Made by a program: the position numbers and the translations under genes
Source: Verrucomicrobiia bacterium
Lineage (GTDB): Bacteria > Verrucomicrobiota > Verrucomicrobiia > Limisphaerales > UBA1319
Length of the DNA stretch: 64,000 nt
Direction of reading: 5' to 3'
Assembly (NCBI GenBank): GCA_963664225.1
Contig: OY760937.1
Span: forward strand, 2,304,001-2,368,000
Shown here: positions 1 through 64,000 of the stretch, in pieces
How the letters are laid out: every line of letters begins with the position of its first letter
Numbering within the stretch: the first letter of the stretch is position 1
The notes under the pieces: model-generated
Told to the model about the DNA's origin: nothing
The model's input: the letters and a program-made list of their open reading frames with translations, nothing else
Database searches by the model: none

Positions 1-676
1 CGTGTTGCGCGCCGCGATATTTCACCACCCGCAAATGACGCGTGGCAATCTGGTCATTGACCCGGTGGTCAAGCAGGATGACGCAGTCGGACACGTACTC
101 CTCCAGCCCGTGGCGCGTCATTTGATCGCGCCCACGCTCCGCCGTGATGACCGCGGTCATGCCCTTTTCCTTGAGCCAGCGGAAGAGTCGGCGCAACTCG
201 GAGCGCAGGATGGCTTCGTTGGGCAGGCTGGCGAACAACACTTCCAGTGTGTCCAGCACAACGCGTTTGGCGCCGATGGAATCAATCGCATGACCGAGCC
301 GGACGAACAATCCTTCCAGGTCATAGTCCCCACTTTCCTGAATTTCGCTGCGCTCCACATGGACGTAATCGATGACGATCTTTTTGCTCAGGACCAGTCC
401 TTCCAGATCGAATCCGAGCGACGCGACGTTGGCCTTCAACTCCTTCTCGGTCTCTTCAAAAGCCATCAGCACGCCCGGCTCGCCGAAGGTCGCCGCTCCG
501 CGCACGAGGAATTCCGCCGCCAGTAGCGTCTTGCCACAACCTGCGCCGCCACATACCAGCGTGGGCCGTCCGCGCGGCAACCCGCCGCCAGTGATTTCGT
601 CGAGCCCCTGGATGCCCGTGGGACACTTTGGCAATGGAATTGCAGTTGAGGCGAAGTGGAAATTATTCTTTTTCAT
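1..676 (-). CDS. kaiC: Circadian clock protein KaiC-family ATPase, N-terminal part (runs off the left edge)
   Basis: Not in the ORF track because it has no stop in the window. Manual translation from ATG 676: MKKNNFHFASTAIPLPKCPTGIQGLDEITGGGLPRGRPTLVCGGAGCGKTLLAAEFLVRGA...MAFEE...RVVLDTLE...TRHGLEEYVSDCVILL...RHLRVVKYRG, the KaiC CI domain with Walker A and catalytic EE. Confidence 0.9.
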   Translation of the reverse strand, partial: MKKNNFHFASTAIPLPKCPTGIQGLDEITGGGLPRGRPTLVCGGAGCGKTLLAAEFLVRGAATFGEPGVLMAFEETEKELKANVASLGFDLEGLVLSKKIVIDYVHVERSEIQESGDYDLEGLFVRLGHAIDSIGAKRVVLDTLEVLFASLPNEAILRSELRRLFRWLKEKGMTAVITAERGRDQMTRHGLEEYVSDCVILLDHRVNDQIATRHLRVVKYRGAQH

Positions 677-882
677 TCAATGACATTCGCTTCAAGCGCG
701 GGTGAAATACCGGGTGTATCCGATAATGGCAGATCTTGGTTTTATTTAATGACCGCATGTTGCTGGTTCCATACTAACCCTTTAGATTGGAATGTTATAT
801 GGGGTGAACACCCCATGGTGCGCAGCCATTCCTTCTCCTAACGTGGTGGCACCGAAACCTTTGCCGCCACACATAAGCCACA

Positions 883-899
883 AACAAAATCCATGCCAA
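883..899 (-). promoter_or_regulatory. Possible sigma-54 (-24/-12) promoter upstream of kaiC
   Basis: Minus strand TTGGCATGGATTTTGTT resembles YTGGCACG-N4-TTGCW, with GT in place of GC at -12. Confidence 0.3.
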
Positions 900-1184
900 A
901 AAGCTGTGCTGCAATGCGATTTTCAGCACAACGGCAATTGCTGATTCAAGGGGATAGGATCATGGGCCGGTGGCGTTCATGAACAAATTTGACTTCGGCG
1001 TGACCTCCTGCTTTCGATCCGCACAAATGGATTCGAGACTCACGTTTCCTATTGTGAGAACGGTTGATCTTGTGTCGCGCAGAAAATGCCCCCATTCTCC
1101 AATCTCCCAACACGCATTCGCGTTCTGTCCTCCAGAGACCTGCGAAGGCACTGCGTTGCCCGGGAAAAGCAACGATTGAACAAC

Positions 1185-1388
1185 TTAAAAATAACCGCGA
1201 ATCGATATCCAGAGAATGACCAGGGAAAGAACCCCGGCCACGGTAATCCAGATCGCGGATAAAAAATAAGAAAGGGCCATCAACACCAAGCCGATAAGAA
1301 ACGGCGCAAATTCCTGCCTTTTCCTTCCATAGACAAAGATCGCGAGACCGAGCGTTCCCCAGATAAATGAGGCAATAAATGTGGCCAT
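1185..1388 (-). CDS. Small hypothetical membrane protein
   Basis: MATFIASFIWGTLGLAIFVYGRKRQEFAPFLIGLVLMALSYF...: about 67 aa with 2-3 hydrophobic segments. Confidence 0.65.
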   Translation of the reverse strand: MATFIASFIWGTLGLAIFVYGRKRQEFAPFLIGLVLMALSYFLSAIWITVAGVLSLVILWISIRGYF

Positions 1389-1690
1389 AAAAATCAGCCC
1401 AGCAGGCCCGGAGTGGGCGGTTTCCGAGCGTCGGTTTTTTGAGTTCCGGGGAATGCCGTTTTCACACTCATCGAGTTGAATATCCTCCGACTGCGTCCTC
1501 TCTTCAAGTCTGGGATTCAACCCTGCGGGGGCAAATACCTTCCGGCTTTAAGGAACTTGAAAGAGACCGGCCGGTTCGTTGGGCGGGGCTCCGCGGCCTG
1601 GCGGCATTTTCGGGGGTCTGGTGGCGCGCAGAGGAAATGCAGCGCGGGCTTGTTCTCTGCGGTTAATCGGCTAGAGTGGCGGAGTCATTC

Positions 1691-2197
1691 ATGAATACAA
1701 CCAAGCTCAAAACCCCCAGGGACAGCCGCGTTGAGTCCCGTTACATCGTGATGCCGCAGCACGCCAACGATTACGGCATCGCATTTGGCGGCACGATCAT
1801 GGCGTGGATTGACATGGTTGCGGGGATGGTGGCCCAGAAACATTGCGGCTGCGAGGTGGTCACGGTGAGCATCGATAAACTCTCGTTTCACGAGCCGGTC
1901 CAGATCGGCGACCACGTGGTGCTCAAAGCCAGCGCGAATTATGTGGGCACCACCTCGATGGAAATCGGGGTTCAAGTGACGCGGGAAAACCCCTACAGCG
2001 GCGAATCCCGGCGCGCCACCACGGCCTATCTGACTTTTGTCGGCATCTCCAAAAGCGGCCGTCCCGTGCCCATTCCGGGACTGCAGCCGGAGTCTCCCGA
2101 CGAAATCCGGCGTTATGAAAATGCCCGGCTCCGCGTGGAGTCGCGCAAGGAATTGCTCAAAAAAATCAAAGCCAAAAACCCGCCCGGTCCGGCTTGA
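1691..2197 (+). CDS. Acyl-CoA thioesterase (hotdog fold, YciA-like)
   Basis: Motifs VMPQHANDYGIAFGGTIMAWID, VVTVSID, VGTTSMEIGV. Confidence 0.9.
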   Translation: MNTTKLKTPRDSRVESRYIVMPQHANDYGIAFGGTIMAWIDMVAGMVAQKHCGCEVVTVSIDKLSFHEPVQIGDHVVLKASANYVGTTSMEIGVQVTRENPYSGESRRATTAYLTFVGISKSGRPVPIPGLQPESPDEIRRYENARLRVESRKELLKKIKAKNPPGPA

Positions 2198-2239
2198 CCC
2201 TCTTGAAAGGGTCTTATAGGTTTGGCGAAACTCTTGAAC

Positions 2240-3196
2240 ATGAGAATTTTAATCCTCTTCGCTTTGATGGTGGCCGTGGCCGCGAATCGCACCGCAGCCG
2301 AACCGGCTTTGGCCGACGGCATCGCCGTGGTGGTCAATGACGTGGTGATCACTTACCGGGACGTCGAATCCTCCATCGGGCCGGCCATCGAGTTGCTGAC
2401 CCGGCAATACGAGAAAGATCAGGCGACATTTCAAAAGAAAGTCACCGAGTTGCAACGGGAGAGCATCGAGGAATTGGTCGAGCGGCAGCTTATTTTGTTC
2501 GATTTCACCAACTCAGGATACAATCTGCCCGAAAGCATCATCGACGACAGTGTTCAGCAGCGCATTCGGGACGATTACCGGGACCGTGTCACATTGACCA
2601 AGACGCTGCGGGCCCAGGGCATGACTTACGAGACCTTCAAGAGAAACGTCCGGGAAAACATCGTCATCGGAGCTTTGCGTGATAAACACATCAACCAGGC
2701 CCTGATCATTTCCCCGCAGAAAATCGAGGCCTACTATCAGACCAACAAGACGCAGTTTCAGATGGAGGATCAGGTTCACCTGCGCATGATTGTGCTCAAC
2801 AAGGCCAAGGACGATCCCACGGCTGCGCCCGCGCTGGCCAAGGAAATTCTAAGCAAGCTCGACGGGGGCACCTCCTTTGCCGAGATGGCGGGAGTTTATT
2901 CGGAAGGCTCGCAGAAAAGCCAGGGCGGCGATTGGGGGTGGGTGGACCGCTCGGTGTTGCGCAAGGACCTGGTCGATACCGCCTTTTCCCTGAAGCCCGG
3001 CCAGCACAGCGGGGTGATCGACACCCCGGAAGCCTGCTACCTCATGCTGGTGGAGGATGTTCGCGGTTCGCACCTCAAGCCCATGGTTGAAGTGCGCGCG
3101 GACATCGAGAAGACCCTCATGGCTCAGGAGCAGGGTCGCCTTCAAAAACAATGGATCGAACGGCTCAAGAAAAAAGCCTACATCCGCTACTACTGA
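2240..3196 (+). CDS. surA: SurA-like parvulin peptidyl-prolyl isomerase/chaperone
   Basis: Signal peptide, DGIAVVVNDVVIT N-domain, parvulin motif SFAEMAGVYSEGSQKSQGGDWGWV; lies upstream of pdxA as in the usual surA-pdxA synteny. Confidence 0.85.
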   Translation: MRILILFALMVAVAANRTAAEPALADGIAVVVNDVVITYRDVESSIGPAIELLTRQYEKDQATFQKKVTELQRESIEELVERQLILFDFTNSGYNLPESIIDDSVQQRIRDDYRDRVTLTKTLRAQGMTYETFKRNVRENIVIGALRDKHINQALIISPQKIEAYYQTNKTQFQMEDQVHLRMIVLNKAKDDPTAAPALAKEILSKLDGGTSFAEMAGVYSEGSQKSQGGDWGWVDRSVLRKDLVDTAFSLKPGQHSGVIDTPEACYLMLVEDVRGSHLKPMVEVRADIEKTLMAQEQGRLQKQWIERLKKKAYIRYY

Positions 3197-3244
3197 CGCG
3201 CATGGGCGTTAAACGTTTTGACGCCCGGTCCGCGTTTTCAACCC

Positions 3245-4228
3245 ATGTCCCAATGGATTGGCATTTGTCTGGGCGATCCGACCGGTATCGGGCCTGAGAT
3301 TACGCTCAAAACCCTCGAGCGGGAGTTGCCTTCGGACGATGTCCGCTATTTAATCCTGGGCGATTTGCCCCTGCTCCAGCGCCTTTCCCGCGCATTGCAA
3401 CTGCAACTTCCGCTCGTTCCCTTTCGCAATTACGAGATGACAGAGCGGGTGGCTGTATTCAATCCCCTGTCGGAGCCGTTGCCCGAGAACCTGCCCCAGG
3501 GCGGGTCGGAAGCCGCCCGCGCAGCGGTGGCGTGGCTCGAAGAAGGCGCCCGGCGCTGCTTGAGTGGTTCCATCAAGGCCATCCTCACCGCGCCTGTCAG
3601 CAAGGAAGCCATCATTCGAGCGGGCATCCCATTCGTCGGCCAGACCGAGCACCTGAGCCGGATGGCTGGAACCGCGCGCACGGGAATGTTGCTCATGGGC
3701 GAAGACGACCGGGGACGCTGGCTGCGCGTCCTCCTGGCCACCACGCATGTCCCCATCAAGGATCTCCCTGCGGCCCTGACCCGCGCGAAGGTCGAACTGG
3801 CCATCGAAATGGCCGCGCTCGCCTGCCGACAACTTCGCCTAAGCCGCGCGCGTATTGGCGTCTGCGGCCTCAATCCGCACGCCGGGGAAGGTGGAAAAAT
3901 GGGAACCGAGGAAATCACAACCATCTCTCCAGCCGTGAACGCCGGGCGCGCCGCCGGGATGGACGCCTGCGGGCCTGTTGCCGCCGACGCCTTGTTTTAT
4001 CAGGCTTATCGGGGGGATTTCGACATGGTGGTGGCCATGTATCACGATCAGGGGTTGGCTCCGCTCAAAATGATCGGCTTCGAAAAAGGCATCAACTGGA
4101 CCGTGGGCCTTCCCTTCATCCGCACCTCACCCGATCACGGCACCGCCTACAACATCGTTGGACAGAACGTGGCGAACCCCTCCAGCATGGTCGCCGCACT
4201 GCGATTGGCCAAGTTTTTGACGCCGTAA
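3245..4228 (+). CDS. pdxA: 4-hydroxythreonine-4-phosphate dehydrogenase PdxA
   Basis: GDPTGIGPE, GLNPHAGE, AMYHDQGL, PFIRTSPDHGTA motifs. Confidence 0.93.
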   Translation: MSQWIGICLGDPTGIGPEITLKTLERELPSDDVRYLILGDLPLLQRLSRALQLQLPLVPFRNYEMTERVAVFNPLSEPLPENLPQGGSEAARAAVAWLEEGARRCLSGSIKAILTAPVSKEAIIRAGIPFVGQTEHLSRMAGTARTGMLLMGEDDRGRWLRVLLATTHVPIKDLPAALTRAKVELAIEMAALACRQLRLSRARIGVCGLNPHAGEGGKMGTEEITTISPAVNAGRAAGMDACGPVAADALFYQAYRGDFDMVVAMYHDQGLAPLKMIGFEKGINWTVGLPFIRTSPDHGTAYNIVGQNVANPSSMVAALRLAKFLTP

Positions 4229-4329
4229 GTGTCAGTCCTCGCCTTTGACACTCGCCTCATGCAGCAGTTTGCAAACGCCGTGTTGCCCGGCAGACCGGGA
4301 TGGATATCTCTCGAGCGCCCAGGGCGCAA

Positions 4330-4731
4330 TCAGGCCTTGCCCTTGACCTTGGAATTGTCGTTTTCGGCCGATTTGAGCGCCAGATTCAGAAAGCCGATGA
4401 GCTTGGCCATGTTTACCGGTTTGTAGAGAACGACGGTTTTGGTGCGCTTGATAAAGGCATCGACTTTGGGATGACCTTCGTGGCCGGTGATGACGATGAA
4501 CCGGCGGCAGAGATGGGGTTTGGTTCTCTCAATGGCCTGGAAAAACATGTCGCCGGCCATATTGGGCATCATCATATCGCACAGGATGACGTCCACGTCC
4601 TCTTTCATGACGGCTTTGAGGGCCTCGACGCCATCGGTGGCTGTGCTCACACGAAACCCCTTGCCTTCGAGCAATTCCTTGTTGAGTTGCAGCCATTCCA
4701 AGTCATCATCCACCATTAAAACATGTCTCAT
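4330..4731 (-). CDS. Single-domain response regulator (receiver)
   Basis: VLMVDDD, DVILCDMMMPNMAG, ITG, KP receiver motifs; no output domain. Confidence 0.85.
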   Translation of the reverse strand: MRHVLMVDDDLEWLQLNKELLEGKGFRVSTATDGVEALKAVMKEDVDVILCDMMMPNMAGDMFFQAIERTKPHLCRRFIVITGHEGHPKVDAFIKRTKTVVLYKPVNMAKLIGFLNLALKSAENDNSKVKGKA

Positions 4732-4931
4732 AACCGGTCCGAACCTTACCGCGCTTTGCGGATTATTACGGTTTTGAGAGTCGGAAAGCAATTTCATTTC
4801 ACGGTAAATAGCGATTAAAACGGGATCTGATAAAAAGAAAGAAACCGGCCGCGCGATCCATTTCGATTGCCGCGGGAAACGGGGCGCGTTTTCCCTTGCC
4901 CGGCGCGGAAGGGTTGATTAGGCTCAAGGCC

Positions 4932-5936
4932 ATGAAATGTTGGTCTATCCGACTGGCCCTGATCCTTTTAGTGGTTCTGGCCGTGCCCTATCGGTGTCCT
5001 GCCCCCCTGATTTACCGCGTGGGGGAGGGCTGGTCTTACGAGGCGGTGGGCGGAACCAAATGGGAGCGCGCGCGCGCCAAAGACCAATTGGAAGTGGCGC
5101 AGCAGGCCTTTGAGAAGAAACAATACTCCGTGGCCCGCAAAGCCGCCAGCCGCGTGGTCAAACGCTGGCCTTTCTCGGATTATGCGCCTCAGGCGCAATA
5201 CCTTTTGGCCCGCATCCACGCAATGAGCGGCAATGATGAAAAGGCCTTTAAGGAATATCAAAAGCTGATCGAAAAATATCCCAAGGTCGAAAATTATCAG
5301 GAGGTTCTCAAGAAGCAGTATGACATCGCCAATCGCTACCTTGCCGGGGAATGGTTTAAATTGTGGGGCGTAATCCCCCTGGGGCCGTCGATGGACAAAA
5401 CAGTGGCGATGTACGAGAAGGTGATCAAGAACGGGCCGTTCAGCGAGGTTGCCCCCCAGTCCCAGCTTAACATCGGCGCGGCCCATGAAAAACGCTACTT
5501 CAAGGAATACACCAAGGCGGCCCAGGCGTATGAAAAGGCTGCGGACCGCTACCACGATCAGCCCAAAGTTGCGGCGGAGGCCCAATTCAAGACTGGCATG
5601 GCCTTCACCAAACAGGCCCGCACGGCGGAATATGACCAGAGCGTGGCTGGCAAAGCCATCGCCGCCTTCTCCGATTTCAACGTTCTTTACCCCGACGATC
5701 CGCGCGTATCGGAGTCCCAAAAGATCATCGCTTCCCTGAAAACCGAGCAGGCCCGCGGCTGCTACGCCATCGCCAAATTTTACGAAAAGCGCAAGCGTTG
5801 GAACGGTGCCCTCATTTACTACAACGAGGTCCTGGTCAAAGACCCCAGCTCAATTTACGCCACGGAAGCCAAGCAGCGCATCGAGGCGCTTAAAAAACGG
5901 ACGGCAGCGACGCCTCCGCCTGCCACAAAGAAATGA
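4932..5936 (+). CDS. bamD: Outer membrane protein assembly factor BamD-like TPR protein
   Basis: TPR repeats, YDQSVAGKAIAAFSDF..YPDD, C-terminal IAKFYEK..GALIYY; adjacent to lptE. Confidence 0.8.
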   Translation: MKCWSIRLALILLVVLAVPYRCPAPLIYRVGEGWSYEAVGGTKWERARAKDQLEVAQQAFEKKQYSVARKAASRVVKRWPFSDYAPQAQYLLARIHAMSGNDEKAFKEYQKLIEKYPKVENYQEVLKKQYDIANRYLAGEWFKLWGVIPLGPSMDKTVAMYEKVIKNGPFSEVAPQSQLNIGAAHEKRYFKEYTKAAQAYEKAADRYHDQPKVAAEAQFKTGMAFTKQARTAEYDQSVAGKAIAAFSDFNVLYPDDPRVSESQKIIASLKTEQARGCYAIAKFYEKRKRWNGALIYYNEVLVKDPSSIYATEAKQRIEALKKRTAATPPPATKK

Positions 5937-6475
5937 AGACCCTAACGGCCCGATTTGCGCAATGGTCACCCTCCTGGTGTCTGGCGGTCATGATCCTGTC
6001 CTTGCTGGGAGCGGGCTGCGGCGGTTACAAGCTCGGCCCGACCAGCGGCATTGCCGCCGGATCACGGTCCATTCAGATCAACTTTTTCCAAAACAAAACG
6101 CTGGAACCCCGCCTGGTCGAGTCGATCAACAACGCGCTCCGCAAAAACCTCCAGCAGGAGGGCACCTACCGCCTGGCCACTGATGATGACGGCGACATCG
6201 TCGTCAACGGCACCATCACCGATTTCAAGCGTTCAGCGGTCGGTTTCCAACCGGCGGACATCCTGACCGTTCGCGATTACCTGATCTTCCTCACGGTACA
6301 TGTGCGCGCCACGGAACGGCTGACCGGCAAGGTCGTGCTGGATCGCGAATCCTACGGACGCACCACAATTCGCGTTGGGGCGGATCTGGCGAGCGCCGAG
6401 CGCGAGGCGGTGCCGATGCTTGCGGACGATCTGGCCAAGCGGGTGACCTCCATGCTGGTGGACGGTGCGTGGTAA
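5933..6475 (+). CDS. lptE: LPS assembly lipoprotein LptE
   Basis: Lipobox GAGCGGYKLG, FQNKTLEP, C-terminal helix ADDLAKRV...W. Confidence 0.8.
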   Translation: MKTLTARFAQWSPSWCLAVMILSLLGAGCGGYKLGPTSGIAAGSRSIQINFFQNKTLEPRLVESINNALRKNLQQEGTYRLATDDDGDIVVNGTITDFKRSAVGFQPADILTVRDYLIFLTVHVRATERLTGKVVLDRESYGRTTIRVGADLASAEREAVPMLADDLAKRVTSMLVDGAW

Positions 6476-6541
6476 GGAGACCGGCGGAGATGGGACGGAC
6501 GTTGGTTGCCACTGCGGCGCTTCATCACTATTCTAACCTGA

Positions 6542-7324
6542 ATGCATAAGATCGCGTTTCAATTTGGGCCCCTGGCCATCCATTGGTATGGGGTCATGGT
6601 CGCGCTGGGTTTCCTGGCGGGATTATGGACGGCCAGCCGCCGGGCTCCGCAGGATGGGATTCATCCAGAACGAATTCTCGACTTGGGGCCCTGGCTCATT
6701 GTGGGCGCCATTGTGGGATCCCGCCTGCTGTTTGTGATTTCCTATTGGGACGAGTATTTCGCACGGCAGCCGTGGTACGAGATATTCATGATCCAACGCG
6801 GCGGTCTGGTATTTTACGGGGGATTGATTGGATCGTTTGCCGCCGGGGTGATTTTTATACGATGGAAGAAACTGCCCTTTCTCAAAGTGGCGGACGTGAT
6901 GGCCCCGAGCATCGCGCTGGGCCATGCCTTTGGCCGGATCGGCTGTCTGATGAATGGCTGCTGTTACGGCAAACCCACGCAATGCTTTCTGGCGATCCAT
7001 TTCCCCGTTGATCACGAAACGGGCGGCGCCGGGGTGCATCCGACGGAAATTTACGAGTCGGTTCTCAATGCCCTGCTTTACCTCGGTTTGGCCTGGATGT
7101 TCCGTCGCAAGAAATTCGACGGCCAGATCTTTGCGCTGTATCTCCTGATCTATTCGGTATTGCGGGCCACGGTGGAGTGTTTCCGCGGGGATTATTCCTC
7201 TTTGATCCTGGGTTGGATCACGCCCGGGCAGGTGGCCAGCGCGGTGACCTTCGCACTAGGGTTAGTCATGTGGCGCATGGCCTCGCGCAGGAAAACCAAT
7301 GCCACGATCGCCATTAAACCATAG
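6542..7324 (+). CDS. lgt: Prolipoprotein diacylglyceryl transferase
   Basis: IHWYG, GGLVFYGG, GRIGCLMNGCCYG, HPTEIYE motifs. Confidence 0.93.
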   Translation: MHKIAFQFGPLAIHWYGVMVALGFLAGLWTASRRAPQDGIHPERILDLGPWLIVGAIVGSRLLFVISYWDEYFARQPWYEIFMIQRGGLVFYGGLIGSFAAGVIFIRWKKLPFLKVADVMAPSIALGHAFGRIGCLMNGCCYGKPTQCFLAIHFPVDHETGGAGVHPTEIYESVLNALLYLGLAWMFRRKKFDGQIFALYLLIYSVLRATVECFRGDYSSLILGWITPGQVASAVTFALGLVMWRMASRRKTNATIAIKP

Positions 7325-7359
7325 AGTTTTGCGGAGGTGGAAGGGATGGAAGGTTGCCC

Positions 7360-8313
7360 ATGAGCGAACGCGACGAATTTTTTCAGGTGGAGGAAACACG
7401 CACCGGTGAACGGCTGGATGTGTATCTATGCGCGCGTTATCCGATGGCCTCGCGTGGAGCCTTGCAACGGATGATCGATGAAGGCCATATCCGGGTCAAT
7501 GGCCAGCCCGCCAAATGCTCGCACCGGCCCCGTCGCGGCGAGCAGGTGGAAGTTCACTGGCCGGACGCCCGGCCAGCGGAAGCGCAGCCTGAGAACATTG
7601 CCCTGGAGATTCTGTTCGAGGACGACGACTTATTGGTTCTCAACAAGCCGTCGGGCCTGGTGGTGCATCCGGCCGCCGGCAATGAGGAGCATACCCTGGT
7701 CAATGCCCTGCTGTATCATTGCGCGGGTCATTTGAGCGGCATTGGCGGCGTGGCCAGGCCCGGCATCGTGCATCGGCTCGACAAGGACACCAGCGGCTGC
7801 CTGGTGGTCGCCAAGAATGACGAGGCTCACCATGGCCTGGCGGAACAATTCGAAAACCGCACCACTGTCAAAATTTACCATGCCGTTTTGTGCGGTGCGC
7901 TGTCCCGCGAATCCGGCGAAATTCACGGCGCCATTGCCCGACATCCCAGCCACCGCAAGCGCATGGCCGTGACCGAGGGGGAAGGCCGGGACGCCTGGAC
8001 GAGCTACAAAGTGTTGGAACGGCTTCGCTCCGCCACACTGGTCGCCGCGCAGATTCACACCGGACGCACGCATCAAATCCGGGTTCACTTTCAGCATCTG
8101 GGATTTCCACTGGCTGGTGACACGACCTACGGCGCACGCCAAAACATACGCCTGACCGAGCAAACCGGCTGTCACTTTGCGCGGCAATTACTGCATTCTT
8201 TTTCGCTGAGGTTCACACATCCGCGAACGCAGAAATCGCTTACATTCGAGGCACCGTGGCCGACCGATTTTCGGGAGGCCGTGGCCGCCTTGAAAATCGT
8301 CAGCGCAGTCTGA
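7360..8313 (+). CDS. rluD: RluA/RluD family pseudouridine synthase
   Basis: S4 domain (RLDVYL), NKPSGLVVHP, GIVHRLDKDTSG, TGRTHQIRVH. Confidence 0.9.
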   Translation: MSERDEFFQVEETRTGERLDVYLCARYPMASRGALQRMIDEGHIRVNGQPAKCSHRPRRGEQVEVHWPDARPAEAQPENIALEILFEDDDLLVLNKPSGLVVHPAAGNEEHTLVNALLYHCAGHLSGIGGVARPGIVHRLDKDTSGCLVVAKNDEAHHGLAEQFENRTTVKIYHAVLCGALSRESGEIHGAIARHPSHRKRMAVTEGEGRDAWTSYKVLERLRSATLVAAQIHTGRTHQIRVHFQHLGFPLAGDTTYGARQNIRLTEQTGCHFARQLLHSFSLRFTHPRTQKSLTFEAPWPTDFREAVAALKIVSAV

Positions 8314-8331
8314 TGGAATACTGGCTTTGCG

Positions 8332-9564
8332 TTACGGCGCGGTTTTCTTGAGGCCAAAAGCGTAGAGCACGCCGTCCTCCGCGCCAATGACCACGCAGCC
8401 GCCAGAAACAGCGGGCGAGGCTGAAATGGGCTGGCCGATTTCGTAGGACCAAAGCTCCCGGCCATCGACCAGGGAAAGCAGATACAAACGGCCATCGTCT
8501 GAACCCGCCACCACTTTATCTCCGCAGATCACCGGCGAAACATCGACTTTACCGCGAGTCGGGAACACCCACAATTTTTCCCCGGTCTCGCGCTTCAGGC
8601 AATGGACCCGTTTGTCCCTGGAACCGACGACAATCCGATCGCGGGCGATCGCGGGGGACGAAAAGAAAGGAAACGCTTTGTCCGTGTAAATCCAGTTTGT
8701 GGCGCCTTTCTGAACATCGATGCTCAGAAACATGTTTTCATACTGGCCCACGTAGGCGCGGGAACCGTCCAACGCAGCGGAGCCCGCGATATAGCCACCG
8801 GCCTCGACTTGGCGGACCTGCTGCCCATCCGCCAGTGAGACGACGTGTAACATGGCATCACATCCACCAAACACGGCCAGCCCTTCCGCAACCGCAGGTG
8901 AACCATTGATGTAATTCGCGCTCGTGTAGCTCCAGATGCCCTTGCCGGTGGCTGAATCAACGCAGTGGAGTTTGAAATCGTAACTCCCCACAAGAATCCA
9001 CGGTGCACCGCCCTTGGGCGATTTGATCCAATTGGGCGCGCCGGGTATACGATCTCCCGTCTCGTATTTCCAAAGGAACTTGCCGACATCGGCGTCCAGG
9101 GCATAAAGGAAAGCGTCGTCCGACCCGATATACACTCGCCCGTCGAGCACGAGAGGCGAGGATTCGATCGCGCCTGCAGTTTGGTAAGACCACAATTTTT
9201 TACCGTCCGCCAGATTCAATGCATAGACGTTACTGTCCGAGCAACCCACATAGACGCGTCCGCCCACAATGGCCGCGGAGGATTTGATCGAATCGCCTCC
9301 CTTGAAAGTCCATAGCAAGTCGAGTTTGGCAGGCAGTGAACCCGCCGCCACGCCAATCAGCGATGGCGCACCCCGATACATGGGCCAGTCCGCACGGATG
9401 GTGTTGGTGTCCGAAGCGCCAACTTTGGAGTCCTGGTGCCCCAAGCCTGCGGCGTTTGTTGCGGATAAACTCGCTGGGTCCGCTTTAGCACCGATGGCCA
9501 GCAGGAGGATTAGGATTCCAGCCTGAAGGACCAGACGGATGGGATTGAACAATGCCCGATTCAT
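8332..9564 (-). CDS. PQQ-like/BamB-like beta-propeller exported protein
   Basis: DWPMYRG followed by repeated SSP..GRVY.G..D..LYAL.A..GK.LW blades; start uncertain. Confidence 0.85.
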   Translation of the reverse strand: MNRALFNPIRLVLQAGILILLLAIGAKADPASLSATNAAGLGHQDSKVGASDTNTIRADWPMYRGAPSLIGVAAGSLPAKLDLLWTFKGGDSIKSSAAIVGGRVYVGCSDSNVYALNLADGKKLWSYQTAGAIESSPLVLDGRVYIGSDDAFLYALDADVGKFLWKYETGDRIPGAPNWIKSPKGGAPWILVGSYDFKLHCVDSATGKGIWSYTSANYINGSPAVAEGLAVFGGCDAMLHVVSLADGQQVRQVEAGGYIAGSAALDGSRAYVGQYENMFLSIDVQKGATNWIYTDKAFPFFSSPAIARDRIVVGSRDKRVHCLKRETGEKLWVFPTRGKVDVSPVICGDKVVAGSDDGRLYLLSLVDGRELWSYEIGQPISASPAVSGGCVVIGAEDGVLYAFGLKKTAP

Positions 9565-9738
9565 GTTGCTGGAATGTAGTGCCTGGGACGCCAGACTTTC
9601 AAACCTCAATTTGAGAAGGTCATCCAATTCGGTTGGATTCAGGAGCGCCGGCGCAGGGGAGTTGAACCCAGCTTTGAAGTGTATCGGGTGCTGGGGCGAA
9701 ATTCCCAGCACCCAACCCGATCGCCATAATGCGAGGGC

Positions 9739-12700
9739 TTACGGCACGACGCTTACGCGGTAGAATCCCTGGTCGGCGATTTTGTTGACCAGAACCCGCT
9801 TTTGCGTGGTGGTGGCGGTGACATTGGTTTCTGTCTGCCAGGCTCCACCAAGTGCGGTGATGCTCTCAACCTTGTATTGTTTGCCAGGCACAGTTTGGAA
9901 GTACATCGCCAATTGTCCATCGCCTGCAGGAGTTTTATCCCCTTCCATCAATGCATCCAGCCGAGGCACTTGCTCGCATATAAGCGCAGATTGCGCATTG
10001 GTGGGATCCGTCCCAGCCTGCATTTCCTGAAGGTTGTTCAAACCGTCATGGTCGGCGTCATCCGCCTCCGCGCTGGCGGAAGGATATCTATCAAGCAAAC
10101 CAGACGACTTTACCCATTCCTGATAGGTGGGTGGTTGGATCCATAAAGCGGTTGGGCGCCCCGCATAGGTCGTCCCCCAACCTGTGGCGCCAGCGCGATA
10201 ATAAACCGTCACTTTGGTGGCATTATCGAATATGGTGGGAGCTTCAAGCATTGGCGCATTTCCATCAAACAATGCGACGGCCAGGTTTGTGCAGTTGGCG
10301 AATGCAAAGGATCCGATATTCGTGACGCTGTTGGGGATGGTTACATTGGCCAGTCCGGTGCATTTGTAGAATGTAAAGCGAGGAAGCCTGGTGATTCCGC
10401 TGGAAATTATGGCGTTAGTCAGGTTGGTGCATTCAGCGAACGCTGACTGCGACATATTAGTGACGCCTCCGGGAATGGTGATGCCCGCCAGGCCACCGCA
10501 TTTGTTGAAGGCAAATGCCCCGATGCTGGTAACGCTGTTTGGAATTATGAGATTCGTCAGGCCAATGCAACCAGAATACGTCCCATTCCCAATGCTCGTG
10601 ATATTGTCGGGGATTGTGACATTCCCCAGGCTCACGCAATTAGTGAACATGGCATCCGCGAGATTGGTGATGCTTGTCGGAATGTTGACACCCATGAGTC
10701 TGCTGCAACCGTTGAATGCATAAGTTCCTATGTTGGTGACGGTGTTGGGGATCGTGACATTTGTCAGGCTGCCGCATCCGGCAAACGCCTGTATTCCAAT
10801 GGTCGTTGTCCCGATGGGAATGATATATTCTCCAGTCATGCCTAGTGGACCTTGAATCATTTGTGTCAGGCTTTTGTCAAATAGCACTCCGTCCACGCTG
10901 GCGTAGAGTGTGTTCCCCTCGTCCACTGCGATTGCCATAAGGTTACGGCAACCGTTGAACGTATAGAGTCCAATATTAGTCACGCTGGCCGGAATTGTGA
11001 TGGTCGTCAGACCGGTGCAGTTAGCAAAAGCGGAATTCTGAATTGACCTGAGGCCATTTGCCATCACAACATTCGTCAGGCTGATGCAACCATTAAAAGC
11101 ACTGCCACCGATATTGGAAATGCCGAGGGGCAGAATGATCTGCGTAAGTTTTTTGCAGTTGTAGAATGCCTGTCTCCCAAGGTTGGTGACACTGTTTGGA
11201 ATCAGGATACCTGTCAGGTTGTTACAATCTTGGAATGCAGAATCACCAATGCTCGCGGTCTCGTTCGGAATAATGAGAATAGTCAAACCGATGCAACCGT
11301 AGAACGCACCGGTCCCGATGCTGTTGACGCTGTTTGGAATGGTAATCCCCGCCAGATTGGTGCAGCCCAGGAACGTATTATCACCCATGTTGGTAACGCC
11401 ATTGGGGATGACCACATTCGTTAGGCGTATGTTGTATGCGAATGCAGAATTTCCGATTTTGGTGACTTGCTTTCCCTGAATGCTGTCTGGGATGGTAATG
11501 TTCCCGTTCGATCCGGTGTATGAGTTGATTGTCACAAACGAGCCTGATATGCTGTAGGTGTAATCGGTATCAATGGGCTGCTGGTTCCATATTGCCGTTG
11601 GCCGATCTGCAAAGGTGCCGCCCCAACCTATGGTTCCAAGGCGATAATATACGGTCACATTGGTTGCATTAACAAACCAGCCATAATCAGGAGTATATGA
11701 GGGGGCATCGCCTTCGAAATACACGCTCCTCAGACTGGTGCAGGAGGCAAAAACCCCAAATCCAAGGTTCGTAACACTGTTTGGGATCGTAATGCTTGTC
11801 AGGTTGGTGCAGCTCTGAAACGCATAATTCCCGATGCCTGACACACTCATGCCATTGATGGTATTTGTCAGAATCACATTGCCGCCGGGGCCTGTGTATT
11901 TTGTAATTGTGAGAGTGCCGCCAGATATGGAGTACTCGAAATCGCCCTGAACGGGCTGATCGGCCCATAAAGCCGTCGGTTGTCCTGAAAAAGTGGTTTT
12001 CCAACCTTCCGTTCCTGAGCGGTAATACACTGTCGTTTTTGAGCTTGCATCAAATACATCATAGGGCCAGGAAAGTGTCGGAGCGTTTCCCTCGAAATAG
12101 ACACCCGCCAATTGGGTGCAATAAGAGAAGACCGATGCACCGATTAATTTTAAACTTTCAGGGATGATCACACTTTTTAAATGGGTGCAGCTTTGGAACG
12201 CGCCAAATTCAATGTTTGTGACAGTGTTGGGAATCGTGATGTTTGTAATATTACTGCAGGCACTAAACGCAGAAATCCCGATGCTCATGACGCCATTTGG
12301 AATCGTGATATTCGTGAGCCTGCTGCAGTCAGTAAAAGCAGCTTGCCCTATTCTGGTCACACTGTTTGGCAGAGTAATAGCCGAAAGGTTGGAGCATCCC
12401 TTGAAAGAACAATCGTTAATACTTTTAATTCCGTGTGGGATGTTAATGCTTTGGAGGCTGGTACAGTTGTAAAATACATATTCTCCGATTTCGGTAACCC
12501 CGCCTGGGAGGGTGACATGTGTCAGACCTGTGCAACCTCCAAACGCATTATATCCCAAGCGGGCAAGGGTACCAGGCATCTCAATATTTGTCATGACGGT
12601 ATTGCCATAGAACGCACATACTTCAATGTTGGTAACACCATTGGGAACAATGTAGTCCCCAAAGCCAGGTCCTGTATATGCGATAAGCGTTGTCTGATTC

Positions 12701-13614
12701 TTGTCAAATAACACGCCGTCAATACTGCTATACGCCTTATTGAGGGCGTCCACCATGAAGTTTGTCAGGCTATAGCAACCGGCGAAAGCCCCATTGCCAA
12801 TAACCGCAACACTTTTGGGAATCAGGACATTCGTCAGGCCGGTGCATAGTGAAAAAGCCGAACTTCCGATATTGGTGAGGCCATCTGTGAGCGTAACACT
12901 TTTGAGTCTAGTGCATTGATCAAACGCCTGATCCCCGATGCTGGTGGCACTGCCTGGGATTACGACACTGGAAAGTCCGATGCACCTGGCGAACGCCCTA
13001 AATCCTAGATTTGTAACATTGTTGGGGATGTTTATGCTGGTCAGGTTGCTGCACCACGAGAACGCCTCGCTGCCGATATATGTGACACTGTTTGGAACCG
13101 TGATGCTGGTCAGGTTTCCACATACAACGAATGCTGCATCCCCGATTTTACTGATGCCCTCGGGCAAAGTGACACTAGTCAGATTGCTGCAGCAAGCGAA
13201 TATATAATTTCCGATATTGGTGACGCTGGTGGGGATTACGATCTCTGTCAGCGACACGCAATCTCGGAACGCACCTTCATCGATGTTCCTGACACTGTTG
13301 GGGATCGTAACGCTCGTAATGTTGCTGCAACCTGAGAAAGCGTAATAACTGATATTGACAATTGGTTTGTCCAGGATGGTGTCTGGTATGGCAACATTGC
13401 CGCCGGGACCGGTGTATCGCGTGATGGTAATAAATGAGTCGTCTGTCGAAAAAGTGTAGTCACCCAACGTCTCCGCTCGGCCTATCGTCAAAAAAACTGA
13501 TAAAACCAGGAACAGTGGGATGAGGCTCCATCGTAAAACGGATGGGTGTTGGATGATTTGAAACGTTTTCAAACGTGAAATTGCCGCCAGGATAACCGTG
13601 AAAAGTCTGTTCAT
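9739..13614 (-). CDS. BspA-type leucine-rich-repeat (LRR_5) surface protein
   Basis: Many C..LT.ITIPNSVT.IG..AF repeats in three modules; C-terminal DADHDGLNNLQEMQAGTDP and ...GFYRV; visibly more AT-rich than flanking core genes. Confidence 0.92.
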   Translation of the reverse strand: MNRLFTVILAAISRLKTFQIIQHPSVLRWSLIPLFLVLSVFLTIGRAETLGDYTFSTDDSFITITRYTGPGGNVAIPDTILDKPIVNISYYAFSGCSNITSVTIPNSVRNIDEGAFRDCVSLTEIVIPTSVTNIGNYIFACCSNLTSVTLPEGISKIGDAAFVVCGNLTSITVPNSVTYIGSEAFSWCSNLTSINIPNNVTNLGFRAFARCIGLSSVVIPGSATSIGDQAFDQCTRLKSVTLTDGLTNIGSSAFSLCTGLTNVLIPKSVAVIGNGAFAGCYSLTNFMVDALNKAYSSIDGVLFDKNQTTLIAYTGPGFGDYIVPNGVTNIEVCAFYGNTVMTNIEMPGTLARLGYNAFGGCTGLTHVTLPGGVTEIGEYVFYNCTSLQSINIPHGIKSINDCSFKGCSNLSAITLPNSVTRIGQAAFTDCSRLTNITIPNGVMSIGISAFSACSNITNITIPNTVTNIEFGAFQSCTHLKSVIIPESLKLIGASVFSYCTQLAGVYFEGNAPTLSWPYDVFDASSKTTVYYRSGTEGWKTTFSGQPTALWADQPVQGDFEYSISGGTLTITKYTGPGGNVILTNTINGMSVSGIGNYAFQSCTNLTSITIPNSVTNLGFGVFASCTSLRSVYFEGDAPSYTPDYGWFVNATNVTVYYRLGTIGWGGTFADRPTAIWNQQPIDTDYTYSISGSFVTINSYTGSNGNITIPDSIQGKQVTKIGNSAFAYNIRLTNVVIPNGVTNMGDNTFLGCTNLAGITIPNSVNSIGTGAFYGCIGLTILIIPNETASIGDSAFQDCNNLTGILIPNSVTNLGRQAFYNCKKLTQIILPLGISNIGGSAFNGCISLTNVVMANGLRSIQNSAFANCTGLTTITIPASVTNIGLYTFNGCRNLMAIAVDEGNTLYASVDGVLFDKSLTQMIQGPLGMTGEYIIPIGTTTIGIQAFAGCGSLTNVTIPNTVTNIGTYAFNGCSRLMGVNIPTSITNLADAMFTNCVSLGNVTIPDNITSIGNGTYSGCIGLTNLIIPNSVTSIGAFAFNKCGGLAGITIPGGVTNMSQSAFAECTNLTNAIISSGITRLPRFTFYKCTGLANVTIPNSVTNIGSFAFANCTNLAVALFDGNAPMLEAPTIFDNATKVTVYYRAGATGWGTTYAGRPTALWIQPPTYQEWVKSSGLLDRYPSASAEADDADHDGLNNLQEMQAGTDPTNAQSALICEQVPRLDALMEGDKTPAGDGQLAMYFQTVPGKQYKVESITALGGAWQTETNVTATTTQKRVLVNKIADQGFYRVSVVP

Positions 13615-14271
13615 AATTACGAATTCGTTATCATTGTCATTGTTTATGCAATGAAATATTGAAGCTCCTCGGGACCCCGTTTCCCAATAACACCTCGCAC
13701 TAGCCTTTGTCCATTGCATTGGCAACCATGCCCTCCGACGGGCCCATTGAACCCTGCGGAGGGTTACCAGCAACAATCATGCCGTTTTATGCGCTCCGAT
13801 CCCCTTGGTTCCTGTGTGTTCACAGGCACACCTATCCGGTGTAAAAAGCTTGCTTTATCTGAAAAAAAACGCAAGTCACTGTAGAAGAATATGTTACCGG
13901 GTATGTGCGCCATCACAGGTCGGAACAAAAGCAATGTGTTTTCACGTTCATAATCAATGGATTGAAACATTTTATGGATGGGTACATGTGAAGTTCAAAT
14001 AATGTTGTAATACATTTATCACCAATATAATACACTCACATAAAAGTTTTTGTTAATGCGGTAAATGTCGTTTAAGGAAAGGTGTGGAAACGCGGCAGAC
14101 CCGGCGTGAATCACACTTCCGATGGAAGGGCTTGGTGAATACCGCCAAAATTCGTTTATTTGGATGCTGTTTCCTTTTTTGTGGAATTTTGCGTCACACT
14201 CACGCGCTTAATTGGGTTTAATGCAGGGCATTCGCCAGAAATGCCGCTGCGGCTGAAGAGGTTGCCGCAGT

Positions 14272-15729
14272 TCAAGTCAGCGCCGCATCCTGTAATCTCG
14301 GTTGAGGGATTTCCGGAGGCTGGATCGGAGTGGCGGGCGTGTTCAATGGGAGGCTGATGGTGAAGAGTGAGCCTTTCTGAGGTTCGCTCGAAACGGTGAC
14401 TTTCCCTCGATGGGCTTCGACCACTGCCTTGACCAGACTGAGGCCCAGACCGAGACCTTTTTGCGCGCGGCTTTTGTCCCCACGATAGAGCCGATCCCAG
14501 ATGCGGGGTTGATCTTCGGGCAAAATCCCCATGCCGTTATCGAGAACCTGAATGACGGCCTGGTCACCATCGACGCCGACTGTTACATCCACCCGACCCC
14601 CTTCCGGCGTGTATTTGATGGCGTTATCGACGAGATTGGCCAGGGCTTGCTGAATGCGGACACGGTCGGCATTCAGAGCCACGGGCGCGGAAGCATTCTG
14701 CAAAAGAGTGACTTTTTTCTCTTCGGCGACAATGGAGTAAAGTTCGAGAACATCGCCCGCCAGCGCCGTCAGGTCAAAAGTGGAGAGGTTGATCTTCATG
14801 GTGCCGGTTTCGGCTTCCGAGATGTCCATGAGGGTCTTGAGCATGGTCAGAACGCGCTCGGATTCCTCCATGGAATCCGCCAGGGCCTCGCGGCAGGCTG
14901 CGGCGTCATCGGGAGTTTGCAATGCCATTTCAGCCGTTCCACGCAAACGCGCCATGGGGGTGCGCAAGTCATGCGCCACGTTGTCGAGGGCCTCACGCAT
15001 TCCGCGTATCAATGTCTCGTTTTTTTCGAGAACGCGGTTGAACAAGGTGACCAATTCATCCAACTCGTCCCCGGTCTGCCGGGAAGGAACGCGAGCGGTC
15101 ATTCGACCGGTTTCAATGATCGAACGGGCGGTCTGGATCAACTGGCGCACGGGATGCAGCGCGCGATAAGTCAGCCATGCGCCAGCGCCAAAACCGATGA
15201 GCACCACGCCCAAGAGGACCACGCCGAAGACAAGTCGAAAGCGCGCAAGCAGGATCTGGGAGTTCTCCAGGCTTTTGCCCACTTGTATGAAACTGCCGTC
15301 GCGCATCGGCGCGGTCATGATGATCCAGCGGGAGTCCTCGCGGTCGCCGCGCACCACCAGCCAGGGCTGGTTTTGCTGGATAGCCTGGGCGGACTTCAGA
15401 TCAAAGCCCTTCCAGTCCTCGGGAATGTTCATGAACGTGGCGGTGTTTCCCCATCCAGTCACGCGGATGAAGAAGGCGTTTTTGTCGTTCACGCGGGCGG
15501 TGAGAAACCGCTGGCGCAGAAGAGGCAGGCCGCCGCTTTCGTACCAGGCGCGGTATTCCTCCACACGGGCGCGAATGACCTCTTTTTCGTTTTGCTGAAT
15601 GAGTTCCGCGAGCACCACGTAGGCGAGCAGAAACAACGCCAGGGAGGCCGCCATGAAGATCGCGGCGTACCATAGATTCAGACGCAGGCTGAAGCTGCGT
15701 CCGGCGCGTTCAACATGGCTTGAGGACAT
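14272..15729 (-). CDS. HAMP-domain sensor histidine kinase (CusS/CopS-like)
   Basis: Two TM segments, HAMP, H-box [30 protein letters not shown]. Confidence 0.92.
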
Positions 15730-16384
15730 AGCCAACCCCGCGGACGGTATGAATCATTTTGTTTTCGAAATCGCGATCGATTTTATTGCGCAACCGGCAG
15801 ACCAGCACATCCACCACGTTGGTCTGGGGATCGAAGCTGTAGTCCCAGACATGTTCGAGAATAAGGGTCTTGGAAACCAAACGGCCCGCATTGCGCGCCA
15901 GGTAATCCAACAGGGCGAATTCGCGCGCCTGCAGTTCCACGGCGCGCCCGGCGCGTGTGACTTCGCGCGTGACCATGTTCAAAGTCAGGTCCCCGACGGT
16001 CAGCGTGGTGGGTTCCGTGGCATTGCTCGCGCGGCGGATCAGGGCTTGAACGCGCGCGAGCAGTTCGCTGAAGGCAAAGGGTTTGACCAGGTAATCGTCC
16101 CCGCCGGATTGAAGACCCTTGATCCGATCGTCCACGCTGGCCCGCGCGCTGAGGAAAATGACCGGGATGTTTATTTTATGTGAACGCAGTTCCTGCACCA
16201 CGCTCAGGCCGTCCTTGCCGGGCAGCATGATATCGACGACCGCTGCATCGTAAGGCGCGCCCTGGGCCATGGCCAAACCTTCCTCCCCGTCGGGGGCGTG
16301 GTCCACCGCAAAACCGTTTTCCTTGAGTCCCTTGACTACAAACGAAGCGATCTTACGGTCATCCTCTATTACAAGAAGTCGCAT
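15710..16384 (-). CDS. OmpR-family response regulator (CusR/CopR-like)
   Basis: MRLLVIEDD...DDYLVKPF...[15 protein letters not shown]...HTVRGVGY. Confidence 0.93.
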
Positions 16385-16430
16385 GTCCATCATGCTTCAA
16401 TCCTTTAACGTTTCCGTCAAGTCATGCCCT

Positions 16431-16468
16431 TAAAAATTGAAGCGGCGGGAAACCACACCCGCCGCTTC
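16431..16468 (-). terminator. Hairpin/intrinsic terminator downstream of degQ
   Basis: GAAGCGGCGGG-N8-CCCGCCGCTTC followed by AATTTTT on the minus strand. Confidence 0.6.
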
Positions 16469-16539
16469 GTCCCGGTCACTCAACCAAGGCAGTCATTAAC
16501 CACTGACTGAAAAGTGAATATCAAATGACCGGCGTCGAT

Positions 16540-18045
16540 TTATTTCTTTTTGCTTTCATCGACCACGATGAAACGCATGCCACCCCGGCTGAAGACGCGC
16601 AGGAGGATTTGTTTGGATTTGATGTGTTTGCTGATCTCGACGGCGGTTTCCGCGTCCTTGACCGGCTGATGATTGATCTCGACCACCACATCGCCTTCGC
16701 GCAATCCGGCCTCATACGCCGGTGTGGAGGGATCCAACTCGGTGATCACCGCACCCTGAAGACGAGGAGGCAGATTAAGCTCCTGACGGATGCCCGGAGT
16801 GATATCACCGACCGTAACTCCATTCAACGCGTCGCTCTCCTCGGCATCCTGATCAGGCTTGCCGCTGCCCAGACTGGCCTGGTCCTCGCTGGGCATGGCC
16901 TTAAGAACCACGTCGAATGACTTCTCCGAACCCTGACGCAGAACCTTTACAGACACCTTCGTTCCGGGTGCCAGCTGACTGACGATGAGTTGGAGATTGC
17001 GTCTATCGGCCACGGTTTTGCCATTGAGCTCGATGATGACATCGCCAATTTTAATGCCGGCTTCGCCCGCTGCGCTCTTCTCGGTGACATCGCCCACGAG
17101 GGCGCCACCGGATTCGGGAACTTTGAATTCCCTGGCCAGAGCCGGAGTGATGTCTTGAATAGCCACACCCAAAAATCCGCGTTCGACACGGCCATTTTTG
17201 AGCAGGCTGTCCATCACGTTCTTGGCGAGATTGATGGGAACCGCGAAGCCGACGCCCTGATTGCCACCGGTACGGCTGAGGATGGCGGTGTTGATACCGA
17301 TCACGCGGCCTTCGGCGTCCACGAGAGCCCCGCCGGAGTTTCCGGGATTGATGGCCGCATCGGTCTGGATGAAGTCCTCGTAGGCTTCAATGCCCATCCC
17401 CCCCCGGCCCATGGCGCTGACAATGCCCATGGTCACGGACCGGGCCAGGCCGAAGGGGCTGCCGATGGCCAGAACCACATCGCCCACCTCCACCTGGTCG
17501 CTATTGGCCAGTGTGGCGAATGGGAGATCCTTGCCATTGATTTTCACAATGGCGATATCGGTCTTGGGATCACGCCCCACAATCTTGGCGTCCAACTCGG
17601 TCTTTTTATCCGAGAGAGTGACTTTGATTTCGTCCGCACCGTCCACCACATGGTTATTGGTGATGATATAGCCATCCTTGGTAACGATAATGCCAGATCC
17701 CAGGCTGTTCTCCTTCTGGGTGCGCGGCATGGCCTGGCCCCGTCCTTCGAATTGATCGCCGAAAAATCGGCGGAACATCGGATCCTCGAACGGACTCATA
17801 AATTGCCGCCTTGGATCGAGTTTGATGGTCTTGGTCGTGGAAATGTTGACCACGCTGGGCGCGGCCTTTTTAACCACGTTTGCATAACTGGCGGTGAAAT
17901 GGCCGGTACGGGCGATGGGTGCATCGTCGGTTTTGATGTCAGCGGAGGGCCAGTCCAGCGCGCGGCTGCTGGCCACCATGCCAAATACGACGCCAGCCAG
18001 GATTAACGCGGCGGGCGCCATGGTTTTAAGGAGTCGATTTTTCAT
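16540..18045 (-). CDS. degQ: Do/DegQ family periplasmic serine endoprotease (trypsin + 2 PDZ)
   Basis: TNNHVV, DIA, IQTDAAINPGNSGG, two PDZ domains, signal peptide. Confidence 0.92.
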   Translation of the reverse strand: MKNRLLKTMAPAALILAGVVFGMVASSRALDWPSADIKTDDAPIARTGHFTASYANVVKKAAPSVVNISTTKTIKLDPRRQFMSPFEDPMFRRFFGDQFEGRGQAMPRTQKENSLGSGIIVTKDGYIITNNHVVDGADEIKVTLSDKKTELDAKIVGRDPKTDIAIVKINGKDLPFATLANSDQVEVGDVVLAIGSPFGLARSVTMGIVSAMGRGGMGIEAYEDFIQTDAAINPGNSGGALVDAEGRVIGINTAILSRTGGNQGVGFAVPINLAKNVMDSLLKNGRVERGFLGVAIQDITPALAREFKVPESGGALVGDVTEKSAAGEAGIKIGDVIIELNGKTVADRRNLQLIVSQLAPGTKVSVKVLRQGSEKSFDVVLKAMPSEDQASLGSGKPDQDAEESDALNGVTVGDITPGIRQELNLPPRLQGAVITELDPSTPAYEAGLREGDVVVEINHQPVKDAETAVEISKHIKSKQILLRVFSRGGMRFIVVDESKKK

Positions 18046-18154
18046 AACGTATGTTTCTTAAATGTATCAAAGCTTTCCGGCATTCAGCCTTGCTGCCTTT
18101 GGCCGGTCACGAAATCACTATCGCACAGAACCCTTAACCCTTCCTTTCTGGAAC

Positions 18155-18170
18155 ATTACAATAATGTAAG
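18155..18170 (-). promoter_or_regulatory. Putative CopR/CusR-type binding box
   Basis: Minus strand CTTACA-TTAT-TGTAAT inverted repeat about 110 bp upstream of degQ. Confidence 0.5.
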
Positions 18171-18362
18171 AGAAACAAAAAAATGGCGAAAGAACTGATT
18201 TGCGATGCAATCCATTCATTACCAGAATAATGCATTTGTTTTCACAGGGCATCCAAGGGTTTGGCAACTGAACTAACACCCAAATTAGTGTCCAAAATAG
18301 CTTTACACCCTCCATGGTTGCCCATAAATTGACCTGACGATTAAAGAAGAATGTTAGGGAAT

Positions 18363-18626
18363 ATGGAAGCAAACGCGAAAGCAAAGCAGATTGTAGATTA
18401 TCGGATTCATGAGCGCGACACCGGTTCGGCCGATGTCCAGATAGCGCTGTTGACCCAACGGATCAATCACTTGACCGAGCACCTGCAACAAAATAAGAAA
18501 GATCACGGTTCGCGCCGTGGTCTGATCATGATGGTGGGCCAGCGGCGGAAATTGCTGGATTATCTGCATCGTACCGATGCCCCCCGCTATCATACGATCA
18601 CAAAGAAGTTAAAGCTTCGTAAATAG
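18363..18626 (+). CDS. rpsO: 30S ribosomal protein S15
   Basis: [22 protein letters not shown]...[16 protein letters not shown]; upstream of pnp. Confidence 0.96.
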
Positions 18627-18869
18627 GTTTTCATAAGCCGTCTGTGTGTGCATCTGGATTCTCTCCCGGTGTTGCGGAGACGGTTTTCCTTGTTTTTCTC
18701 TAATCAATGGCCCTGACAGGATGCGTGTTGGGTGTAATCCATTATGCGGTTCAAACGCATCAAAACAAGCGAAGGACCACTGACTCGGGGAAATTTCATT
18801 CAGCACCAGCAAAAACCGGTATTGAATGAAGTTCCTCCGCGTTTGTGGCATTAGAAAGAAGAGAATAGT

Positions 18870-21788
18870 ATGATAGCAAGAGCCACGGCCCAAGTTGGAG
18901 GAGGCCAGATATTAATCGAAACCGGCAAAATTGCAAAACAGGCTGACGGTTCCGTCACCGTGCAATTGGGTGAAACCATCGTCATCGTAGCGGCCGTCGC
19001 CGCTGTAAAAGCCAAACCCGGCCAGGAATTTTTCCCCTTAACTGTCGATTACCGCGAAAAAGCGGCCGCAGCAGGCAAATTTCCCGGCGGCTATTTCAAA
19101 CGGGAAGGTCGTCCCACAGAGAAGGAAATTTTAACCTGCCGCCTCATCGACCGTCCGATCCGCCCCCTATTCCCCCATCATTGGTTCAACGAAGTGCAGG
19201 TGCAGAGCATCGTGTTGAGCGCCGATGGCGAGAACGATCCCGATATGCTGGCACTCGTCGGAGCTTCGGCTGCATTGTGCCTGAGCGACATCCCCTGGGC
19301 GGGTCCCCTGGGCAGTGTGCGCGTGGGACGCGTGGGCGGCAATTTCATTGCCTTCCCGACGCATACCCAGATGCTGGAAAGCGATCTGGACCTGGTCTAT
19401 GTGGGCAGCGAAAAAGAAATGCTCATGTTCGAAGGCAGCGCCAAGGAAATTCCTGAAGCGGATTTCAAGGCCGCCCTGCAATTCGCCCAAGAGAGCATCC
19501 AACCCATCATTGCGGCCCAGAAGGAATTGGTCGCCACCGCCGGCAGAGCCAAACGCAAAATCACCCTCACCGGTCCCGGCCAGGAAATGATCAGCGCGGC
19601 CAAAGCATTGGCGGGCGATCGCCTTGTGCCGGCCCTCCTGACCCCGGACAAAATGGAGCGCGAAGACGCTTGTGGGACCCTGGCCACGGAGATTGGCGCG
19701 AAATTGGTTGAGAAATTCGGCGCGGAAAAAGCCACGGACTCCTGCGTTAAAGAGATTTTCTACACCCTCCAGAAGGAAGCGGTTCGGAGCCTTATCCTCC
19801 AGCAGGGCAAACGCCTTGATGGCCGTGGATTTGAAGATATCCGCCCCATCTCGGGCGAAGTGGGCGTGTTCCCCCGGGCTCATGGCTCGGCGGTGTTCAC
19901 GCGCGGTGAAACCCAGGCGGCCACACTAGTCACCCTGGGCACTTCGGAAGACGCCCAGGAATTTGATTCCTACACCGGTGGCGCCACCGAAAAGAAGTTC
20001 ATCCTTCATTATAATTTTCCGAACTTCTCCGTGGGAGAAACCGGACGCATCAGCGGCCCCGGCCGTCGCGAGATCGGCCACGGCGCATTGGCGGAACGCT
20101 CCATCGAACCGATGCTCCCGCTCAAGGAGTTCCCTTATGCGGTGCGTGTGACCTGCGAAATCATGGAGTCCAACGGATCCAGCTCCATGGCCTCCGTTTG
20201 CGGCGGCACGCTGGCTCTTATGGATGCGGGTGTTCCGATGATCCGCCCTGTGGCGGGCATCAGCGTGGGCCTGTGCACCGAATTCGGCGCAGACGACCAG
20301 ATCAAGAAATACGAGCTTTTGACCGACATCATCGGTTGGGAAGACGCTTACTGCGACATGGACTGCAAGATCGCGGGAACCGTCAACGGCATCACCGGCT
20401 TCCAGCTCGACCTCAAGCTTGCGGGTCTCCCGATGGCTTTGATGAGCGAGGCCATTGACAAGGCTTACAAGGCCCGTCTGAACATTCTCGAGACCATGGC
20501 CAAAACCCTGGCCGCGCCCCGTGCCGAACTGAGCAAGTACGCTCCGCGCATCGTGACGGTCAAGATCAACCCCGAGAAGATCGGCGCCCTCATTGGGCCT
20601 GGCGGCAAGAACATCAAGCGCATCGTCGAGGAATCCGGTTGCGAGATCAACATCGAGGACGACGGCACGGTGAATATTTATTCCGTGAGCGAAGCCGGCA
20701 TGGCCAAGGCCCGCCAGGAGATCGAGGGCATGACCGCCCAGATCGAAGTCGGCAAGATCTATCGTGGCCGCGTTGTCACCATCAAGGAATTCGGCTGCTT
20801 TGTCGAAGTGTTCCCGGGCCAGGACGGCCTGGTCCACATCAGCGAGCTGGCCAATTTCCGCGTCAAACAGGCCGAAGACATCGTCAAAATGGGCGATGAA
20901 ATCTGGGTCAAATGCATTGGTGTCGATGAAAAGGGCCGCGTCCGCCTCTCCCGCAAAGCCGCCATGGCCGAGCGTGATCAACTGGCCGGTGAAGAAGCTC
21001 CCAAAGCTCCTGAAGCCGCAGTCGAAGTCGATGTCGAGGCTGATGTTGAAGAAGATCAACCCGAAGAAATCCAGCCGGAACGCCCGGTGGAACGTCTCGA
21101 ACGCCCTGAGCGTGCTGAACGTCTTGAGCGCCCTGAGCGGACCGAACGGCCTGAGCCGCGCGGCGAGCGCTGCCCCGATCGCGCTCCTGAACGCACCGCC
21201 GAGCGTCCCGCACCACGTTCTTCTGAGCGCGCCCCTGAGCGTCGTGGAGATCGCGGCGAACGCCGTTTCGATCGCGCCCCTGAACGGGGTTCCGGTCGTG
21301 GTTCCGAGCGTTTTTCGGATCGCGCCCCTGAACGGGGTTCAGACCGTACTGAACGTTCCCCTGAACGCGGAAGCGAACGGGCTCCTGAACGGTCTTTCGA
21401 TCGCGCCCCCGAACGTGGCAATGAGCGCCTCCCTGAACGCGCCCCTGAGCGCCGTGGTGAAAGGTCTTCGGATCGCGACTCCGGTCGTGGTTATTCGGAT
21501 CGTCCTGAACGCGGCAACGAACGGTATCCTGAGCGCAGTTCCGACCGTCCAGAACGGGGCAATGAACGCCTCCCTGAACGCGCCCCCGAGCGCGCTCCCG
21601 AGCGCCGTGGCGAAAGGTCCTCGGATCGCGACTCCGGTCGTGGTTATTCCCGCGGCTCCGATCGCTTTGCCGATCGTGGTGGCGAACGCAACCCGGATCG
21701 CGCACCCGAACGGAGTTCGGACCGCCCCGAGCGTGGTAACGAACGCAACCCGGATCGGGATTCAGGTCGCGACAGCGATCTGAGATAA
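18870..21788 (+). CDS. pnp: Polyribonucleotide nucleotidyltransferase with long repetitive C-terminal extension
   Basis: [36 protein letters not shown] (IGPGGKNIK) and S1 domains, then about 270 aa of ER/DR/PER repeats. Confidence 0.96.
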
Positions 21789-21808
21789 TTGCGCTGAGAA
21801 AGCACTTG

Positions 21809-21838
21809 AAGGCGGACTGGAAACAGTCCGCCTTTTTT
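21809..21838 (+). terminator. Intrinsic terminator after pnp
   Basis: AAGGCGGACTG-GAAA-CAGTCCGCCTT followed by a T run. Confidence 0.85.
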
Positions 21839-21859
21839 ATTGGATTGGGTCGTGGAATG

Positions 21860-23215
21860 TCACTTAGCTGGCGAACTGGATTGGGCCGCTTTGGAAGGAG
21901 GCTCTGAAATGGTCAGGGCCAGCAGTCCCATGGCGAGCAGTGCGCCGCCGAGCATCATGAGCGCCGCCAGGTTGCTACCGGTATGGTCCTTGATGATGCC
22001 GACCAGGTAGGGTCCGGCAAAACCACCGAGGTTTCCGACTGAATTAATAAGGGCGATGCCCCCCGCTGCCGCCGTTCCACTCAGAAAAGTCGTTCCAAGA
22101 GCCCAGAACGGGCCGAGGGTGGATTTTAGTCCGACGAACGCCAGGATGAGTGCCGCCATGGACAGCCAGGGATTGTGCAGCCAGCCGCTGAGGGCAAAAC
22201 CCGCTGCGGAAGTCATTGCGCCCAAAGCCACTGGCCATCGCCGGTGCCCGGTTCGATCGGAGTAGCGCCCCATGGCGAGCATGGCCACGGCAGCGGCGAG
22301 GTAAGGAACGGCGTTGAGAAAACCAACCACAGCGTCGCTGGTACCGGACAACTCTTTGACGATGGTGGGCAGCCACATTTCATAGCCGTAGCCCCCCACG
22401 TTGAGCAGAAAGTAGAGCAGGCAGAACAGCCATACGCGTCCGCTGGTAAAGGCATCGGTAAGGCGATGGCGTTGAGACTGTTCCGAGCTTGCGGCGTCTT
22501 CGGCAATCCGATGCTCAACCCACTGTTTTTCCCTGTCCGTAAGCCACCGGGCCTGACGGGGGCCGTTGGGCAGGTAAATTAAAACGATCACGCCCAAAAG
22601 CACGGCTGGAATCCCCTCGATCACGAACAGCCATTGCCAGCCCGCCATGCCGCCTAATCCGTTCATGCCCAGGATCATTCCGGAGATGGGGGATCCGATA
22701 ATGCCGGCGATCACTCCGCCGGTGGCAAAAAAAGCAACGGTTCGGGCTCGTTCCCGCGCGGGAAACCAGAATGTCAGATAGAGGATCACGCCTGGGAAGA
22801 AGCCCGCTTCCGCAGCGCCAAGCAGGAACCGCGCACAATAAAACGCAGTGGCGCTCTTGATAAAGATCATCCCCATGGAAACAAGCCCCCAGAGGGCCAT
22901 GATGCGGGCGATCCATATCCGCGCACCGACGCGGTGAAGTACTAGATTACTAGGGACTTCGCAAAGGAAGTAGCCGATGAAGAACAGACCGGCTCCAAGG
23001 CCGTAAACGCGGCCAAAAACCGCCGGATCGACGCCCAGAACCTGTTGCAGGTGAAGCTTGGCGAATCCAACGTTAATGCGATCAATATAGGCGATGATAT
23101 AGCAGACGAACAGAAGCGGGAGGAGATGCCAGGTGATTTTGGAAAGAAGGGCGCGCTGTTCATCGGGACTGATCTCATCGCGCCGAATGTCCCCACTATG
23201 CGTTTGTGTCTGCAT
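21860..23215 (-). CDS. MFS transporter (anion:cation symporter family, TtuB/RhmT-like)
   Basis: IAYIDRINVGFA, GAGLFFIGY.LCEVPSN, AEAGFFPG, WQWLFVIEG. Confidence 0.9.
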   Translation of the reverse strand: MQTQTHSGDIRRDEISPDEQRALLSKITWHLLPLLFVCYIIAYIDRINVGFAKLHLQQVLGVDPAVFGRVYGLGAGLFFIGYFLCEVPSNLVLHRVGARIWIARIMALWGLVSMGMIFIKSATAFYCARFLLGAAEAGFFPGVILYLTFWFPARERARTVAFFATGGVIAGIIGSPISGMILGMNGLGGMAGWQWLFVIEGIPAVLLGVIVLIYLPNGPRQARWLTDREKQWVEHRIAEDAASSEQSQRHRLTDAFTSGRVWLFCLLYFLLNVGGYGYEMWLPTIVKELSGTSDAVVGFLNAVPYLAAAVAMLAMGRYSDRTGHRRWPVALGAMTSAAGFALSGWLHNPWLSMAALILAFVGLKSTLGPFWALGTTFLSGTAAAGGIALINSVGNLGGFAGPYLVGIIKDHTGSNLAALMMLGGALLAMGLLALTISEPPSKAAQSSSPAK

Positions 23216-23321
23216 GAATGTCGTGAGCTGAGTTCGATGCAGTCTGACAGGTTCGACCGCCGGGTGCAAGCCCGGGAACCCGAACGCAAAATCGCGCGAT
23301 CCGGTTTGGCGCGAGGGAAGT

Positions 23322-23786
23322 TTAGATCCCTTCGCCGCCGGTGAATTCGGCGGAGAATATCTCTTCTTTTGACACGGGCACGCCCTTGAAAACCTGGCCC
23401 AAGGTGGCCGAATCCATCAGGCGCGTGACGTAGTTGCGGGCGTCATAGAAGACGCGGCGGAAGCGGCAGACCGGCTCCTGGGTGCAACGGGCGTAACCGG
23501 AGACGGATACGCAGTCGATGGGGGCGAGAATGCCGTCGAAGAACCGAACGACTTCGCCCATGGTGATCTGGTCCGGTTTTTTGGCGAGGACGTAGCCGCC
23601 GCGGATGCCGGCCACGCTTTCGACCCAGCCCTTGCTTTTGAGGTCGAGCATGATGTGTTCGAGGAACCGCTTGGGGACGTCGTTGCGGCGGGCCAGTTCA
23701 CGAATGGGGATGGGCGCACGCCCGTGGTATTCCACCAGAGTCATCAAGGCCCGCAAGGCGTAGTCGGTTTTTTTCGAAATTCTCAT
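23322..23786 (-). CDS. Rrf2-family transcriptional regulator
   Basis: KTDYALRAL, G.RGGYVLAK; three Cys (C-x8-C-x5-C) compatible with an Fe-S cluster. Confidence 0.92.
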   Translation of the reverse strand: MRISKKTDYALRALMTLVEYHGRAPIPIRELARRNDVPKRFLEHIMLDLKSKGWVESVAGIRGGYVLAKKPDQITMGEVVRFFDGILAPIDCVSVSGYARCTQEPVCRFRRVFYDARNYVTRLMDSATLGQVFKGVPVSKEEIFSAEFTGGEGI

Positions 23787-23835
23787 ACCACGAATCACGA
23801 TAATACAAGGCGTGTTTAACGCAATGGCGGAAATA

Positions 23836-23868
23836 AAAATGCCGCCGGGTTTTCACCTCGGCGGCATG
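23836..23868 (-). terminator. Terminator hairpin after DUF1080 gene
   Basis: ATGCCGCCG...CGGCGGCAT stem with a T run on the minus strand. Confidence 0.65.
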
Positions 23869-23934
23869 GAAAAACGAGCGTTCAACCGGTTGACCACGGG
23901 TTGACCGTAGTGACCGCAGTTGACCGCAGGGATG

Positions 23935-25266
23935 TCAGAGCGGCTTGATGCGGATGTTGCGGAACATCACCGGGTCGTTGTGGCCGGCGAATCCGAAGAA
24001 TCCCGATTTGCGGTCTTTTCCAGGGTGAGGGCTGTTGGCCATGAACTGGGTGATCTTGCTCACGTCGGCATTGTTGATGGTGGTGCCATTGAGTTCGACC
24101 TTGATGGTGGAGCCTTTGACGGTGACCTGGTAGTAATTCCACTCGCCCACGGGACGGAGGTGTCCGCGAACGGCCGGGGACTGGCCATAGATGGAACCAC
24201 AGTATTGGCGCGGATCCAGATCCTTGTATTGGGCCGAGGTATCGTCGAGGACCTGAATTTCGCACATGCCGGCATAGGCGGTGTCGCCCTGGCCGTTATA
24301 GCGAATGGCCAGGCCGTTGTTGCCGCCCGGGGGCAGTTTGAATTCCAGGCGCACGATGAAGTCGCTGAAATCCTGGTTGTAATAGATGGTGCCGCCTTTG
24401 CCCGCCTTGCATTGGATGGCGCCGGCATTGACCTCATACTCGCTGATGGGACCGGCCCAACCGGTGAAGTCCTTACCGTTGAATATGGGAATGAAGCCGG
24501 GTTCGGCGAGCATTTGATTGGCTTCGACGGTGGGAATCTCGCGGATGAAGAGGTTGCGCCAGCGGATTTCGCCGCCGTGGGTCTGTAATTGGATGAAGCC
24601 GCCGGCCCAGAGTGGCGTGGAGCGGTCCCAGAAATTCTCCATGGTGGCGTGATCGACGACGAGTTTGTCGTTCAGATAAACGGTGGTTTTATCGCCGACC
24701 TGGAGAATGCGCAGATGATTCCATTCGCCGAACGGCTTGTCGGCGAGTACGAGGGGATCCTTGCCCGGCGCGCCGGGGCTGTTGTTCCAGAGACCGCCGG
24801 AGCCCTTGTCCGCGCCGATGTTCCATTTGCCGCCCGCCTCGGTGTAATCCCAGATCTGGACCTGGGGATTGCCGCGCAGATAAACGCCGCTGTCGGCCCC
24901 GGCCACGGTTTTGTAATCGATTAATAACTCGATATCGCCATACGATTTGTCCGTGGTGGCGTAGGGACCTTCGCCATCGTTGATCAGTTCGGCGTTTTCC
25001 ACGCGCCAATGTTTGGTGAACTCAGGCTTGTTGGCCTCAAACTTGGCGGTGCGCTGTTCGGGGGTCATGGCCTCGATCTGCCGGGGATCGAAGTGCTCCA
25101 GACCGCGCCATCCGGTGAGGTCTTTGCCGTTGAATAGTGCGGTGAATCCCGGCGGCGGGGTGACTGTTTGCGCGCTGGCGAGGGAACCGCACAGCAAGGC
25201 TGCGGACATGAAGCCCGCGAATAATGCGGGCCGGAAAAAGGCCCTTTGGAGGTCGTTGGTTTTCAT
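23935..25266 (-). CDS. Tandem DUF1080 (3-keto-disaccharide hydrolase-like) exported protein
   Basis: Two LFNGKD.TGW...GEWN...QTHG/AGH..FRN..I domains and a signal peptide. Confidence 0.88.
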   Translation of the reverse strand: MKTNDLQRAFFRPALFAGFMSAALLCGSLASAQTVTPPPGFTALFNGKDLTGWRGLEHFDPRQIEAMTPEQRTAKFEANKPEFTKHWRVENAELINDGEGPYATTDKSYGDIELLIDYKTVAGADSGVYLRGNPQVQIWDYTEAGGKWNIGADKGSGGLWNNSPGAPGKDPLVLADKPFGEWNHLRILQVGDKTTVYLNDKLVVDHATMENFWDRSTPLWAGGFIQLQTHGGEIRWRNLFIREIPTVEANQMLAEPGFIPIFNGKDFTGWAGPISEYEVNAGAIQCKAGKGGTIYYNQDFSDFIVRLEFKLPPGGNNGLAIRYNGQGDTAYAGMCEIQVLDDTSAQYKDLDPRQYCGSIYGQSPAVRGHLRPVGEWNYYQVTVKGSTIKVELNGTTINNADVSKITQFMANSPHPGKDRKSGFFGFAGHNDPVMFRNIRIKPL

Positions 25267-25334
25267 AATTGTTGAGAGGTTTAATTAGCTCAGATCATGC
25301 ACGGGGTCAACCGAAAGGAATTTGTGTTAAGGAA

Positions 25335-25489
25335 TTAACCACAAAGGCACTGGGAAAGTGACGGGGGTTGGATGAAGAGTGGAAATCTTAACCGGATGGA
25401 ACGGGTGGAATATTTAACCGGAAAGAAAGGGTTTAAAAAATAGCCGCCCGGAGAAAATAACCGCAAATAAAGGGTAGAATATTTAACCG
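25335..25489. repeat. Degenerate TAACC-motif repeat array forming the 3' exon of the intron
   Basis: Five TAACC cores. GGGTGGAATATTTAACCGG (25403-25421) matches GGGTAGAATATTTAACCGG (25472-25490) at 18/19 positions. Confidence 0.7.
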
Positions 25490-27456
25490 GTAGAGTAGAG
25501 AGGAGAGCACGGGATGAAAGGCGCAAAGGCCAATGACCGCCGCTCACCTCTCCCTCGTCAAACCGGACATGCAGATTTCCCACATCCGGCTTTCGCCAGA
25601 GTCGTCTTTTCCAGATTGCATTCACAATGCCTTCAGACCCAGTGTTTCGAGATGGGCATAGAGCGTGACTCCCTGACGGACGCGCCAGCCCCGCTGGCTT
25701 CGTCGTCGCAGGTGTTTGCCCAGCCGCACTCTCACGAAGTGGTTGATCTGGCGAAAGGCCCGTCGGGGTTGTCCGAGGTTGAAGTAGTTGCTCCAACCCC
25801 GCAAATGACGGTTGATCCGCCCGATCAACTCCGGCAGCGGCGTATGACTTTGCCCGGCATTGATCAGCAGTCGCAACGCCTGCCTCTCCCGTTCCATCGC
25901 CTTGCCCGAAGGACACAGGTTGAGGTAGTGAAACGCCCTGCCGAATTGATCCCGGTCATACCGGAAGGTGTAGCCCAGAAAGTCCAGGCTTTGCTCGTTG
26001 ACGTTGACCACCCGGGTTTTGTCCCGGTTGATTTCCAGTGTGAGCCAGCCCTCCAGCTTTTCCTCAATCCATGCTCGCAGCTTGGGACCCATATACCGGG
26101 CCATGACCACAAAGTCGTCCGCATAGCGAACGAGCCGGGCATCCGCCCAGTGCGCCGGTCCATCCGCCCTTTGGAACAGGTGGTCGAACCAGTGCAGGTA
26201 TATGTTGGCCAGTAACGGAGAGAGGACTCCGCCTTGCGGCGTGCCCCGATCCCGGCGGTTGACCCGAGGCGGTTCCTCTCCTTGGGGAGGTTCCACCACG
26301 GGGGCCGCCAGCCATTGCCGGATGAGTCCCAAAACCGCGCCGTCCACCACGCGCATCCGCACGCAAGCCAGAAGCTTGTCGTGAGGGATGCTGTCGAAGT
26401 ATCCGGACAGGTCCGCGTCATACACTGCGTTCTTCCCCTCCTTCAGGTGTTTTTGGAGGGTTTGCAATGCGTCGTGCGCCGACCGTCCGGGCCGAAACCC
26501 GTAGGAACAATCCTCAAAGTCCGCTTCGAAGATGGGCTCCAGAATCAGCAATACCGCCGCTTGCACCACCCGGTCCTTCACCGTCGGGATTCCCAGTGGC
26601 CGCAGTTTTCCGTTTGCCTTCGGTATATAGACCCGCCGCACCGGTTGGGCGCGGTAGGTCTTGTCCCGCAGGCTCTGCCTGATCGTTCCCAGAAACGCCG
26701 CTTCACTTTCAGGTGTCGCGGTGATCTGGTCGATGCTCACTCCGTCCACGCCCGGTGCCCCGCCATTGCGCCGCACCGCAGCCCATGCCGCTTGCAGCAC
26801 CTCCGGCAGGAACACCAGTCCGTAGAGGCTGTAGAAGCGGAATCGCTTCTCTTGTTTGGCTTTCCGGCCCAGCTTCTGTCTCAGTTCCTGAAGTTTGGGC
26901 GGCAGGATCGCTTCCCGAAAGGAAAGTTCCTCCACCGCTTGTTCTGTCGTGGAAGTTTTCACTTCAATCAGCTCCAGTTCCCTCTGACTCGGCTTGACTC
27001 TGGCCAGGGCTCCTTGGCTCCATCCCGGCTTGACCGGGATTTCGCAGCTACTATGAGCCCGTCCGACTCCCTGATCCTGAGCGCCCGCCGGTTATGGCTT
27101 CCCGACGTGCGTTCCCCGGTCTCGGGACCGAGGTTCAGGCAGGGTCTCCCAAGTTCCTGATGGTTGTTTGGGTACGCGCTGTCTCCTCTGACCCCGGGGA
27201 GCTTGAAGGGTGCTTCTGGTCGAATCTTCCCCTCCAATGCTGGCTTCACCTTCTCTGACAGGCTGGCCACTCCCGCTTTAGAGTAACGAGGCTGAATCGA
27301 GTTCGCAGACGCTACGGCTCGCACCTTTGCCTTGCCCAGCTTGAACGCGGCGGGTCGCCCCACCACGCTTTGGACGCGGCTACATGACTCTCGACCTGTT
27401 ATCATGATCAACTCGTTGCATTTGACTACAGCCACCAAACTTTGCTTGGCGCTTTC
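25490..27456 (-). mobile_element. Group II intron (En-minus IEP)
   Basis: Domain V GAAAGCCGGATGTGGGAAATCTGCATGTCCGGTTTGACGAG; domain VI ending CTCTACTCTAC; about 490 nt structured leader before the RT ORF. The 5' boundary is inferred (+/-2 nt) by rejoining the flanks. Confidence 0.9.
25622..26962 (-). CDS. ltrA: Group II intron reverse transcriptase/maturase
   Basis: [53 protein letters not shown], domain X (LRGWSNYF); no HNH domain. Confidence 0.96.
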
Positions 27457-27530
27457 CAAAGAACTCAAAGATCACATAGAAAGAAGGGAGCGAAGGGAAA
27501 CCAACATGGATGGGAAGGATGGACAGGAAT
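27457..27530. repeat. REP-like repeat half interrupted by the intron (5' exon)
   Basis: Rejoined site reads TTTAACCG|CAAAGAACTCAAAGATCACATAGAAAG, followed by a GGATGGGAAGGATGGACAGGA motif. Confidence 0.55.
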
Positions 27531-27536
27531 TTTCGG

Positions 27537-27980
27537 TCACAATGGCTTGCCGCATTGCTGGCAGAATTTGGAGTCTTCTTCGTTGAGTTTGCCGCAGCTC
27601 GGGCACTTGATCATGATGACTTTTTCGGATTTGCCGCCGAGGCTGATCTGGGCCTCGTCCAGGACGTCTTTGATCATGCCCCCGGCCATGCGGCTGTAGG
27701 GCTCAAGGTCCTCACGCGCCTTGTCGGGGTCCAGAACAATGCCTGAACCGGCCAGGCCGCGCGCGCCAATGCCCCTGATGATTCCGCCGACAATCAAGAG
27801 GCCCATGCCTCCAAAGGCCCGGAACATCATGGATTTTGCGTTGGATTCGAAGTTTGAGAAGTCTCCAAAGTGCAATGCAAAGGAGATAAATACCGAGGCG
27901 AACAGAAGCCCTCCAATGACCATCACGGCTGTGCCGAGGTAGTATGCGGTCTTTCGTTCGTCTGAAATGGGCTGTTTCAT
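27537..27980 (-). CDS. Membrane protein with C-terminal zinc ribbon
   Basis: Two TM segments and CPSCG..N.EDSKFCQQCG. Confidence 0.8.
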   Translation of the reverse strand: MKQPISDERKTAYYLGTAVMVIGGLLFASVFISFALHFGDFSNFESNAKSMMFRAFGGMGLLIVGGIIRGIGARGLAGSGIVLDPDKAREDLEPYSRMAGGMIKDVLDEAQISLGGKSEKVIMIKCPSCGKLNEEDSKFCQQCGKPL

Positions 27981-28262
27981 GTTATGTCCGGTTCGGCTGA
28001 GTATGAAATCATTTCCGCGTCCCAGTATTATACCGGCTTTGACTGGATGCCACTATAATTGCCGGTCGGTTTTGGAGGGAGAGAGGAGGGCTCGGCAGGA
28101 ACGTGGCCCTGACGGCGAAGATGGCTCGGCGGGAGCCTCGCCCTACCAATGATCCTTGCTGGCGTCACAGAGGGTTATGGGGCGCGTTGATCCAAAAATA
28201 TCACTGGACCCGTATGGCATTCGTTTTGCAGATTGGAAATCTGCGGTACGGCAGCAACGGTG

Positions 28263-29201
28263 TCATGGAGCAACACAGAATTTGGGATCTTTTAGGGCAT
28301 GATTCATCAATACGATGAGTTTCCGCATCACTGCTGTCAGCGCCACTTTGGGCTTCTTGCCCGCCGCCCGCAGCCTCTTATAAAAGGCCTTGAGGATGGA
28401 ATTGCAGCGCACCGCTGCCACGGAGGCCATGTAGAGGGCGCGGCGCACCCCGGTCCGGCCGCCACCAATGTGACGCTGGCCTTCCCAAGGGCCGCTCTGG
28501 CGCACCCGCGGGGCCAGCCCCGCCAGGGCTGCCGCCTGGCCCCGGTTGAGGGTTCCCAGTTCGGGCATCTGCGCCACTACCGTCACGGCCGTCAGCATCC
28601 CCACGCCGGGAATTTCCGCCAGGCGGGTGACTTGTTTTTGCTCGACGGCGTGGCGGGCCAGGGCGGCGGTTAATTCGGCCAGCACTGCGGCCAAACGGCT
28701 TTCCAGATGCCGTATCAGCTTGGCGTGTTCGGTGCGGACGAAGGGTGAGTCGTGGTGTTCGGCCTGATTTTTGGCGATGGTCAGGAGATCTTTGAGTTGT
28801 TCGCGCCAGGTCACCAGGGCGGTGAGCTCAGTGTGGGCTGGCGTCGGGGCGGTGGTGGCAGCGGGCTCCAGGGCCTTGCCGAAGGCGCTCAGGCTGGCAG
28901 CATCGATCGGATCGCTCTTGGCCCGCTGGCCGGTGGCGCGGGCGAAGGCACGGGTCTGGGCCGGGTTGACCACGCTGACGGGTAAACCGGCCGTGTGAAG
29001 TGCCGCCACGACGGCACGCTCATAGCCGCCAGTGGCTTCGAGGATCACGTGGGCACCGGGCACAGCACCCAGACATTGGACCAGTTGTGTGTGCCCCGCC
29101 GCATCGTTGGTCACGTCCAGGAGCCGTCCGGGAAGGTGAAGTTGGAGAGTGGCCTTGGCGACGTCCAGACCGACATGGACAGGGGTGGATTTTTCAGTCA
29201 T
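28263..29201 (-). CDS. IS110 DEDD recombinase/transposase
   Basis: GLDVAK, LEATGGY, KSDPIDA (DEDD RuvC-like); C-terminal GLAPRVRQSG catalytic Ser; AVMRKL. Confidence 0.95.
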   Translation of the reverse strand: MTEKSTPVHVGLDVAKATLQLHLPGRLLDVTNDAAGHTQLVQCLGAVPGAHVILEATGGYERAVVAALHTAGLPVSVVNPAQTRAFARATGQRAKSDPIDAASLSAFGKALEPAATTAPTPAHTELTALVTWREQLKDLLTIAKNQAEHHDSPFVRTEHAKLIRHLESRLAAVLAELTAALARHAVEQKQVTRLAEIPGVGMLTAVTVVAQMPELGTLNRGQAAALAGLAPRVRQSGPWEGQRHIGGGRTGVRRALYMASVAAVRCNSILKAFYKRLRAAGKKPKVALTAVMRKLIVLMNHALKDPKFCVAP

Positions 29202-29214
29202 AATATTAAAGTTG

Positions 29215-29440
29215 TTCGGACTCATTCTTGCAAATACGAGCTGGCGTTGTAACACGCCGCTCTGGTAACGGTTCGAGTTTCGGACAAAGGCGAGCGCGAT
29301 TCATGCTGCCGTACGGTCTGGCTTTCACCAGACCAAGATTGGAACGAACACGCGTCCGCCGTCCCTTCCCCGCCTGCAGGCGGGGAAGGGACACCACTTC
29401 TTTCTTGTTCAACGCGAACCAACAAACAAGTGGCAAATTC
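29215..29440 (-). ncRNA. IS110 bridge RNA (approximate ends)
   Basis: 5' stem (perfect 32-bp palindrome 29361-29392); target loop TTCCAATCT / hairpin / GTACGGCAG; donor loop ACCGTTAC / hairpin / TGCAAG, matching the element's own target and donor sites. Confidence 0.82.
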
Positions 29441-29785
29441 AAACATACAAGGTTGGAAACCTGCGCTACGAGTTGCGGTTTGGACGCGCAAGCAGGTGGG
29501 TGGCTGCGTAACAGCAGCAACGGTGACTGTGCTTTGGGTTGCTGAGGGTTCAGAGCGGTAAGCCGGTCTGGAGACCGGCGCTCCACTTGCGGTTTTGCAC
29601 ATTCCTGAAGATTGGATTGCGCGCGTGCATTCCACGGTCTGCAGATTGGAAATCTGCGATACGGCAGACAGGATGTCTGCGCTACGAGTTGCGGTCTGGA
29701 CGCGCAAGCAGGTGGGGCGGGGTTTTCGATGATCGCCGTTTTAGCTGTGAGGCCGGGCGGCGTTGCGTTATAGTGGGTGCTGAGA

Positions 29786-30901
29786 ATGGATAGTATTCAA
29801 TTAGACGCGAAGGTTAAGGAATTCGAAGATCGTGTGAACGGGACGTTGACGCCCGCGAAGGACGGGCCGTTCTGGCGCGAGACCTGGGCACTCGTCAAGG
29901 AAATCGACCGCGAATTCAAGACGGCTGTTTATGCCACGGAGGCGGATAAAAAGGCCGCCCTGTACCGATTCCAAAATATTGTGGATCAGATGCGGATCGA
30001 TCGGAAACGGGAGGATGCAAGGCAGGCGTCCCAGGCCAAGGGATTGACCGTGCTGCGATCCAGGATCATCAATCAGGCGCGGGCGGCGTGGCCGCGGCAG
30101 GACGGGTTCGCGGTCATGGTGAAGGAATTGACGGGTTCCAATCTGGCCGATCTGGCCGAACCGGCGCCTGTAAAAAAGGTTAAAACGCCTCCTTTGATGC
30201 CGGACACCGATCCGCGCGAGCGCGAGAGATACCGGCTGGAGAAATTGTCCGAGCGCATGCAAGTGGCGCGGGATCTTTTCGATGCGCAAAAGGAGGATCT
30301 GGTGCCCAAGGCCCAGACGGATTGCGCCAGGATTCTGGAGGCGGTTGAGGCCGAGTTAAACAAGGCCCTGGAGCTGTGGAAGAAGGAAACCGTGGAGCGC
30401 AAGCAGAAGCGGGGCGCCACTTTCGAGCAACGGAAGCAGGAGAAGCTGCGCCTGATCGCGGAGATGCACAAGCTCATTGCGAGCGCGGGCCAGGCGGGGT
30501 TCAAGGACCGATCCGACGCGCTGATGGCGGAGTGGAAAAAGGTGGGGTCCGCAGGCATGGATTATGAGGACGACCTTTGGGCGAAGTTCAAGAGCGCGAT
30601 CAATTCCTTCTGGGAGGCCAGAAAGGGCAGCCAGACTCAGAAGCTCCAGGCCCGGTTGGACAACCAGGTGGATTTTTTGCAGAAGATGCAGCAATCCGTG
30701 GAGCACGACAAAGGGGTGCTGCGAGAGAAACGCGAAAAGCTGCTGAACGTGTTCGATGGTCCCCGGGCGGAACTGATCCGCAAACAGTTGGGGGCCGTTG
30801 TGGTATCGCTGGAGCAAAAAATCCAGGCCAAGCGGATCAAAGTCAAAGAGCTTCAGTCAGAGATCACGGCGATCCGGCGCAATCTGCGGGATGCGGAATA
30901 G
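29786..30901 (+). CDS. DUF349-like coiled-coil protein
   Basis: LMAEWKKVG...EDDLWAKFKSAINSFWE repeat characteristic of DUF349; helical and charged. Confidence 0.65.
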   Translation: MDSIQLDAKVKEFEDRVNGTLTPAKDGPFWRETWALVKEIDREFKTAVYATEADKKAALYRFQNIVDQMRIDRKREDARQASQAKGLTVLRSRIINQARAAWPRQDGFAVMVKELTGSNLADLAEPAPVKKVKTPPLMPDTDPRERERYRLEKLSERMQVARDLFDAQKEDLVPKAQTDCARILEAVEAELNKALELWKKETVERKQKRGATFEQRKQEKLRLIAEMHKLIASAGQAGFKDRSDALMAEWKKVGSAGMDYEDDLWAKFKSAINSFWEARKGSQTQKLQARLDNQVDFLQKMQQSVEHDKGVLREKREKLLNVFDGPRAELIRKQLGAVVVSLEQKIQAKRIKVKELQSEITAIRRNLRDAE

Positions 30902-30934
30902 AGGCTTGTTGCCACTTGCTGGCGAGGCTTGAAA

Positions 30935-32467
30935 TCAAGCCTGATGGCGGGCCTGGCGGCGGGAGGCGACCCCGGTTTTTTCCGCGCTTTTCGGATTTGG
31001 GACGGTGGTTTCCAGGTTGAACGTTCGCAGAAAAACAGGCATGTCGCTGCGTCCGCCCCGCTGATAATCCCTGAGCTGTGCAGGGGCGACGCTCTGCGGG
31101 TCCAAACCCTTAACCCGTGTGAGATATTCAAACACCCATTGGGCCAGACGCAGGAGGGCGATGCTGTGTCCCCGGCCCGCCTGATTGTAGAGCCACTCGG
31201 CAAATTCCATGAACGCGTGAAAGGCCGATGGCGCTCCCTGCCAAAGCATCGGGGCGGTTTCCACGAACTGACCGCTATTGGCCACGAGATCCCAGGCGCG
31301 GGCGAAGCGCCGAATCCGCTGCAGCGTGGCGAAGTCGAGCCGGTTGTTGCGGAGGATTTCGTAGGGCGGGTGCGGGTTGTAAACCATTTCCCATTCGGCG
31401 TCGTGGTTCGCAATGGGCGCGCCGTGCAAGCGTTTCAAGATGCCCACCTGGATTTCCTGGGGCTGCAACGCGAGCAACCGGTCGAAGCCCACCGCAAAAC
31501 TCTCCAGCGTTTCCCCCGGCAATCCCGCGATGAGGTCCGCATGGATATGGGCGTGGGTGTGCGCGCGCAGGTAACGGAGATTCGCCTCCGCCTGGGGCAG
31601 GTCCTGAAGGCGATGGATGCGCGCGGCGACTTCGGGATTGAAGGTCTGAATGCCCGCCTCCAATTGTATCGTGCCGCCGGGGAAGCGCGCAATCAACTGG
31701 CGCAGGGGTTCCGGGAGGCGGTCCGGCACGATCTCGAAATGCAGAAAGAGGCCGGGACGCATGCGTTCGAGAAAATATTCCAGAATGGCCTGGCTGATCG
31801 CGGGGTTGAGATTAAAGGTGCGATCCACGAACTTGAACTGCGTGGCGCCGCGTTCCAGCAGGCGGTCGAACTCCGCAAGAACGCGCTCCAACGGAAACGG
31901 ACGCACGGCGTCATCGAGCGAGGAGAGACAGAAATCGCAGGAGAACGGGCAACCGCGGGAGGCTTCCACGTAGAGGAGGCGCGAACGGATGTCCGAATCG
32001 CTGTAGAGCGTGTAAGGCAGCGTCAGCGAGGCGAGGTCGGGCAAAGGCGCGTGGATGATTTTTTCCACGGGCGGATGGCCATAGAGGCATTGCTGGCAAA
32101 CTTCAGCAAAGGCCAGATCGGCTTCGCCGGTGATGACGTAGTCGGCCCACCGGACTGCGGGATGCGATTCAGTTTCGTGGCTGACCTCCGGACCGCCGAG
32201 GATCAGAATAACGTCCGGGCGGATGCGTTTGAGCAAGGCGACCAACTCGGTGATCACCGGGGTGTTCCAGATATAGACGCCCAGGCCGATGATTTTCGGC
32301 GATTCGGCCAGCAACGCCTCGGCCATTTCCATGGGCCGCTGGGCGATGTCGAACTCGAGCATGCGGGCGCGGTCACTCAGGGGCCCGAGGTTGGCCATCA
32401 GGTAGCGCAGCCCCAGGGAGGCGTGAATGAATTTCGCGTTGAGCGTGCCTAATAGGATATCGGTCAT
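30935..32467 (-). CDS. B12-binding radical SAM protein (DUF4080-type)
   Basis: LNAKFIHASLGLRYL, GVYIWN, LGGPEVS, EASRGCPFSCDFC, FVDRTFN. Confidence 0.88.
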   Translation of the reverse strand: MTDILLGTLNAKFIHASLGLRYLMANLGPLSDRARMLEFDIAQRPMEMAEALLAESPKIIGLGVYIWNTPVITELVALLKRIRPDVILILGGPEVSHETESHPAVRWADYVITGEADLAFAEVCQQCLYGHPPVEKIIHAPLPDLASLTLPYTLYSDSDIRSRLLYVEASRGCPFSCDFCLSSLDDAVRPFPLERVLAEFDRLLERGATQFKFVDRTFNLNPAISQAILEYFLERMRPGLFLHFEIVPDRLPEPLRQLIARFPGGTIQLEAGIQTFNPEVAARIHRLQDLPQAEANLRYLRAHTHAHIHADLIAGLPGETLESFAVGFDRLLALQPQEIQVGILKRLHGAPIANHDAEWEMVYNPHPPYEILRNNRLDFATLQRIRRFARAWDLVANSGQFVETAPMLWQGAPSAFHAFMEFAEWLYNQAGRGHSIALLRLAQWVFEYLTRVKGLDPQSVAPAQLRDYQRGGRSDMPVFLRTFNLETTVPNPKSAEKTGVASRRQARHQA

Positions 32468-32620
32468 GGTCGGCGATGCGTTGCATGGAGTTTCAGCATA
32501 TTCCCAACGCTACGCAGCCCCCGGCAGGTTCGCCGCGGGCCGGGCGAGTGTCAATAGACGGTTGCAATTCCGGGGGTTGCAAGACTGGGTGGTGGTGGCG
32601 ATCTGGTCATTTTAATGGGA

Positions 32621-32648
32621 TTGACGCGGGGGGAGGGCTTGCTAGGAT
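32621..32648 (+). promoter_or_regulatory. Putative sigma-70 promoter of gap
   Basis: TTGACG-N16-TAGGAT with an extended -10 TG. Confidence 0.5.
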
Positions 32649-32672
32649 TCCATGCTCTGACATTTTAAATAA

Positions 32673-33746
<1,074 letters not shown>

Positions 33747-33783
33747 TTTCATTCGACTTCGGTCGAATGAGGCAATGTCAATT

Positions 33784-33820
33784 GGCGCCGACTGGAAACA
33801 GTCCGGCGCCTTTTTCTTTT
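33784..33820 (+). terminator. Intrinsic terminator after gap
   Basis: GGCGCCGACTG-GAAA-CAGTCCGGCGCC-TTTTTCTTTT; preceded by a C(UUCG)G hairpin at 33749-33770. Confidence 0.8.
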
Positions 33821-33948
33821 GCAGAAGATCCATCCTCGGGGCCGTACATGATTTGGCGGGAACACGCTCGACGCATGTTCCCGCCAAAAATTCACACGGG
33901 CCGGAATGGTATCCGGCTATTGACGGCCATTGGCCATTGCCAGGTCGA

Positions 33949-36627
33949 TTAGATGCCTGGCAGCGTGGGCGCCTGCGGCGCAGTGGGAGCATTAGGATCC
34001 ACGGGTGGCGTTCCAGGCGCCGCCGCCTCTTCCTCTCCCTCTTCAACAATGACCGGGGCGATGGCCTGCAATTGGTCGCCGGCGTCGAGGTCAATGAGTT
34101 TGACCCCCTGGGCATTGCGGCCGGTTTCGCGAATGTCTTTGACGGCGATGCGCACCATCTGGCCGCCGGTGGTGATGAGCATGATTTCATCCGCGTCGCG
34201 CACGGTAAGCGCGCCCACCACGCCGCCGGTGCGATCGGTGGTTTTCATGGTGATGATGCCTTTGCCGCCGCGGGTCTGGGCGCGGTATTCGCCGAAATCG
34301 GTGCGTTTGCCGAGGCCGTTCGCGCCCGCGACCAGGAGTGTGCCGTCCGGCACGATAATGGCGGCGGCAACGACTTCGTCCTTTTGATCCAGGGTGATTC
34401 CCTTGACTCCGAAGGCCTGGCGGCCCATGGAGCGGACGTCTTCCTCCGAGAAACGGATGCTCATGCCCTCGTGGGTGATGAGGACGACTTCGTTTTGTCC
34501 GCCGGTGAGCTTGACGCCGATCAGGCGGTCGCCCTCCTCGATGCCGATGGCGTTGATGCCGCCCTTGCGGACGTTGGCAAATTCGCCGAGCGCGGTTTTT
34601 TTGACGGTGCCCAGGCGGGTGGCAAAGAACAAAAAGTTGGGTTGCTCCCAGGTCTGGTCCTCGTTGTTGGGCCCCATGACGGCGTCGATGCGAATCAGGG
34701 CGGCCACACTCTCGCCCGCCTGCAATTCGAGCAGGTTGGCGATGTTGCGCCCCTTGGAGGCGCGGCCCATGTCCGGGACTTCGTGCACGCGCTCCACATA
34801 GACCCGCCCCGTGTTCGTAAAGAACATGAGGTAGTCATGCGTGCTGGCGGTAAAGAGGTGCTCGATGAAATCCGCGGTGTCGCCTTCGACCGGGGTGGAC
34901 TCGCGCGTGGCCATTCCGATCACACCCTTGCCGCCCCGATGCTGGGACCGGTATGAACTGACGTTTGTGCGCTTGATGAGGCCCTTGTGGGTCAGGGTGA
35001 TGATGACGCCCTCGTTGGCGATCAAATCCTCGATGGCGATTTCCCCCTCATCGGGTACGATATCGGTGCGGCGCGGGGTGGCGTGCTTTTCCTTGATGAG
35101 GTTGAGTTCGGCCTTGATGATGGCCATGACGCGCGCTTCGCGGGCGAGAATGTCGAGGAGATCCTTGATCTTCTCCACCAGTTCGCCGTATTCGCCCTTG
35201 ACCTTGTCGCGCTCCATGCCGGTCAACTGGTAGAGGCGCAACTCAAGGACGGCGTTGGTCTGGGCTTCGCTGAAGGCGTAACGCCCGTTGACCAGGCGGG
35301 CTTCGCTGCGAATCAGGACGCCGAGTTTTTCGACGGTCGCCCGCGAGAACTCGAAGGCCATGAGCTTGATGCGGGCTTCGTCACGATTGGCCGAGGTGCG
35401 GATGATGCGGATGAATTCGTCCAGGTTGGCCAGGGCGATGAGGTAACCCTCGAGAATCTCGGCGCGTTCCTCGGCCTTGCGCAATTCGAAGCGGGTGCGG
35501 CGCAGGATGACCTCGCGGCGATGCTCGATATAGCAGGTGATGATGTCCTTGAGATTGAGAACCTTGGGTTTGCCGTGGTCGATGGCCAGGGCATTGACGC
35601 TGAAACTGGCCTCCAACTGCGTGTGCATGTAGAGGTTGTTGATGACCACCTTGGCGATGGCATCGCGCTTGATTTCAACGACGACGCGCGTGTTCTCATC
35701 GGACTCATCGCGCACGGCGGTGATGTCGGTGATGATTTTCTCGTTGGCCAGTTCGGCAATTCTCTCCACGAGGACCGCGCGGTTCACGTTGTAGGGGATT
35801 TCCGTGATGACGATCTGCTCGCGCCCGCCTTTGATTTCCTCCACCCCCACACGGCCGCGGACTTTGACGCCGCCGCGGCCGGTGGTGAAATACTGGCGAA
35901 TGCCCTCGATGCCGCAGATGGTGCAACCTGTGGGGAAGTCAGGGCCCTTGATGAATTTCATCAAGGCGGGCACCGTGATGTCCGGATTGTCGATCTGGGC
36001 GCAAATCCCCTCGATGACCTCGCCCAAATTGTGCGGGGCCATGTTGGTGGCCATGCCGACGGCGATGCCGGTGCCGCCATTGACCAGAAGATTTGGAAAT
36101 GCGGCGGGGAACACGACGGGCTCGGTGAGACGCTCGTCGTAGTTGGGGACGAAATCGACGGTGTCCTTCTCCATGTCCAGCATGAGGGCGGAGCCCAGAT
36201 GCGTGAGACGGGCTTCCGTATAACGCATGGCGGCGGGGGGATCGCCTTCGACAGAACCGAAGTTACCCTGGGGATCGACCAGGGGCTCGCGCATCGCCCA
36301 TGGCTGGGCCATGTGGACCAGGGTGGGGTAAATGACCTGTTCGCCGTGAGGATGGTAATTACCGGAGGTGTCGCCGCTGATCTTGGCGCACTTCATGTGC
36401 TTGCGCCCGGGAAAAAGCGAAAGCTCGTGCATCGCGTAGAGGATGCGCCGCTGGGAGGGTTTCAAACCGTCCCGCACATCGGGCAGGGCCCGGGAGATGA
36501 TGACCGACATGGAGTAATCAAGAAAGGAATTCTTGATTTCGTCGGCGACGTTAATTTTTTCCACCTTCTCGTTGGCGGCGTAAAGCGGCGCTGCAGCGAG
36601 AGGGTTGGGCTCTTTATTATCGGCCAT
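33949..36627 (-). CDS. gyrA: DNA gyrase subunit A
   Basis: RALPDVRDGLKP, YHPHG, AAMRYTE, GyrA-box QHRGGKG, beta-pinwheel repeats. Confidence 0.97.
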   Translation of the reverse strand: MADNKEPNPLAAAPLYAANEKVEKINVADEIKNSFLDYSMSVIISRALPDVRDGLKPSQRRILYAMHELSLFPGRKHMKCAKISGDTSGNYHPHGEQVIYPTLVHMAQPWAMREPLVDPQGNFGSVEGDPPAAMRYTEARLTHLGSALMLDMEKDTVDFVPNYDERLTEPVVFPAAFPNLLVNGGTGIAVGMATNMAPHNLGEVIEGICAQIDNPDITVPALMKFIKGPDFPTGCTICGIEGIRQYFTTGRGGVKVRGRVGVEEIKGGREQIVITEIPYNVNRAVLVERIAELANEKIITDITAVRDESDENTRVVVEIKRDAIAKVVINNLYMHTQLEASFSVNALAIDHGKPKVLNLKDIITCYIEHRREVILRRTRFELRKAEERAEILEGYLIALANLDEFIRIIRTSANRDEARIKLMAFEFSRATVEKLGVLIRSEARLVNGRYAFSEAQTNAVLELRLYQLTGMERDKVKGEYGELVEKIKDLLDILAREARVMAIIKAELNLIKEKHATPRRTDIVPDEGEIAIEDLIANEGVIITLTHKGLIKRTNVSSYRSQHRGGKGVIGMATRESTPVEGDTADFIEHLFTASTHDYLMFFTNTGRVYVERVHEVPDMGRASKGRNIANLLELQAGESVAALIRIDAVMGPNNEDQTWEQPNFLFFATRLGTVKKTALGEFANVRKGGINAIGIEEGDRLIGVKLTGGQNEVVLITHEGMSIRFSEEDVRSMGRQAFGVKGITLDQKDEVVAAAIIVPDGTLLVAGANGLGKRTDFGEYRAQTRGGKGIITMKTTDRTGGVVGALTVRDADEIMLITTGGQMVRIAVKDIRETGRNAQGVKLIDLDAGDQLQAIAPVIVEEGEEEAAAPGTPPVDPNAPTAPQAPTLPGI

Positions 36628-36629
36628 AA

Positions 36630-39197
<2,568 letters not shown>

Positions 39198-39357
39198 TCA
39201 ACTGAGGAATCCTACGAAAAGTGCATTCCAAACACAATGACTTTCTCGCCCATCTCCGCGCTGACACCACAACAGGTTGTGGGTGATAATGCAACACACC
39301 AAACTAATGGTGGTCATGCCCTGTTGTCTGATGATATTTTGCGGAAAGCGCGGATTC

Positions 39358-39399
39358 TTGATCTCGATCAATGCATTCGCCGGTGCTTTGAGGTATTCT
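39358..39399 (+). promoter_or_regulatory. FNR/Crp-family box with class II promoter
   Basis: Perfect TTGAT-CTCG-ATCAA (39358-39371) and -10 TATTCT (39394-39399), consistent with a site centred near -41.5. Confidence 0.7.
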
Positions 39400-39422
39400 G
39401 GGCAACGAATTAACGAAGAGTC

Positions 39423-40289
39423 ATGAAGCGAAAAATCATCCGAATTGACGAAGAAAAGTGCGATGGCTGCGGGGCTTGCATTCCCAACTGCCCGGAGGGG
39501 GCCTTGAAGGTGATCGATGGCAAGGCGCGGCTGGTCGGTGAGATCATGTGCGATGGGCTGGGCGCGTGCGTGGGCCGCTGCCCGGTCGGCGCCATCACGA
39601 TTGAAGAGCGGGAGGCTGCGGAATATGACGAACGCCAGGTGATGGCGCATATTGCCAGGCAGGGACCGACGGCGGTGCAGGAACATCTGACACACCTCAA
39701 GGCGCATGGGGAACACGGCTTGCTGGCCCAGGCGCTGGCGTTTCTTAGGGAGACTCAACCGGCGATGCCGTCCGCCCAAAAAGCCACGCGGCCATTGGAT
39801 TTCGGCCTTTCGCAGATGGGCGGCTGCCCCGGTTCCCGCTCCATGAGTTTGGCCCCTGTGCCAGCGCTCGCAACCACCGCGCGCAAGGAATCCGGCACGC
39901 CGAGCGGTTCGGCGCTGCGTCACTGGCCGGTGCAGTTGCATCTGATTTCGCCCCGGGCCCCTCATTACCAAGGCTCGGATTTATTGCTGGCGGCGGATTG
40001 TGTGGCATATGCGATGGCCAATTTTCATGAGGAGTACCTGAGCGGGAAGACGCTGGCGATCGCGTGTCCCAAGCTGGACGAGGGACAGGAGGTTTACCGG
40101 GAGAAACTCACCGCGTTGGTGGATGACGCGCAAATCAAGTCCCTGACTGTGATCACGATGCAGGTGCCCTGCTGCTCAGGTCTGGTGCGGCTGGCTCAGA
40201 CGGCTGCGGCAACGGCACAACGAAAGATTCCTGTTAAATCGATTGTAATCAGCCTGCAAGGAGAAGTGTTGACCGAAAAACACTACTGA
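39423..40289 (+). CDS. 4Fe-4S dicluster-domain iron-sulfur protein
   Basis: CDGCGAC...CPEG, CDGLGAC...CP, GGCPGS, WPVQL, IACPKLD, VPCCSG. Confidence 0.88.
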   Translation: MKRKIIRIDEEKCDGCGACIPNCPEGALKVIDGKARLVGEIMCDGLGACVGRCPVGAITIEEREAAEYDERQVMAHIARQGPTAVQEHLTHLKAHGEHGLLAQALAFLRETQPAMPSAQKATRPLDFGLSQMGGCPGSRSMSLAPVPALATTARKESGTPSGSALRHWPVQLHLISPRAPHYQGSDLLLAADCVAYAMANFHEEYLSGKTLAIACPKLDEGQEVYREKLTALVDDAQIKSLTVITMQVPCCSGLVRLAQTAAATAQRKIPVKSIVISLQGEVLTEKHY

Positions 40290-40341
40290 GTCCCAGAGGG
40301 GGAACGGGGTTTGAATTCACTGATCTCCGCCCTCTGTCTTC

Positions 40342-40752
40342 TTAACGTCTGTGGCGGCGTTTGACCTGCAACTGGGCCAGGGAACGGGCCATGGCGGCAT
40401 TGACGGAGGCGATTTCGTCCGGGGACAGTTTCTCGCGCAAGCGGGCTTCGGCGGCCTGCCGGGCTTCCTCGGCTTTTGCTTCGTCCACATCCTCAGCCTT
40501 GATCGCCATGTCGGTGAGAATGGCGACACGAATGTCGGTGATTTCGGCAAATCCTCCGCCAATCACCAGGCTGAATTCACGCGATCCCTGCCGGACAATG
40601 ACTTCGCCAGGCACCACCTCCGTCATCAAGGGCACGTGCTGGGGATAGATGCCCATCTCACCTTCCACTCCAGGCAGGGTGACCATGTCCACGTTCTCAG
40701 AGAAGGTCGTGGCCTCCGGGGTGATGATTTCCAGCTTCAGGGTGGCGTCCAT
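40342..40752 (-). CDS. atpC: ATP synthase F1 epsilon subunit
   Basis: LEIITPE...GEMGIYPQHVPL...GGFAEI. Confidence 0.95.
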   Translation of the reverse strand: MDATLKLEIITPEATTFSENVDMVTLPGVEGEMGIYPQHVPLMTEVVPGEVIVRQGSREFSLVIGGGFAEITDIRVAILTDMAIKAEDVDEAKAEEARQAAEARLREKLSPDEIASVNAAMARSLAQLQVKRRHRR

Positions 40753-40833
40753 AGGGGCTGTGCGCTTTATTGATTCAATGGGGATGACGCAGGCGGCACC
40801 GGGCGACCCGGTGACATGCCGCGCGCGCACCCG

Positions 40834-43157
<2,324 letters not shown>

Positions 43158-43265
43158 GCGGGATTATGGGTTTGAAAAAGCAAGCCCGTCCGGGGCGAAC
43201 CCGAATTTCCGGCCCTCTACCACTTCGGCCAGGCTCGATATGGCAAAACTCATTTTGAAAAAGGG

Positions 43266-43294
43266 ACATTACGCATCCCCACCCGATGAGTCAA
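43266..43294 (-). promoter_or_regulatory. Putative sigma-70 promoter for atpGDC
   Basis: Minus strand TTGACT-N17-TAATGT about 110 bp upstream of atpG. Confidence 0.55.
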
Positions 43295-43581
43295 GACGCA
43301 GGCGGGGCTTTTTTCTCGGTAACGGTGGCCGAAGAGGGGGAAGAGGAGCGGAGTGACTATAGCGTTAACGGGCTTGCGACCGGATTTGGAAAGCAGCGGA
43401 ATGGTGAAGGCCTGCACCGAAACAGGCATGCGCGGCTCATCGATAAACGGGTACATGACAGAATTCTTCGGCAACCGAAAAAGACCTTTAAAAGGGCATT
43501 TGAGTATATACGAAACAAATACAGCTAGAGTTTCGGGAATGGACGGGAGCCGATTGAGGGTCCGGCAAAAGTCAGATATGA

Positions 43582-45440
43582 CGCACTTTACCCCCTTAAA
43601 TTAGCCGCCAATCGGGCTTATCGCCTTTAAACGCAAGGGATTGAGGGGGAATGTAATAGTTCATATGTAGCCATACATATATCGATATTATATTTGACTA
43701 TAAAACGCACGTAACGTATTATGTGGCCATTATGAAGTCCGGCAAGCGTTTCCACCTCGAAATCCAAAGCCACAGGGCCAATCCCATCGGCCTGATCCGC
43801 TCTTCCTACCGCGACTCCGACACCCAAGCTGTCAAACACACCCAGCACGGGCGCATCACCGGCGTGTCCCTGGACCAGCTCAAGCTGATCCAGGCCGCCT
43901 TTCAGGGCAAGGTCGTCCCCAAGGAGGATCCCAACGCCTTCCAATGCACCGATTCCAGGGAATACGGGGCCAGCCATGCCGTTGTGGAAACGGCCCGCCA
44001 ATTGGGTTTGGACACCATTCTTTACTCCCGCAACGAGCCGTGGGTCCGGGATTGCCTGGCCATGATTGCTGGCCGGGTGGTTTATGCGGGCAGCAAACTG
44101 GCCCTGTCCCACCAGACCAAAAACAGCGCTCTGTGGGAGATCTGCGGGGTCACTGGCGAGGTGGATGTTGAAGACCACTGCTACCGGCCGATGGACCGGT
44201 TGCTGGAGCGCCAGGAGGCCATTCAAAAAGCCCTGGCCAAAAAACATCTGCGCAATGGCCATGTCGTGCTCTACGACATCACCAGCAGCTATTTTGAGGG
44301 GGCCTACGAGCAAAGCGACGTCGTGCTTTTCGGCTACAACCGGGACTGCAAGAGCGGACACGAGCAGGTGGTCCTGGGTTTGCTCTGCGACGAGCGGGGC
44401 TGTCCGGTGGGCATCGAACTCTTTGCGGGCAACACGCAGGATGCCCAGACGGTGATCGATAAAATCCAGGAGCTGCGCCGTGAATACGGTTTGAGCGAGG
44501 TGACCTTCGTGGGCGACCGGGGCATGATCACCCAGGCCAACGCGCAGAAGCTTGAAAAGGTCCAGGGCCTGCACACGCTCAGCGCGCTGACCCATCGGCA
44601 GATGTTCGAACTGCTGGAGCGCAAAGTCATCCAACTCGAATTGTTCGACGAAAAGAAGATCGCCGAGGTGACCGACCCGGACAAGCCCGGCCAGCGCTAT
44701 TGTCTCTGCCGCAATCCAGACACTCAGGCCCGGGAAACGGCCACCCGCCAACGGTTGCTCGAGCTCACCCGCCAGGGTATGGACAAGCTCGTCGAGCCCA
44801 AGAAAAAAAGGACCCCTGAGAAACTCGGTTCCCAGGTGGGGCGGCTGCTGGAAAAATACAAAATGGGTAAATTCATCCACTGGGAGGTTAAAGAGGGGCG
44901 GCTGGAATACCATTTGAAGCAGGAAGCCATCGGGCAGGAACAACTGCTGGACGGCTGTTACATTATTACCACCACCGTGACGGAAAGCCAGATGAAGACG
45001 GCCCAAGTGGTGGCCACCTACAAAAGCCTCACCTTTGTCGAGCAGGCCTTCCGCACCCTCAAGACCGTGGCCCTGGAGATTCGGCCGGTGTATCACAAAA
45101 AGGATGATCGCATCCGCAGCCATGTGTTTTTATGCATGCTCGCCTATTACGTTTACTGGCACATGAAGCAACGATTGCAGCCGCTCTTTGAAAAGGATGG
45201 CAAAGGAAAGAAACGTCAATGGACCATGGAAAATGTGATTGAGCATTTGCGCGGCATCCGCAAACAACAAGTCAGCGTGGGCGGCGTGCACTTTGAGCAA
45301 ATCTCTCAGCCCAACGAACAGCAGCAGGAAATCCTGAATCTGCTCGGAATCAAGCTGTAGCCATTTTGTTGAAATTCAAAATGAGCTCCACACCCTTGAT
45401 TCTATTGGAGATTTCTTGTTTTTAAGCGGGGTAAAGTGCG
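43582..45440 (+). mobile_element. IS1634-family insertion sequence
   Basis: TIRs CGCACTTTACCCCCTTAAA / TTTAAGCGGGGTAAAGTGCG; 6-bp TSD ATATGA (43576-43581, 45441-45446). Confidence 0.92.
43732..45360 (+). CDS. IS1634-family DDE transposase
   Basis: LYDITSSYFEG, FGYNRD, VGDRGM, QLELF, VEQAFRTLK, IRPVYH, HVFLCMLAY. Confidence 0.92.
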   Translation: MKSGKRFHLEIQSHRANPIGLIRSSYRDSDTQAVKHTQHGRITGVSLDQLKLIQAAFQGKVVPKEDPNAFQCTDSREYGASHAVVETARQLGLDTILYSRNEPWVRDCLAMIAGRVVYAGSKLALSHQTKNSALWEICGVTGEVDVEDHCYRPMDRLLERQEAIQKALAKKHLRNGHVVLYDITSSYFEGAYEQSDVVLFGYNRDCKSGHEQVVLGLLCDERGCPVGIELFAGNTQDAQTVIDKIQELRREYGLSEVTFVGDRGMITQANAQKLEKVQGLHTLSALTHRQMFELLERKVIQLELFDEKKIAEVTDPDKPGQRYCLCRNPDTQARETATRQRLLELTRQGMDKLVEPKKKRTPEKLGSQVGRLLEKYKMGKFIHWEVKEGRLEYHLKQEAIGQEQLLDGCYIITTTVTESQMKTAQVVATYKSLTFVEQAFRTLKTVALEIRPVYHKKDDRIRSHVFLCMLAYYVYWHMKQRLQPLFEKDGKGKKRQWTMENVIEHLRGIRKQQVSVGGVHFEQISQPNEQQQEILNLLGIKL

Positions 45441-46063
45441 ATATGAAAGGACGACCGCCCTCATCCCCACCTCCCCCAGAAGGAGGAGTATTGGGAGGTT
45501 GGAGGGTTTGGGAGCTGCCGCCGCGTGGGGTTGGACGGGCGGCGCGCAGAGGACTGCACGCCCTACCATCCGGATGCAACCGGGACGAGGGGTGGACGGG
45601 CGAAGAAGTGGGGCGCGAAAAAAGCATCACGCGGGGGCGCGGAGAACGCGGAGAATCAGGGTGGATGGGACCCGAAAAGCCACCTCACCCCGTCCCTCAG
45701 AAGGAGGAGTATTGCGAGCCCTGGATTTTTTGATCGCTTTAGGAGCTGCCACCGCGCCGGACTTAATGCCCCACACCGCCGACTGGCGTTCTGGCTGGGT
45801 TCATACGGTTTAGGCTTTTAGCAGATTCCTGAATTTTGTCCTGCACCCTCGATAAACGGCTGAAAACATTGAAATTGGCTAATCGGGATATGGATGTTCC
45901 CGAAACAGAAATCGGGATCATCGCCCTGACTTACACCGGCGAACGGTTTCGTTAACTCGATTGACTTATAGGCATATTAAGGTTTTCCATAGTGGCGCGG
46001 AGCAAATTGCAGGCTCAACGAACGAACCGTTGGTTGCAAGATCCAGATTTGCCCCAAAAAAAC

Positions 46064-46690
46064 ATGCGCGCCGTGCTTGCAGGTCTGTTCACTTTCGGCG
46101 GACTCCTCGTCTGCGTCTCCCTCGTTTTTCACTACTTCCCAGATGGCTTCGGTCCGCCGTGGGTGATGGGGATATTTTTCGCATTCGTGCTTTTCGTTTT
46201 GGCGGGAGTCTCGCTGTTTCTCTTCAACAGGAAAGGCTACAGGCCCTCATTATCCGGGAAGTCCTTCGAGGAACAAGTGGCAGAACTTGAGAGCCAGGGA
46301 TTGCTGGTCTCTCAAACTTTCCAGGCGACGCGTGCCTTTCAAGTGGAGGAATTTGAGGATGAGGGATTGCACTACTTTATCGAGTTGTCCGATCAAGGCG
46401 TCCTCTATCTGAACGGCCAGTATCTCTACGACTACGAGCAAATCACGGATGACCCGGAACTGAATCAGCCTCGCACATTTCCCTGCTCGCAATTCACGGT
46501 GCGGAGGCACAAGACAACCGGCGATGTCGTTGATATTGCCTGCGCCGGAAATGTGCTGCCGCCTGAGTGCGAGGCTCCTCATTTCGACAAGGCCGACATG
46601 AAGCGCGGATTGATTCCTGAGGATGGTCAGATTTACAGGGATCAATCGTACGAACAGATCAAACGCGAACGTCTCAAAGAAAAAGTATGA
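46064..46690 (+). CDS. Hypothetical membrane protein
   Basis: Two N-terminal TM segments and an acidic soluble domain (VEEFEDEGLHYF). Confidence 0.7.
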   Translation: MRAVLAGLFTFGGLLVCVSLVFHYFPDGFGPPWVMGIFFAFVLFVLAGVSLFLFNRKGYRPSLSGKSFEEQVAELESQGLLVSQTFQATRAFQVEEFEDEGLHYFIELSDQGVLYLNGQYLYDYEQITDDPELNQPRTFPCSQFTVRRHKTTGDVVDIACAGNVLPPECEAPHFDKADMKRGLIPEDGQIYRDQSYEQIKRERLKEKV

Positions 46691-46896
46691 ACGAGGACCT
46701 GCCCGGTTCCGATGAGATCACCCGAAGCGATAGTTTTAATCGCAACGACACCCAGAGAATGGTTCGCACCATTGGCGCCTGAACGTGGGGGATGGACGTT
46801 CGCCCGGGACATTGCTCCAGGCAAAAGGGCTGTTGGCCGTATGCTCATTTCGATGCGACAAAACTCCGAAAAATCATTCATTATCCCCAATAACAT

Positions 46897-47043
46897 ATGC
46901 ATGTCGCGGTAACAGGGGCCTTCGGTTATTCAGGGCGCTACATTGCCCAGCGCCTGCTGGAGGCGGGGCACAGCGTGATGACGCTGACCAATTCCGTGCA
47001 GCGGCGTAATCCTTTTGGGGAGCAGGTGCGGGCGGTTCCCTTT
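46897..47043 (+). pseudogene. Truncated duplicate of the first 49 codons of the downstream epimerase gene
   Basis: 147 bp matching 48489-48635 with 3 mismatches, then unrelated AT-rich sequence. Confidence 0.88.
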
Positions 47044-47241
47044 GTCTCCGAATATTTTGACTCTAAAACAGCGGTCCTGCCAGAATCTGCCGGAGTAAAT
47101 TATGTAATCATTGACTCATATTCCTATTTTGAGTATTCATATTGTTACGCAGCGCAATTTGTAGGTCACAAAAGACGAACCAAAGTTTGAAGGAACAATG
47201 TTTAACCCGCTTGCACACCGGCACTATTCGTCCAAAGGCAT

Positions 47242-48303
47242 ATGAAATATTCAATCCAGCTTACCATCCATCTGTTCCTCATATTCGTCGCCACATTGTT
47301 TCTGATCTGCGCCAGCCAGGCTGATACTTTGTATGTGTCAAGCTTCAGCAACAACACGATCATGAAATTCACGTCAGAAGGAATCGGCTCCGTATTCGCC
47401 AATACCGGCCTGAACCTTCCAGCGGGACTTGCCTTTGATCGGGCGGGCAACCTCTATGTGGCTAACTTTGCAGACTTCCGTGACAGCACGGTGGTGAAGA
47501 TTACACCCGGTGGAGTCAGCTCTGTTTTCGCCACAAACAGTAATTGGTTATATGCCTCAACGGGCCTGGTCATTGATCATGCTGACAACGTTTATGTCGC
47601 AAACGAAGGCAGCACGATTATTAACAAATTTAAACCGAGTGGCGTCGGCACCGTCTTTGCGACCACTCATTTTAGTGCGGAGGGACTTGCCTTTGACAAC
47701 GTTGGAAACCTTTACGTCGCAAACTTTAGTGACAATAGAATTGTCAAATTCACATCGCAGGGTGTCAGTTCCGTCTTCGCTGACAAAAACCTGTCTGGTC
47801 CAATGGGAGTGGCGTTCGACAAGAGTGGCAATCTATATGCGGCGAACTTCCTCGGGAATACGATTGAAAAGTTCTCACCAGCAGGCGCTAATCTCGGAGT
47901 GTTCGCCAGCACAGGTCTGGACCACCCATTCGGCATCGCTTTCGATAGCGCGGGCTATCTTTACGCGGCAAATTTCTACGGAAACACGATCGAGAAGTTC
48001 TCACCAGACGGGGCTGATCTTGGAGTGTTCGCCAGCACAGGTTTAAAAGGCCCATCCTATATCACAATTGTTCCCGAACCTACAGTAGTTCCTGATACAT
48101 CTTTGCACATTGTGGCCTCAGGCAATCAAATCTCCCTTTCCTGGCCTGTCTCAGCCAGTAATTATATTTTGCAGGTAACCACCAATCTTTCCTCTCCACT
48201 ATGGATTGATTTGACTGTTTCGCCTGTCATTCAAGATCTGCAATATGTTCTAACCAATAAGTTAACCAGCGGAAGTCAGTTTTATCGGCTAAGGAGTCCA
48301 TGA
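47242..48303 (+). CDS. Exported NHL-repeat beta-propeller protein
   Basis: Signal peptide; repeats of P.GLAFD..GNLYVANF...I.KF; VPEPT motif; C-terminal ...SQFYRL domain. Confidence 0.85.
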   Translation: MKYSIQLTIHLFLIFVATLFLICASQADTLYVSSFSNNTIMKFTSEGIGSVFANTGLNLPAGLAFDRAGNLYVANFADFRDSTVVKITPGGVSSVFATNSNWLYASTGLVIDHADNVYVANEGSTIINKFKPSGVGTVFATTHFSAEGLAFDNVGNLYVANFSDNRIVKFTSQGVSSVFADKNLSGPMGVAFDKSGNLYAANFLGNTIEKFSPAGANLGVFASTGLDHPFGIAFDSAGYLYAANFYGNTIEKFSPDGADLGVFASTGLKGPSYITIVPEPTVVPDTSLHIVASGNQISLSWPVSASNYILQVTTNLSSPLWIDLTVSPVIQDLQYVLTNKLTSGSQFYRLRSP

Positions 48304-48488
48304 CCGACTCATGTTGCAGGTTCTTTTGGACGGTCGTAATTATGGTTGGAATGGCGAAACGCATCAAACGACGCGGGCCAAACAATGCGCTTGAGCCTAA
48401 AGACAAGCGCGAGCGCAATGAAGAAGCGCCAAGTAATCCATTGGATTTAGTTAACTTGTCATATATCATTGAGTTTCCTCATTAAATT

Positions 48489-49418
48489 ATGCATGTCGCG
48501 GTAACAGGGGCCTTCGGTTATTCAGGGCGCTACATTGCCCAGCGCCTGCTGGAGGCGGGGCACAGCGTGATGACGCTGACCAATTCCGTGCAGCGGCGTA
48601 ATCCCTTTGGGGAAAAGGTGCGGGCGGTTCCCTTTCACTTTGACGATCCCAGGCGACTGACAGAATCGCTGCGGGGCACGGATGTGCTGATCAATACCTA
48701 CTGGGTGCGATTCGATCACAAGCTTTTCACCCACGGCCAGGCGGTGGCCAACACGCGGGTTCTTTTTCAAGCCGCCAGGGATGCCGGCGTGCGCCGGATT
48801 GTGCACGTGAGCATCACCAATCCGGATATCCACTCGGATCTGCCTTATTTCCGGGGCAAGGCCGAGCTGGAATCGGCTTTAACCTCGCTGGGGGTGTCCT
48901 ATTGCATTCTGCGCCCGACGGTATTGTTCGGCAAAGAGGACGTCCTGATCAACAACATCGCCTGGTCCCTGCGGCATCTGCCGGTGTTTGGGGTGTTTGG
49001 CGCGGGGGATTACAAGCTGCAGCCCATTTACGTGGACGACCTCGCCGCGGCCGCCGTGGAGCGCGCGTCCGGCCAACAGAATGAGATCATCAACGCCATC
49101 GGACCGGAGACGTTTACCTATCGCGAACTGGTGGAGGTGGTCCGCCGGACATTGGGCTTGAAGCGGCTCATTCTGGGGGTGGCGCCAGAAGTGGGTTACT
49201 GGTCGTGCCGGTTCGTCGGCCTGGTGGTGCGGGATGTGGTGATCACCCGCGAGGAAATCCGCGGATTGATGGAGGGGCGGCTCTGCGTGGAGGCTCCGCC
49301 GCTTGGCGCGACAAAACTGACCGATTGGATCCGCCGCCACAAGGACACGCTGGGGCGACATTACACGAGCGAACTGGCGCGGCGCATGGACCGGGTGTCA
49401 GGCTATCGGTCGAACTGA
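48489..49418 (+). CDS. NAD(P)-dependent epimerase/dehydratase (atypical SDR, NDUFA9-like)
   Basis: VAVTGAFGYSG, YFRGK, LRPTVLFG, QPIYVDD, GPE. Confidence 0.88.
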   Translation: MHVAVTGAFGYSGRYIAQRLLEAGHSVMTLTNSVQRRNPFGEKVRAVPFHFDDPRRLTESLRGTDVLINTYWVRFDHKLFTHGQAVANTRVLFQAARDAGVRRIVHVSITNPDIHSDLPYFRGKAELESALTSLGVSYCILRPTVLFGKEDVLINNIAWSLRHLPVFGVFGAGDYKLQPIYVDDLAAAAVERASGQQNEIINAIGPETFTYRELVEVVRRTLGLKRLILGVAPEVGYWSCRFVGLVVRDVVITREEIRGLMEGRLCVEAPPLGATKLTDWIRRHKDTLGRHYTSELARRMDRVSGYRSN

Positions 49419-49544
49419 ACGGAACAGAAACGGCGCGACTCCAGACTGACCTGGGGCGTCTCCCCGGCAAGATTCCGCGCCATCCTTACGCTTCCGTGCC
49501 CTCTTTTCATGGCATCAGTTAATGAACCTTTAATTTCTCACAAT

Positions 49545-49578
49545 ACATTTAAAGGATAAGGCCTTATCCTTTAAATGT
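49545..49578. repeat. Perfect 34-bp palindrome
   Basis: ACATTTAAAGGATAAGG|CCTTATCCTTTAAATGT. Confidence 0.9.
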
Positions 49579-49608
49579 GAATCTTGAAATTAAAGGTTGA
49601 TGCAGGTT

Positions 49609-49812
49609 GGGTGCATGACAGAATTCTTCGGCAAGATAACATGGTCTATAAATGAAACCCCTCTCTCCAACTCTCTCCCCACTCGTGCCTCGCGGGGCGA
49701 GAGAGAAGATCGCGCGTTCAGTTCTTTGAGCCGGCTGTGTTCATTCGGCCTATATACTCCCGTGTCGGTTAAAAGCCTTTTTCACCGGGCTGAAGAATTT
49801 TGTCCTGCACTC
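49609..49812. mobile_element. About 204-bp MITE of the same family as 43449-45848
   Basis: Ends GGGTGCATGACAGAATTCTTCGGCAA / GAAGAATTTTGTCCTGCACTC; flanks ATGCAGGTT / AAGCAGGTT (8/9); internal REP-like hairpin. Confidence 0.78.
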
Positions 49813-49940
49813 AAGCAGGTTGCATGCAGCCCGCCATCAGCCCTAACGGCGCGGTTCCATGCCAGGCTGTAAAAAAACTGTAATCCGCAGATGACAGCGA
49901 TTCCCGCAGATTATGGACAAAGTTCTTCTCCCGCCCCCGT

Positions 49941-51206
49941 TCATTTCGTGCCGATGCAGAAAAGATTCGTGGCGGTGCGGATAAAACACTGTCCCTGCGA
50001 AATGGCCATGGAGGCTTGCAGGTTCTCCTGGCCCAACGGATTCTTTGCGAGCAACTTGAACTGCGGTCCGGCTTCGATCACGGTTGTTTCTCCTTCGTCG
50101 GACAAAAAGTAAATGCGCCCCCCGGCACTGACCGGGGACGCGGAGAAATGTTTGCCGATGCGCCCCTGCCAGAGGACCTCCCCTGTTTCGGCCTTCATGC
50201 AGGTGGCATCGCCGGTGTCGTTGATGGCATAGAGGTTGGGCTTTATATAAAGCATCGAGGGCACCTTGGGCATACCCTTGCGCTGCTCCCAAACCAGATT
50301 TGTTTCGCCCAGTTCACCGAGCGCGCCGATCCGGAAAGCCTTGATGGATTCCTTGCCACCCCAACCGCCCGAGGTGAAAACGAGTCCCTCACCCAGCACC
50401 ACCGATGGGACCTTGCCCTCGCCAATGACCTTGCTCGACCAAAGACGTTCTCCCGACTGAACGTCGAAACCCTGCACCACATCGCCCGCCTCGCTGACCA
50501 CCTGCGCGCGTCCGTCCGCAGCGGTCCAGATGGCCGGGACACAGTGTGCGATACGCGACATTCCGCGCCCGGTTTTCCAGCGTTCCCTGCCTGTTTTCGC
50601 GTCAATCGCGAGAACGAATGACTGGTCCCAGGGTTTCTGCCAGCCCAGGCCTTTGTCGTCCCCCTCGCTGCTGGCGTCGCGCGCCATGATCAGCAAACCC
50701 TGGTAAAGTATCGGCGACGTTCCCAGACCGTGCTGGCTGTAGAACGGATAGTCGCGATTGGTCCAGAGCACTTCACCTGCGAAATTCAGTGCGACGAAAC
50801 TGCCGTCGCCAAAACAGGCGTAAACCCGTTCGCCGTCCGTGGCGGGGGTCGGCGTGGCGTAGGAATTCCGGCCTTCCTTGCGCTTGAGAACTTGCTGGAA
50901 GACCTCCTTATTCCAGAGGATCTTTCCGGTCAATCGATCCAGCGCCAACACCCGGCAACTCTTTCCATTGTCCGTTGCGGTGGTGACAAACACGCGATCC
51001 CCCCAGACGATGGGTGACGACCAGGATTCTCCGGGCAACTCGGTCTTCCAGGCGATGTTTTCGGTGGCGCTCCACTTTAATGGCACGCCGGTCTCGGCGG
51101 AATGCCCCTGGTGATCAGGTCCGCGGAACTGGGGCCAGTTCTCCGCGCTGGCCAGGGCGATGGAGCAAAGCAGTGCGGAAAAAGTAGCAAGGACGTGATT
51201 CTTCAT
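49941..51206 (-). CDS. PQQ-like beta-propeller exported protein (PVC-type)
   Basis: Signal peptide, ENWPQFRGP, SSPIVWGDRVFVT, YATPTPATDGERVY, ASMAIS. Confidence 0.85.
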   Translation of the reverse strand: MKNHVLATFSALLCSIALASAENWPQFRGPDHQGHSAETGVPLKWSATENIAWKTELPGESWSSPIVWGDRVFVTTATDNGKSCRVLALDRLTGKILWNKEVFQQVLKRKEGRNSYATPTPATDGERVYACFGDGSFVALNFAGEVLWTNRDYPFYSQHGLGTSPILYQGLLIMARDASSEGDDKGLGWQKPWDQSFVLAIDAKTGRERWKTGRGMSRIAHCVPAIWTAADGRAQVVSEAGDVVQGFDVQSGERLWSSKVIGEGKVPSVVLGEGLVFTSGGWGGKESIKAFRIGALGELGETNLVWEQRKGMPKVPSMLYIKPNLYAINDTGDATCMKAETGEVLWQGRIGKHFSASPVSAGGRIYFLSDEGETTVIEAGPQFKLLAKNPLGQENLQASMAISQGQCFIRTATNLFCIGTK

Positions 51207-51299
51207 AAAATCGTTCGATTCGATGGCGCGTTCATTGTGTATGCCAGCATTCTATCCATCCGACAAGGGATGAAAATAGAATTTTTGTATCCAGTTTGG

Positions 51300-52058
51300 T
51301 CAAGGCTTTGCGATCGTGGAAATCCGGACATCGTCGATGTGGATCCAGTTGTCCGTATCGATCGCGGGATGCCGATACATGCCAAGTTTCAAGTAATGTT
51401 GAACGTCATTGTGCATGTTCGGGCCGTCTGCGGTGAGCGCGGGCTTGGTGAGATCATCCAGAAAGACGGAGGCCTTACCGTCCGAACTTCGCGACCAGCG
51501 AACGACAACCGTGATGTTGTGCCATTTGCCGCGCTCCACAGTGAGGGGGCCAAGATTGCGCGGCTTGGTCGGGCCGTAGCTCAGACCGATGACCAGTCGT
51601 CCGTTCAACTCCGCCAGCCCAATCGCGACCGGAGGACTGCGCGCGGGAAAACCCTTCCAGGTTTCGCCTTTCGCTTTATCCGGCTGGTCATGCCACTGTC
51701 CAATGAGCCACCAGCGGTTCGTGGGGGCGTCGGACGCAAAATCGCTCGGCAGCATGAACCGCCAGGAATAACTGACCGTCTGCCCCAGCTCGTAAGGATA
51801 ATCGACGCTCACCTCCGCGCGAATCCCGTTGTTGACCTTGTTCTGGCCGGGAATGATGTGAAGCCCAAGATACGTGTTCGTCCCTTCGCCACGAACGGCA
51901 ACCGCGTTTGACGAACCCACCTCCAGGTGTGCGTATTGCAGGAGGGCGTCCGGCAGAATGGTCCGCAGATAAGCGAGTTCGTCCTGTCGGGCATCGGCCC
52001 AGGTGCGGGCGCAGAAGGCGGTGAAGAGAAACAGGGCTATCAGGATTTTGTTAGGCAT
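51300..52058 (-). CDS. Polysaccharide lyase-like jelly-roll protein
   Basis: Signal peptide; RAEV, IGQWHD, GKWH, YLKLGMYR, DDVRI motifs typical of Polysacc_lyase/heparin lyase I-like folds. Confidence 0.65.
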   Translation of the reverse strand: MPNKILIALFLFTAFCARTWADARQDELAYLRTILPDALLQYAHLEVGSSNAVAVRGEGTNTYLGLHIIPGQNKVNNGIRAEVSVDYPYELGQTVSYSWRFMLPSDFASDAPTNRWWLIGQWHDQPDKAKGETWKGFPARSPPVAIGLAELNGRLVIGLSYGPTKPRNLGPLTVERGKWHNITVVVRWSRSSDGKASVFLDDLTKPALTADGPNMHNDVQHYLKLGMYRHPAIDTDNWIHIDDVRISTIAKP

Positions 52059-52136
52059 GGGAATGGGGATTGTCACCGGCGGACATCGTTGAACATTAAA
52101 GACGCTTACGATTGGCAGGTCGTTGAATCTCCATTG

Positions 52137-52421
52137 TCAGACATCCGTGTGTTCATCGGCCTTCTTCTTGAGCAACCTGGCCACTTGCAGCGCCGTCACT
52201 AAGAGCAACGAAAAGGCCATGACGGCCGTGCCAAGAAAAATGCCCCAAATCATCCCGACGGCAGCCGCATACCTTGGCAGGGCCGTTCCGGCTGCGGGGG
52301 AGAAGAGGTTCTTGACGAATTCGGGTGAAATAACGGTTATGAGACACGCAAACAATCCACCAAGAACCGAAGACGCAAGCGCCCCGGCCACGATGTAAAT
52401 AAAGCATCGCAAGAATGTCAT
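52137..52421 (-). CDS. Small hypothetical membrane protein
   Basis: 94 aa with two hydrophobic segments. Confidence 0.6.
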   Translation of the reverse strand: MTFLRCFIYIVAGALASSVLGGLFACLITVISPEFVKNLFSPAAGTALPRYAAAVGMIWGIFLGTAVMAFSLLLVTALQVARLLKKKADEHTDV

Positions 52422-52554
52422 AATCTCGTGTTTTTCAGAGGGTTTATTCGTCCATTATACTTCAATGAGTTACGGATCACGACAATAATCCTGGATAAAA
52501 ATGGCCCGGGCGCGGGGCCTTGCAGGATGTGGCCAGTTGTAAACTCTCCAACGA

Positions 52555-54267
52555 CTATGCGCGGAAGAGCTGGCCCATTTTTTTGCCGAGGAGGCGACCG
52601 GCCACAAGAAGGCTGATGGTGAGGATCGCCATGCCGACCATGCCCAGGGCGCAGGCGATGCCGGGAGCGGCGGGGTCCACGCGGCCGACGAGCTGCCAGA
52701 TGGCCTTGGTGATGGGGAAGTATTGTTCCCGCATGGCCAGGATGAGGCTGTCGCTGACTTCGAGCATGGCGAATGAGAAGGTGAGGATGGACCCGGCGAT
52801 GAGGTTGGCCATGACGAGCGGCAGGGTGATTTTGCGCAGAGTGCGCCATGGGGAGGCCCCGAGGTTCGCGGAGGCTTCCTCGAGGGTGATGCTGGTTTGC
52901 TGGAATCCGGCGTAGGCGGAGCGGACGATGTAGGGCAGGCGGCGGACGCTGTAGCTGATGATCAGGAGGAGCGTGGGGTTCTGGCGGGGGTTCAGCCACG
53001 CGATGTTCCAGTCGAACCCGGCCACGTAGCCAAAGGCCAGGACGAGACCGGGCAAGGCGAGCGGGAGCATGGCCAGGGCGTCGAGCACGCTGGCCCACGG
53101 AATTTTGCGGCGGGTCAAGAGCCAGGCGATCAGGACGCCGAGGACGAGGTCCAGCAGGGCGCTGCATCCGGAATAAAAGAGGCTGTTGCGAATGCTGGAG
53201 ACGGTCCGGCCCACGCCGCCGATATCGACGTAGTGGTCCAGGGTCCATTGATCGGGCAGGACGGTGAAAAACCAGCGGCCGGCGACGGATTCCACGGCGA
53301 CGGCGATGTGCGGCAGCAGCGCCACGCCGATGACCAGCCCCAGCGCGCACCAGAGGAGGACGGTTTGCCGGGGTGTGGCCTGGGTTTCGGTGCCGGAGGA
53401 ATGGCCGCGCCCGGACATTTCATAGCGCCGACCGGCGAAGAGTTTTTTGGAGACCAGAAACAGGGCGAGCGTGAACACGAGCACAAAGACCACCAGCGCG
53501 TAGCCCATGGGATTGGTGTTGAGATCGCTGAGGGCGTCGAAGATCCGCACGGGCACGACGCGCGAAAAACCGAAAATCAATGGCGTGCCGAGGTCCGTGA
53601 AGGACCAGATGAAGACGAGGATGGCCCCCGCGAAATAACCGGGCACGATGAGCGGCAGAGTGATGGTGCGAAATGTGCGCCATCCGCCCGCGCCCATGTT
53701 TTGGGCGGCCTCAGCCAGGGCGGGATCGATATTCGCAAGAGCGGCCGAGACATTGAGGAAGAGGATGGGATAGAGGCTCATCGTTTGAAGCGCGACGATG
53801 CCCCAAAAACCGCCCGCGCCGAGCCAGTCGATGGGGGCGTTGGCGGGAATGATCCCCCAGTCCATGAGCAGGAGATTCACGGAACCGAAGCGGGCGAGCA
53901 ACTGGCGCAGGCCAATGGCTCCGACAAAGGGGGGGAGGATCATCGGCACGAGGAGCATCGCGCTTAGAAGGGTCTTGCCCCGGAAACGGTAGCGTGTGAC
54001 CCAGTATGCGAGGGGAATCGCCAGGAGCGAGGAGAACGCGGTGGTGCAAACGGCCATGGCAAAGCTGTTGGCCAGGGCGGTGCGTTCCAGCGGGCTGGAG
54101 AGAAGCATCCCGAAGTATTGGAAGGTGAACCGCTCCCCCACCCCGAACGCGCCGCGCAAGAGCCAGGCAATGGGGTAGAACATGAAGGCCGCGAAAAAGA
54201 GAACCACCAGGAGCAGCAGCAGCCCGATGCGCCAGGTGAGGTCGTAGTTCGTGCGGCGCAGAATCAT
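52555..54267 (-). CDS. Fe3+/thiamine-type ABC transporter permease (FbpB-like, duplicated domains)
   Basis: Two EAA loops (AEAAQNMGA, EEASANLGA), ILPPFVGA, DLGTPL, ALPGLVLAFGY. Confidence 0.88.
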   Translation of the reverse strand: MILRRTNYDLTWRIGLLLLLVVLFFAAFMFYPIAWLLRGAFGVGERFTFQYFGMLLSSPLERTALANSFAMAVCTTAFSSLLAIPLAYWVTRYRFRGKTLLSAMLLVPMILPPFVGAIGLRQLLARFGSVNLLLMDWGIIPANAPIDWLGAGGFWGIVALQTMSLYPILFLNVSAALANIDPALAEAAQNMGAGGWRTFRTITLPLIVPGYFAGAILVFIWSFTDLGTPLIFGFSRVVPVRIFDALSDLNTNPMGYALVVFVLVFTLALFLVSKKLFAGRRYEMSGRGHSSGTETQATPRQTVLLWCALGLVIGVALLPHIAVAVESVAGRWFFTVLPDQWTLDHYVDIGGVGRTVSSIRNSLFYSGCSALLDLVLGVLIAWLLTRRKIPWASVLDALAMLPLALPGLVLAFGYVAGFDWNIAWLNPRQNPTLLLIISYSVRRLPYIVRSAYAGFQQTSITLEEASANLGASPWRTLRKITLPLVMANLIAGSILTFSFAMLEVSDSLILAMREQYFPITKAIWQLVGRVDPAAPGIACALGMVGMAILTISLLVAGRLLGKKMGQLFRA

Positions 54268-54295
54268 GGGGCAATGGGCGGACGGAATACCTGGG

Positions 54296-55582
54296 CTAAA
54301 ACAATTCCTGCTCGGATGGCGGTCGCTGACGGGCGGGTCTGCGAGGGGGCTTGGGGGCGTCCGCTTGTTCTGGCGGGAGCTCCGCCGCGATGGCGGGGAA
54401 TTCGAGCTCGACGGGGGCTTGCGCAGGAGCGGAGGCCTGGGTGTTTTCAGGGGCGGTGGCCTCTTCGGCAGGCGCATCAGGGTCAGGGGCGTTCGATGAA
54501 GGTTGCGCCTCTTCGTGGGGTTCAGGGGCGGGAGGCACTTCGAAAGCCTCCTGATCGTTCACGGGCATCACGGGTTCGACGTTTGCGGGGGCGGGTTCGG
54601 AATGGGCAGGTTCTGGTTCCTGGACCGGAGGATCAACGGGACCTTCGTCTGGGGCGGGCGGGACTTCGTAGGCCTCCTCATCGGTTGAAGGCATGAGAGG
54701 CTCGGCGGTTGAAGGAGGGAACGAGGTTCCTGCCGGCGCGGGCGCCTGGAGGGGCGCTTCGATGGGGGCTTCGACCGGAGCGAAGGAGTGTGTGATGGTT
54801 CCGGGATCGTTTTCTCCAGGGACCGCGAGGACGACCAGGGCGCGGCGCAGGAGTTGCCCCTGGAAGGTGTAACCGGTGGCAACGACTTGTGCGATGCGGG
54901 TATCCGCAGGGATTGCGGTTTGCCGATCCACGGTCTGATGGGCCTCGGCGTTGAAGGGTTCGTTGGGCTCGGGGACGAAAGGAACGAGGCCGATGCGGCG
55001 GGCCAGATCGCAACAGGCGGCCTGAAAATGGCTTAATTGCTCGATCAAATGGGGCTGCCCGGAGCGGGCTCCGGCCTGTTGGAGTGCAAAGACATGATCC
55101 AGGAGGCCGGTAATGATTTGCAATGACTCGCCCTCGGCGCGGTGCATTTTTTCGATTTCGAGCCGCATGCGGCTTTTCTCGGCGTCCTGGGATTTCTCCA
55201 TGAACGCGGTGAAGGCCCTGGTTTCCGTGGCCATGCGCGTGGCGATATCGCCGGCGGTGGAAGCGGTTTTCTCCGCCAACTGGTGGGCGGTCTGCCAGTG
55301 GGAAGTGGCGAGGTCGATGCGCGCGGCCAGTTGCTCGATTTGTTGGATCCTGGCGACGGCATCGTCAAGGTTTTCGCTTTCTGCCAGACGCAGGGCGGCG
55401 CGGTATTCAAGGAGGAAGGGCAGCACGCTGAGGATACCGGCCAGGGCGACCGCGAGGATAAAAACCAGCACCATGACGGCGCCCGGAGGGGTGCCCAGAT
55501 GATTCATCGCCACCATGGCAAAATACAACAAAACCAGGTCCGCGAGAAAAAACGGCCATTTCGCAATTTTGGGAACACTCAT
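54296..55582 (-). CDS. Membrane-anchored GrpE-domain protein with Pro/Glu-rich tail
   Basis: Two N-terminal TM segments, coiled coil, GrpE-head-like FNAEAHQ...IAQVVATGYTFQGQLLRRALV. Confidence 0.7.
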   Translation of the reverse strand: MSVPKIAKWPFFLADLVLLYFAMVAMNHLGTPPGAVMVLVFILAVALAGILSVLPFLLEYRAALRLAESENLDDAVARIQQIEQLAARIDLATSHWQTAHQLAEKTASTAGDIATRMATETRAFTAFMEKSQDAEKSRMRLEIEKMHRAEGESLQIITGLLDHVFALQQAGARSGQPHLIEQLSHFQAACCDLARRIGLVPFVPEPNEPFNAEAHQTVDRQTAIPADTRIAQVVATGYTFQGQLLRRALVVLAVPGENDPGTITHSFAPVEAPIEAPLQAPAPAGTSFPPSTAEPLMPSTDEEAYEVPPAPDEGPVDPPVQEPEPAHSEPAPANVEPVMPVNDQEAFEVPPAPEPHEEAQPSSNAPDPDAPAEEATAPENTQASAPAQAPVELEFPAIAAELPPEQADAPKPPRRPARQRPPSEQELF

Positions 55583-55949
55583 GTTGTCCATAACGGAGCC
55601 AGATTAAAGCGGATCATGGGGATTGTGGCGATTGAATATTTCCCGGGATAAAACGAATAAGGCGAATCGCCATTGGCATGGCAGTTGGAATTGCAAAGGA
55701 ATCCGGCTGGAGGTGTTTCATGAAGCAGGTCAAACCCATCCTGCCAAGTACTGGGATCTCCCCAGACATCATTCCACCAGCCGGATAAGCTGTGCCCCAT
55801 TCCAGGAACGGAGCCTAATTCAATAGACGTTAATCCCCAATCGCACAAGAATCAACTTCGGTGGAAAACAAATCCGGGCACTTTCGATTATTTCCAGGCG
55901 GATTTCAGAGGCCGCTGGGGCGGACCTGACGGCAGCGTCCGTCTCAGGA

Positions 55950-58900
55950 TTAGATGCGAGCCGATGGGACGATGGGAGGGGAGGGCCGGTCAAGGCAGTC
56001 ACGAACGACCTTGAGAAGGCGGGATGGAGCGTAGGGTTTGGGCAGGAAATTAACCCCATCGGCCAGTTTGAAATCGCCTTCGACGGCTTCAACGCTGTAA
56101 CCGCTTGAGTAGAGCACCTTAAGGGATGGTTTGTCGGCCTGGCAATGCAGGGCCAGCTCGCGACCGTTCATGCCCTCCGGCATGACCATGTCCGTAAGCA
56201 GCAGGTGGATGTGGTCCTTGTTTTCCCCCCAGACTCCAAGAGCCTGAACGCCGCTCCCGGCCTCCAGGATCCTGTAACCGGCTTGCTTGAGGCAGCGGGT
56301 GGTCAGCACGCGCACCGTGGATTCGTCCTCGACGACGAGCACGGTTTCATGGCCGCCGTTGGGGGCGACAGCGACCGCCTGTTTGATGTCGCCGGAGGCC
56401 GATTCGTCGAGGGCGGGCAGGAACACTTTAAAGCTGGTGCCTTTGTTGACCACGCTCGAAACCTCGATCCAGCCCTGGTGCTGTTTGACAATGCCGTAAA
56501 TGGTGGCCAGGCCCAGACCGGTGCCTTTGCCCAATTCCTTGGTGGTGAAAAACGGCTCGAACAACCGGCTCAAAATGGTCCGGTCCATGCCGCAACCCTC
56601 GTCCGAGACGGACAGACAGACAAAGCGGCCAGGATAGCCATCCGGATGCCTCTGAATCTGTGCCCCATCCACAATGACCAGCTCGGTTTTCAAGGTGAGC
56701 CTGCCCCCCTTGGGCATGGCATCGCGGGCATTGACGGCGAGATTGATGACGACCTGGTCGATCATGCCCGCATCGGCCTTGATGGCCGGCAAACCGAAGC
56801 CGTAATTGAACTCGATGGCGATCTGCTCTCCAAGAAGACGATTGAGCATCCGGGCCAGATTCATGACCGCATCGTTGACATCCATTTGCTTGATCTGGAG
56901 CAATTGGCGGCGGCTGAAGGCCAGCAACTGCCGGGTGAGATTGGCGGCACGGTCGGCTGCGGCGTTGATCTCGCCCATGGCTTCGAGCACATCCGCGCTG
57001 GCGGTTTTCTCGGCCAGTTGCAATGTGGCGTTACCTTTGATGACGGTGAGAATGTTGTTGAAATCATGAGCCACGCCTCCGGCGAGCTGGCCCACCGCCT
57101 CCATTTTCTGGGCCTGCCGGAGCTGCTCCTCGAGTTGTTTGCGGCTGGAAATGTCGCGCACGGCGGCAATGATCCGAACCTGGCCATCGAACTCGCAGCG
57201 CTGAAGGCTCACCTCGGTCCAAAAATGCCGTTGAGCCTTGTCCCTGGCCAGCCATTCGAAATTTTGAGGGCCTTCTTTCAAAGCCTTGCGCAGATGGGCC
57301 TTGGCGGCATCGGCCGTGAATGGGGGCAGCGAAACCACCAGGGATTCCAAACCCAGCTCCCGCGCCTCCTTTAATGTGTAACCGTATAATTTGGCAAACC
57401 GGTGATTGACGTCCAGGATCTCCATTCCATCCGGGCCTTGATGAATCAGCAAGGCGTCGTTGGAGGTGTCGAAGATGGCGCGGTATTTTGTTTCCGAAGT
57501 CCGCAGCGCCTCCTCCACGCGCTTGCGTTCGGTGATGTCCTCCCAGGTCACGAGCACGCCTGTGGTGGCGCCCATGGCGTCCTGCAAGGGAATACGATCC
57601 GTGTCCACCCACATCAATTGCCCCTGGCTGTTGCGCACGGTGTCGATACTGTGGAAGAGGGGCGTGCCGGAGTTCATGACGCGGCGATCGGCGGCGATGG
57701 CGGCCTCGGCCTCCTGGTTGGTCTTGAACAGGTCGTAATCCGTCCTGCCCACCAGATCCCTGGGATCGTTAAATCCCGCAGTCTCGGCCTGGCGCCTATT
57801 GCAGCCGACGATGACGGAATTGCGGTCCTTCCAGAGAACCGCCTGGGGAATGTTGTCGATGATGACCCGCAACATGCGCTCGGACTCGCGCAGCGCGAGT
57901 TCGGATTTTTTTCGTTCGGTGATATCGCGGAAGAAGAGCGTGACCTGGCGCTCACCGGTGCGCACGCCGACCAATTCGTAGCTGCCGGAGATGGTCCCAT
58001 TGCGAAAGTCGAAGACCTCCGTTTCAAACAATTTGCCCGAATTCAACGTGGCGCGCAGGGCTTCGTTGACGGAAGTGTTGGCCAGAGGCGGAAAGGTTTC
58101 GTCCAGAGATTTGCCAATCAGCGGCTCATGATCGCGGCCCTGGATGCGATCGGCCGCGCGATTGGCTCCCTTGAACACGAAGGAATCGTCCTTTGCGAGT
58201 TCGAATTGGTAGGCGCCGAAAGGGGCGGCGTCGATGATCGCCCGCAAGGCCTTTTCGGAATGCGCCAGGGCGTCCTGCGATTTGCGCCGCTCGGTCACAT
58301 CGCGCGCGACGCCCAGAATGCCGGAGGGTTTGCCGGACGAATAGGTGACGCGGGTGTTGATGTCGAGATGGAGCACGCGGCCTGATTTGTCGAAAATATC
58401 CAACTCGAAGGGCGGCACCGTTTCCCCCGAAAAATGCCGTTTCATCACTCCTTTGACCAGGGCCTGATGCTCGGGAACGACGACTTGAAAAACATTGAGC
58501 TGCCGGGCCTCCTGGTCGGTATAGCCGGTGATTTTCTCAGCGGCCTTGTTGATGGAGGTGAAGCGCCCCTCCAAATCGTGCCGGTAAAGCAGGTCGTTGA
58601 CGTTCTCGTAAAGATCCCGATACCCCTCTTCCAGGACGGTCTCGCGTTCGATTTGCTCGCGCAGCAGCACGGTCTGGCGGCGGACCTGGCGGCGCAGGGC
58701 CCAAACCCAGATCATGACCAGCGCTGACAACAGCAGAACCGCCCCCAGGATCGCCAGAACCATCCCGGTGGTCAGCCACGGCATGCGGTCCAGCACGACA
58801 ATGTCGCGAGGACTGCTGACCAGAAGCTCAAAGAAGCGCGGGGTGCGATATTGATCGACCTTCACGGAACAAACGCCGGTGACATCCAGCAGGTTCCCAG

Positions 58901-60098
58901 CGCTGTATTGGGACAAATCAGCCTTTGAAATCGCCGTGTCCAGGACCGCTGAAAAAATCACATTATCCTGGCGCAGCAGAAACTGGGTCCGCTGCGAGCC
59001 GACGATGCAATTTAGAACGCGACCGGATATTCTCACTAACATGCCGTCATAACGGCCGGTCATGGCCTCCTTCGAGCTGACGATGCGAGGCTCCAACGGA
59101 AGCATGTTTGTGTTTACCGCAAAGCGCACGACCGCTTCATCCAACATGGCGCCAAAGGCGCCGCGGGTTGGAAAGGCCAACACCTCCACTGGAGAGCCGT
59201 TGGTCAAAGCCACGACATCACGCGCCTGGACTAATATTCCCCCCGTTGAGTCCTGAAGATAAAACTGATTGGTATTGTTTTGACGGGTGACCTGGCCAAG
59301 AATGGAAAGGCGGCGAACCGGTTCGTTCCGGATATCAAATTGATGAATGGCGGCGATGGTTTTGCGGGGGCCGTTCAAGGTGTTCAAATTGGAACCTTCG
59401 AGGACCTTTATGTGCGAAGGGTCGGACACCCAAAGCTGGCAGCCTGTATTGACTCCCAGGCCATTGACCTCAAGACCTGAAACACCGGAAAGTTCAAGAC
59501 GACAGTCAATCCACTTCTCCAATTGCTCCAAGGTGATGGTGCCATCTGGAATCAGCGCGCGAAAACGGTTGTTCGATGGTCCTTGCAGTTCGAGGACGAA
59601 ATGCCCCAACCGGTCGCCCGCAGAATAAAGGTATCCACTGACGGCTATATACTGGCTGTCGTATTTTCCGCCGGCAAACTCCTCGAATTTGGGATGTGGT
59701 GGAATGGGCCATGGGGTTCTATCCGCGAGCACCTTGAAACTGGAATTGACGAGGTAGCCCTGTGGCGCCAGTTCAGCCCGGACTTCAACCCGGTTGCCAG
59801 TGGCAATCTCCGGCAATTCCCTCAATTCCACATAAATGCCACCGGTCGAGTCCTGGATCATCAGCATCGGCCACAACGGACTATAGTAGGTAACTATCGC
59901 ATCGAGATGGACGAGCCTTTGGTTTGTGACTTCGACAGAGGCCAGTTTCCGAATCTGGGCCACATTGGTCAGAACGAGCCCCGCATTACCGGATGTCTGT
60001 CCGCAAAGCAGGCTGGCGGGCAAAAAACACAAAAGCGCGACAAGAAGGATTCCCAACATGCGTCCGCCGCGCCACGCGTTATGAGAGATCTGCGCCAT
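55950..60098 (-). CDS. Hybrid PAS-domain sensor histidine kinase/response regulator
   Basis: Repeated periplasmic modules (QDSTGGI), TM, four PAS-like domains, AQKMEAVGQLAGGVAHDFNN, FEPFFTTK, C-terminal receiver; TGATG overlap with the upstream gene. Confidence 0.92.
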   Translation of the reverse strand: MAQISHNAWRGGRMLGILLVALLCFLPASLLCGQTSGNAGLVLTNVAQIRKLASVEVTNQRLVHLDAIVTYYSPLWPMLMIQDSTGGIYVELRELPEIATGNRVEVRAELAPQGYLVNSSFKVLADRTPWPIPPHPKFEEFAGGKYDSQYIAVSGYLYSAGDRLGHFVLELQGPSNNRFRALIPDGTITLEQLEKWIDCRLELSGVSGLEVNGLGVNTGCQLWVSDPSHIKVLEGSNLNTLNGPRKTIAAIHQFDIRNEPVRRLSILGQVTRQNNTNQFYLQDSTGGILVQARDVVALTNGSPVEVLAFPTRGAFGAMLDEAVVRFAVNTNMLPLEPRIVSSKEAMTGRYDGMLVRISGRVLNCIVGSQRTQFLLRQDNVIFSAVLDTAISKADLSQYSAGNLLDVTGVCSVKVDQYRTPRFFELLVSSPRDIVVLDRMPWLTTGMVLAILGAVLLLSALVMIWVWALRRQVRRQTVLLREQIERETVLEEGYRDLYENVNDLLYRHDLEGRFTSINKAAEKITGYTDQEARQLNVFQVVVPEHQALVKGVMKRHFSGETVPPFELDIFDKSGRVLHLDINTRVTYSSGKPSGILGVARDVTERRKSQDALAHSEKALRAIIDAAPFGAYQFELAKDDSFVFKGANRAADRIQGRDHEPLIGKSLDETFPPLANTSVNEALRATLNSGKLFETEVFDFRNGTISGSYELVGVRTGERQVTLFFRDITERKKSELALRESERMLRVIIDNIPQAVLWKDRNSVIVGCNRRQAETAGFNDPRDLVGRTDYDLFKTNQEAEAAIAADRRVMNSGTPLFHSIDTVRNSQGQLMWVDTDRIPLQDAMGATTGVLVTWEDITERKRVEEALRTSETKYRAIFDTSNDALLIHQGPDGMEILDVNHRFAKLYGYTLKEARELGLESLVVSLPPFTADAAKAHLRKALKEGPQNFEWLARDKAQRHFWTEVSLQRCEFDGQVRIIAAVRDISSRKQLEEQLRQAQKMEAVGQLAGGVAHDFNNILTVIKGNATLQLAEKTASADVLEAMGEINAAADRAANLTRQLLAFSRRQLLQIKQMDVNDAVMNLARMLNRLLGEQIAIEFNYGFGLPAIKADAGMIDQVVINLAVNARDAMPKGGRLTLKTELVIVDGAQIQRHPDGYPGRFVCLSVSDEGCGMDRTILSRLFEPFFTTKELGKGTGLGLATIYGIVKQHQGWIEVSSVVNKGTSFKVFLPALDESASGDIKQAVAVAPNGGHETVLVVEDESTVRVLTTRCLKQAGYRILEAGSGVQALGVWGENKDHIHLLLTDMVMPEGMNGRELALHCQADKPSLKVLYSSGYSVEAVEGDFKLADGVNFLPKPYAPSRLLKVVRDCLDRPSPPIVPSARI

Positions 60099-60802
60099 CA
60101 GGGCAATTGGCGAATCTTGATGTTGCGGAACCACACCTCATGGCCGTGGTCCTGAAGAAGAATATGACCGGCACGCTTGCGGCCAAAGAACGAGGTCGTC
60201 TTGAATTTGCTCTTTTCGATCGCGGCCAAGAGTTCAGGGCTGCCCAGGTCATAGGCGAGGACCTGGACGCCGTTGAGCCAATGCCCGACATGGACGCCTT
60301 CCACGCGAATGCGGGTTTCGTTGAATCCGCCCACGGGCTTGAGATGGACGTTGGTGGCTCCCAGCACATCATAAAGACTGGCGGTGCAGCGTTTGGGCCC
60401 CAGTTTGGCCTCCGCGTTGTTCACGTCGTCCAAAATCTGATATTCCGGCCCGATGGCGCCATCCTTCTCCTGAATCAGGTATTTGATGCCGCTGTTGCAA
60501 TTGGTGCTGGCGCGCCATTCGCAGGAAAACTCAAAGTTATCGTACTGTTTGACGGTAATAATATCCTCGCTGCGACTTTTCGGCAGGACATGCAGACAAT
60601 CGTCCTCCACCGCCCAGCTTCTCGCTGGAAAATTCGTTTTGCCCAGGGAATGCCAGCCCTCAGGAGTTTTTCCGTCGAAGAGCGACTGCCATCCGGCTGA
60701 ATCCGCCGCATGGATGGACATGACCAAACCAGCGCATCCGGCAATCATCAGAACGCGACGGGAAAGCGATTGCCATCCCAAAAACAATCTCAGGTGCTTC
60801 AT
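60098..60802 (-). CDS. DUF1080 (3-keto-disaccharide hydrolase-like) protein
   Basis: LFDGK...NSGIKY...PEYQILDD...LQDHG..VWFRNIKI. Confidence 0.88.
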   Translation of the reverse strand: MKHLRLFLGWQSLSRRVLMIAGCAGLVMSIHAADSAGWQSLFDGKTPEGWHSLGKTNFPARSWAVEDDCLHVLPKSRSEDIITVKQYDNFEFSCEWRASTNCNSGIKYLIQEKDGAIGPEYQILDDVNNAEAKLGPKRCTASLYDVLGATNVHLKPVGGFNETRIRVEGVHVGHWLNGVQVLAYDLGSPELLAAIEKSKFKTTSFFGRKRAGHILLQDHGHEVWFRNIKIRQLP

Positions 60803-61122
60803 TGGATTTGAATTAAGCGTTTTTTATACCACCTCATTTTCCACGAAGCAAGCATACCCTCTCCACTTCAACAGTTTGAATGCGCTTTCCGAATGTCCGC
60901 AATTTTATCGTTATAACTCCTTAATATCTGAACCTGCCGACAAAAACCTCATTTTCAGTCGCAAACGATTTTCCATCGATCACGCCGACGATGCCGATGG
61001 CGGCGTGGCGCATGGCCCCCTCGAAAGCGCATTGTGCGCGTGGCTGAGGCGCTCCGGGTTTTGACCGGAGCAGATTCACCCGCAGGTGGGTGTGCGCCTC
61101 CGGTCCGAAAAAACGACAAACC

Positions 61123-62322
61123 ATGAAAACTTCCATTCCAACGTGCGCGACGCGTGGACTACGCGCGGACCGCCTGGTCTCCGCCGCCAATCGGTGGCGC
61201 GAGCAATACAATCCCCTGCGTCATTTGACGCTCGATCGGGCCGTGGCCCTGCTGGAGGCTTATCAGCGGGGGGACATGGCCGATGTGCAATGGACCTTTT
61301 ACTGCGTGGAACAGGCCGATCCGGAACTTTGCGCGCTGGTGGAGCGGCGGTCCAGCGCGTTGCTGGCCCTGGACTGGACGATCAAGACCTGCGGGGGCGC
61401 GGATTCCACGCTGGCCCGGGAACAGGTGGCCGCCCTGCGCGAGGCCTACGAAGGGATCGATAATTTTTACGAGGCGATGGATCACCTGGCGCTGGCTGCG
61501 TTCCGGGGCTTCGCCCATCTGGCAAAGAACGGCGACGCGCACGGTGGCATCCGTCACCTCGAAATTCTGGATCAATGGAATGTGGCGCGGGAGGGACTGC
61601 GCGGTCCCTGGAGATACAATCCCGAGGCGCGCCCCGCTCCGTATCGGGCGCTGGACGCGCGGAACACCCTGGACCCGCGCCAGTGGATCATCCGCGAGGT
61701 GAAGCGACCGATCAACCGGATCGGGCTCATCAAATACGCGCGGGCCAATGTGGCGGAAAAGGATTGGGCGGCGTTTGTCGAGATTTACGGTCTGCCGGGC
61801 GCGGTGATCATCGGCCCACCCAACGTGGCCCCGGAGGATGCCCCGCACTACGAAACGCAGGCCGCGCTCGTGGCCGAAGGCGGCAGCGGGTATCTGCCCA
61901 ATGGCGCAGGTGTCCAATTCTTCAGCGGACCGCGGATCACACAGCCCTACCGGGATTACCTGCGCTATTTGTCCGAGCAATTGGTGCTGGCCGGAACGGG
62001 TGGCATTCTCACGATGCTGACGGCCAGCGGCACGGGCACGCTGGCGGGGTCGGTTCACGCCGAGACCTTCCACCAGATCGCCCGCGCCGAGGCCCGCGTC
62101 ATCAGCGAAATCTTTCAAGACCAGTTCGACCGGTATTTGCTCGATGCCGCGTTTCCCGGGCGTCCGCACCTGGCCTATTTCGACCTGGACCCCGGCGAAG
62201 AGAAAAACCAGGAGGCGGTCATCGACCAGGCCGTCAAACTGGCCCAGGCGGGTTACCGCATCGATCCGAACGAATTGAGCGAGAGAACCGGTTTCCGGCT
62301 TTCCGAAAAACAAACCCACTGA
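61123..62322 (+). CDS. Mu gp29-like phage portal protein (DUF935)
   Basis: RSSALLALDW.I, DWAAFVEIYGLP..I, GGILT...GTLAGSVHAE match DUF935 portal motifs. Confidence 0.8.
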   Translation: MKTSIPTCATRGLRADRLVSAANRWREQYNPLRHLTLDRAVALLEAYQRGDMADVQWTFYCVEQADPELCALVERRSSALLALDWTIKTCGGADSTLAREQVAALREAYEGIDNFYEAMDHLALAAFRGFAHLAKNGDAHGGIRHLEILDQWNVAREGLRGPWRYNPEARPAPYRALDARNTLDPRQWIIREVKRPINRIGLIKYARANVAEKDWAAFVEIYGLPGAVIIGPPNVAPEDAPHYETQAALVAEGGSGYLPNGAGVQFFSGPRITQPYRDYLRYLSEQLVLAGTGGILTMLTASGTGTLAGSVHAETFHQIARAEARVISEIFQDQFDRYLLDAAFPGRPHLAYFDLDPGEEKNQEAVIDQAVKLAQAGYRIDPNELSERTGFRLSEKQTH

Positions 62323-62329
62323 CTCCAAA

Positions 62330-63382
62330 ATGCAAAACACTCCCATGAACAATCTCATTGAAAAAGATGTTTTTGAATTGCCCGCCGACGGCTGGTTTCA
62401 CCTGGCCCCGAGCGGCGAACATATTCACCCCGCGACGGGTGTGACCCAAGTGATCGATGACGCGGCGCTGCAAGCGATCTGCGCACAATTCGAAGCCGCT
62501 TCATCGTTGCCGGGATTCAGCGGCGCGCTGATCGATTACGATCATTTCAGCTATGACCCGCGGCGTCCCAGCGAGGCGGCGGGCTGGATCGTCGCCCTGA
62601 AAGCGGAAACCGGACCGACGCCGCAGCCGGGTCTGTGGGCCAGAATCCGCTGGACGCCCGAGGGCCGGAGCGCCGTTGAAGCCGGGCGCTACCGTTTTCT
62701 CTCGCCGGTCTGGCTGGCGGGGGATTGCGAGACGCTGGATGCGGCGGGGCGCAAACGCCTGCGACCGCTGCGGCTGGATTCGGCCGGGCTGACCAACAAC
62801 CCGAATCTCAAAGACCTTGCGCCGCTCTCCAATCGGAATTCGCCATTCGAGAATCAATTTCACTCCAACATCACCCTTAACAATCAAGACAAGGACTCCA
62901 TGAAAAACATGCAAAACATACATCAGGCATTGGGCTTAAGCCCCGAGGCCGCCGAGGAACAGGCGGTGACGGAAATCGTTCAACTCAAAAACCGCGCCAC
63001 TGCGGCAGAGTCGCGGATTCGCGCGCTGACGGAGGAAAACCAGGCGCTGGCCGCGTTGCGGGCGGACGCCGATCTGGAGCGTTTCCAGAACCGGTTCTCG
63101 CCTGCGGCCCGTGACAAATGGCGCGCGGCGCTTCTGGCCAACCGGCAGGCCACGCTCGAATTGCTCGAGTCGCTGCCGGTTCCCGCCAGCCTCCCAAACA
63201 CACAGGCCCCGCAACACCTGCGCGCGGCCACAAAGACACCCGACAGCCGCCCGCTGGCCAACCGCGCCGCCGAGCAGCGCCAGGCGGTGCTCGAATACAA
63301 GTCGCGGCATCAATGCGGCTGGCAACAGGCCTGGGACGCGCTGCGTTCCCAGACACCCGAACTGTTCAACGGACAACCCTGA
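62330..63382 (+). CDS. Mu-like prohead protease with C-terminal scaffold region
   Basis: LIDYDH, AAGWI, WT..G...V..GRYRFLSPV, GLTNNPNL (Mu gpI family). Confidence 0.88.
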   Translation: MQNTPMNNLIEKDVFELPADGWFHLAPSGEHIHPATGVTQVIDDAALQAICAQFEAASSLPGFSGALIDYDHFSYDPRRPSEAAGWIVALKAETGPTPQPGLWARIRWTPEGRSAVEAGRYRFLSPVWLAGDCETLDAAGRKRLRPLRLDSAGLTNNPNLKDLAPLSNRNSPFENQFHSNITLNNQDKDSMKNMQNIHQALGLSPEAAEEQAVTEIVQLKNRATAAESRIRALTEENQALAALRADADLERFQNRFSPAARDKWRAALLANRQATLELLESLPVPASLPNTQAPQHLRAATKTPDSRPLANRAAEQRQAVLEYKSRHQCGWQQAWDALRSQTPELFNGQP

Positions 63383-63441
63383 AGTGTCCGCCATTCACAC
63401 GTTTCACAACCCACAACAAAATCAACACCACACAATAAATC

Positions 63442-63840
63442 ATGAATTCCATTGCCCGTGAAAATGCCGTCGTCTCTCTCACTCCCACCGCCGATCACAC
63501 CGGCAAGGAGGGGTATCTCGTCGATGTGGATGCCGCCGAAAAGGCGGCGCTCATCGATGCCACCACCGACCTGCCCTTCGGGATCATCCTCGAAGGCGCA
63601 ACGACCGCCAGCAAGAGCGCCATCGCCGTGGCCGCCGGCGGGTTCAAGGGAACGGTGCGCGTGAAATTGGGCGCAGCCCCGGGAACCGTGAGGGCGGGCG
63701 TCCTTCTGCAAACCAACAACGACGGCACGGTGCGCGCGGATGCCGGAAGCGGCTCGCGCGTGCTGACGGCCCAGGCGCTCGAATCGGGGGCGGCGGGTGA
63801 ACTCATCGAAGCCGTCCTGTTCAAACCAATCAGCCTCTAA
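63442..63840 (+). CDS. Capsid cement/decoration protein (DUF2190-like)
   Basis: Small Ala/Gly-rich beta protein ending ALESGAAGELIE, located between protease and capsid genes. Confidence 0.65.
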   Translation: MNSIARENAVVSLTPTADHTGKEGYLVDVDAAEKAALIDATTDLPFGIILEGATTASKSAIAVAAGGFKGTVRVKLGAAPGTVRAGVLLQTNNDGTVRADAGSGSRVLTAQALESGAAGELIEAVLFKPISL

Positions 63841-63918
63841 AAAACTGGCAACAACTGGCGCGGGGAATTTTTCACCGCGCAAACCAACCATCACTTAAAC
63901 AAAACACTAATCACATTT

Positions 63919-64000
63919 ATGGGAGCAAAAACCACAGCCGCTTATAATCCGACACTGACCAATTACGCCCAGGGCCTTTCGCAGGACCTGGCCAGCGCCA
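63919..64000 (+). CDS. Probable major capsid protein, N-terminus only (runs off the right edge)
   Basis: MGAKTTAAYNPTLTNYAQGLSQDLASA; position after the cement gene and a PxLT motif seen at capsid N-termini. Confidence 0.5.
   Translation, partial: MGAKTTAAYNPTLTNYAQGLSQDLASA

Follow-up and report, generated by a model that had tools for sequence, protein, structure and literature searches.

What directs the transposable element at positions 28255..29449 of the window, by which we mean the whole 64,000-nucleotide stretch of DNA analysed here, into the palindromic repeat in which it lies, and is this choice written in an RNA that the element itself encodes? The locus is best explained as an autonomous insertion sequence of the IS110 group with an IS621-like bridge recombinase system, a reading to which we give a probability of roughly 0.92 on the basis of its boundaries and copies, the family and catalytic residues of its protein, the fold of its left end, and guide complementarity accompanied by covariation. 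A sequence-only reading of this DNA had proposed a bridge-RNA architecture of the IS621 type; its coordinates and strings were all found in the window as given, base for base, and the proposal is supported by recombinase homology, fold and guide/site covariation. All features described below lie on the minus strand.

The element measures 1,195 bp between two copies of a CT core (left copy at 29450..29451, right copy at 28253..28254), or 1,197 bp when one core is included. The left junction reads ttccaac-CT-tgtat (29458-29445) and the right junction caccgttg-CT-gccgtac (28262-28246), the left target half TTCCAAC (29452..29458) lying in the first hairpin of a REP repeat (loop and 3' arm) and the right target half GCCGTAC (28246..28252) at the end of that hairpin and the head of the second one. 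Five copies of the element are present in the genome, with at most 3 of the 1,195 bases differing and all five left ends identical, and in each of them the same 1,195 bp run from TGTATG after the left CT to CACCGTTG before the right CT, with CT at both ends in every copy. Each copy is inserted within one family of REP-like double-hairpin repeats, and since the flanks diverge outside the REP (the left flanks past about 20 nt) while the five copies share this 1,195-bp sequence, the element boundaries are independently fixed. The string CT-GCCGT is common to the five insertion sites, one of which carries three mismatches among the seven left-target bases (ATCCTGT).

The element has no terminal inverted repeats, and no duplication beyond the CT core was found. 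Its non-coding left end (LE, 29202..29449), which would encode the bridge RNA, is long, and its right end (RE, CACCGTTG, 28255..28262) is short, with positions 28255-28261 forming the left donor half ACCGTTG. The element shares with the IS1111 group a common recombinase family and the RNA-guided principle, according to the accessible text of PMC11208160, whereas members of that group carry their RNA (seekRNA or bridge RNA) in a long RE and have longer subterminal inverted repeats; membership of the IS1111 group was therefore rejected for an element with an RE of 8 nt, an LE of 248 nt and the RNA in the LE. Neither a circle junction nor an empty site was seen in the assembled contigs of public runs, and because such contigs drop rare forms, an unseen circle junction is uninformative about absence. 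One joint linking 28249 to 29451 (run X3, 22 letters on the shorter side) was considered as an excision product of the locus and rejected, because it fits a truncated REP variant, gcaggtttccaac followed by cgtatc, that is present elsewhere in the genome.

The recombinase ORF (28263..29201) encodes 312 amino acids plus a stop codon and is intact in all five copies. It matches PF01548 (9.6e-18) and PF02371 (2e-18), the same pair of domains found in IS621, and aligns over its full length with the IS621 recombinase, a distant match (E 5.2e-35), and with the ISCro4 transposase (PDB 9t56; E 6.2e-34), which was compared by protein alone. Residues D13, E55, D97 and D100 align with the DEDD residues D11, E60, D102 and D105 of IS621, and S236-G237 (RQSGPW) in the PF02371 domain aligns with S241-G242 (YESGSS), so that the catalytic serine and the glycine that follows it are conserved. 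Domains and alignment thus bear out the proposal of an IS621-type enzyme, a DEDD/Ser recombinase of the IS110 family homologous to that of IS621. Its description as compact did not hold, since 312 residues are not unusual for a family ranging from about 300 to 460 aa in the accessible text of PMC11208160, and if translation began instead at an in-frame ATG farther upstream (29225) the protein would have 320 aa, the length assigned by the gene caller to the copies in this genome and to many relatives.

The non-coding LE folds 6.3 standard deviations below shuffled sequences (z = -6.3), with none of 200 shuffles folding as well, and a consensus built from 15 related left ends has 94.4% of its cells paired, against 36-48% when the partners are slid. 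Compensatory changes occur in 31 of the 41 consensus pairs, and none of 500 shuffles reaches any of these measures. The left end comprises an upstream hairpin ('hairpin 0', 29393..29434) present in all 15 left ends; a 5' stem-loop of 14 bp, GUCCCUUCCCCGCC-UGCA-GGCGGGGAAGGGAC (29361..29392), with compensatory changes in 12 of the 14 pairs of this helix (helix 2); a target-binding stem-loop (29289..29360) made of a basal stem, an internal loop and an inner hairpin, in which 8 of 14 pairs of helix 3 are compensatory; and a donor-binding stem-loop (29220..29278). The inner hairpin of the target loop, GGTCTGG-TGAAAG-CCAGACC (29315..29334), is recognized from both sequence and fold, while that of the donor loop (29238..29262) shows compensatory changes in 6 of the 8 pairs of helix 4. 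The basal ACUCG/UGAGU pairing of the donor stem is invariant, and covariation for this reason neither supports nor contradicts it. Both target-guide segments fall within columns 106-149, which are unpaired and enclosed by pair 105-150, and in this consensus the guides occupy two internal loops of a conserved structure, as had been anticipated. The single-sequence minimum-energy fold adds five pairs that join the beginning of the left guide to a section of the right guide, so support for an open internal loop comes from the comparative consensus and not from the single fold alone. A permissive scan of 27800-29900 against Rfam 15 returned chance matches only; the best of them, Antizyme_FSE on the 5' hairpin (E 0.29), was rejected as an identity for the left-end RNA, and no bridge-RNA family was found in that release.

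Contigs from RNA libraries of two studies (soil metatranscriptomes) cover the bridge-RNA region alone, the covered stretch being 29220..29391, with one contig running from 29391 to 29220 (X19), another from 29352 to 29220 (X20), and both ending at 29220. These are assembled contigs of close relatives, with 4-5 differences, which prove neither transcription, strand nor ends, and they provide a weak hint that the predicted bridge RNA may be expressed. A sigma-70-like promoter was not found on the minus strand of the LE, and across the computed RE-CT-LE junction the best hexamer pairs reach 7-8 of 12 matches (TTGCTC-17-TATGTT, 7/12).

Evidence that the internal loop of the first stem specifies the insertion site comes from the joint variation of guides and sites. 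In the window copy, the left target guide TTCCAATCT (29336..29344), read against TTCCAAC-CT, matches 6 of 7 non-core positions, and the right target guide GTACGGCAG (29306..29314), the reverse complement of CT-GCCGTAC, matches all 7. Across related elements (15 for the left side, 13 for the right), cognate matches amounted to 61 on the left against 33.3 ± 4.8 and to 64 on the right against 35.0 ± 4.3, and a larger set of 34 distinct guide pairs gave 146 against 93.1 ± 5.8 and 178 against 106.3 ± 6.1; on either side and in both data sets, none of 20,000 permutations reached the observed score. The guide/target covariation called for by the sequence-only reading was consequently found, and homologues with different guides occupied correspondingly different sites rather than unrelated ones. 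The same holds within this genome, where two more families with homologous LEs carry the guides CCATTCCCT/CGTCGGGAG and TTTCCTTCT/CGCGAGGAG and have sites that differ to match (..TTCC-CT-CCC.. and ..CCTT-CT-CCT..). Moreover, in related LEs variation is greatest in the guide columns of the first loop, the rest of the RNA being conserved and the second loop near-invariant, a pattern also published for the IS110 bridge-RNA family in the accessible portion of that literature. Two relatives match poorly on the left in fixed columns, namely G128 (2/7) and G144 (0/7), the latter reading by eye as a one-column alignment shift. A metagenome relative (77% identical, with 70% identity in the LE) retains both target guides and ACCGTTAC unchanged, and the same type of repeat adjoins it.

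The 34 guide pairs also indicate how far the guides extend. Guided positions are left-target positions 4-7 with the core, and the core with right-target positions 1-5, while the outer target bases (TT at the start, AC at the end) match no more often than background across the clade. The guide strings first proposed do match the flanks, but their full extent was not sustained, and the comparison suggests effective guides of about N4-CT-N5, with the working parts probably CAAT plus CT on the left and ACGGC plus AG on the right.

A different account of the left end would regard its structure mainly as a leader controlling transposase expression, with the protein picking the target and the complementarity to the flanks arising as a by-product of a REP-like sequence. 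The 3' strand of the donor stem (UGAGU) does overlap both a Shine-Dalgarno-like motif (AAGGAG, AAAGAG or AATGAG) upstream of the start codon of relatives and the possible upstream ATG at 29225, the two target guides are partly paired with each other in the single-sequence fold, and some self-similarity of the LE is expected because the target is palindromic. Such an account, however, leaves aside that, on either side of the core, a change of guide goes with a change of site across 34 distinct guide pairs, that the same is seen inside one genome between REP and non-REP targets, and that in a conserved RNA it is the guide columns that vary most; we regard it as very improbable as a replacement for the bridge-RNA reading, although leader and guide functions are not mutually exclusive.

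The second loop corresponds to the ends of the element itself, as had been proposed, with ACCGTT(A)C(C) corresponding to ACCGTTG-CT and UUGCAAG to CT-TGTA, the latter including a single wobble. The left donor guide ACCGTTACC (29264..29272, of which ACCGTTAC occupies 29272-29265) leaves positions 7 and 9 unmatched, with A against G at position 7 and C against T at the second core base. The right donor guide TTGCAAG (29227..29233, with TGCAAG at 29232-29227) pairs with CT-TGTA through a single G-T wobble, and IS621 likewise shows a G-T wobble in its right donor guide, adjacent to the CAAG facing CT-TG. The sister families in this genome match the donor junction perfectly (ACCGTTGCT/TACAAG). Because the donor loop pairs with both ends of the element, it would recognize the circular RE-CT-LE junction.

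The two unmatched positions of ACCGTTACC invite the objection that this is a true IS110 bridge-RNA element that is now immobile, self-recognition being disabled and the copies having spread by recombination between REPs, and two of the five copies do lie 9 kb apart in a tandem region of REP-containing repeats with near-identical right flanks. Against this stand the five intact ORFs, the five identical left ends and the left flanks that differ past about 20 nt, as well as the retention of ACCGTTAC in the relative whose LE is only 70% identical. Position 7 of the IS621 left donor is itself tolerant of mismatches in the accessible text of PMC11208160, and the two bases of the left donor guide that pair with the core are likewise variable (GAT, GCC) in most relatives, whose donor core is always CT. 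Immobility consequently seems to us a poor explanation, hardly less improbable than a leader function, and a mobile bridge-RNA element remains the preferred reading.

Further contacts may involve the handshake guides, in which each loop reaches past its core-pairing AG to pair with the other DNA at position 7 (and 6) (PMC11208158). A candidate handshake dinucleotide, CA (29304..29305), is complementary to donor positions 6-7 (TG; compare PMC11208158), and in the target loop the C after AG occurs in 43 of 43 elements, complementary to the invariant donor G7, an invariance that makes covariation impossible at this base. Complementarity between the donor loop and target position 7 was found in 18 of 43 cases, a weak signal that was equalled in 1,033 of 20,000 permutations.

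For RNA binding, chemistry and the circular intermediate we infer from the IS621 work how the preferred reading would operate. Transcription of the LE would yield a structured RNA, about 173 nt long, made up of the 5' stem-loop, the target-binding stem-loop and the donor-binding stem-loop. Within the donor loop, ACCGUU.. would bind the final bases of the element, and ..GCAAG would bind CT-TGT where the element begins; the target loop would be addressed to the first hairpin of the REP double hairpin, at its loop and 3' arm (..TTCCARY-CT-GCCGT..). Dimers of the DEDD/Ser recombinase would assemble on each loop and cut after the CT core of both DNAs, and the circle would be inserted by strand exchange via a Holliday junction, with nothing but CT duplicated.

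The repeat that serves as target is short and palindromic, has a GTAG head and is present in about 60-85 copies: counting both strands, GCRGRYTTCCARYCYGC matches the genome 57 times and GTAGCGCAG 86 times, and the unit reads cGTAGCGCAG..CTGCcGTATCGCRGATTTCCAATCYGC. This agrees with the earlier suggestion of an element aimed at a GTAG REP family. Every one of the five copies of the element interrupts REP hairpin 1 in its 3' arm. A REP/RAYT system with a repeat-flanked Y1 transposase was considered and rejected, since none of the nine PF01797 (Y1_Tnp) matches in the genome has the repeat within 800 bp.

Whether the REP hairpin acts as a second, structural determinant beyond the RNA match is a narrower matter. 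The accessible text of bioRxiv 10.64898/2026.03.19.712850 reports that ISPpu10 of Pseudomonas putida targets one conserved intergenic palindromic repeat, like the present element, and that the target stem-loop acts as a gate giving specificity beyond base pairing; ISPpu9, an IS110-family element of the same species, is likewise described, in the accessible part of its literature, as inserting into REPs. Here the 11-bp target favoured by the comparison, N4-CT-GCCGT, has 205 unoccupied sites in the genome with at most two left mismatches, of which 21 are in REP context, while the five occupied sites are all REP hairpin-1 units, and the chance of five REP draws from 26 of 210 sites is about 2e-5, a figure that depends on a crude pattern as the REP-context flag and on five insertions that may be non-independent. 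Purifying selection against insertions in genes would look alike, and left target bases 1-3 (TTC) match in four of the five copies, so that the bias could in part reflect a longer guide in this subfamily. Unlike in ISPpu10, which like ISPpu9 was compared by its published description, a structural requirement is suggested here by site statistics alone; we hold it as a tentative possibility, on the unlikely side of even, that would refine the bridge-RNA explanation and not replace it.

Beyond the protein, the element resembles IS621 of Escherichia coli, which has a 177-nt bridge RNA, in its CT core, its long LE and very short RE, the layout of its predicted RNA (5' stem-loop, target loop, donor loop) and the RNA length, about 172 nt being covered by the relatives' contigs; insertion into a REP-type repeat is also a feature of IS621 in the accessible text of PMC11208160. 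It differs in the extent of its guides, about 4+2 nt on the left and 2+5 nt on the right against the nine-base left and four-base right guides published for IS621 in the accessible part of that literature, in the extra conserved hairpin upstream of the 5' stem-loop, in that a convincing junction promoter was not found, and in host lineage, its nearest named relatives being labelled as Verrucomicrobiia and Binatia MAGs. A tblastn search for IS621 on plasmids gave identities of at most 45% among the 40 matches listed, while the tally places two records in the 60-80% band, and an E. coli plasmid element was rejected as IS621 because it matches it only at E 2.2e-29. The guides and the conserved donor-loop string had only chance matches to oligo barcodes in the readable supplements of PMC11208160, and the element may be listed elsewhere there.

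The value of the element is that of a clean natural example outside the enterobacterial models, which joins a small recombinase (312 or 320 aa) to a predicted RNA some 173 nt long. It is one more member of the known IS110 family, for which bridge RNAs had already been predicted in their thousands, and it introduces no new principle. It also offers a natural reprogramming series, made up of three variants of the target loop within a single genome and of 34 distinct guide pairs across the clade, which delimits the loop positions that truly guide (about N4-CT-N5), and it could serve for testing the contribution of the REP hairpin to specificity beyond base pairing.

As a separate observation, three REP units have the left-target heptamer exactly replaced by the left-donor heptamer of the element, ACCGTTG. 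One of them reads gcgcagac-ACCGTTG-CT-gccgtatc at genome position 4456913, and the other two are degenerate, one at 3481336 and one in the window itself at 29524-29505 (29505..29524), where ACCGTTG-CT-GCTGTTAC carries the donor heptamer in the place of the left target. It appears doubtful to us that these units are natural traces of some bridge-RNA reaction that is neither clean insertion nor clean excision; such traces may come from excision with strand exchange or repair offset by the length of the left guide, or from a donor-half ('half-match') event, and if so, the element would be rewriting its target repeats into donor-like pseudo-sites.

Each string of the sequence-only reading, which had claimed readable target and donor guides programmed for a REP, was found at its place on the minus strand: the left junction ttccaac-CT-tgtat (29458-29445), the right junction caccgttg-CT-gccgtac (28262-28246), the left target guide TTCCAATCT (29344-29336), the right target guide GTACGGCAG (29314-29306), and the donor-loop segments ACCGTTAC (29272-29265) and TGCAAG (29232-29227). 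The boundaries of the element rest on more than this locus, because the genome holds five copies that end alike, each exactly 1,195 bp from CT/TGTATG to CACCGTTG/CT. The other four (genome positions 1761708, 2568895, 2578130 and 3487068) are mutually identical, and the window copy differs from them at three bases (element positions 264, 942 and 1168), all within the ORF; therefore, the left ends of all five copies are identical. Since the proteins differ at three of 312 residues (tblastn), each of these base changes appears to alter an amino acid.

The element comprises, on the minus strand, a left end of 248 nt (29449-29202), a recombinase ORF of 312 aa (29201-28263) and a right end of only 8 nt, CACCGTTG, immediately 3' of the stop codon. 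A candidate upstream start, the in-frame ATG at 29225, would extend the protein to 320 aa, the length recorded for the copies of this genome and for many relatives; several relatives, however, carry AAAGAG or AAGGAG where the window has AATGAG, followed by a conserved downstream ATG. In the basal stem of the donor loop, the 3' strand (UGAGU; 29220-29230, minus strand) overlaps this SD-like motif (AAGGAG, AAAGAG or AATGAG in relatives) and with the possible start at 29225, and because of this overlap the end of the RNA and the start of recombinase translation may be coupled. The ORF contains the domains PF01548 (9.6e-18) and PF02371 (2e-18), and a search of solved structures aligned its residues 9-303 with the IS621 transposase (E 5.2e-35) and ISCro4 (6.2e-34). 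Residues D13, E55, D97, D100 and S236-G237 stand opposite D11, E60, D102, D105 and S241-G242 of IS621, as named in the consulted part of PMC11208158, the numbering of the PDB chain being shifted by two residues relative to that paper. The recombinase family is large (6,877 of 8,000 scored candidates at E <= 1e-20), and the closest protein outside this genome among the candidates scored, of metagenome origin, shares 84% identity. Judged by its sequence, the element is a member of the IS110 group of the IS110 family, all of whose sequence-testable defining features it carries. Its 8-nt right end excludes the arrangement of the IS1111 group, in which a long right end contains the RNA.

The folding energy of the left end lay 6.3 sd below that of shuffled sequences. 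In the single-sequence fold (minus strand), a hairpin (29434-29393) and a 14-bp stem-loop (29392-29361) are followed, toward the 3' end, by two structures with internal loops: in the long stem at 29360-29289 the loop carries the two target segments on either side of an inner hairpin (29334-29315), and in the second stem-loop, at 29278-29220, it carries the two donor segments, likewise separated by a hairpin. Five additional pairs joined the start of the left guide with part of the right guide, which is not surprising for a palindromic target. A homologue search of 201 genomes found 17, this one included, with a match at E <= 1e-40, and none of the full-length matches outside this genome exceeded 57% identity. 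The comparative alignment took one left end per distinct element, 15 in total (3 from this genome and 12 from other genomes of the same order, located by that search), leaving out the loci L036 (no left-end start), L040 (target loop deleted) and L045 (end anchor missing) and the partial hits L046, L047 and L051. RNAalifold returned 44 pairs, with compensatory changes in 31, and three pairs that merely reflect the right-donor complementarity were dropped. In the remaining 41-pair consensus, 94.4% of the cells were paired, against 36-48% when partners were slid by 1-3 columns, and none of 500 shuffles matched any of five measures of the consensus fold. Columns 106-149, which span both target guides, are enclosed by pair 105-150, which is invariant, and were unpaired except for the inner hairpin, whose alignment is poor; therefore, the target guides sit in an internal loop, as the sequence-only reading implied. 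At L040 (genome G080, contig 9), the recombinase frame is open and both the 5' stem-loop and the entire target-binding stem-loop are missing from the left end, with about 105 nt absent compared to its close relative L050 and the donor loop retained.

In the window copy, the left guide matched six of seven non-core target positions, the seventh being a U-G wobble, and the right guide matched all seven; the left/right matches in the other four copies were 6/6, 4/6, 6/5 and 6/5. Two sister families (54-56% protein identity to the window element) account for five further elements in the same genome, with shared ends CT/TGTATCTG ... ATACCGTTG/CT, a homologous left end and different first-loop segments: CCATTCCCT and CGTCGGGAG in one family, inserted in CAGCTCC-CT-CCCCGCT and GAGTTCC-CT-CCCTGCA, and TTTCCTTCT and CGCGAGGAG in the other, inserted in CCTCCTT-CT-CCTGGGG (twice) and TTCCTTC-CT-CCTCCCC. 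These copies (approximately 771094-772266, 2701689-2702861, 1738419-1739591, 1793953-1795125 and 3172068-3173222 on the same contig), one of which has an internal TAG, occupy C/T-rich sites (..TTCC-CT-CCC.. and ..CCTT-CT-CCT..) rather than the REP.

The expectation that homologous elements with different guides occupy matching sites was borne out on both sides and in two sets, as cognate non-core matches exceeded all 20,000 permutations in every case: 61 on the left in 15 elements (permuted 33.3 +- 4.8) and 64 on the right in 13 elements (35.0 +- 4.3), and, among 34 distinct guide pairs, 146/238 on the left (93.1 +- 5.8) and 178/238 on the right (106.3 +- 6.1). For the larger set, 80 metagenome loci were taken, the left-end start and donor-loop anchor were located by pattern in 49, and 31 without anchors, many at contig ends, were dropped. 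With the 49 aligned by mafft to the columns of the 15 left ends, there were 64 elements, of which 48 with both 9-nt flanks and CT at the left junction were kept, yielding the 34 pairs; the 16 dropped include short-flank rows and left flanks not ending in CT (among others L074, L077, L095 and L112), and this CT filter could bias the set slightly toward the guide hypothesis. Counter-examples exist for the left guide, with 2/7 matches in G128 and 0/7, in fixed columns, in G144. Across the 34 pairs, left-target positions 4-7 matched at 0.79-0.91 in cognate and 0.45-0.59 in non-cognate pairings, and the first five right-target positions at 0.85-1.00 in cognate ones; left positions 1-3 and right positions 6-7 remained at background (0.18-0.38). 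These frequencies suggest an effective target of about N4-CT-N5 in this clade, in which the leading UU, and also the GU that begins the right segment, have the look of conserved nucleotides of the loop rather than of guides. Such a short target explains the tolerance of the five copies for GCCGTAC, GCCGTAT and GCCGTTT, CT-GCCGT being common to all. For a putative handshake pairing, the base after the right target guide was C in 43/43, complementary to a donor G7 that shows no variation, and its counterpart in the donor loop was complementary to target position 7 in only 18/43. In a peat metagenome (run X6), a single short contig, from a relative with about 97% identity, reads ..TTCCAATCT-CT-TGTAT at 29451; its left flank repeats the left-guide string perfectly and adds a CT, which shifts it by two bases against the register of the five genomic copies. 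The available part of PMC11208160 already describes bridge RNAs and the logic of their loops, the targeting of REPs and the covariation over thousands of orthologues. The element adds a member to this known kind; its natural series of reprogrammed target loops makes it a good worked example, and it is otherwise ordinary.

The second loop is nearly invariant in the clade (ACTCGAACCGTTG ... CAAG), in agreement with the variable first and conserved second loop described in the same available text (PMC11208160). The sister families show a perfect donor match (ACCGTTGCT, and TACAAG for CT-TGTA), whereas the window element, with ACCGTTACC and TTGCAAG, has six perfect bases, two mismatches (left-donor position 7 and the second base of the core) and, in the right guide, a G-T wobble. 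We conclude from sequence comparison that this donor loop is probably functional, because position 7 is reported as mismatch-tolerant in IS621 (PMC11208160, in part), the right donor guide in the IS621 structure forms a non-canonical G-T pair at the corresponding position, the core-pairing bases of the left donor guide vary among relatives (GCT, GAT, GCC) with a donor core of CT in all, and ACCGTTAC is kept in a metagenome relative. The latter, with a left end only 70% identical, also has both target guides unchanged and adjoins CT-GCTGTATC-GCGGATTTTCAATCCGC, the same kind of repeat as the window element's target. An enterobacterial IS110 element (Escherichia coli plasmid NZ_CP116108.1, 138260-138450), with only 38% protein identity to the window recombinase, likewise starts ..CT/TGTATCTT and has ..GAACAGTTG .. 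TTTGCAAGAATGGG ahead of its ORF; the donor-loop layout seems to be conserved far outside this clade.

The target repeat is a double hairpin, cGTAGCGCAG-NN-loop-NN-CTGC cGTATC GCRGATTTCCAATCYGC, whose stem positions covary among copies; the pattern of the second hairpin matches 57 times in the genome, and the GTAGCGCAG head 86 times. REP is here a description of form, with no RAYT system demonstrated, because none of the nine Y1 transposase matches in the genome adjoins the repeat. In every copy of the element, insertion followed the CT of the 3' arm of hairpin 1. The genome retains no 16-mer that matches the full guide strings perfectly, and only two unoccupied sites have <=2 mismatches to them, the occupied sites having 1, 2, 3, 3 and 4. 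One copy, in ATCCTGT-CT-GCCGTAT, mismatches the guide at three left positions and matches it perfectly over the effective right half, which would fit the half-matched insertion reported in a published abstract but proves nothing. For the 11-bp target, 205 unoccupied sites have <=2 left mismatches and only 21 of them lie in REP context, as called by a crude flag, against five of five insertions in REPs; this bias could mean a structural requirement like that reported for ISPpu10 in the consulted part of bioRxiv 10.64898/2026.03.19.712850, and could equally reflect selection against insertions in genes. Three REP units have the left-target heptamer (7 nt) replaced by the element's left-donor heptamer, namely gcgcagac-ACCGTTG-CT-gccgtatc (genome contig near 4456913, minus) and two degenerate versions (near 3481336, plus, and window 29505-29524, minus), which could derive from whole-copy deletion between GAC microhomologies or be a recombination footprint. 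A solo left-end remnant of about 69 nt (L011; genome contig 3572927-3573005), with TGCAGG for TGTATG, has GGTTTCCAACCT before it and unrelated sequence after it, and its break is also visible as a loose end at 29383 in the public run X3.

RNA data from this organism itself were not found. Four public runs were compared with the window, two of them RNA libraries (soil metatranscriptomes from different studies), and each of these held one contig on the bridge-RNA stretch, at 29391-29220 (172 of 182 letters, 5 differences) and 29352-29220 (133 of 169 letters, 4 differences). The letters beyond 29220 in both contigs, and at 29352 in the second, are presumably sequencing adapters. Three of the five differences lie in or beside the left guide (29341, 29339, 29335), and a fourth turns a basal-stem A-C opposition into G-C. 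The rest of the element was uncovered in these libraries, save two fragments of 32-34 letters that continue into unlike sequence. This is the pattern expected if an RNA of about 172 nt, with its end shortly past the donor stem, were abundant, and gives a weak hint of expression, as assembled contigs of relatives show neither strand nor true ends; the covered length is close to the 177 nt given for the IS621 bridge RNA in the available part of PMC11208160. The hairpin upstream of the canonical 5' stem-loop (29393-29434, minus strand) recurs, with differing sequences, in all 15 related left ends, and the longer soil contig begins just 3' of it; the hairpin may belong to a longer transcript or to a promoter region, or act as a signal at the DNA level.

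Follow-up and report, generated by a model that had tools for sequence, protein, structure and literature searches.

We describe phage-derived head and DNA-packaging genes in a Verrucomicrobiia genome (G000; 5.78 Mb, one contig C1, mean GC 56.0%) that are best explained as a chromosomally fixed, split and tail-less Mu-type capsid and DNA-packaging system, a reading in which we place about even confidence. As the head genes are intact and conserved, the packaging genes lie about 220 kb away and no tail genes were found, this soil-type Verrucomicrobium probably makes capsids that are filled with DNA, have no tail and serve the bacterium itself, rather than carrying an ordinary dormant virus. By computation the genes prove intact, under selection and syntenic, and their set recurs elsewhere as one compact cassette. 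The system resembles a gene transfer agent (GTA) or a capsid-forming satellite and satisfies the definition of neither.

Head genes and a distant terminase operon

The window, i.e. the whole analyzed stretch of 64,000 nt, ends within the head gene cluster. The features are listed below; positions preceded by C1 are those of the contig and all others those of the window.

60098-60802, minus strand: DUF1080 gene (PF06439, E 4.8e-43), divergent, 320 bp from the portal ATG at 61123
60965-61052, plus strand: upstream element, a T-rich stretch and three 9-bp-phased GCCGA-type repeats
61123-62322, plus strand: Mu-type portal, 399 aa from the ATG (410 aa for the longest ORF, from GTG 61090)
62330-63382, plus strand: Mu gpI-type head maturation protease with a scaffold-like C-terminal part, 350 aa
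63442-63840, plus strand: small conserved head protein, 132 aa (phrog_673 'head scaffolding', 2.2e-4)
63919-64000, plus strand: major capsid protein (MCP), first 27 codons, continuing to window-equivalent 64839
C1:2367919-2368839, plus strand: whole MCP gene, 306 aa (phrog_1005 major head protein, 5.2e-40)
C1:2365123-2370073: head locus (locus 1) with portal, gpI-type protease/scaffold, small head protein, MCP, hairpin, orf278 and orf97
C1:2142587-2146459, minus strand: terminase operon (locus 2) with t304, t153, an 85-aa protein, TerS-like and TerL

The preliminary description had placed the start of the head genes about 320 bp from the divergent DUF1080 gene and had named a portal, a protease and a probable capsid gene, all of which Pfam and PHROG matches confirm. 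The portal matches Portal_Mu (PF06074, E 2.3e-37, profile positions 7-335 of 336) and the portal family phrog_113 (1.2e-26). It is without the C-terminal extension of its phage relatives, whose portal ORFs measure 487-616 aa (80-200 aa longer); one of these relatives shows a weak Mu-F match at the C-terminus of its portal. The protease matches Mu-like_Pro (PF10123, E 1.2e-29), the head maturation protease family phrog_328 (2.5e-34) and, on residues 254-312, phrog_2976, while the MCP profile matches 3bjq in the PDB ('phage-related protein', 5.6e-24). The label 'cement' given earlier to the small ORF between them could not be verified, because it has no Pfam match and matches the PHROG 'head scaffolding' family only weakly; against the PDB it reaches a 'capsid decoration protein' at E 0.36 only. 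This protein (cluster c1) always lies between protease and MCP across 18 related loci, and it is a candidate decoration- or scaffold-like protein. The best phage matches are Mu-like phages at 23-28% identity.

Beyond the window, a strong terminator-like hairpin follows the MCP gene (window-equivalent 64857-64882), and the cluster ends with orf278 and orf97 before a host DAHP synthase gene, so that the module is enclosed by host genes, DUF1080 at one end and DAHP synthase at the other. This excludes for the locus the case named at the outset as refuting a domesticated module, in which the remainder of a complete Mu-like prophage would follow downstream, and the view that this is not an ordinary prophage holds. 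The structure model of orf278, from which the fold class alone was used, has a lectin fold at moderate confidence (pLDDT 68, pTM 0.76). The claim of a host-like composition stood for codon usage, in which the module genes score between the 21st and 95th percentile of host ORFs and thus inside the host range (two G000 genes outside the module, one ORF6N and one MuA-like, fall at the 0-1st percentile), but not for G+C content, which at 60-65% exceeds the genome mean.

In Mu-like phages the terminase genes lie directly upstream of the portal and gp30 (Mu F) follows it. The window holds no terminase and no gpF, as had been described: the sole Terminase_6N match of the genome lies outside it (C1:2143454-2143810), and Mu F (PF04233) has no match in the whole genome. 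The guess of an unlinked terminase proved right, as a TerS-like/TerL operon exists about 220 kb from the head module. Its TerL matches PF03237 partially (positions 67-176 of 215, E 4e-6) and four PHROG TerL families, which together span both halves of the protein, and it contains the segments KSVRIGWT, VGLDEFA and GFDVA/GDETG/HCDIA, which we take to be the Walker A-like, Walker B and nuclease motifs; all are conserved in the related genome G008. The TerS-like protein has an HTH, t304 is a lipoprotein-like membrane protein (in the ESM Atlas it matched unnamed viral clusters only, with scores of 0.90-0.92, a weak lead) and t153 is a TM plus coiled-coil protein. The operon is surrounded by PEP-CTERM, CBS and other non-phage genes. 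The TerL-portal adjacency of the phage relatives is broken in all four genomes that carry the modules.

Conservation, descent and the upstream repeat

Four genomes of two genera (G000, G001, G003 and G008) carry both modules in intact form; the modules were not found in 6 of the 10 family genomes, whose completeness is 75-98%. An MCP was observed in four of the nine other family genomes, with 89% identity in G001, 76% in G008, 74% in G003 and 46% in G006, the last belonging to a different element; the portal is present in three of the nine. Searching four genomes for TerL yielded it in three, which are the carriers of the head module. In a metagenome relative with 86% nucleotide identity (L093) the module is syntenic at the same site. 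Frames are open and without stops in every copy, the copies of genus g3 are without orf278 and orf97, and the clean module boundaries recur in both genera. Purifying selection acts on the intact ORFs noted earlier, both in the four carrier genomes and in the syntenic metagenome relative. Across pairs dN/dS ranges from 0.04 to 0.45 (portal 0.09-0.20, protease 0.11-0.36, small head protein 0.10-0.45, MCP 0.04-0.13) and dS resembles the values of host genes nearby. Comparing G000 with L093 (dS 0.30-0.59), we obtained dN/dS values of 0.036 for MCP, 0.086 for the portal, 0.107 for the protease, 0.10 for the small head protein, 0.175 for orf278 and 0.28 for orf97, next to 0.17 for the host neighbour DUF1080. 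Between G003 and G008 the module has a dS of 0.12-0.33 against 0.09-0.22 in the host flanks (dN/dS 0.13-0.45), and between G000 and G001 every gene is intact at a dS of about 0.8-1.5.

A tree of MCP sequences groups the four copies in one clade (100/100) with the topology (G000,G001),(G003,G008), in agreement with the genera, and the MCPs of a satellite-like sister group are near-identical across genera. This pattern, in which the MCP clade mirrors the genera and dS is close to that of the host flanks, would fit vertical descent and is drawn from only four carriers. LepA of G000 is 82-83% identical to that of three other genera alike (G001 gave no match), and as these identities are equal, nothing shows g1 and g3 to be sister genera; the module may have been transferred between genera rather than inherited from a common ancestor. 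The head locus is rearranged between G003 and G008, and G008 has the two modules side by side, within about 9 kb. A strain comparison over four sequencing runs returned contigs of the same strain and low-depth fragments only. Low-depth contigs from runs X4 and X5 show a 4-base insertion and two 2-base deletions in the portal gene, one contig each at depth 4-7; these changes could be errors, or related strains could have broken copies.

The element upstream of the head genes is a degenerate copy of a repeat that also lies 5' of the terminase operon. Within G000 the two copies are weakly similar (z=3; 40 of 2000 shuffles score equally high) and within G001 they match strongly (z=24); a repeat model made from G001 only finds the terminase copy of G000 at E 3.6e-6 and its head copy at E 2, rank 3. 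The repeat core is conserved in L093. A dedicated operator was rejected, as the shared element is instead a member of a repeat family that is dispersed over the genomes, G001 having 6 copies and G008 16; because of this dispersal its regulatory role is putative and a dedicated regulon is not proven. Two further genes are preceded by the genus-specific repeat. One is a lone TerS-like paralogue (G008:C49), which we rejected as a phage locus since its neighbours are host-like and include no phage genes, and the other (G003:C60) encodes a possible phage replication-type protein, presumably so by its N-terminal motif. Scanning for sigma-70 promoters gave sites no more numerous than in shuffled sequences. 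The module had also been called host-controlled, for which an apparent link to a hybrid histidine kinase did not withstand the reciprocal-best-hit test. Such kinases lie near the module in G000, G001 and G003, with the adjoining 1394-aa kinase as best G000 match, but G001, G003 and G008 contain 26, 42 and 46 paralogues and the reciprocal best hits lie elsewhere, so that we treated the adjacency as chance. A response regulator occurs within the TerL operon in g3 only.

Search for tail genes and compact relatives

For tail and head-accessory parts we searched G000 with five Pfam families and with the genes of the related loci themselves. The sheath, baseplate, Mu-F, capsid and tape-measure families (PF04984, PF04865, PF04233, PF05065, PF10145) gave 0 matches each, and the positive controls matched. 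With tblastn, 615 ORFs of 19 related loci returned the two modules and unrelated islands only. When 40 cluster HMMs were run against 62,094 six-frame ORFs, their matches fell on MCP, small head protein, TerL, protease and portal only, apart from one cluster in an alternative frame within the MCP gene and two marginal matches at E 0.003-0.008. The 106 ORFs found 3' of MCP in phage-like relatives gave one marginal match (E 7.9e-4). Neither the relatives' AAA_25 helicase HMM nor their adaptor-like cluster c23 has a match in the G000 genome, no integrase or primase/helicase lies near either module, and these family searches revealed no resident helper phage. Many proteins of the related phage-like loci are without any family match; the absence of a tail is a negative result of homology searches, by which a novel tail or adaptor could be missed.

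Two other regions of G000 were considered and rejected. A MuA/MuB-like pair at 5.746-5.751 Mb sits in a low-GC island without head or tail genes, 3.4 Mb away. A same-strand block of 37 kb (2.737-2.775 Mb), examined for tails because two of its large genes are common to a relative's locus, is a conjugative element (TrbI, T4SS, TraG-like). Its defence genes comprise a CD-NTase with patatin, E1/E2 and JAB, AbiE, TIR, and DUF1156 and DUF499 genes with a helicase.

The gene set of the two modules was observed as a single unit in three metagenome loci (L096, L103 and L104), in the order t304-t153-(TerL)-portal/protease-small head protein-MCP-orf278(-orf97). Gene set and order are thus the same, whereas the cassettes are contiguous and the G000 modules are split. 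The MCPs of these cassettes are just 23-27% identical to that of G000, and in two of them portal and protease are fused. The compact cassettes stop right after orf278/orf97 beside host genes, which in L096 are CcsA/CcsB-like and follow directly. In L096 and L103 a divergent gene for a 233-aa protein with an HTH and S24-type, repressor-like features adjoins t304, and its G000 homologue is far off (3484236-3484781); flanks and repressor-like protein were named by PDB sequence matches or by reading the sequence. The sister-group elements (L035-L051) resemble capsid-forming satellites with defence cargo, namely a DUF1156 methylase with an SNF2/PLD helicase, AAA_15/21 with RloB and a DndC-like gene, and L051 carries an integrase. 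These metagenome cassettes and the satellite-like, defence-carrying elements in Opitutaceae-type genomes suggest a larger undescribed family.

Known systems, rival explanations and significance

With Mu-like prophages (Mu, BcepMu, phiE255, RcapMu-type) the system shares the Portal_Mu, Mu-I protease and MCP families. The membrane proteins preceding the terminase in locus 2 are a further likeness, as lysis genes come before the terminase in Mu. It differs in that no MuA/MuB adjoins it, the module has no Mu F, G or tail genes and the terminase lies about 220 kb from the portal instead of upstream of it. GTAs are complete host-owned particles, while capsid-forming satellites are mobile and steal tails. 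Known GTAs are inherited with the host under purifying selection, are expressed under host regulators from dispersed loci, encode tails and head-tail connectors, and package random host DNA, too little to hold their own genes, which is transferred to recipients. RcGTA and similar systems resemble the G000 system in having phage-derived structural genes that are chromosomally fixed in dispersed loci without replication or integration genes, and the pattern found here is consistent with vertical descent and purifying selection. However, GTAs have a complete tail for delivery, homology searches found no tail, adaptor or baseplate homologue in G000, and the G000 head lineage is Mu-type; the earlier term 'GTA-like' therefore misses one defining feature, as no tail genes were found.

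The cf-PICIs encode TerS/TerL, portal, protease and MCP themselves and with these make capsids, but they have no tails; they were reported in Proteobacteria and Firmicutes (PMC10085698), and it has been demonstrated for them that tail-less, DNA-filled capsids are released and later joined to phage tails (10.1101/2025.02.11.637232). The G000 genes agree with cf-PICIs in comprising TerS/TerL, portal, protease and capsid without a tail. They differ in being Mu-type, unlike the described cf-PICI lineages, and in lacking near either module the integrase, alpA/merR-type regulator and primase-replicase that lie at one end of a cf-PICI; head-tail adaptor, connector and HNH genes were not found in G000 either. 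Moreover, a cf-PICI is one contiguous island, whereas the G000 system is split over about 220 kb and tracks host taxonomy, which precludes its movement as a unit. Among the texts that a full-text search of the literature returned, no such system was described in the portions available.

One rival explanation is a full particle system, either a dispersed GTA or a scrambled live prophage, with unrecognised tail, adaptor and lysis genes elsewhere. It would agree with the dispersed loci of known GTAs, with the fast divergence of tail proteins and with a search covering five tail/head-accessory families and the relatives' own genes, many of whose products lack a family match. We nevertheless regard it as unlikely, since a complete genome without a match to sheath, baseplate J, tape measure, Mu F or HK97 capsid, the absence of a clear match to genes 3' of MCP in the closest phage-like relatives (one marginal) and the independent cassettes ending beside host genes argue against it. 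Slightly less probable is an anti-phage or phage-parasitic device that upon infection diverts phage tails or packaging and protects the population, gene transfer being a by-product: the sister elements are satellite-like with defence cargo, and the repeat before a TerS-like paralogue and a possible phage replication protein would fit trans-activation by phage factors, but the G000 modules have no defence genes beside them, a resident helper phage was not found and the interference mechanism is purely inferred. That the modules are non-functional remnants of a decayed Mu-like prophage or satellite, still intact by chance, we consider improbable. The missing tail, Mu F, transposase and integrase, the separation of the two halves, the degenerate promoter element of the head genes, the possible frameshift variants in low-depth contigs and the six family genomes without the module would be expected of remnants; yet all 10-11 genes are open in every copy despite the large G000-G001 dS, dN/dS is low (for MCP, portal, protease and small head protein below that of the adjacent host gene), codon usage is ameliorated and the boundaries are clean in two genera.

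An active cf-PICI-like satellite that still moves between cells as a unit is very unlikely, even though such relatives exist in Verrucomicrobiota and the two modules are adjacent in G008: they are far apart on the single G000 contig, integrase and primase/helicase are missing nearby, the AAA_25 helicase HMM has no match in the genome, and MCP divergence tracks host genera, unlike the near-identical satellite MCPs. The least credible reading, with hardly any weight left to it, is a protein nanocompartment, i.e. an encapsulin-like shell without DNA packaging. MCP is related to HK97-fold-type capsid proteins (3bjq) and no tail was found, but portal, maturation protease and TerS/TerL co-occur under selection in all four carriers and no cargo gene is apparent. 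We know of no encapsulin system with a portal, maturation protease or terminase, whereas portal and TerL are present and selected in the G000 carriers; the 'nanocompartment' of the preliminary description is a poor fit to a conserved portal and a terminase with catalytic motifs.

If the split, tail-less capsid and packaging system works as we propose, procapsids would assemble upon induction on the portal with the protease/scaffold, TerS/TerL would load them with DNA and the membrane proteins t304/t153 would assist release. As no tail, adaptor, replication or integration genes were found, the particles would carry mostly host DNA and could be delivered only via tails borrowed from a phage, as in capsid-forming PICIs, or along some other route, perhaps with participation of the lectin-like orf278. 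A more specific reading, which we put forward tentatively, is a 'tail-less GTA': some Verrucomicrobiota would long ago have domesticated a Mu-type machine for capsid formation and headful packaging, which they keep in two unlinked operons. It would derive from widespread 8-10 kb tail-less cassettes (membrane proteins, terminase, head genes and lectin-fold protein), carry host DNA and use pirated phage tails or orf278 for delivery. To our knowledge no GTA has been described in the phylum Verrucomicrobiota; if true, this reading would mean that capsid-forming satellites have a counterpart fixed in the chromosome and that genes are exchanged by a new route. Taken together, if particles are made, the system would represent a host-fixed, split and tail-less form between GTAs and capsid-forming satellites, would bring Verrucomicrobiota and the Mu head lineage into the known range of domesticated phage particles, and would be a case of a selfish capsid-forming element turning into a host trait.

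Head gene cluster and its borders

The genome under study (G000) is a single contig of 5.78 Mb, and the window corresponds to G000:C1:2304001-2368000. The preliminary description had placed phage head genes 320 bp from a divergent DUF1080 gene, and the ORF positions and the Pfam and PHROG matches agree with this: four ORFs of the window follow one another head to tail, all on the plus strand.

Genes of the head cluster and its borders (window positions)
60098–60802, divergent from the portal gene: DUF1080/PF06439 gene, 320 bp to the portal ATG
61123 (ATG) or 61090 (GTG) to 62322, plus strand: portal; Pfam Portal_Mu, E 2.3e-37
62330–63382, plus strand: Mu-I-type protease/scaffold; PF10123, E 1.2e-29
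63442–63840, plus strand: small head protein, 132 aa; weak PHROG 'scaffolding' match, no Pfam match
63919 to past the window end, plus strand: major capsid protein (MCP), 306 aa; PHROG major head protein, 5.2e-40
Beyond orf97, convergent: DAHP synthase gene; PF00793, 1.9e-74

The MCP profile also matched PDB 3bjq at 5.6e-24. A strong hairpin and then a T-run lie directly 3' of the MCP gene, and orf278 and orf97 come after them. Since host genes (DUF1080, DAHP synthase) stand on both sides, the head cluster is bounded and consists of six genes. A full Mu-like prophage running on downstream, which the preliminary description had named as the case against it, is excluded, as only the MCP gene, orf278 and orf97 precede the host genes. 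In the genome read beyond the window, the DAHP synthase gene is followed by an ORF6N-domain gene, an LRR/NHL protein, FeoB, a DDE transposase and a hybrid kinase. The ORF6N/antirepressor-like gene (window-equivalent 67848–68468, minus strand; 7848–8468 of L002, the collected head region; PF10543, 4e-28) lies 1.8 kb past the head module, has a codon usage at the 1st percentile of the genome, is not present at the locus of G001, a genome of the same genus, and is probably mobile debris without relation to the head module. On single low-depth contigs of the sequencing runs X4 and X5, the portal gene carries a 4-base insertion and two 2-base deletions (L002 2075, 1162 and 1573); assembly errors or broken copies of related strains could account for them.

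For orf278 a structure model was built from 12 sequences (pLDDT 68, pTM 0.76), in which a helical N-terminus is predicted to be followed by a jelly roll of the concanavalin/LamG type. The best PDB matches were trans-sialidase lectin domains, neurotoxin binding domains and a pilus lectin, and our guess is that orf278 sits on the particle and binds sugar.

Unlinked terminase operon and upstream repeats

The preliminary description had suggested looking for an unlinked terminase, and one was found within a predicted operon. A TerL-like gene adjoins the head genes in G008, which together with G003 forms a second carrier genus (g3); its G000 homologue lies at C1:2142587-2144284 on the minus strand, about 220 kb upstream of the portal gene. 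This TerL is the sole Terminase_6N match in the genome and matches four PHROG TerL families, together spanning the ATPase and nuclease halves. On reading the protein we noted the stretches KSVRIGWT and VGLDEFA and the acidic GFDVA/GDETG/HCDIA, which we take to be ATPase and nuclease motifs; G008 keeps all of them. Four genes lie 5' of TerL in one operon-like run.

Genes 5' of TerL in the terminase operon
t304: lipoprotein-like signal and C-terminal TM segments
t153: N-terminal TM segment, coiled coil, weak DUF2730 match
t85: further gene of the run
t194: HTH protein in the small-terminase position

A group II intron reverse transcriptase/maturase gene (G000:C1:2134638-2136149, plus strand) is located 6 kb past the operon, and a reverse transcriptase of this type also comes after the cassette of the metagenome contig L104. 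In both g3 genomes a response regulator gene follows TerL. The adjacency of a hybrid kinase was considered as a regulatory link and rejected when the reciprocal test failed. A 1394-aa multi-PAS hybrid histidine kinase is encoded at 55950–60134 of the window (minus strand), with 26, 42 and 46 paralogue matches (E<=1e-40) in G001, G003 and G008.

In G001 the 90 bases 5' of the portal ATG resemble those 5' of the t304 homologue (local score z=24, equalled by 0 of 2000 shuffles), and the element contains a T-run and, in 9-bp phase, the word GCCGAT three times. With a model from G001 alone, the best genome-wide match in G000 was the terminase-operon copy (E 3.6e-6); the head-locus copy of G000 is degenerate (z=3) and is kept in the metagenome contig L093. 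The two operons of g3 have another element in common, in which the word GAGTCCA occurs twice in 9-bp phase (z=13 and 11). Both elements are dispersed, genus-specific repeats (6 copies in G001, 16 in G008 and 4 in G003; 0 for reversed control patterns), each copy about 50–140 bases 5' of an ATG. Four of the six G001 copies (contigs C53, C95, C137, C143, C150 and C187) are near contig ends; 3' of the C150 copy lies a fragment of 52 codons that is similar to the 5' end of the portal gene, and a copy on C49 of G008 precedes a lone TerS-like paralogue. A wider regulon might use the repeats as promoters, a phage-type activator might target them, or they may be mobile repeats. Tandem short G-rich units (CTGAGGT/CTGAGGGCAGAGG-like) occupy positions 1–165 of L015, the G008 locus, at the start of contig C43 and directly 5' of the head module.

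Spread, arrangement and selection

Among the nine other family genomes the MCP was detected in four, with an identity to G000 of 89% in G001, 76% in G008, 74% in G003 and 46% in G006, where it is part of another element, one that carries MuA/MuB genes. The portal was detected in three of the nine, and TerL in the same three out of four genomes tested. G001 holds all six head-locus genes and g3 the first four. The flanks of the module are host-like and vary between carriers. In no carrier does TerL lie upstream of and in the same direction as the portal gene, which is the order of phage-like relatives. In G008 a gap of 0.4 kb separates the two modules, which are convergent; other DNA occupies this breakpoint in G003, and G001 carries the modules on separate contigs, where TerL is bordered on either side by no less than 8 kb of other genes.

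The contig L093 is 86% identical to G000 in DNA over 5968 bases, DUF1080 gene included, and its six ORFs are all open. With dS of 0.30–0.59, dN/dS was 0.036 for MCP, 0.086 for the portal, 0.107 for the protease, 0.10 for the small head protein, 0.175 for orf278 and 0.28 for orf97, compared to 0.17 for DUF1080. Between G000 and G001 (dS about 0.8–1.5) every gene is still open. Module genes of G003 and G008 differ by dS of 0.12–0.33 (dN/dS 0.13–0.45) and three host flanking genes by dS of 0.09–0.22. Within this comparison (L015 against L016, the G003 locus) dS is 0.33 for the small head protein and MCP and 0.12–0.15 for portal, protease and TerL; the higher values may reflect recombination, or differing mutation and selection on shell genes. 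The host-like composition reported earlier holds for codon usage, as the module is inside the host range, with clearly foreign G000 genes at the bottom.

On vertical inheritance, a check proposed in the preliminary description, the signs are mixed: the low dN/dS values agree with purifying selection, and in the MCP tree the four copies form one clade (100/100) that branches as the genera do. However, the module was not found in 6 of 10 family genomes, which counts against descent from a common ancestor. LepA is 82–83% identical between G000 and each of three other genera (no match in G001), so that sister status of the two carrier genera is not demonstrated.

Tail search, relatives and nature of the system

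Pfam families for sheath, baseplate J, Mu F, HK97 capsid and tape measure gave 0 matches each in G000, while control genomes were positive. We gathered 33 related loci from species genomes and used 615 ORFs of 19 of them as tblastn queries, which matched G000 only in the two modules and in unrelated islands. HMMs of 40 protein clusters, each present in at least three related loci, were compared with 62,094 six-frame ORFs of G000 and matched only MCP, small head protein, TerL, protease and portal, except for one alternative-frame cluster within the MCP gene and two marginal matches. The 106 ORFs found 3' of MCP in five phage-like relatives gave one marginal match. By homology, this negative evidence suggests that G000 has no tail genes. 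A 37-kb same-strand block sharing two large genes with one relative was considered as a tail region and rejected, as it is a conjugative element with defence genes. This block (G000:C1:2737540-2774647, outside the window) carries T4SS/TrbI/TraG-like conjugation genes and a defence island with a CD-NTase with patatin, E1/E2 and JAB (CBASS-like), AbiEi/AbiEii, a TIR protein, a DUF1156 methylase, DUF499 with HEPN and a 1314-aa SNF2/NOV_C helicase.

The closest deposited phages are Mu-like (23–28% identity). In the phage-like loci L053 and L059, TerS, TerL, portal, protease, small head protein and MCP are followed by more co-directional genes, with PHROG tail fibre and tail assembly matches in L053. 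A satellite-like group of Opitutaceae type (L035, L038, L039, L044, L045, L047, L051 and others; MCP at about 10000–10900 of each locus) begins with a CHC2 primase and/or AAA_25 helicase, PDDEXK, DUF3102 and TerL, and continues with a Portal_Mu protein (weak Mu-F match at its C-terminus), protease, small head protein, MCP, two 64-aa ORFs and variable defence-type cargo: a DUF1156 methylase with SNF2/PLD helicase, a type III-like R-M system, AAA_15/21 with RloB, and a DndC-like gene. No tail genes occur within 10 kb, a tyrosine integrase adjoins host genes in L051, and the MCPs are nearly identical across genera, with two copies in one complete genome. These elements resemble capsid-forming satellites and would make up a Mu-lineage family of them in Verrucomicrobiota; such satellites are so far reported from Proteobacteria and Firmicutes (PMC10085698). 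MuA-like (835 aa) and MuB-like (538 aa) genes were seen in a low-GC island (47–54%) of G000 beside lepA-lepB (C1:5746327-5763000, outside the window), together with an IrrE/M78 peptidase gene and a ThiF/JAB gene. The syntenic island of G006 (L017) has in addition a small head protein and an MCP (46% identical), and on G008:C4 (L071) a portal of 373 aa and a protease fragment precede a similar pair. For a Mu-like element this gene order is odd.

A metagenome search with orf278 as query yielded 157 relatives, and 80 of them were retained. In three of these, a single compact unit is formed by t304, t153, (TerL), portal/protease, small head protein, MCP, orf278 and (orf97).

Compact cassettes on metagenome contigs
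L096, 1–9059: portal and protease fused
L103, 1–8244: portal and protease fused
L104, 5199–11003

Their MCPs are only 23–27% identical to that of G000. The L096 cassette leads straight into CcsA/CcsB-like genes, and in L096 and L103 a 233-aa gene stands divergent beside t304, in which we read a putative XRE-type HTH joined to a putative C-terminal half of S24 type (LexA/CI-like). Since the same gene set is contiguous in these contigs, the two G000 loci are a split copy of that cassette, and orf278 and orf97 are members of it.

The analysis supports the preliminary view of a streamlined, retained particle module instead of an ordinary prophage. In contrast to a Mu prophage, the G000 system shows neither terminase-portal adjacency nor Mu F, transposase or tail. 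GTAs are defined by a tail and by transfer; for the G000 system no tail genes were found in the homology searches. Literature on GTAs in Verrucomicrobia yielded no such system among the matches listed, judged by title and abstract opening. Tail genes elsewhere in the genome that went unrecognised in the homology searches are an unlikely explanation, and a defence or interference role, with defence-type genes seen as cargo of the satellite-like loci, is slightly less likely again. That the modules are an inert remnant we regard as improbable, with their open ORFs and low dN/dS. Compared to capsid-forming satellites without own tail (cf-PICI; PMC10085698; 10.1101/2025.02.11.637232), the G000 system lacks an integrase, a primase, adaptors and the layout as a single island, and a satellite that is still mobile seems quite improbable; a nanocompartment, for genes that include portal and TerL, is the least credible reading. 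We give about even credence to a tail-less system for capsid formation and packaging that is split in two and fixed in the host, and that would act as the capsid part does in a cf-PICI or GTA. The G000 loci are a copy, now split, of an old self-contained tail-less cassette, and the relatives place the system between phages and satellites.
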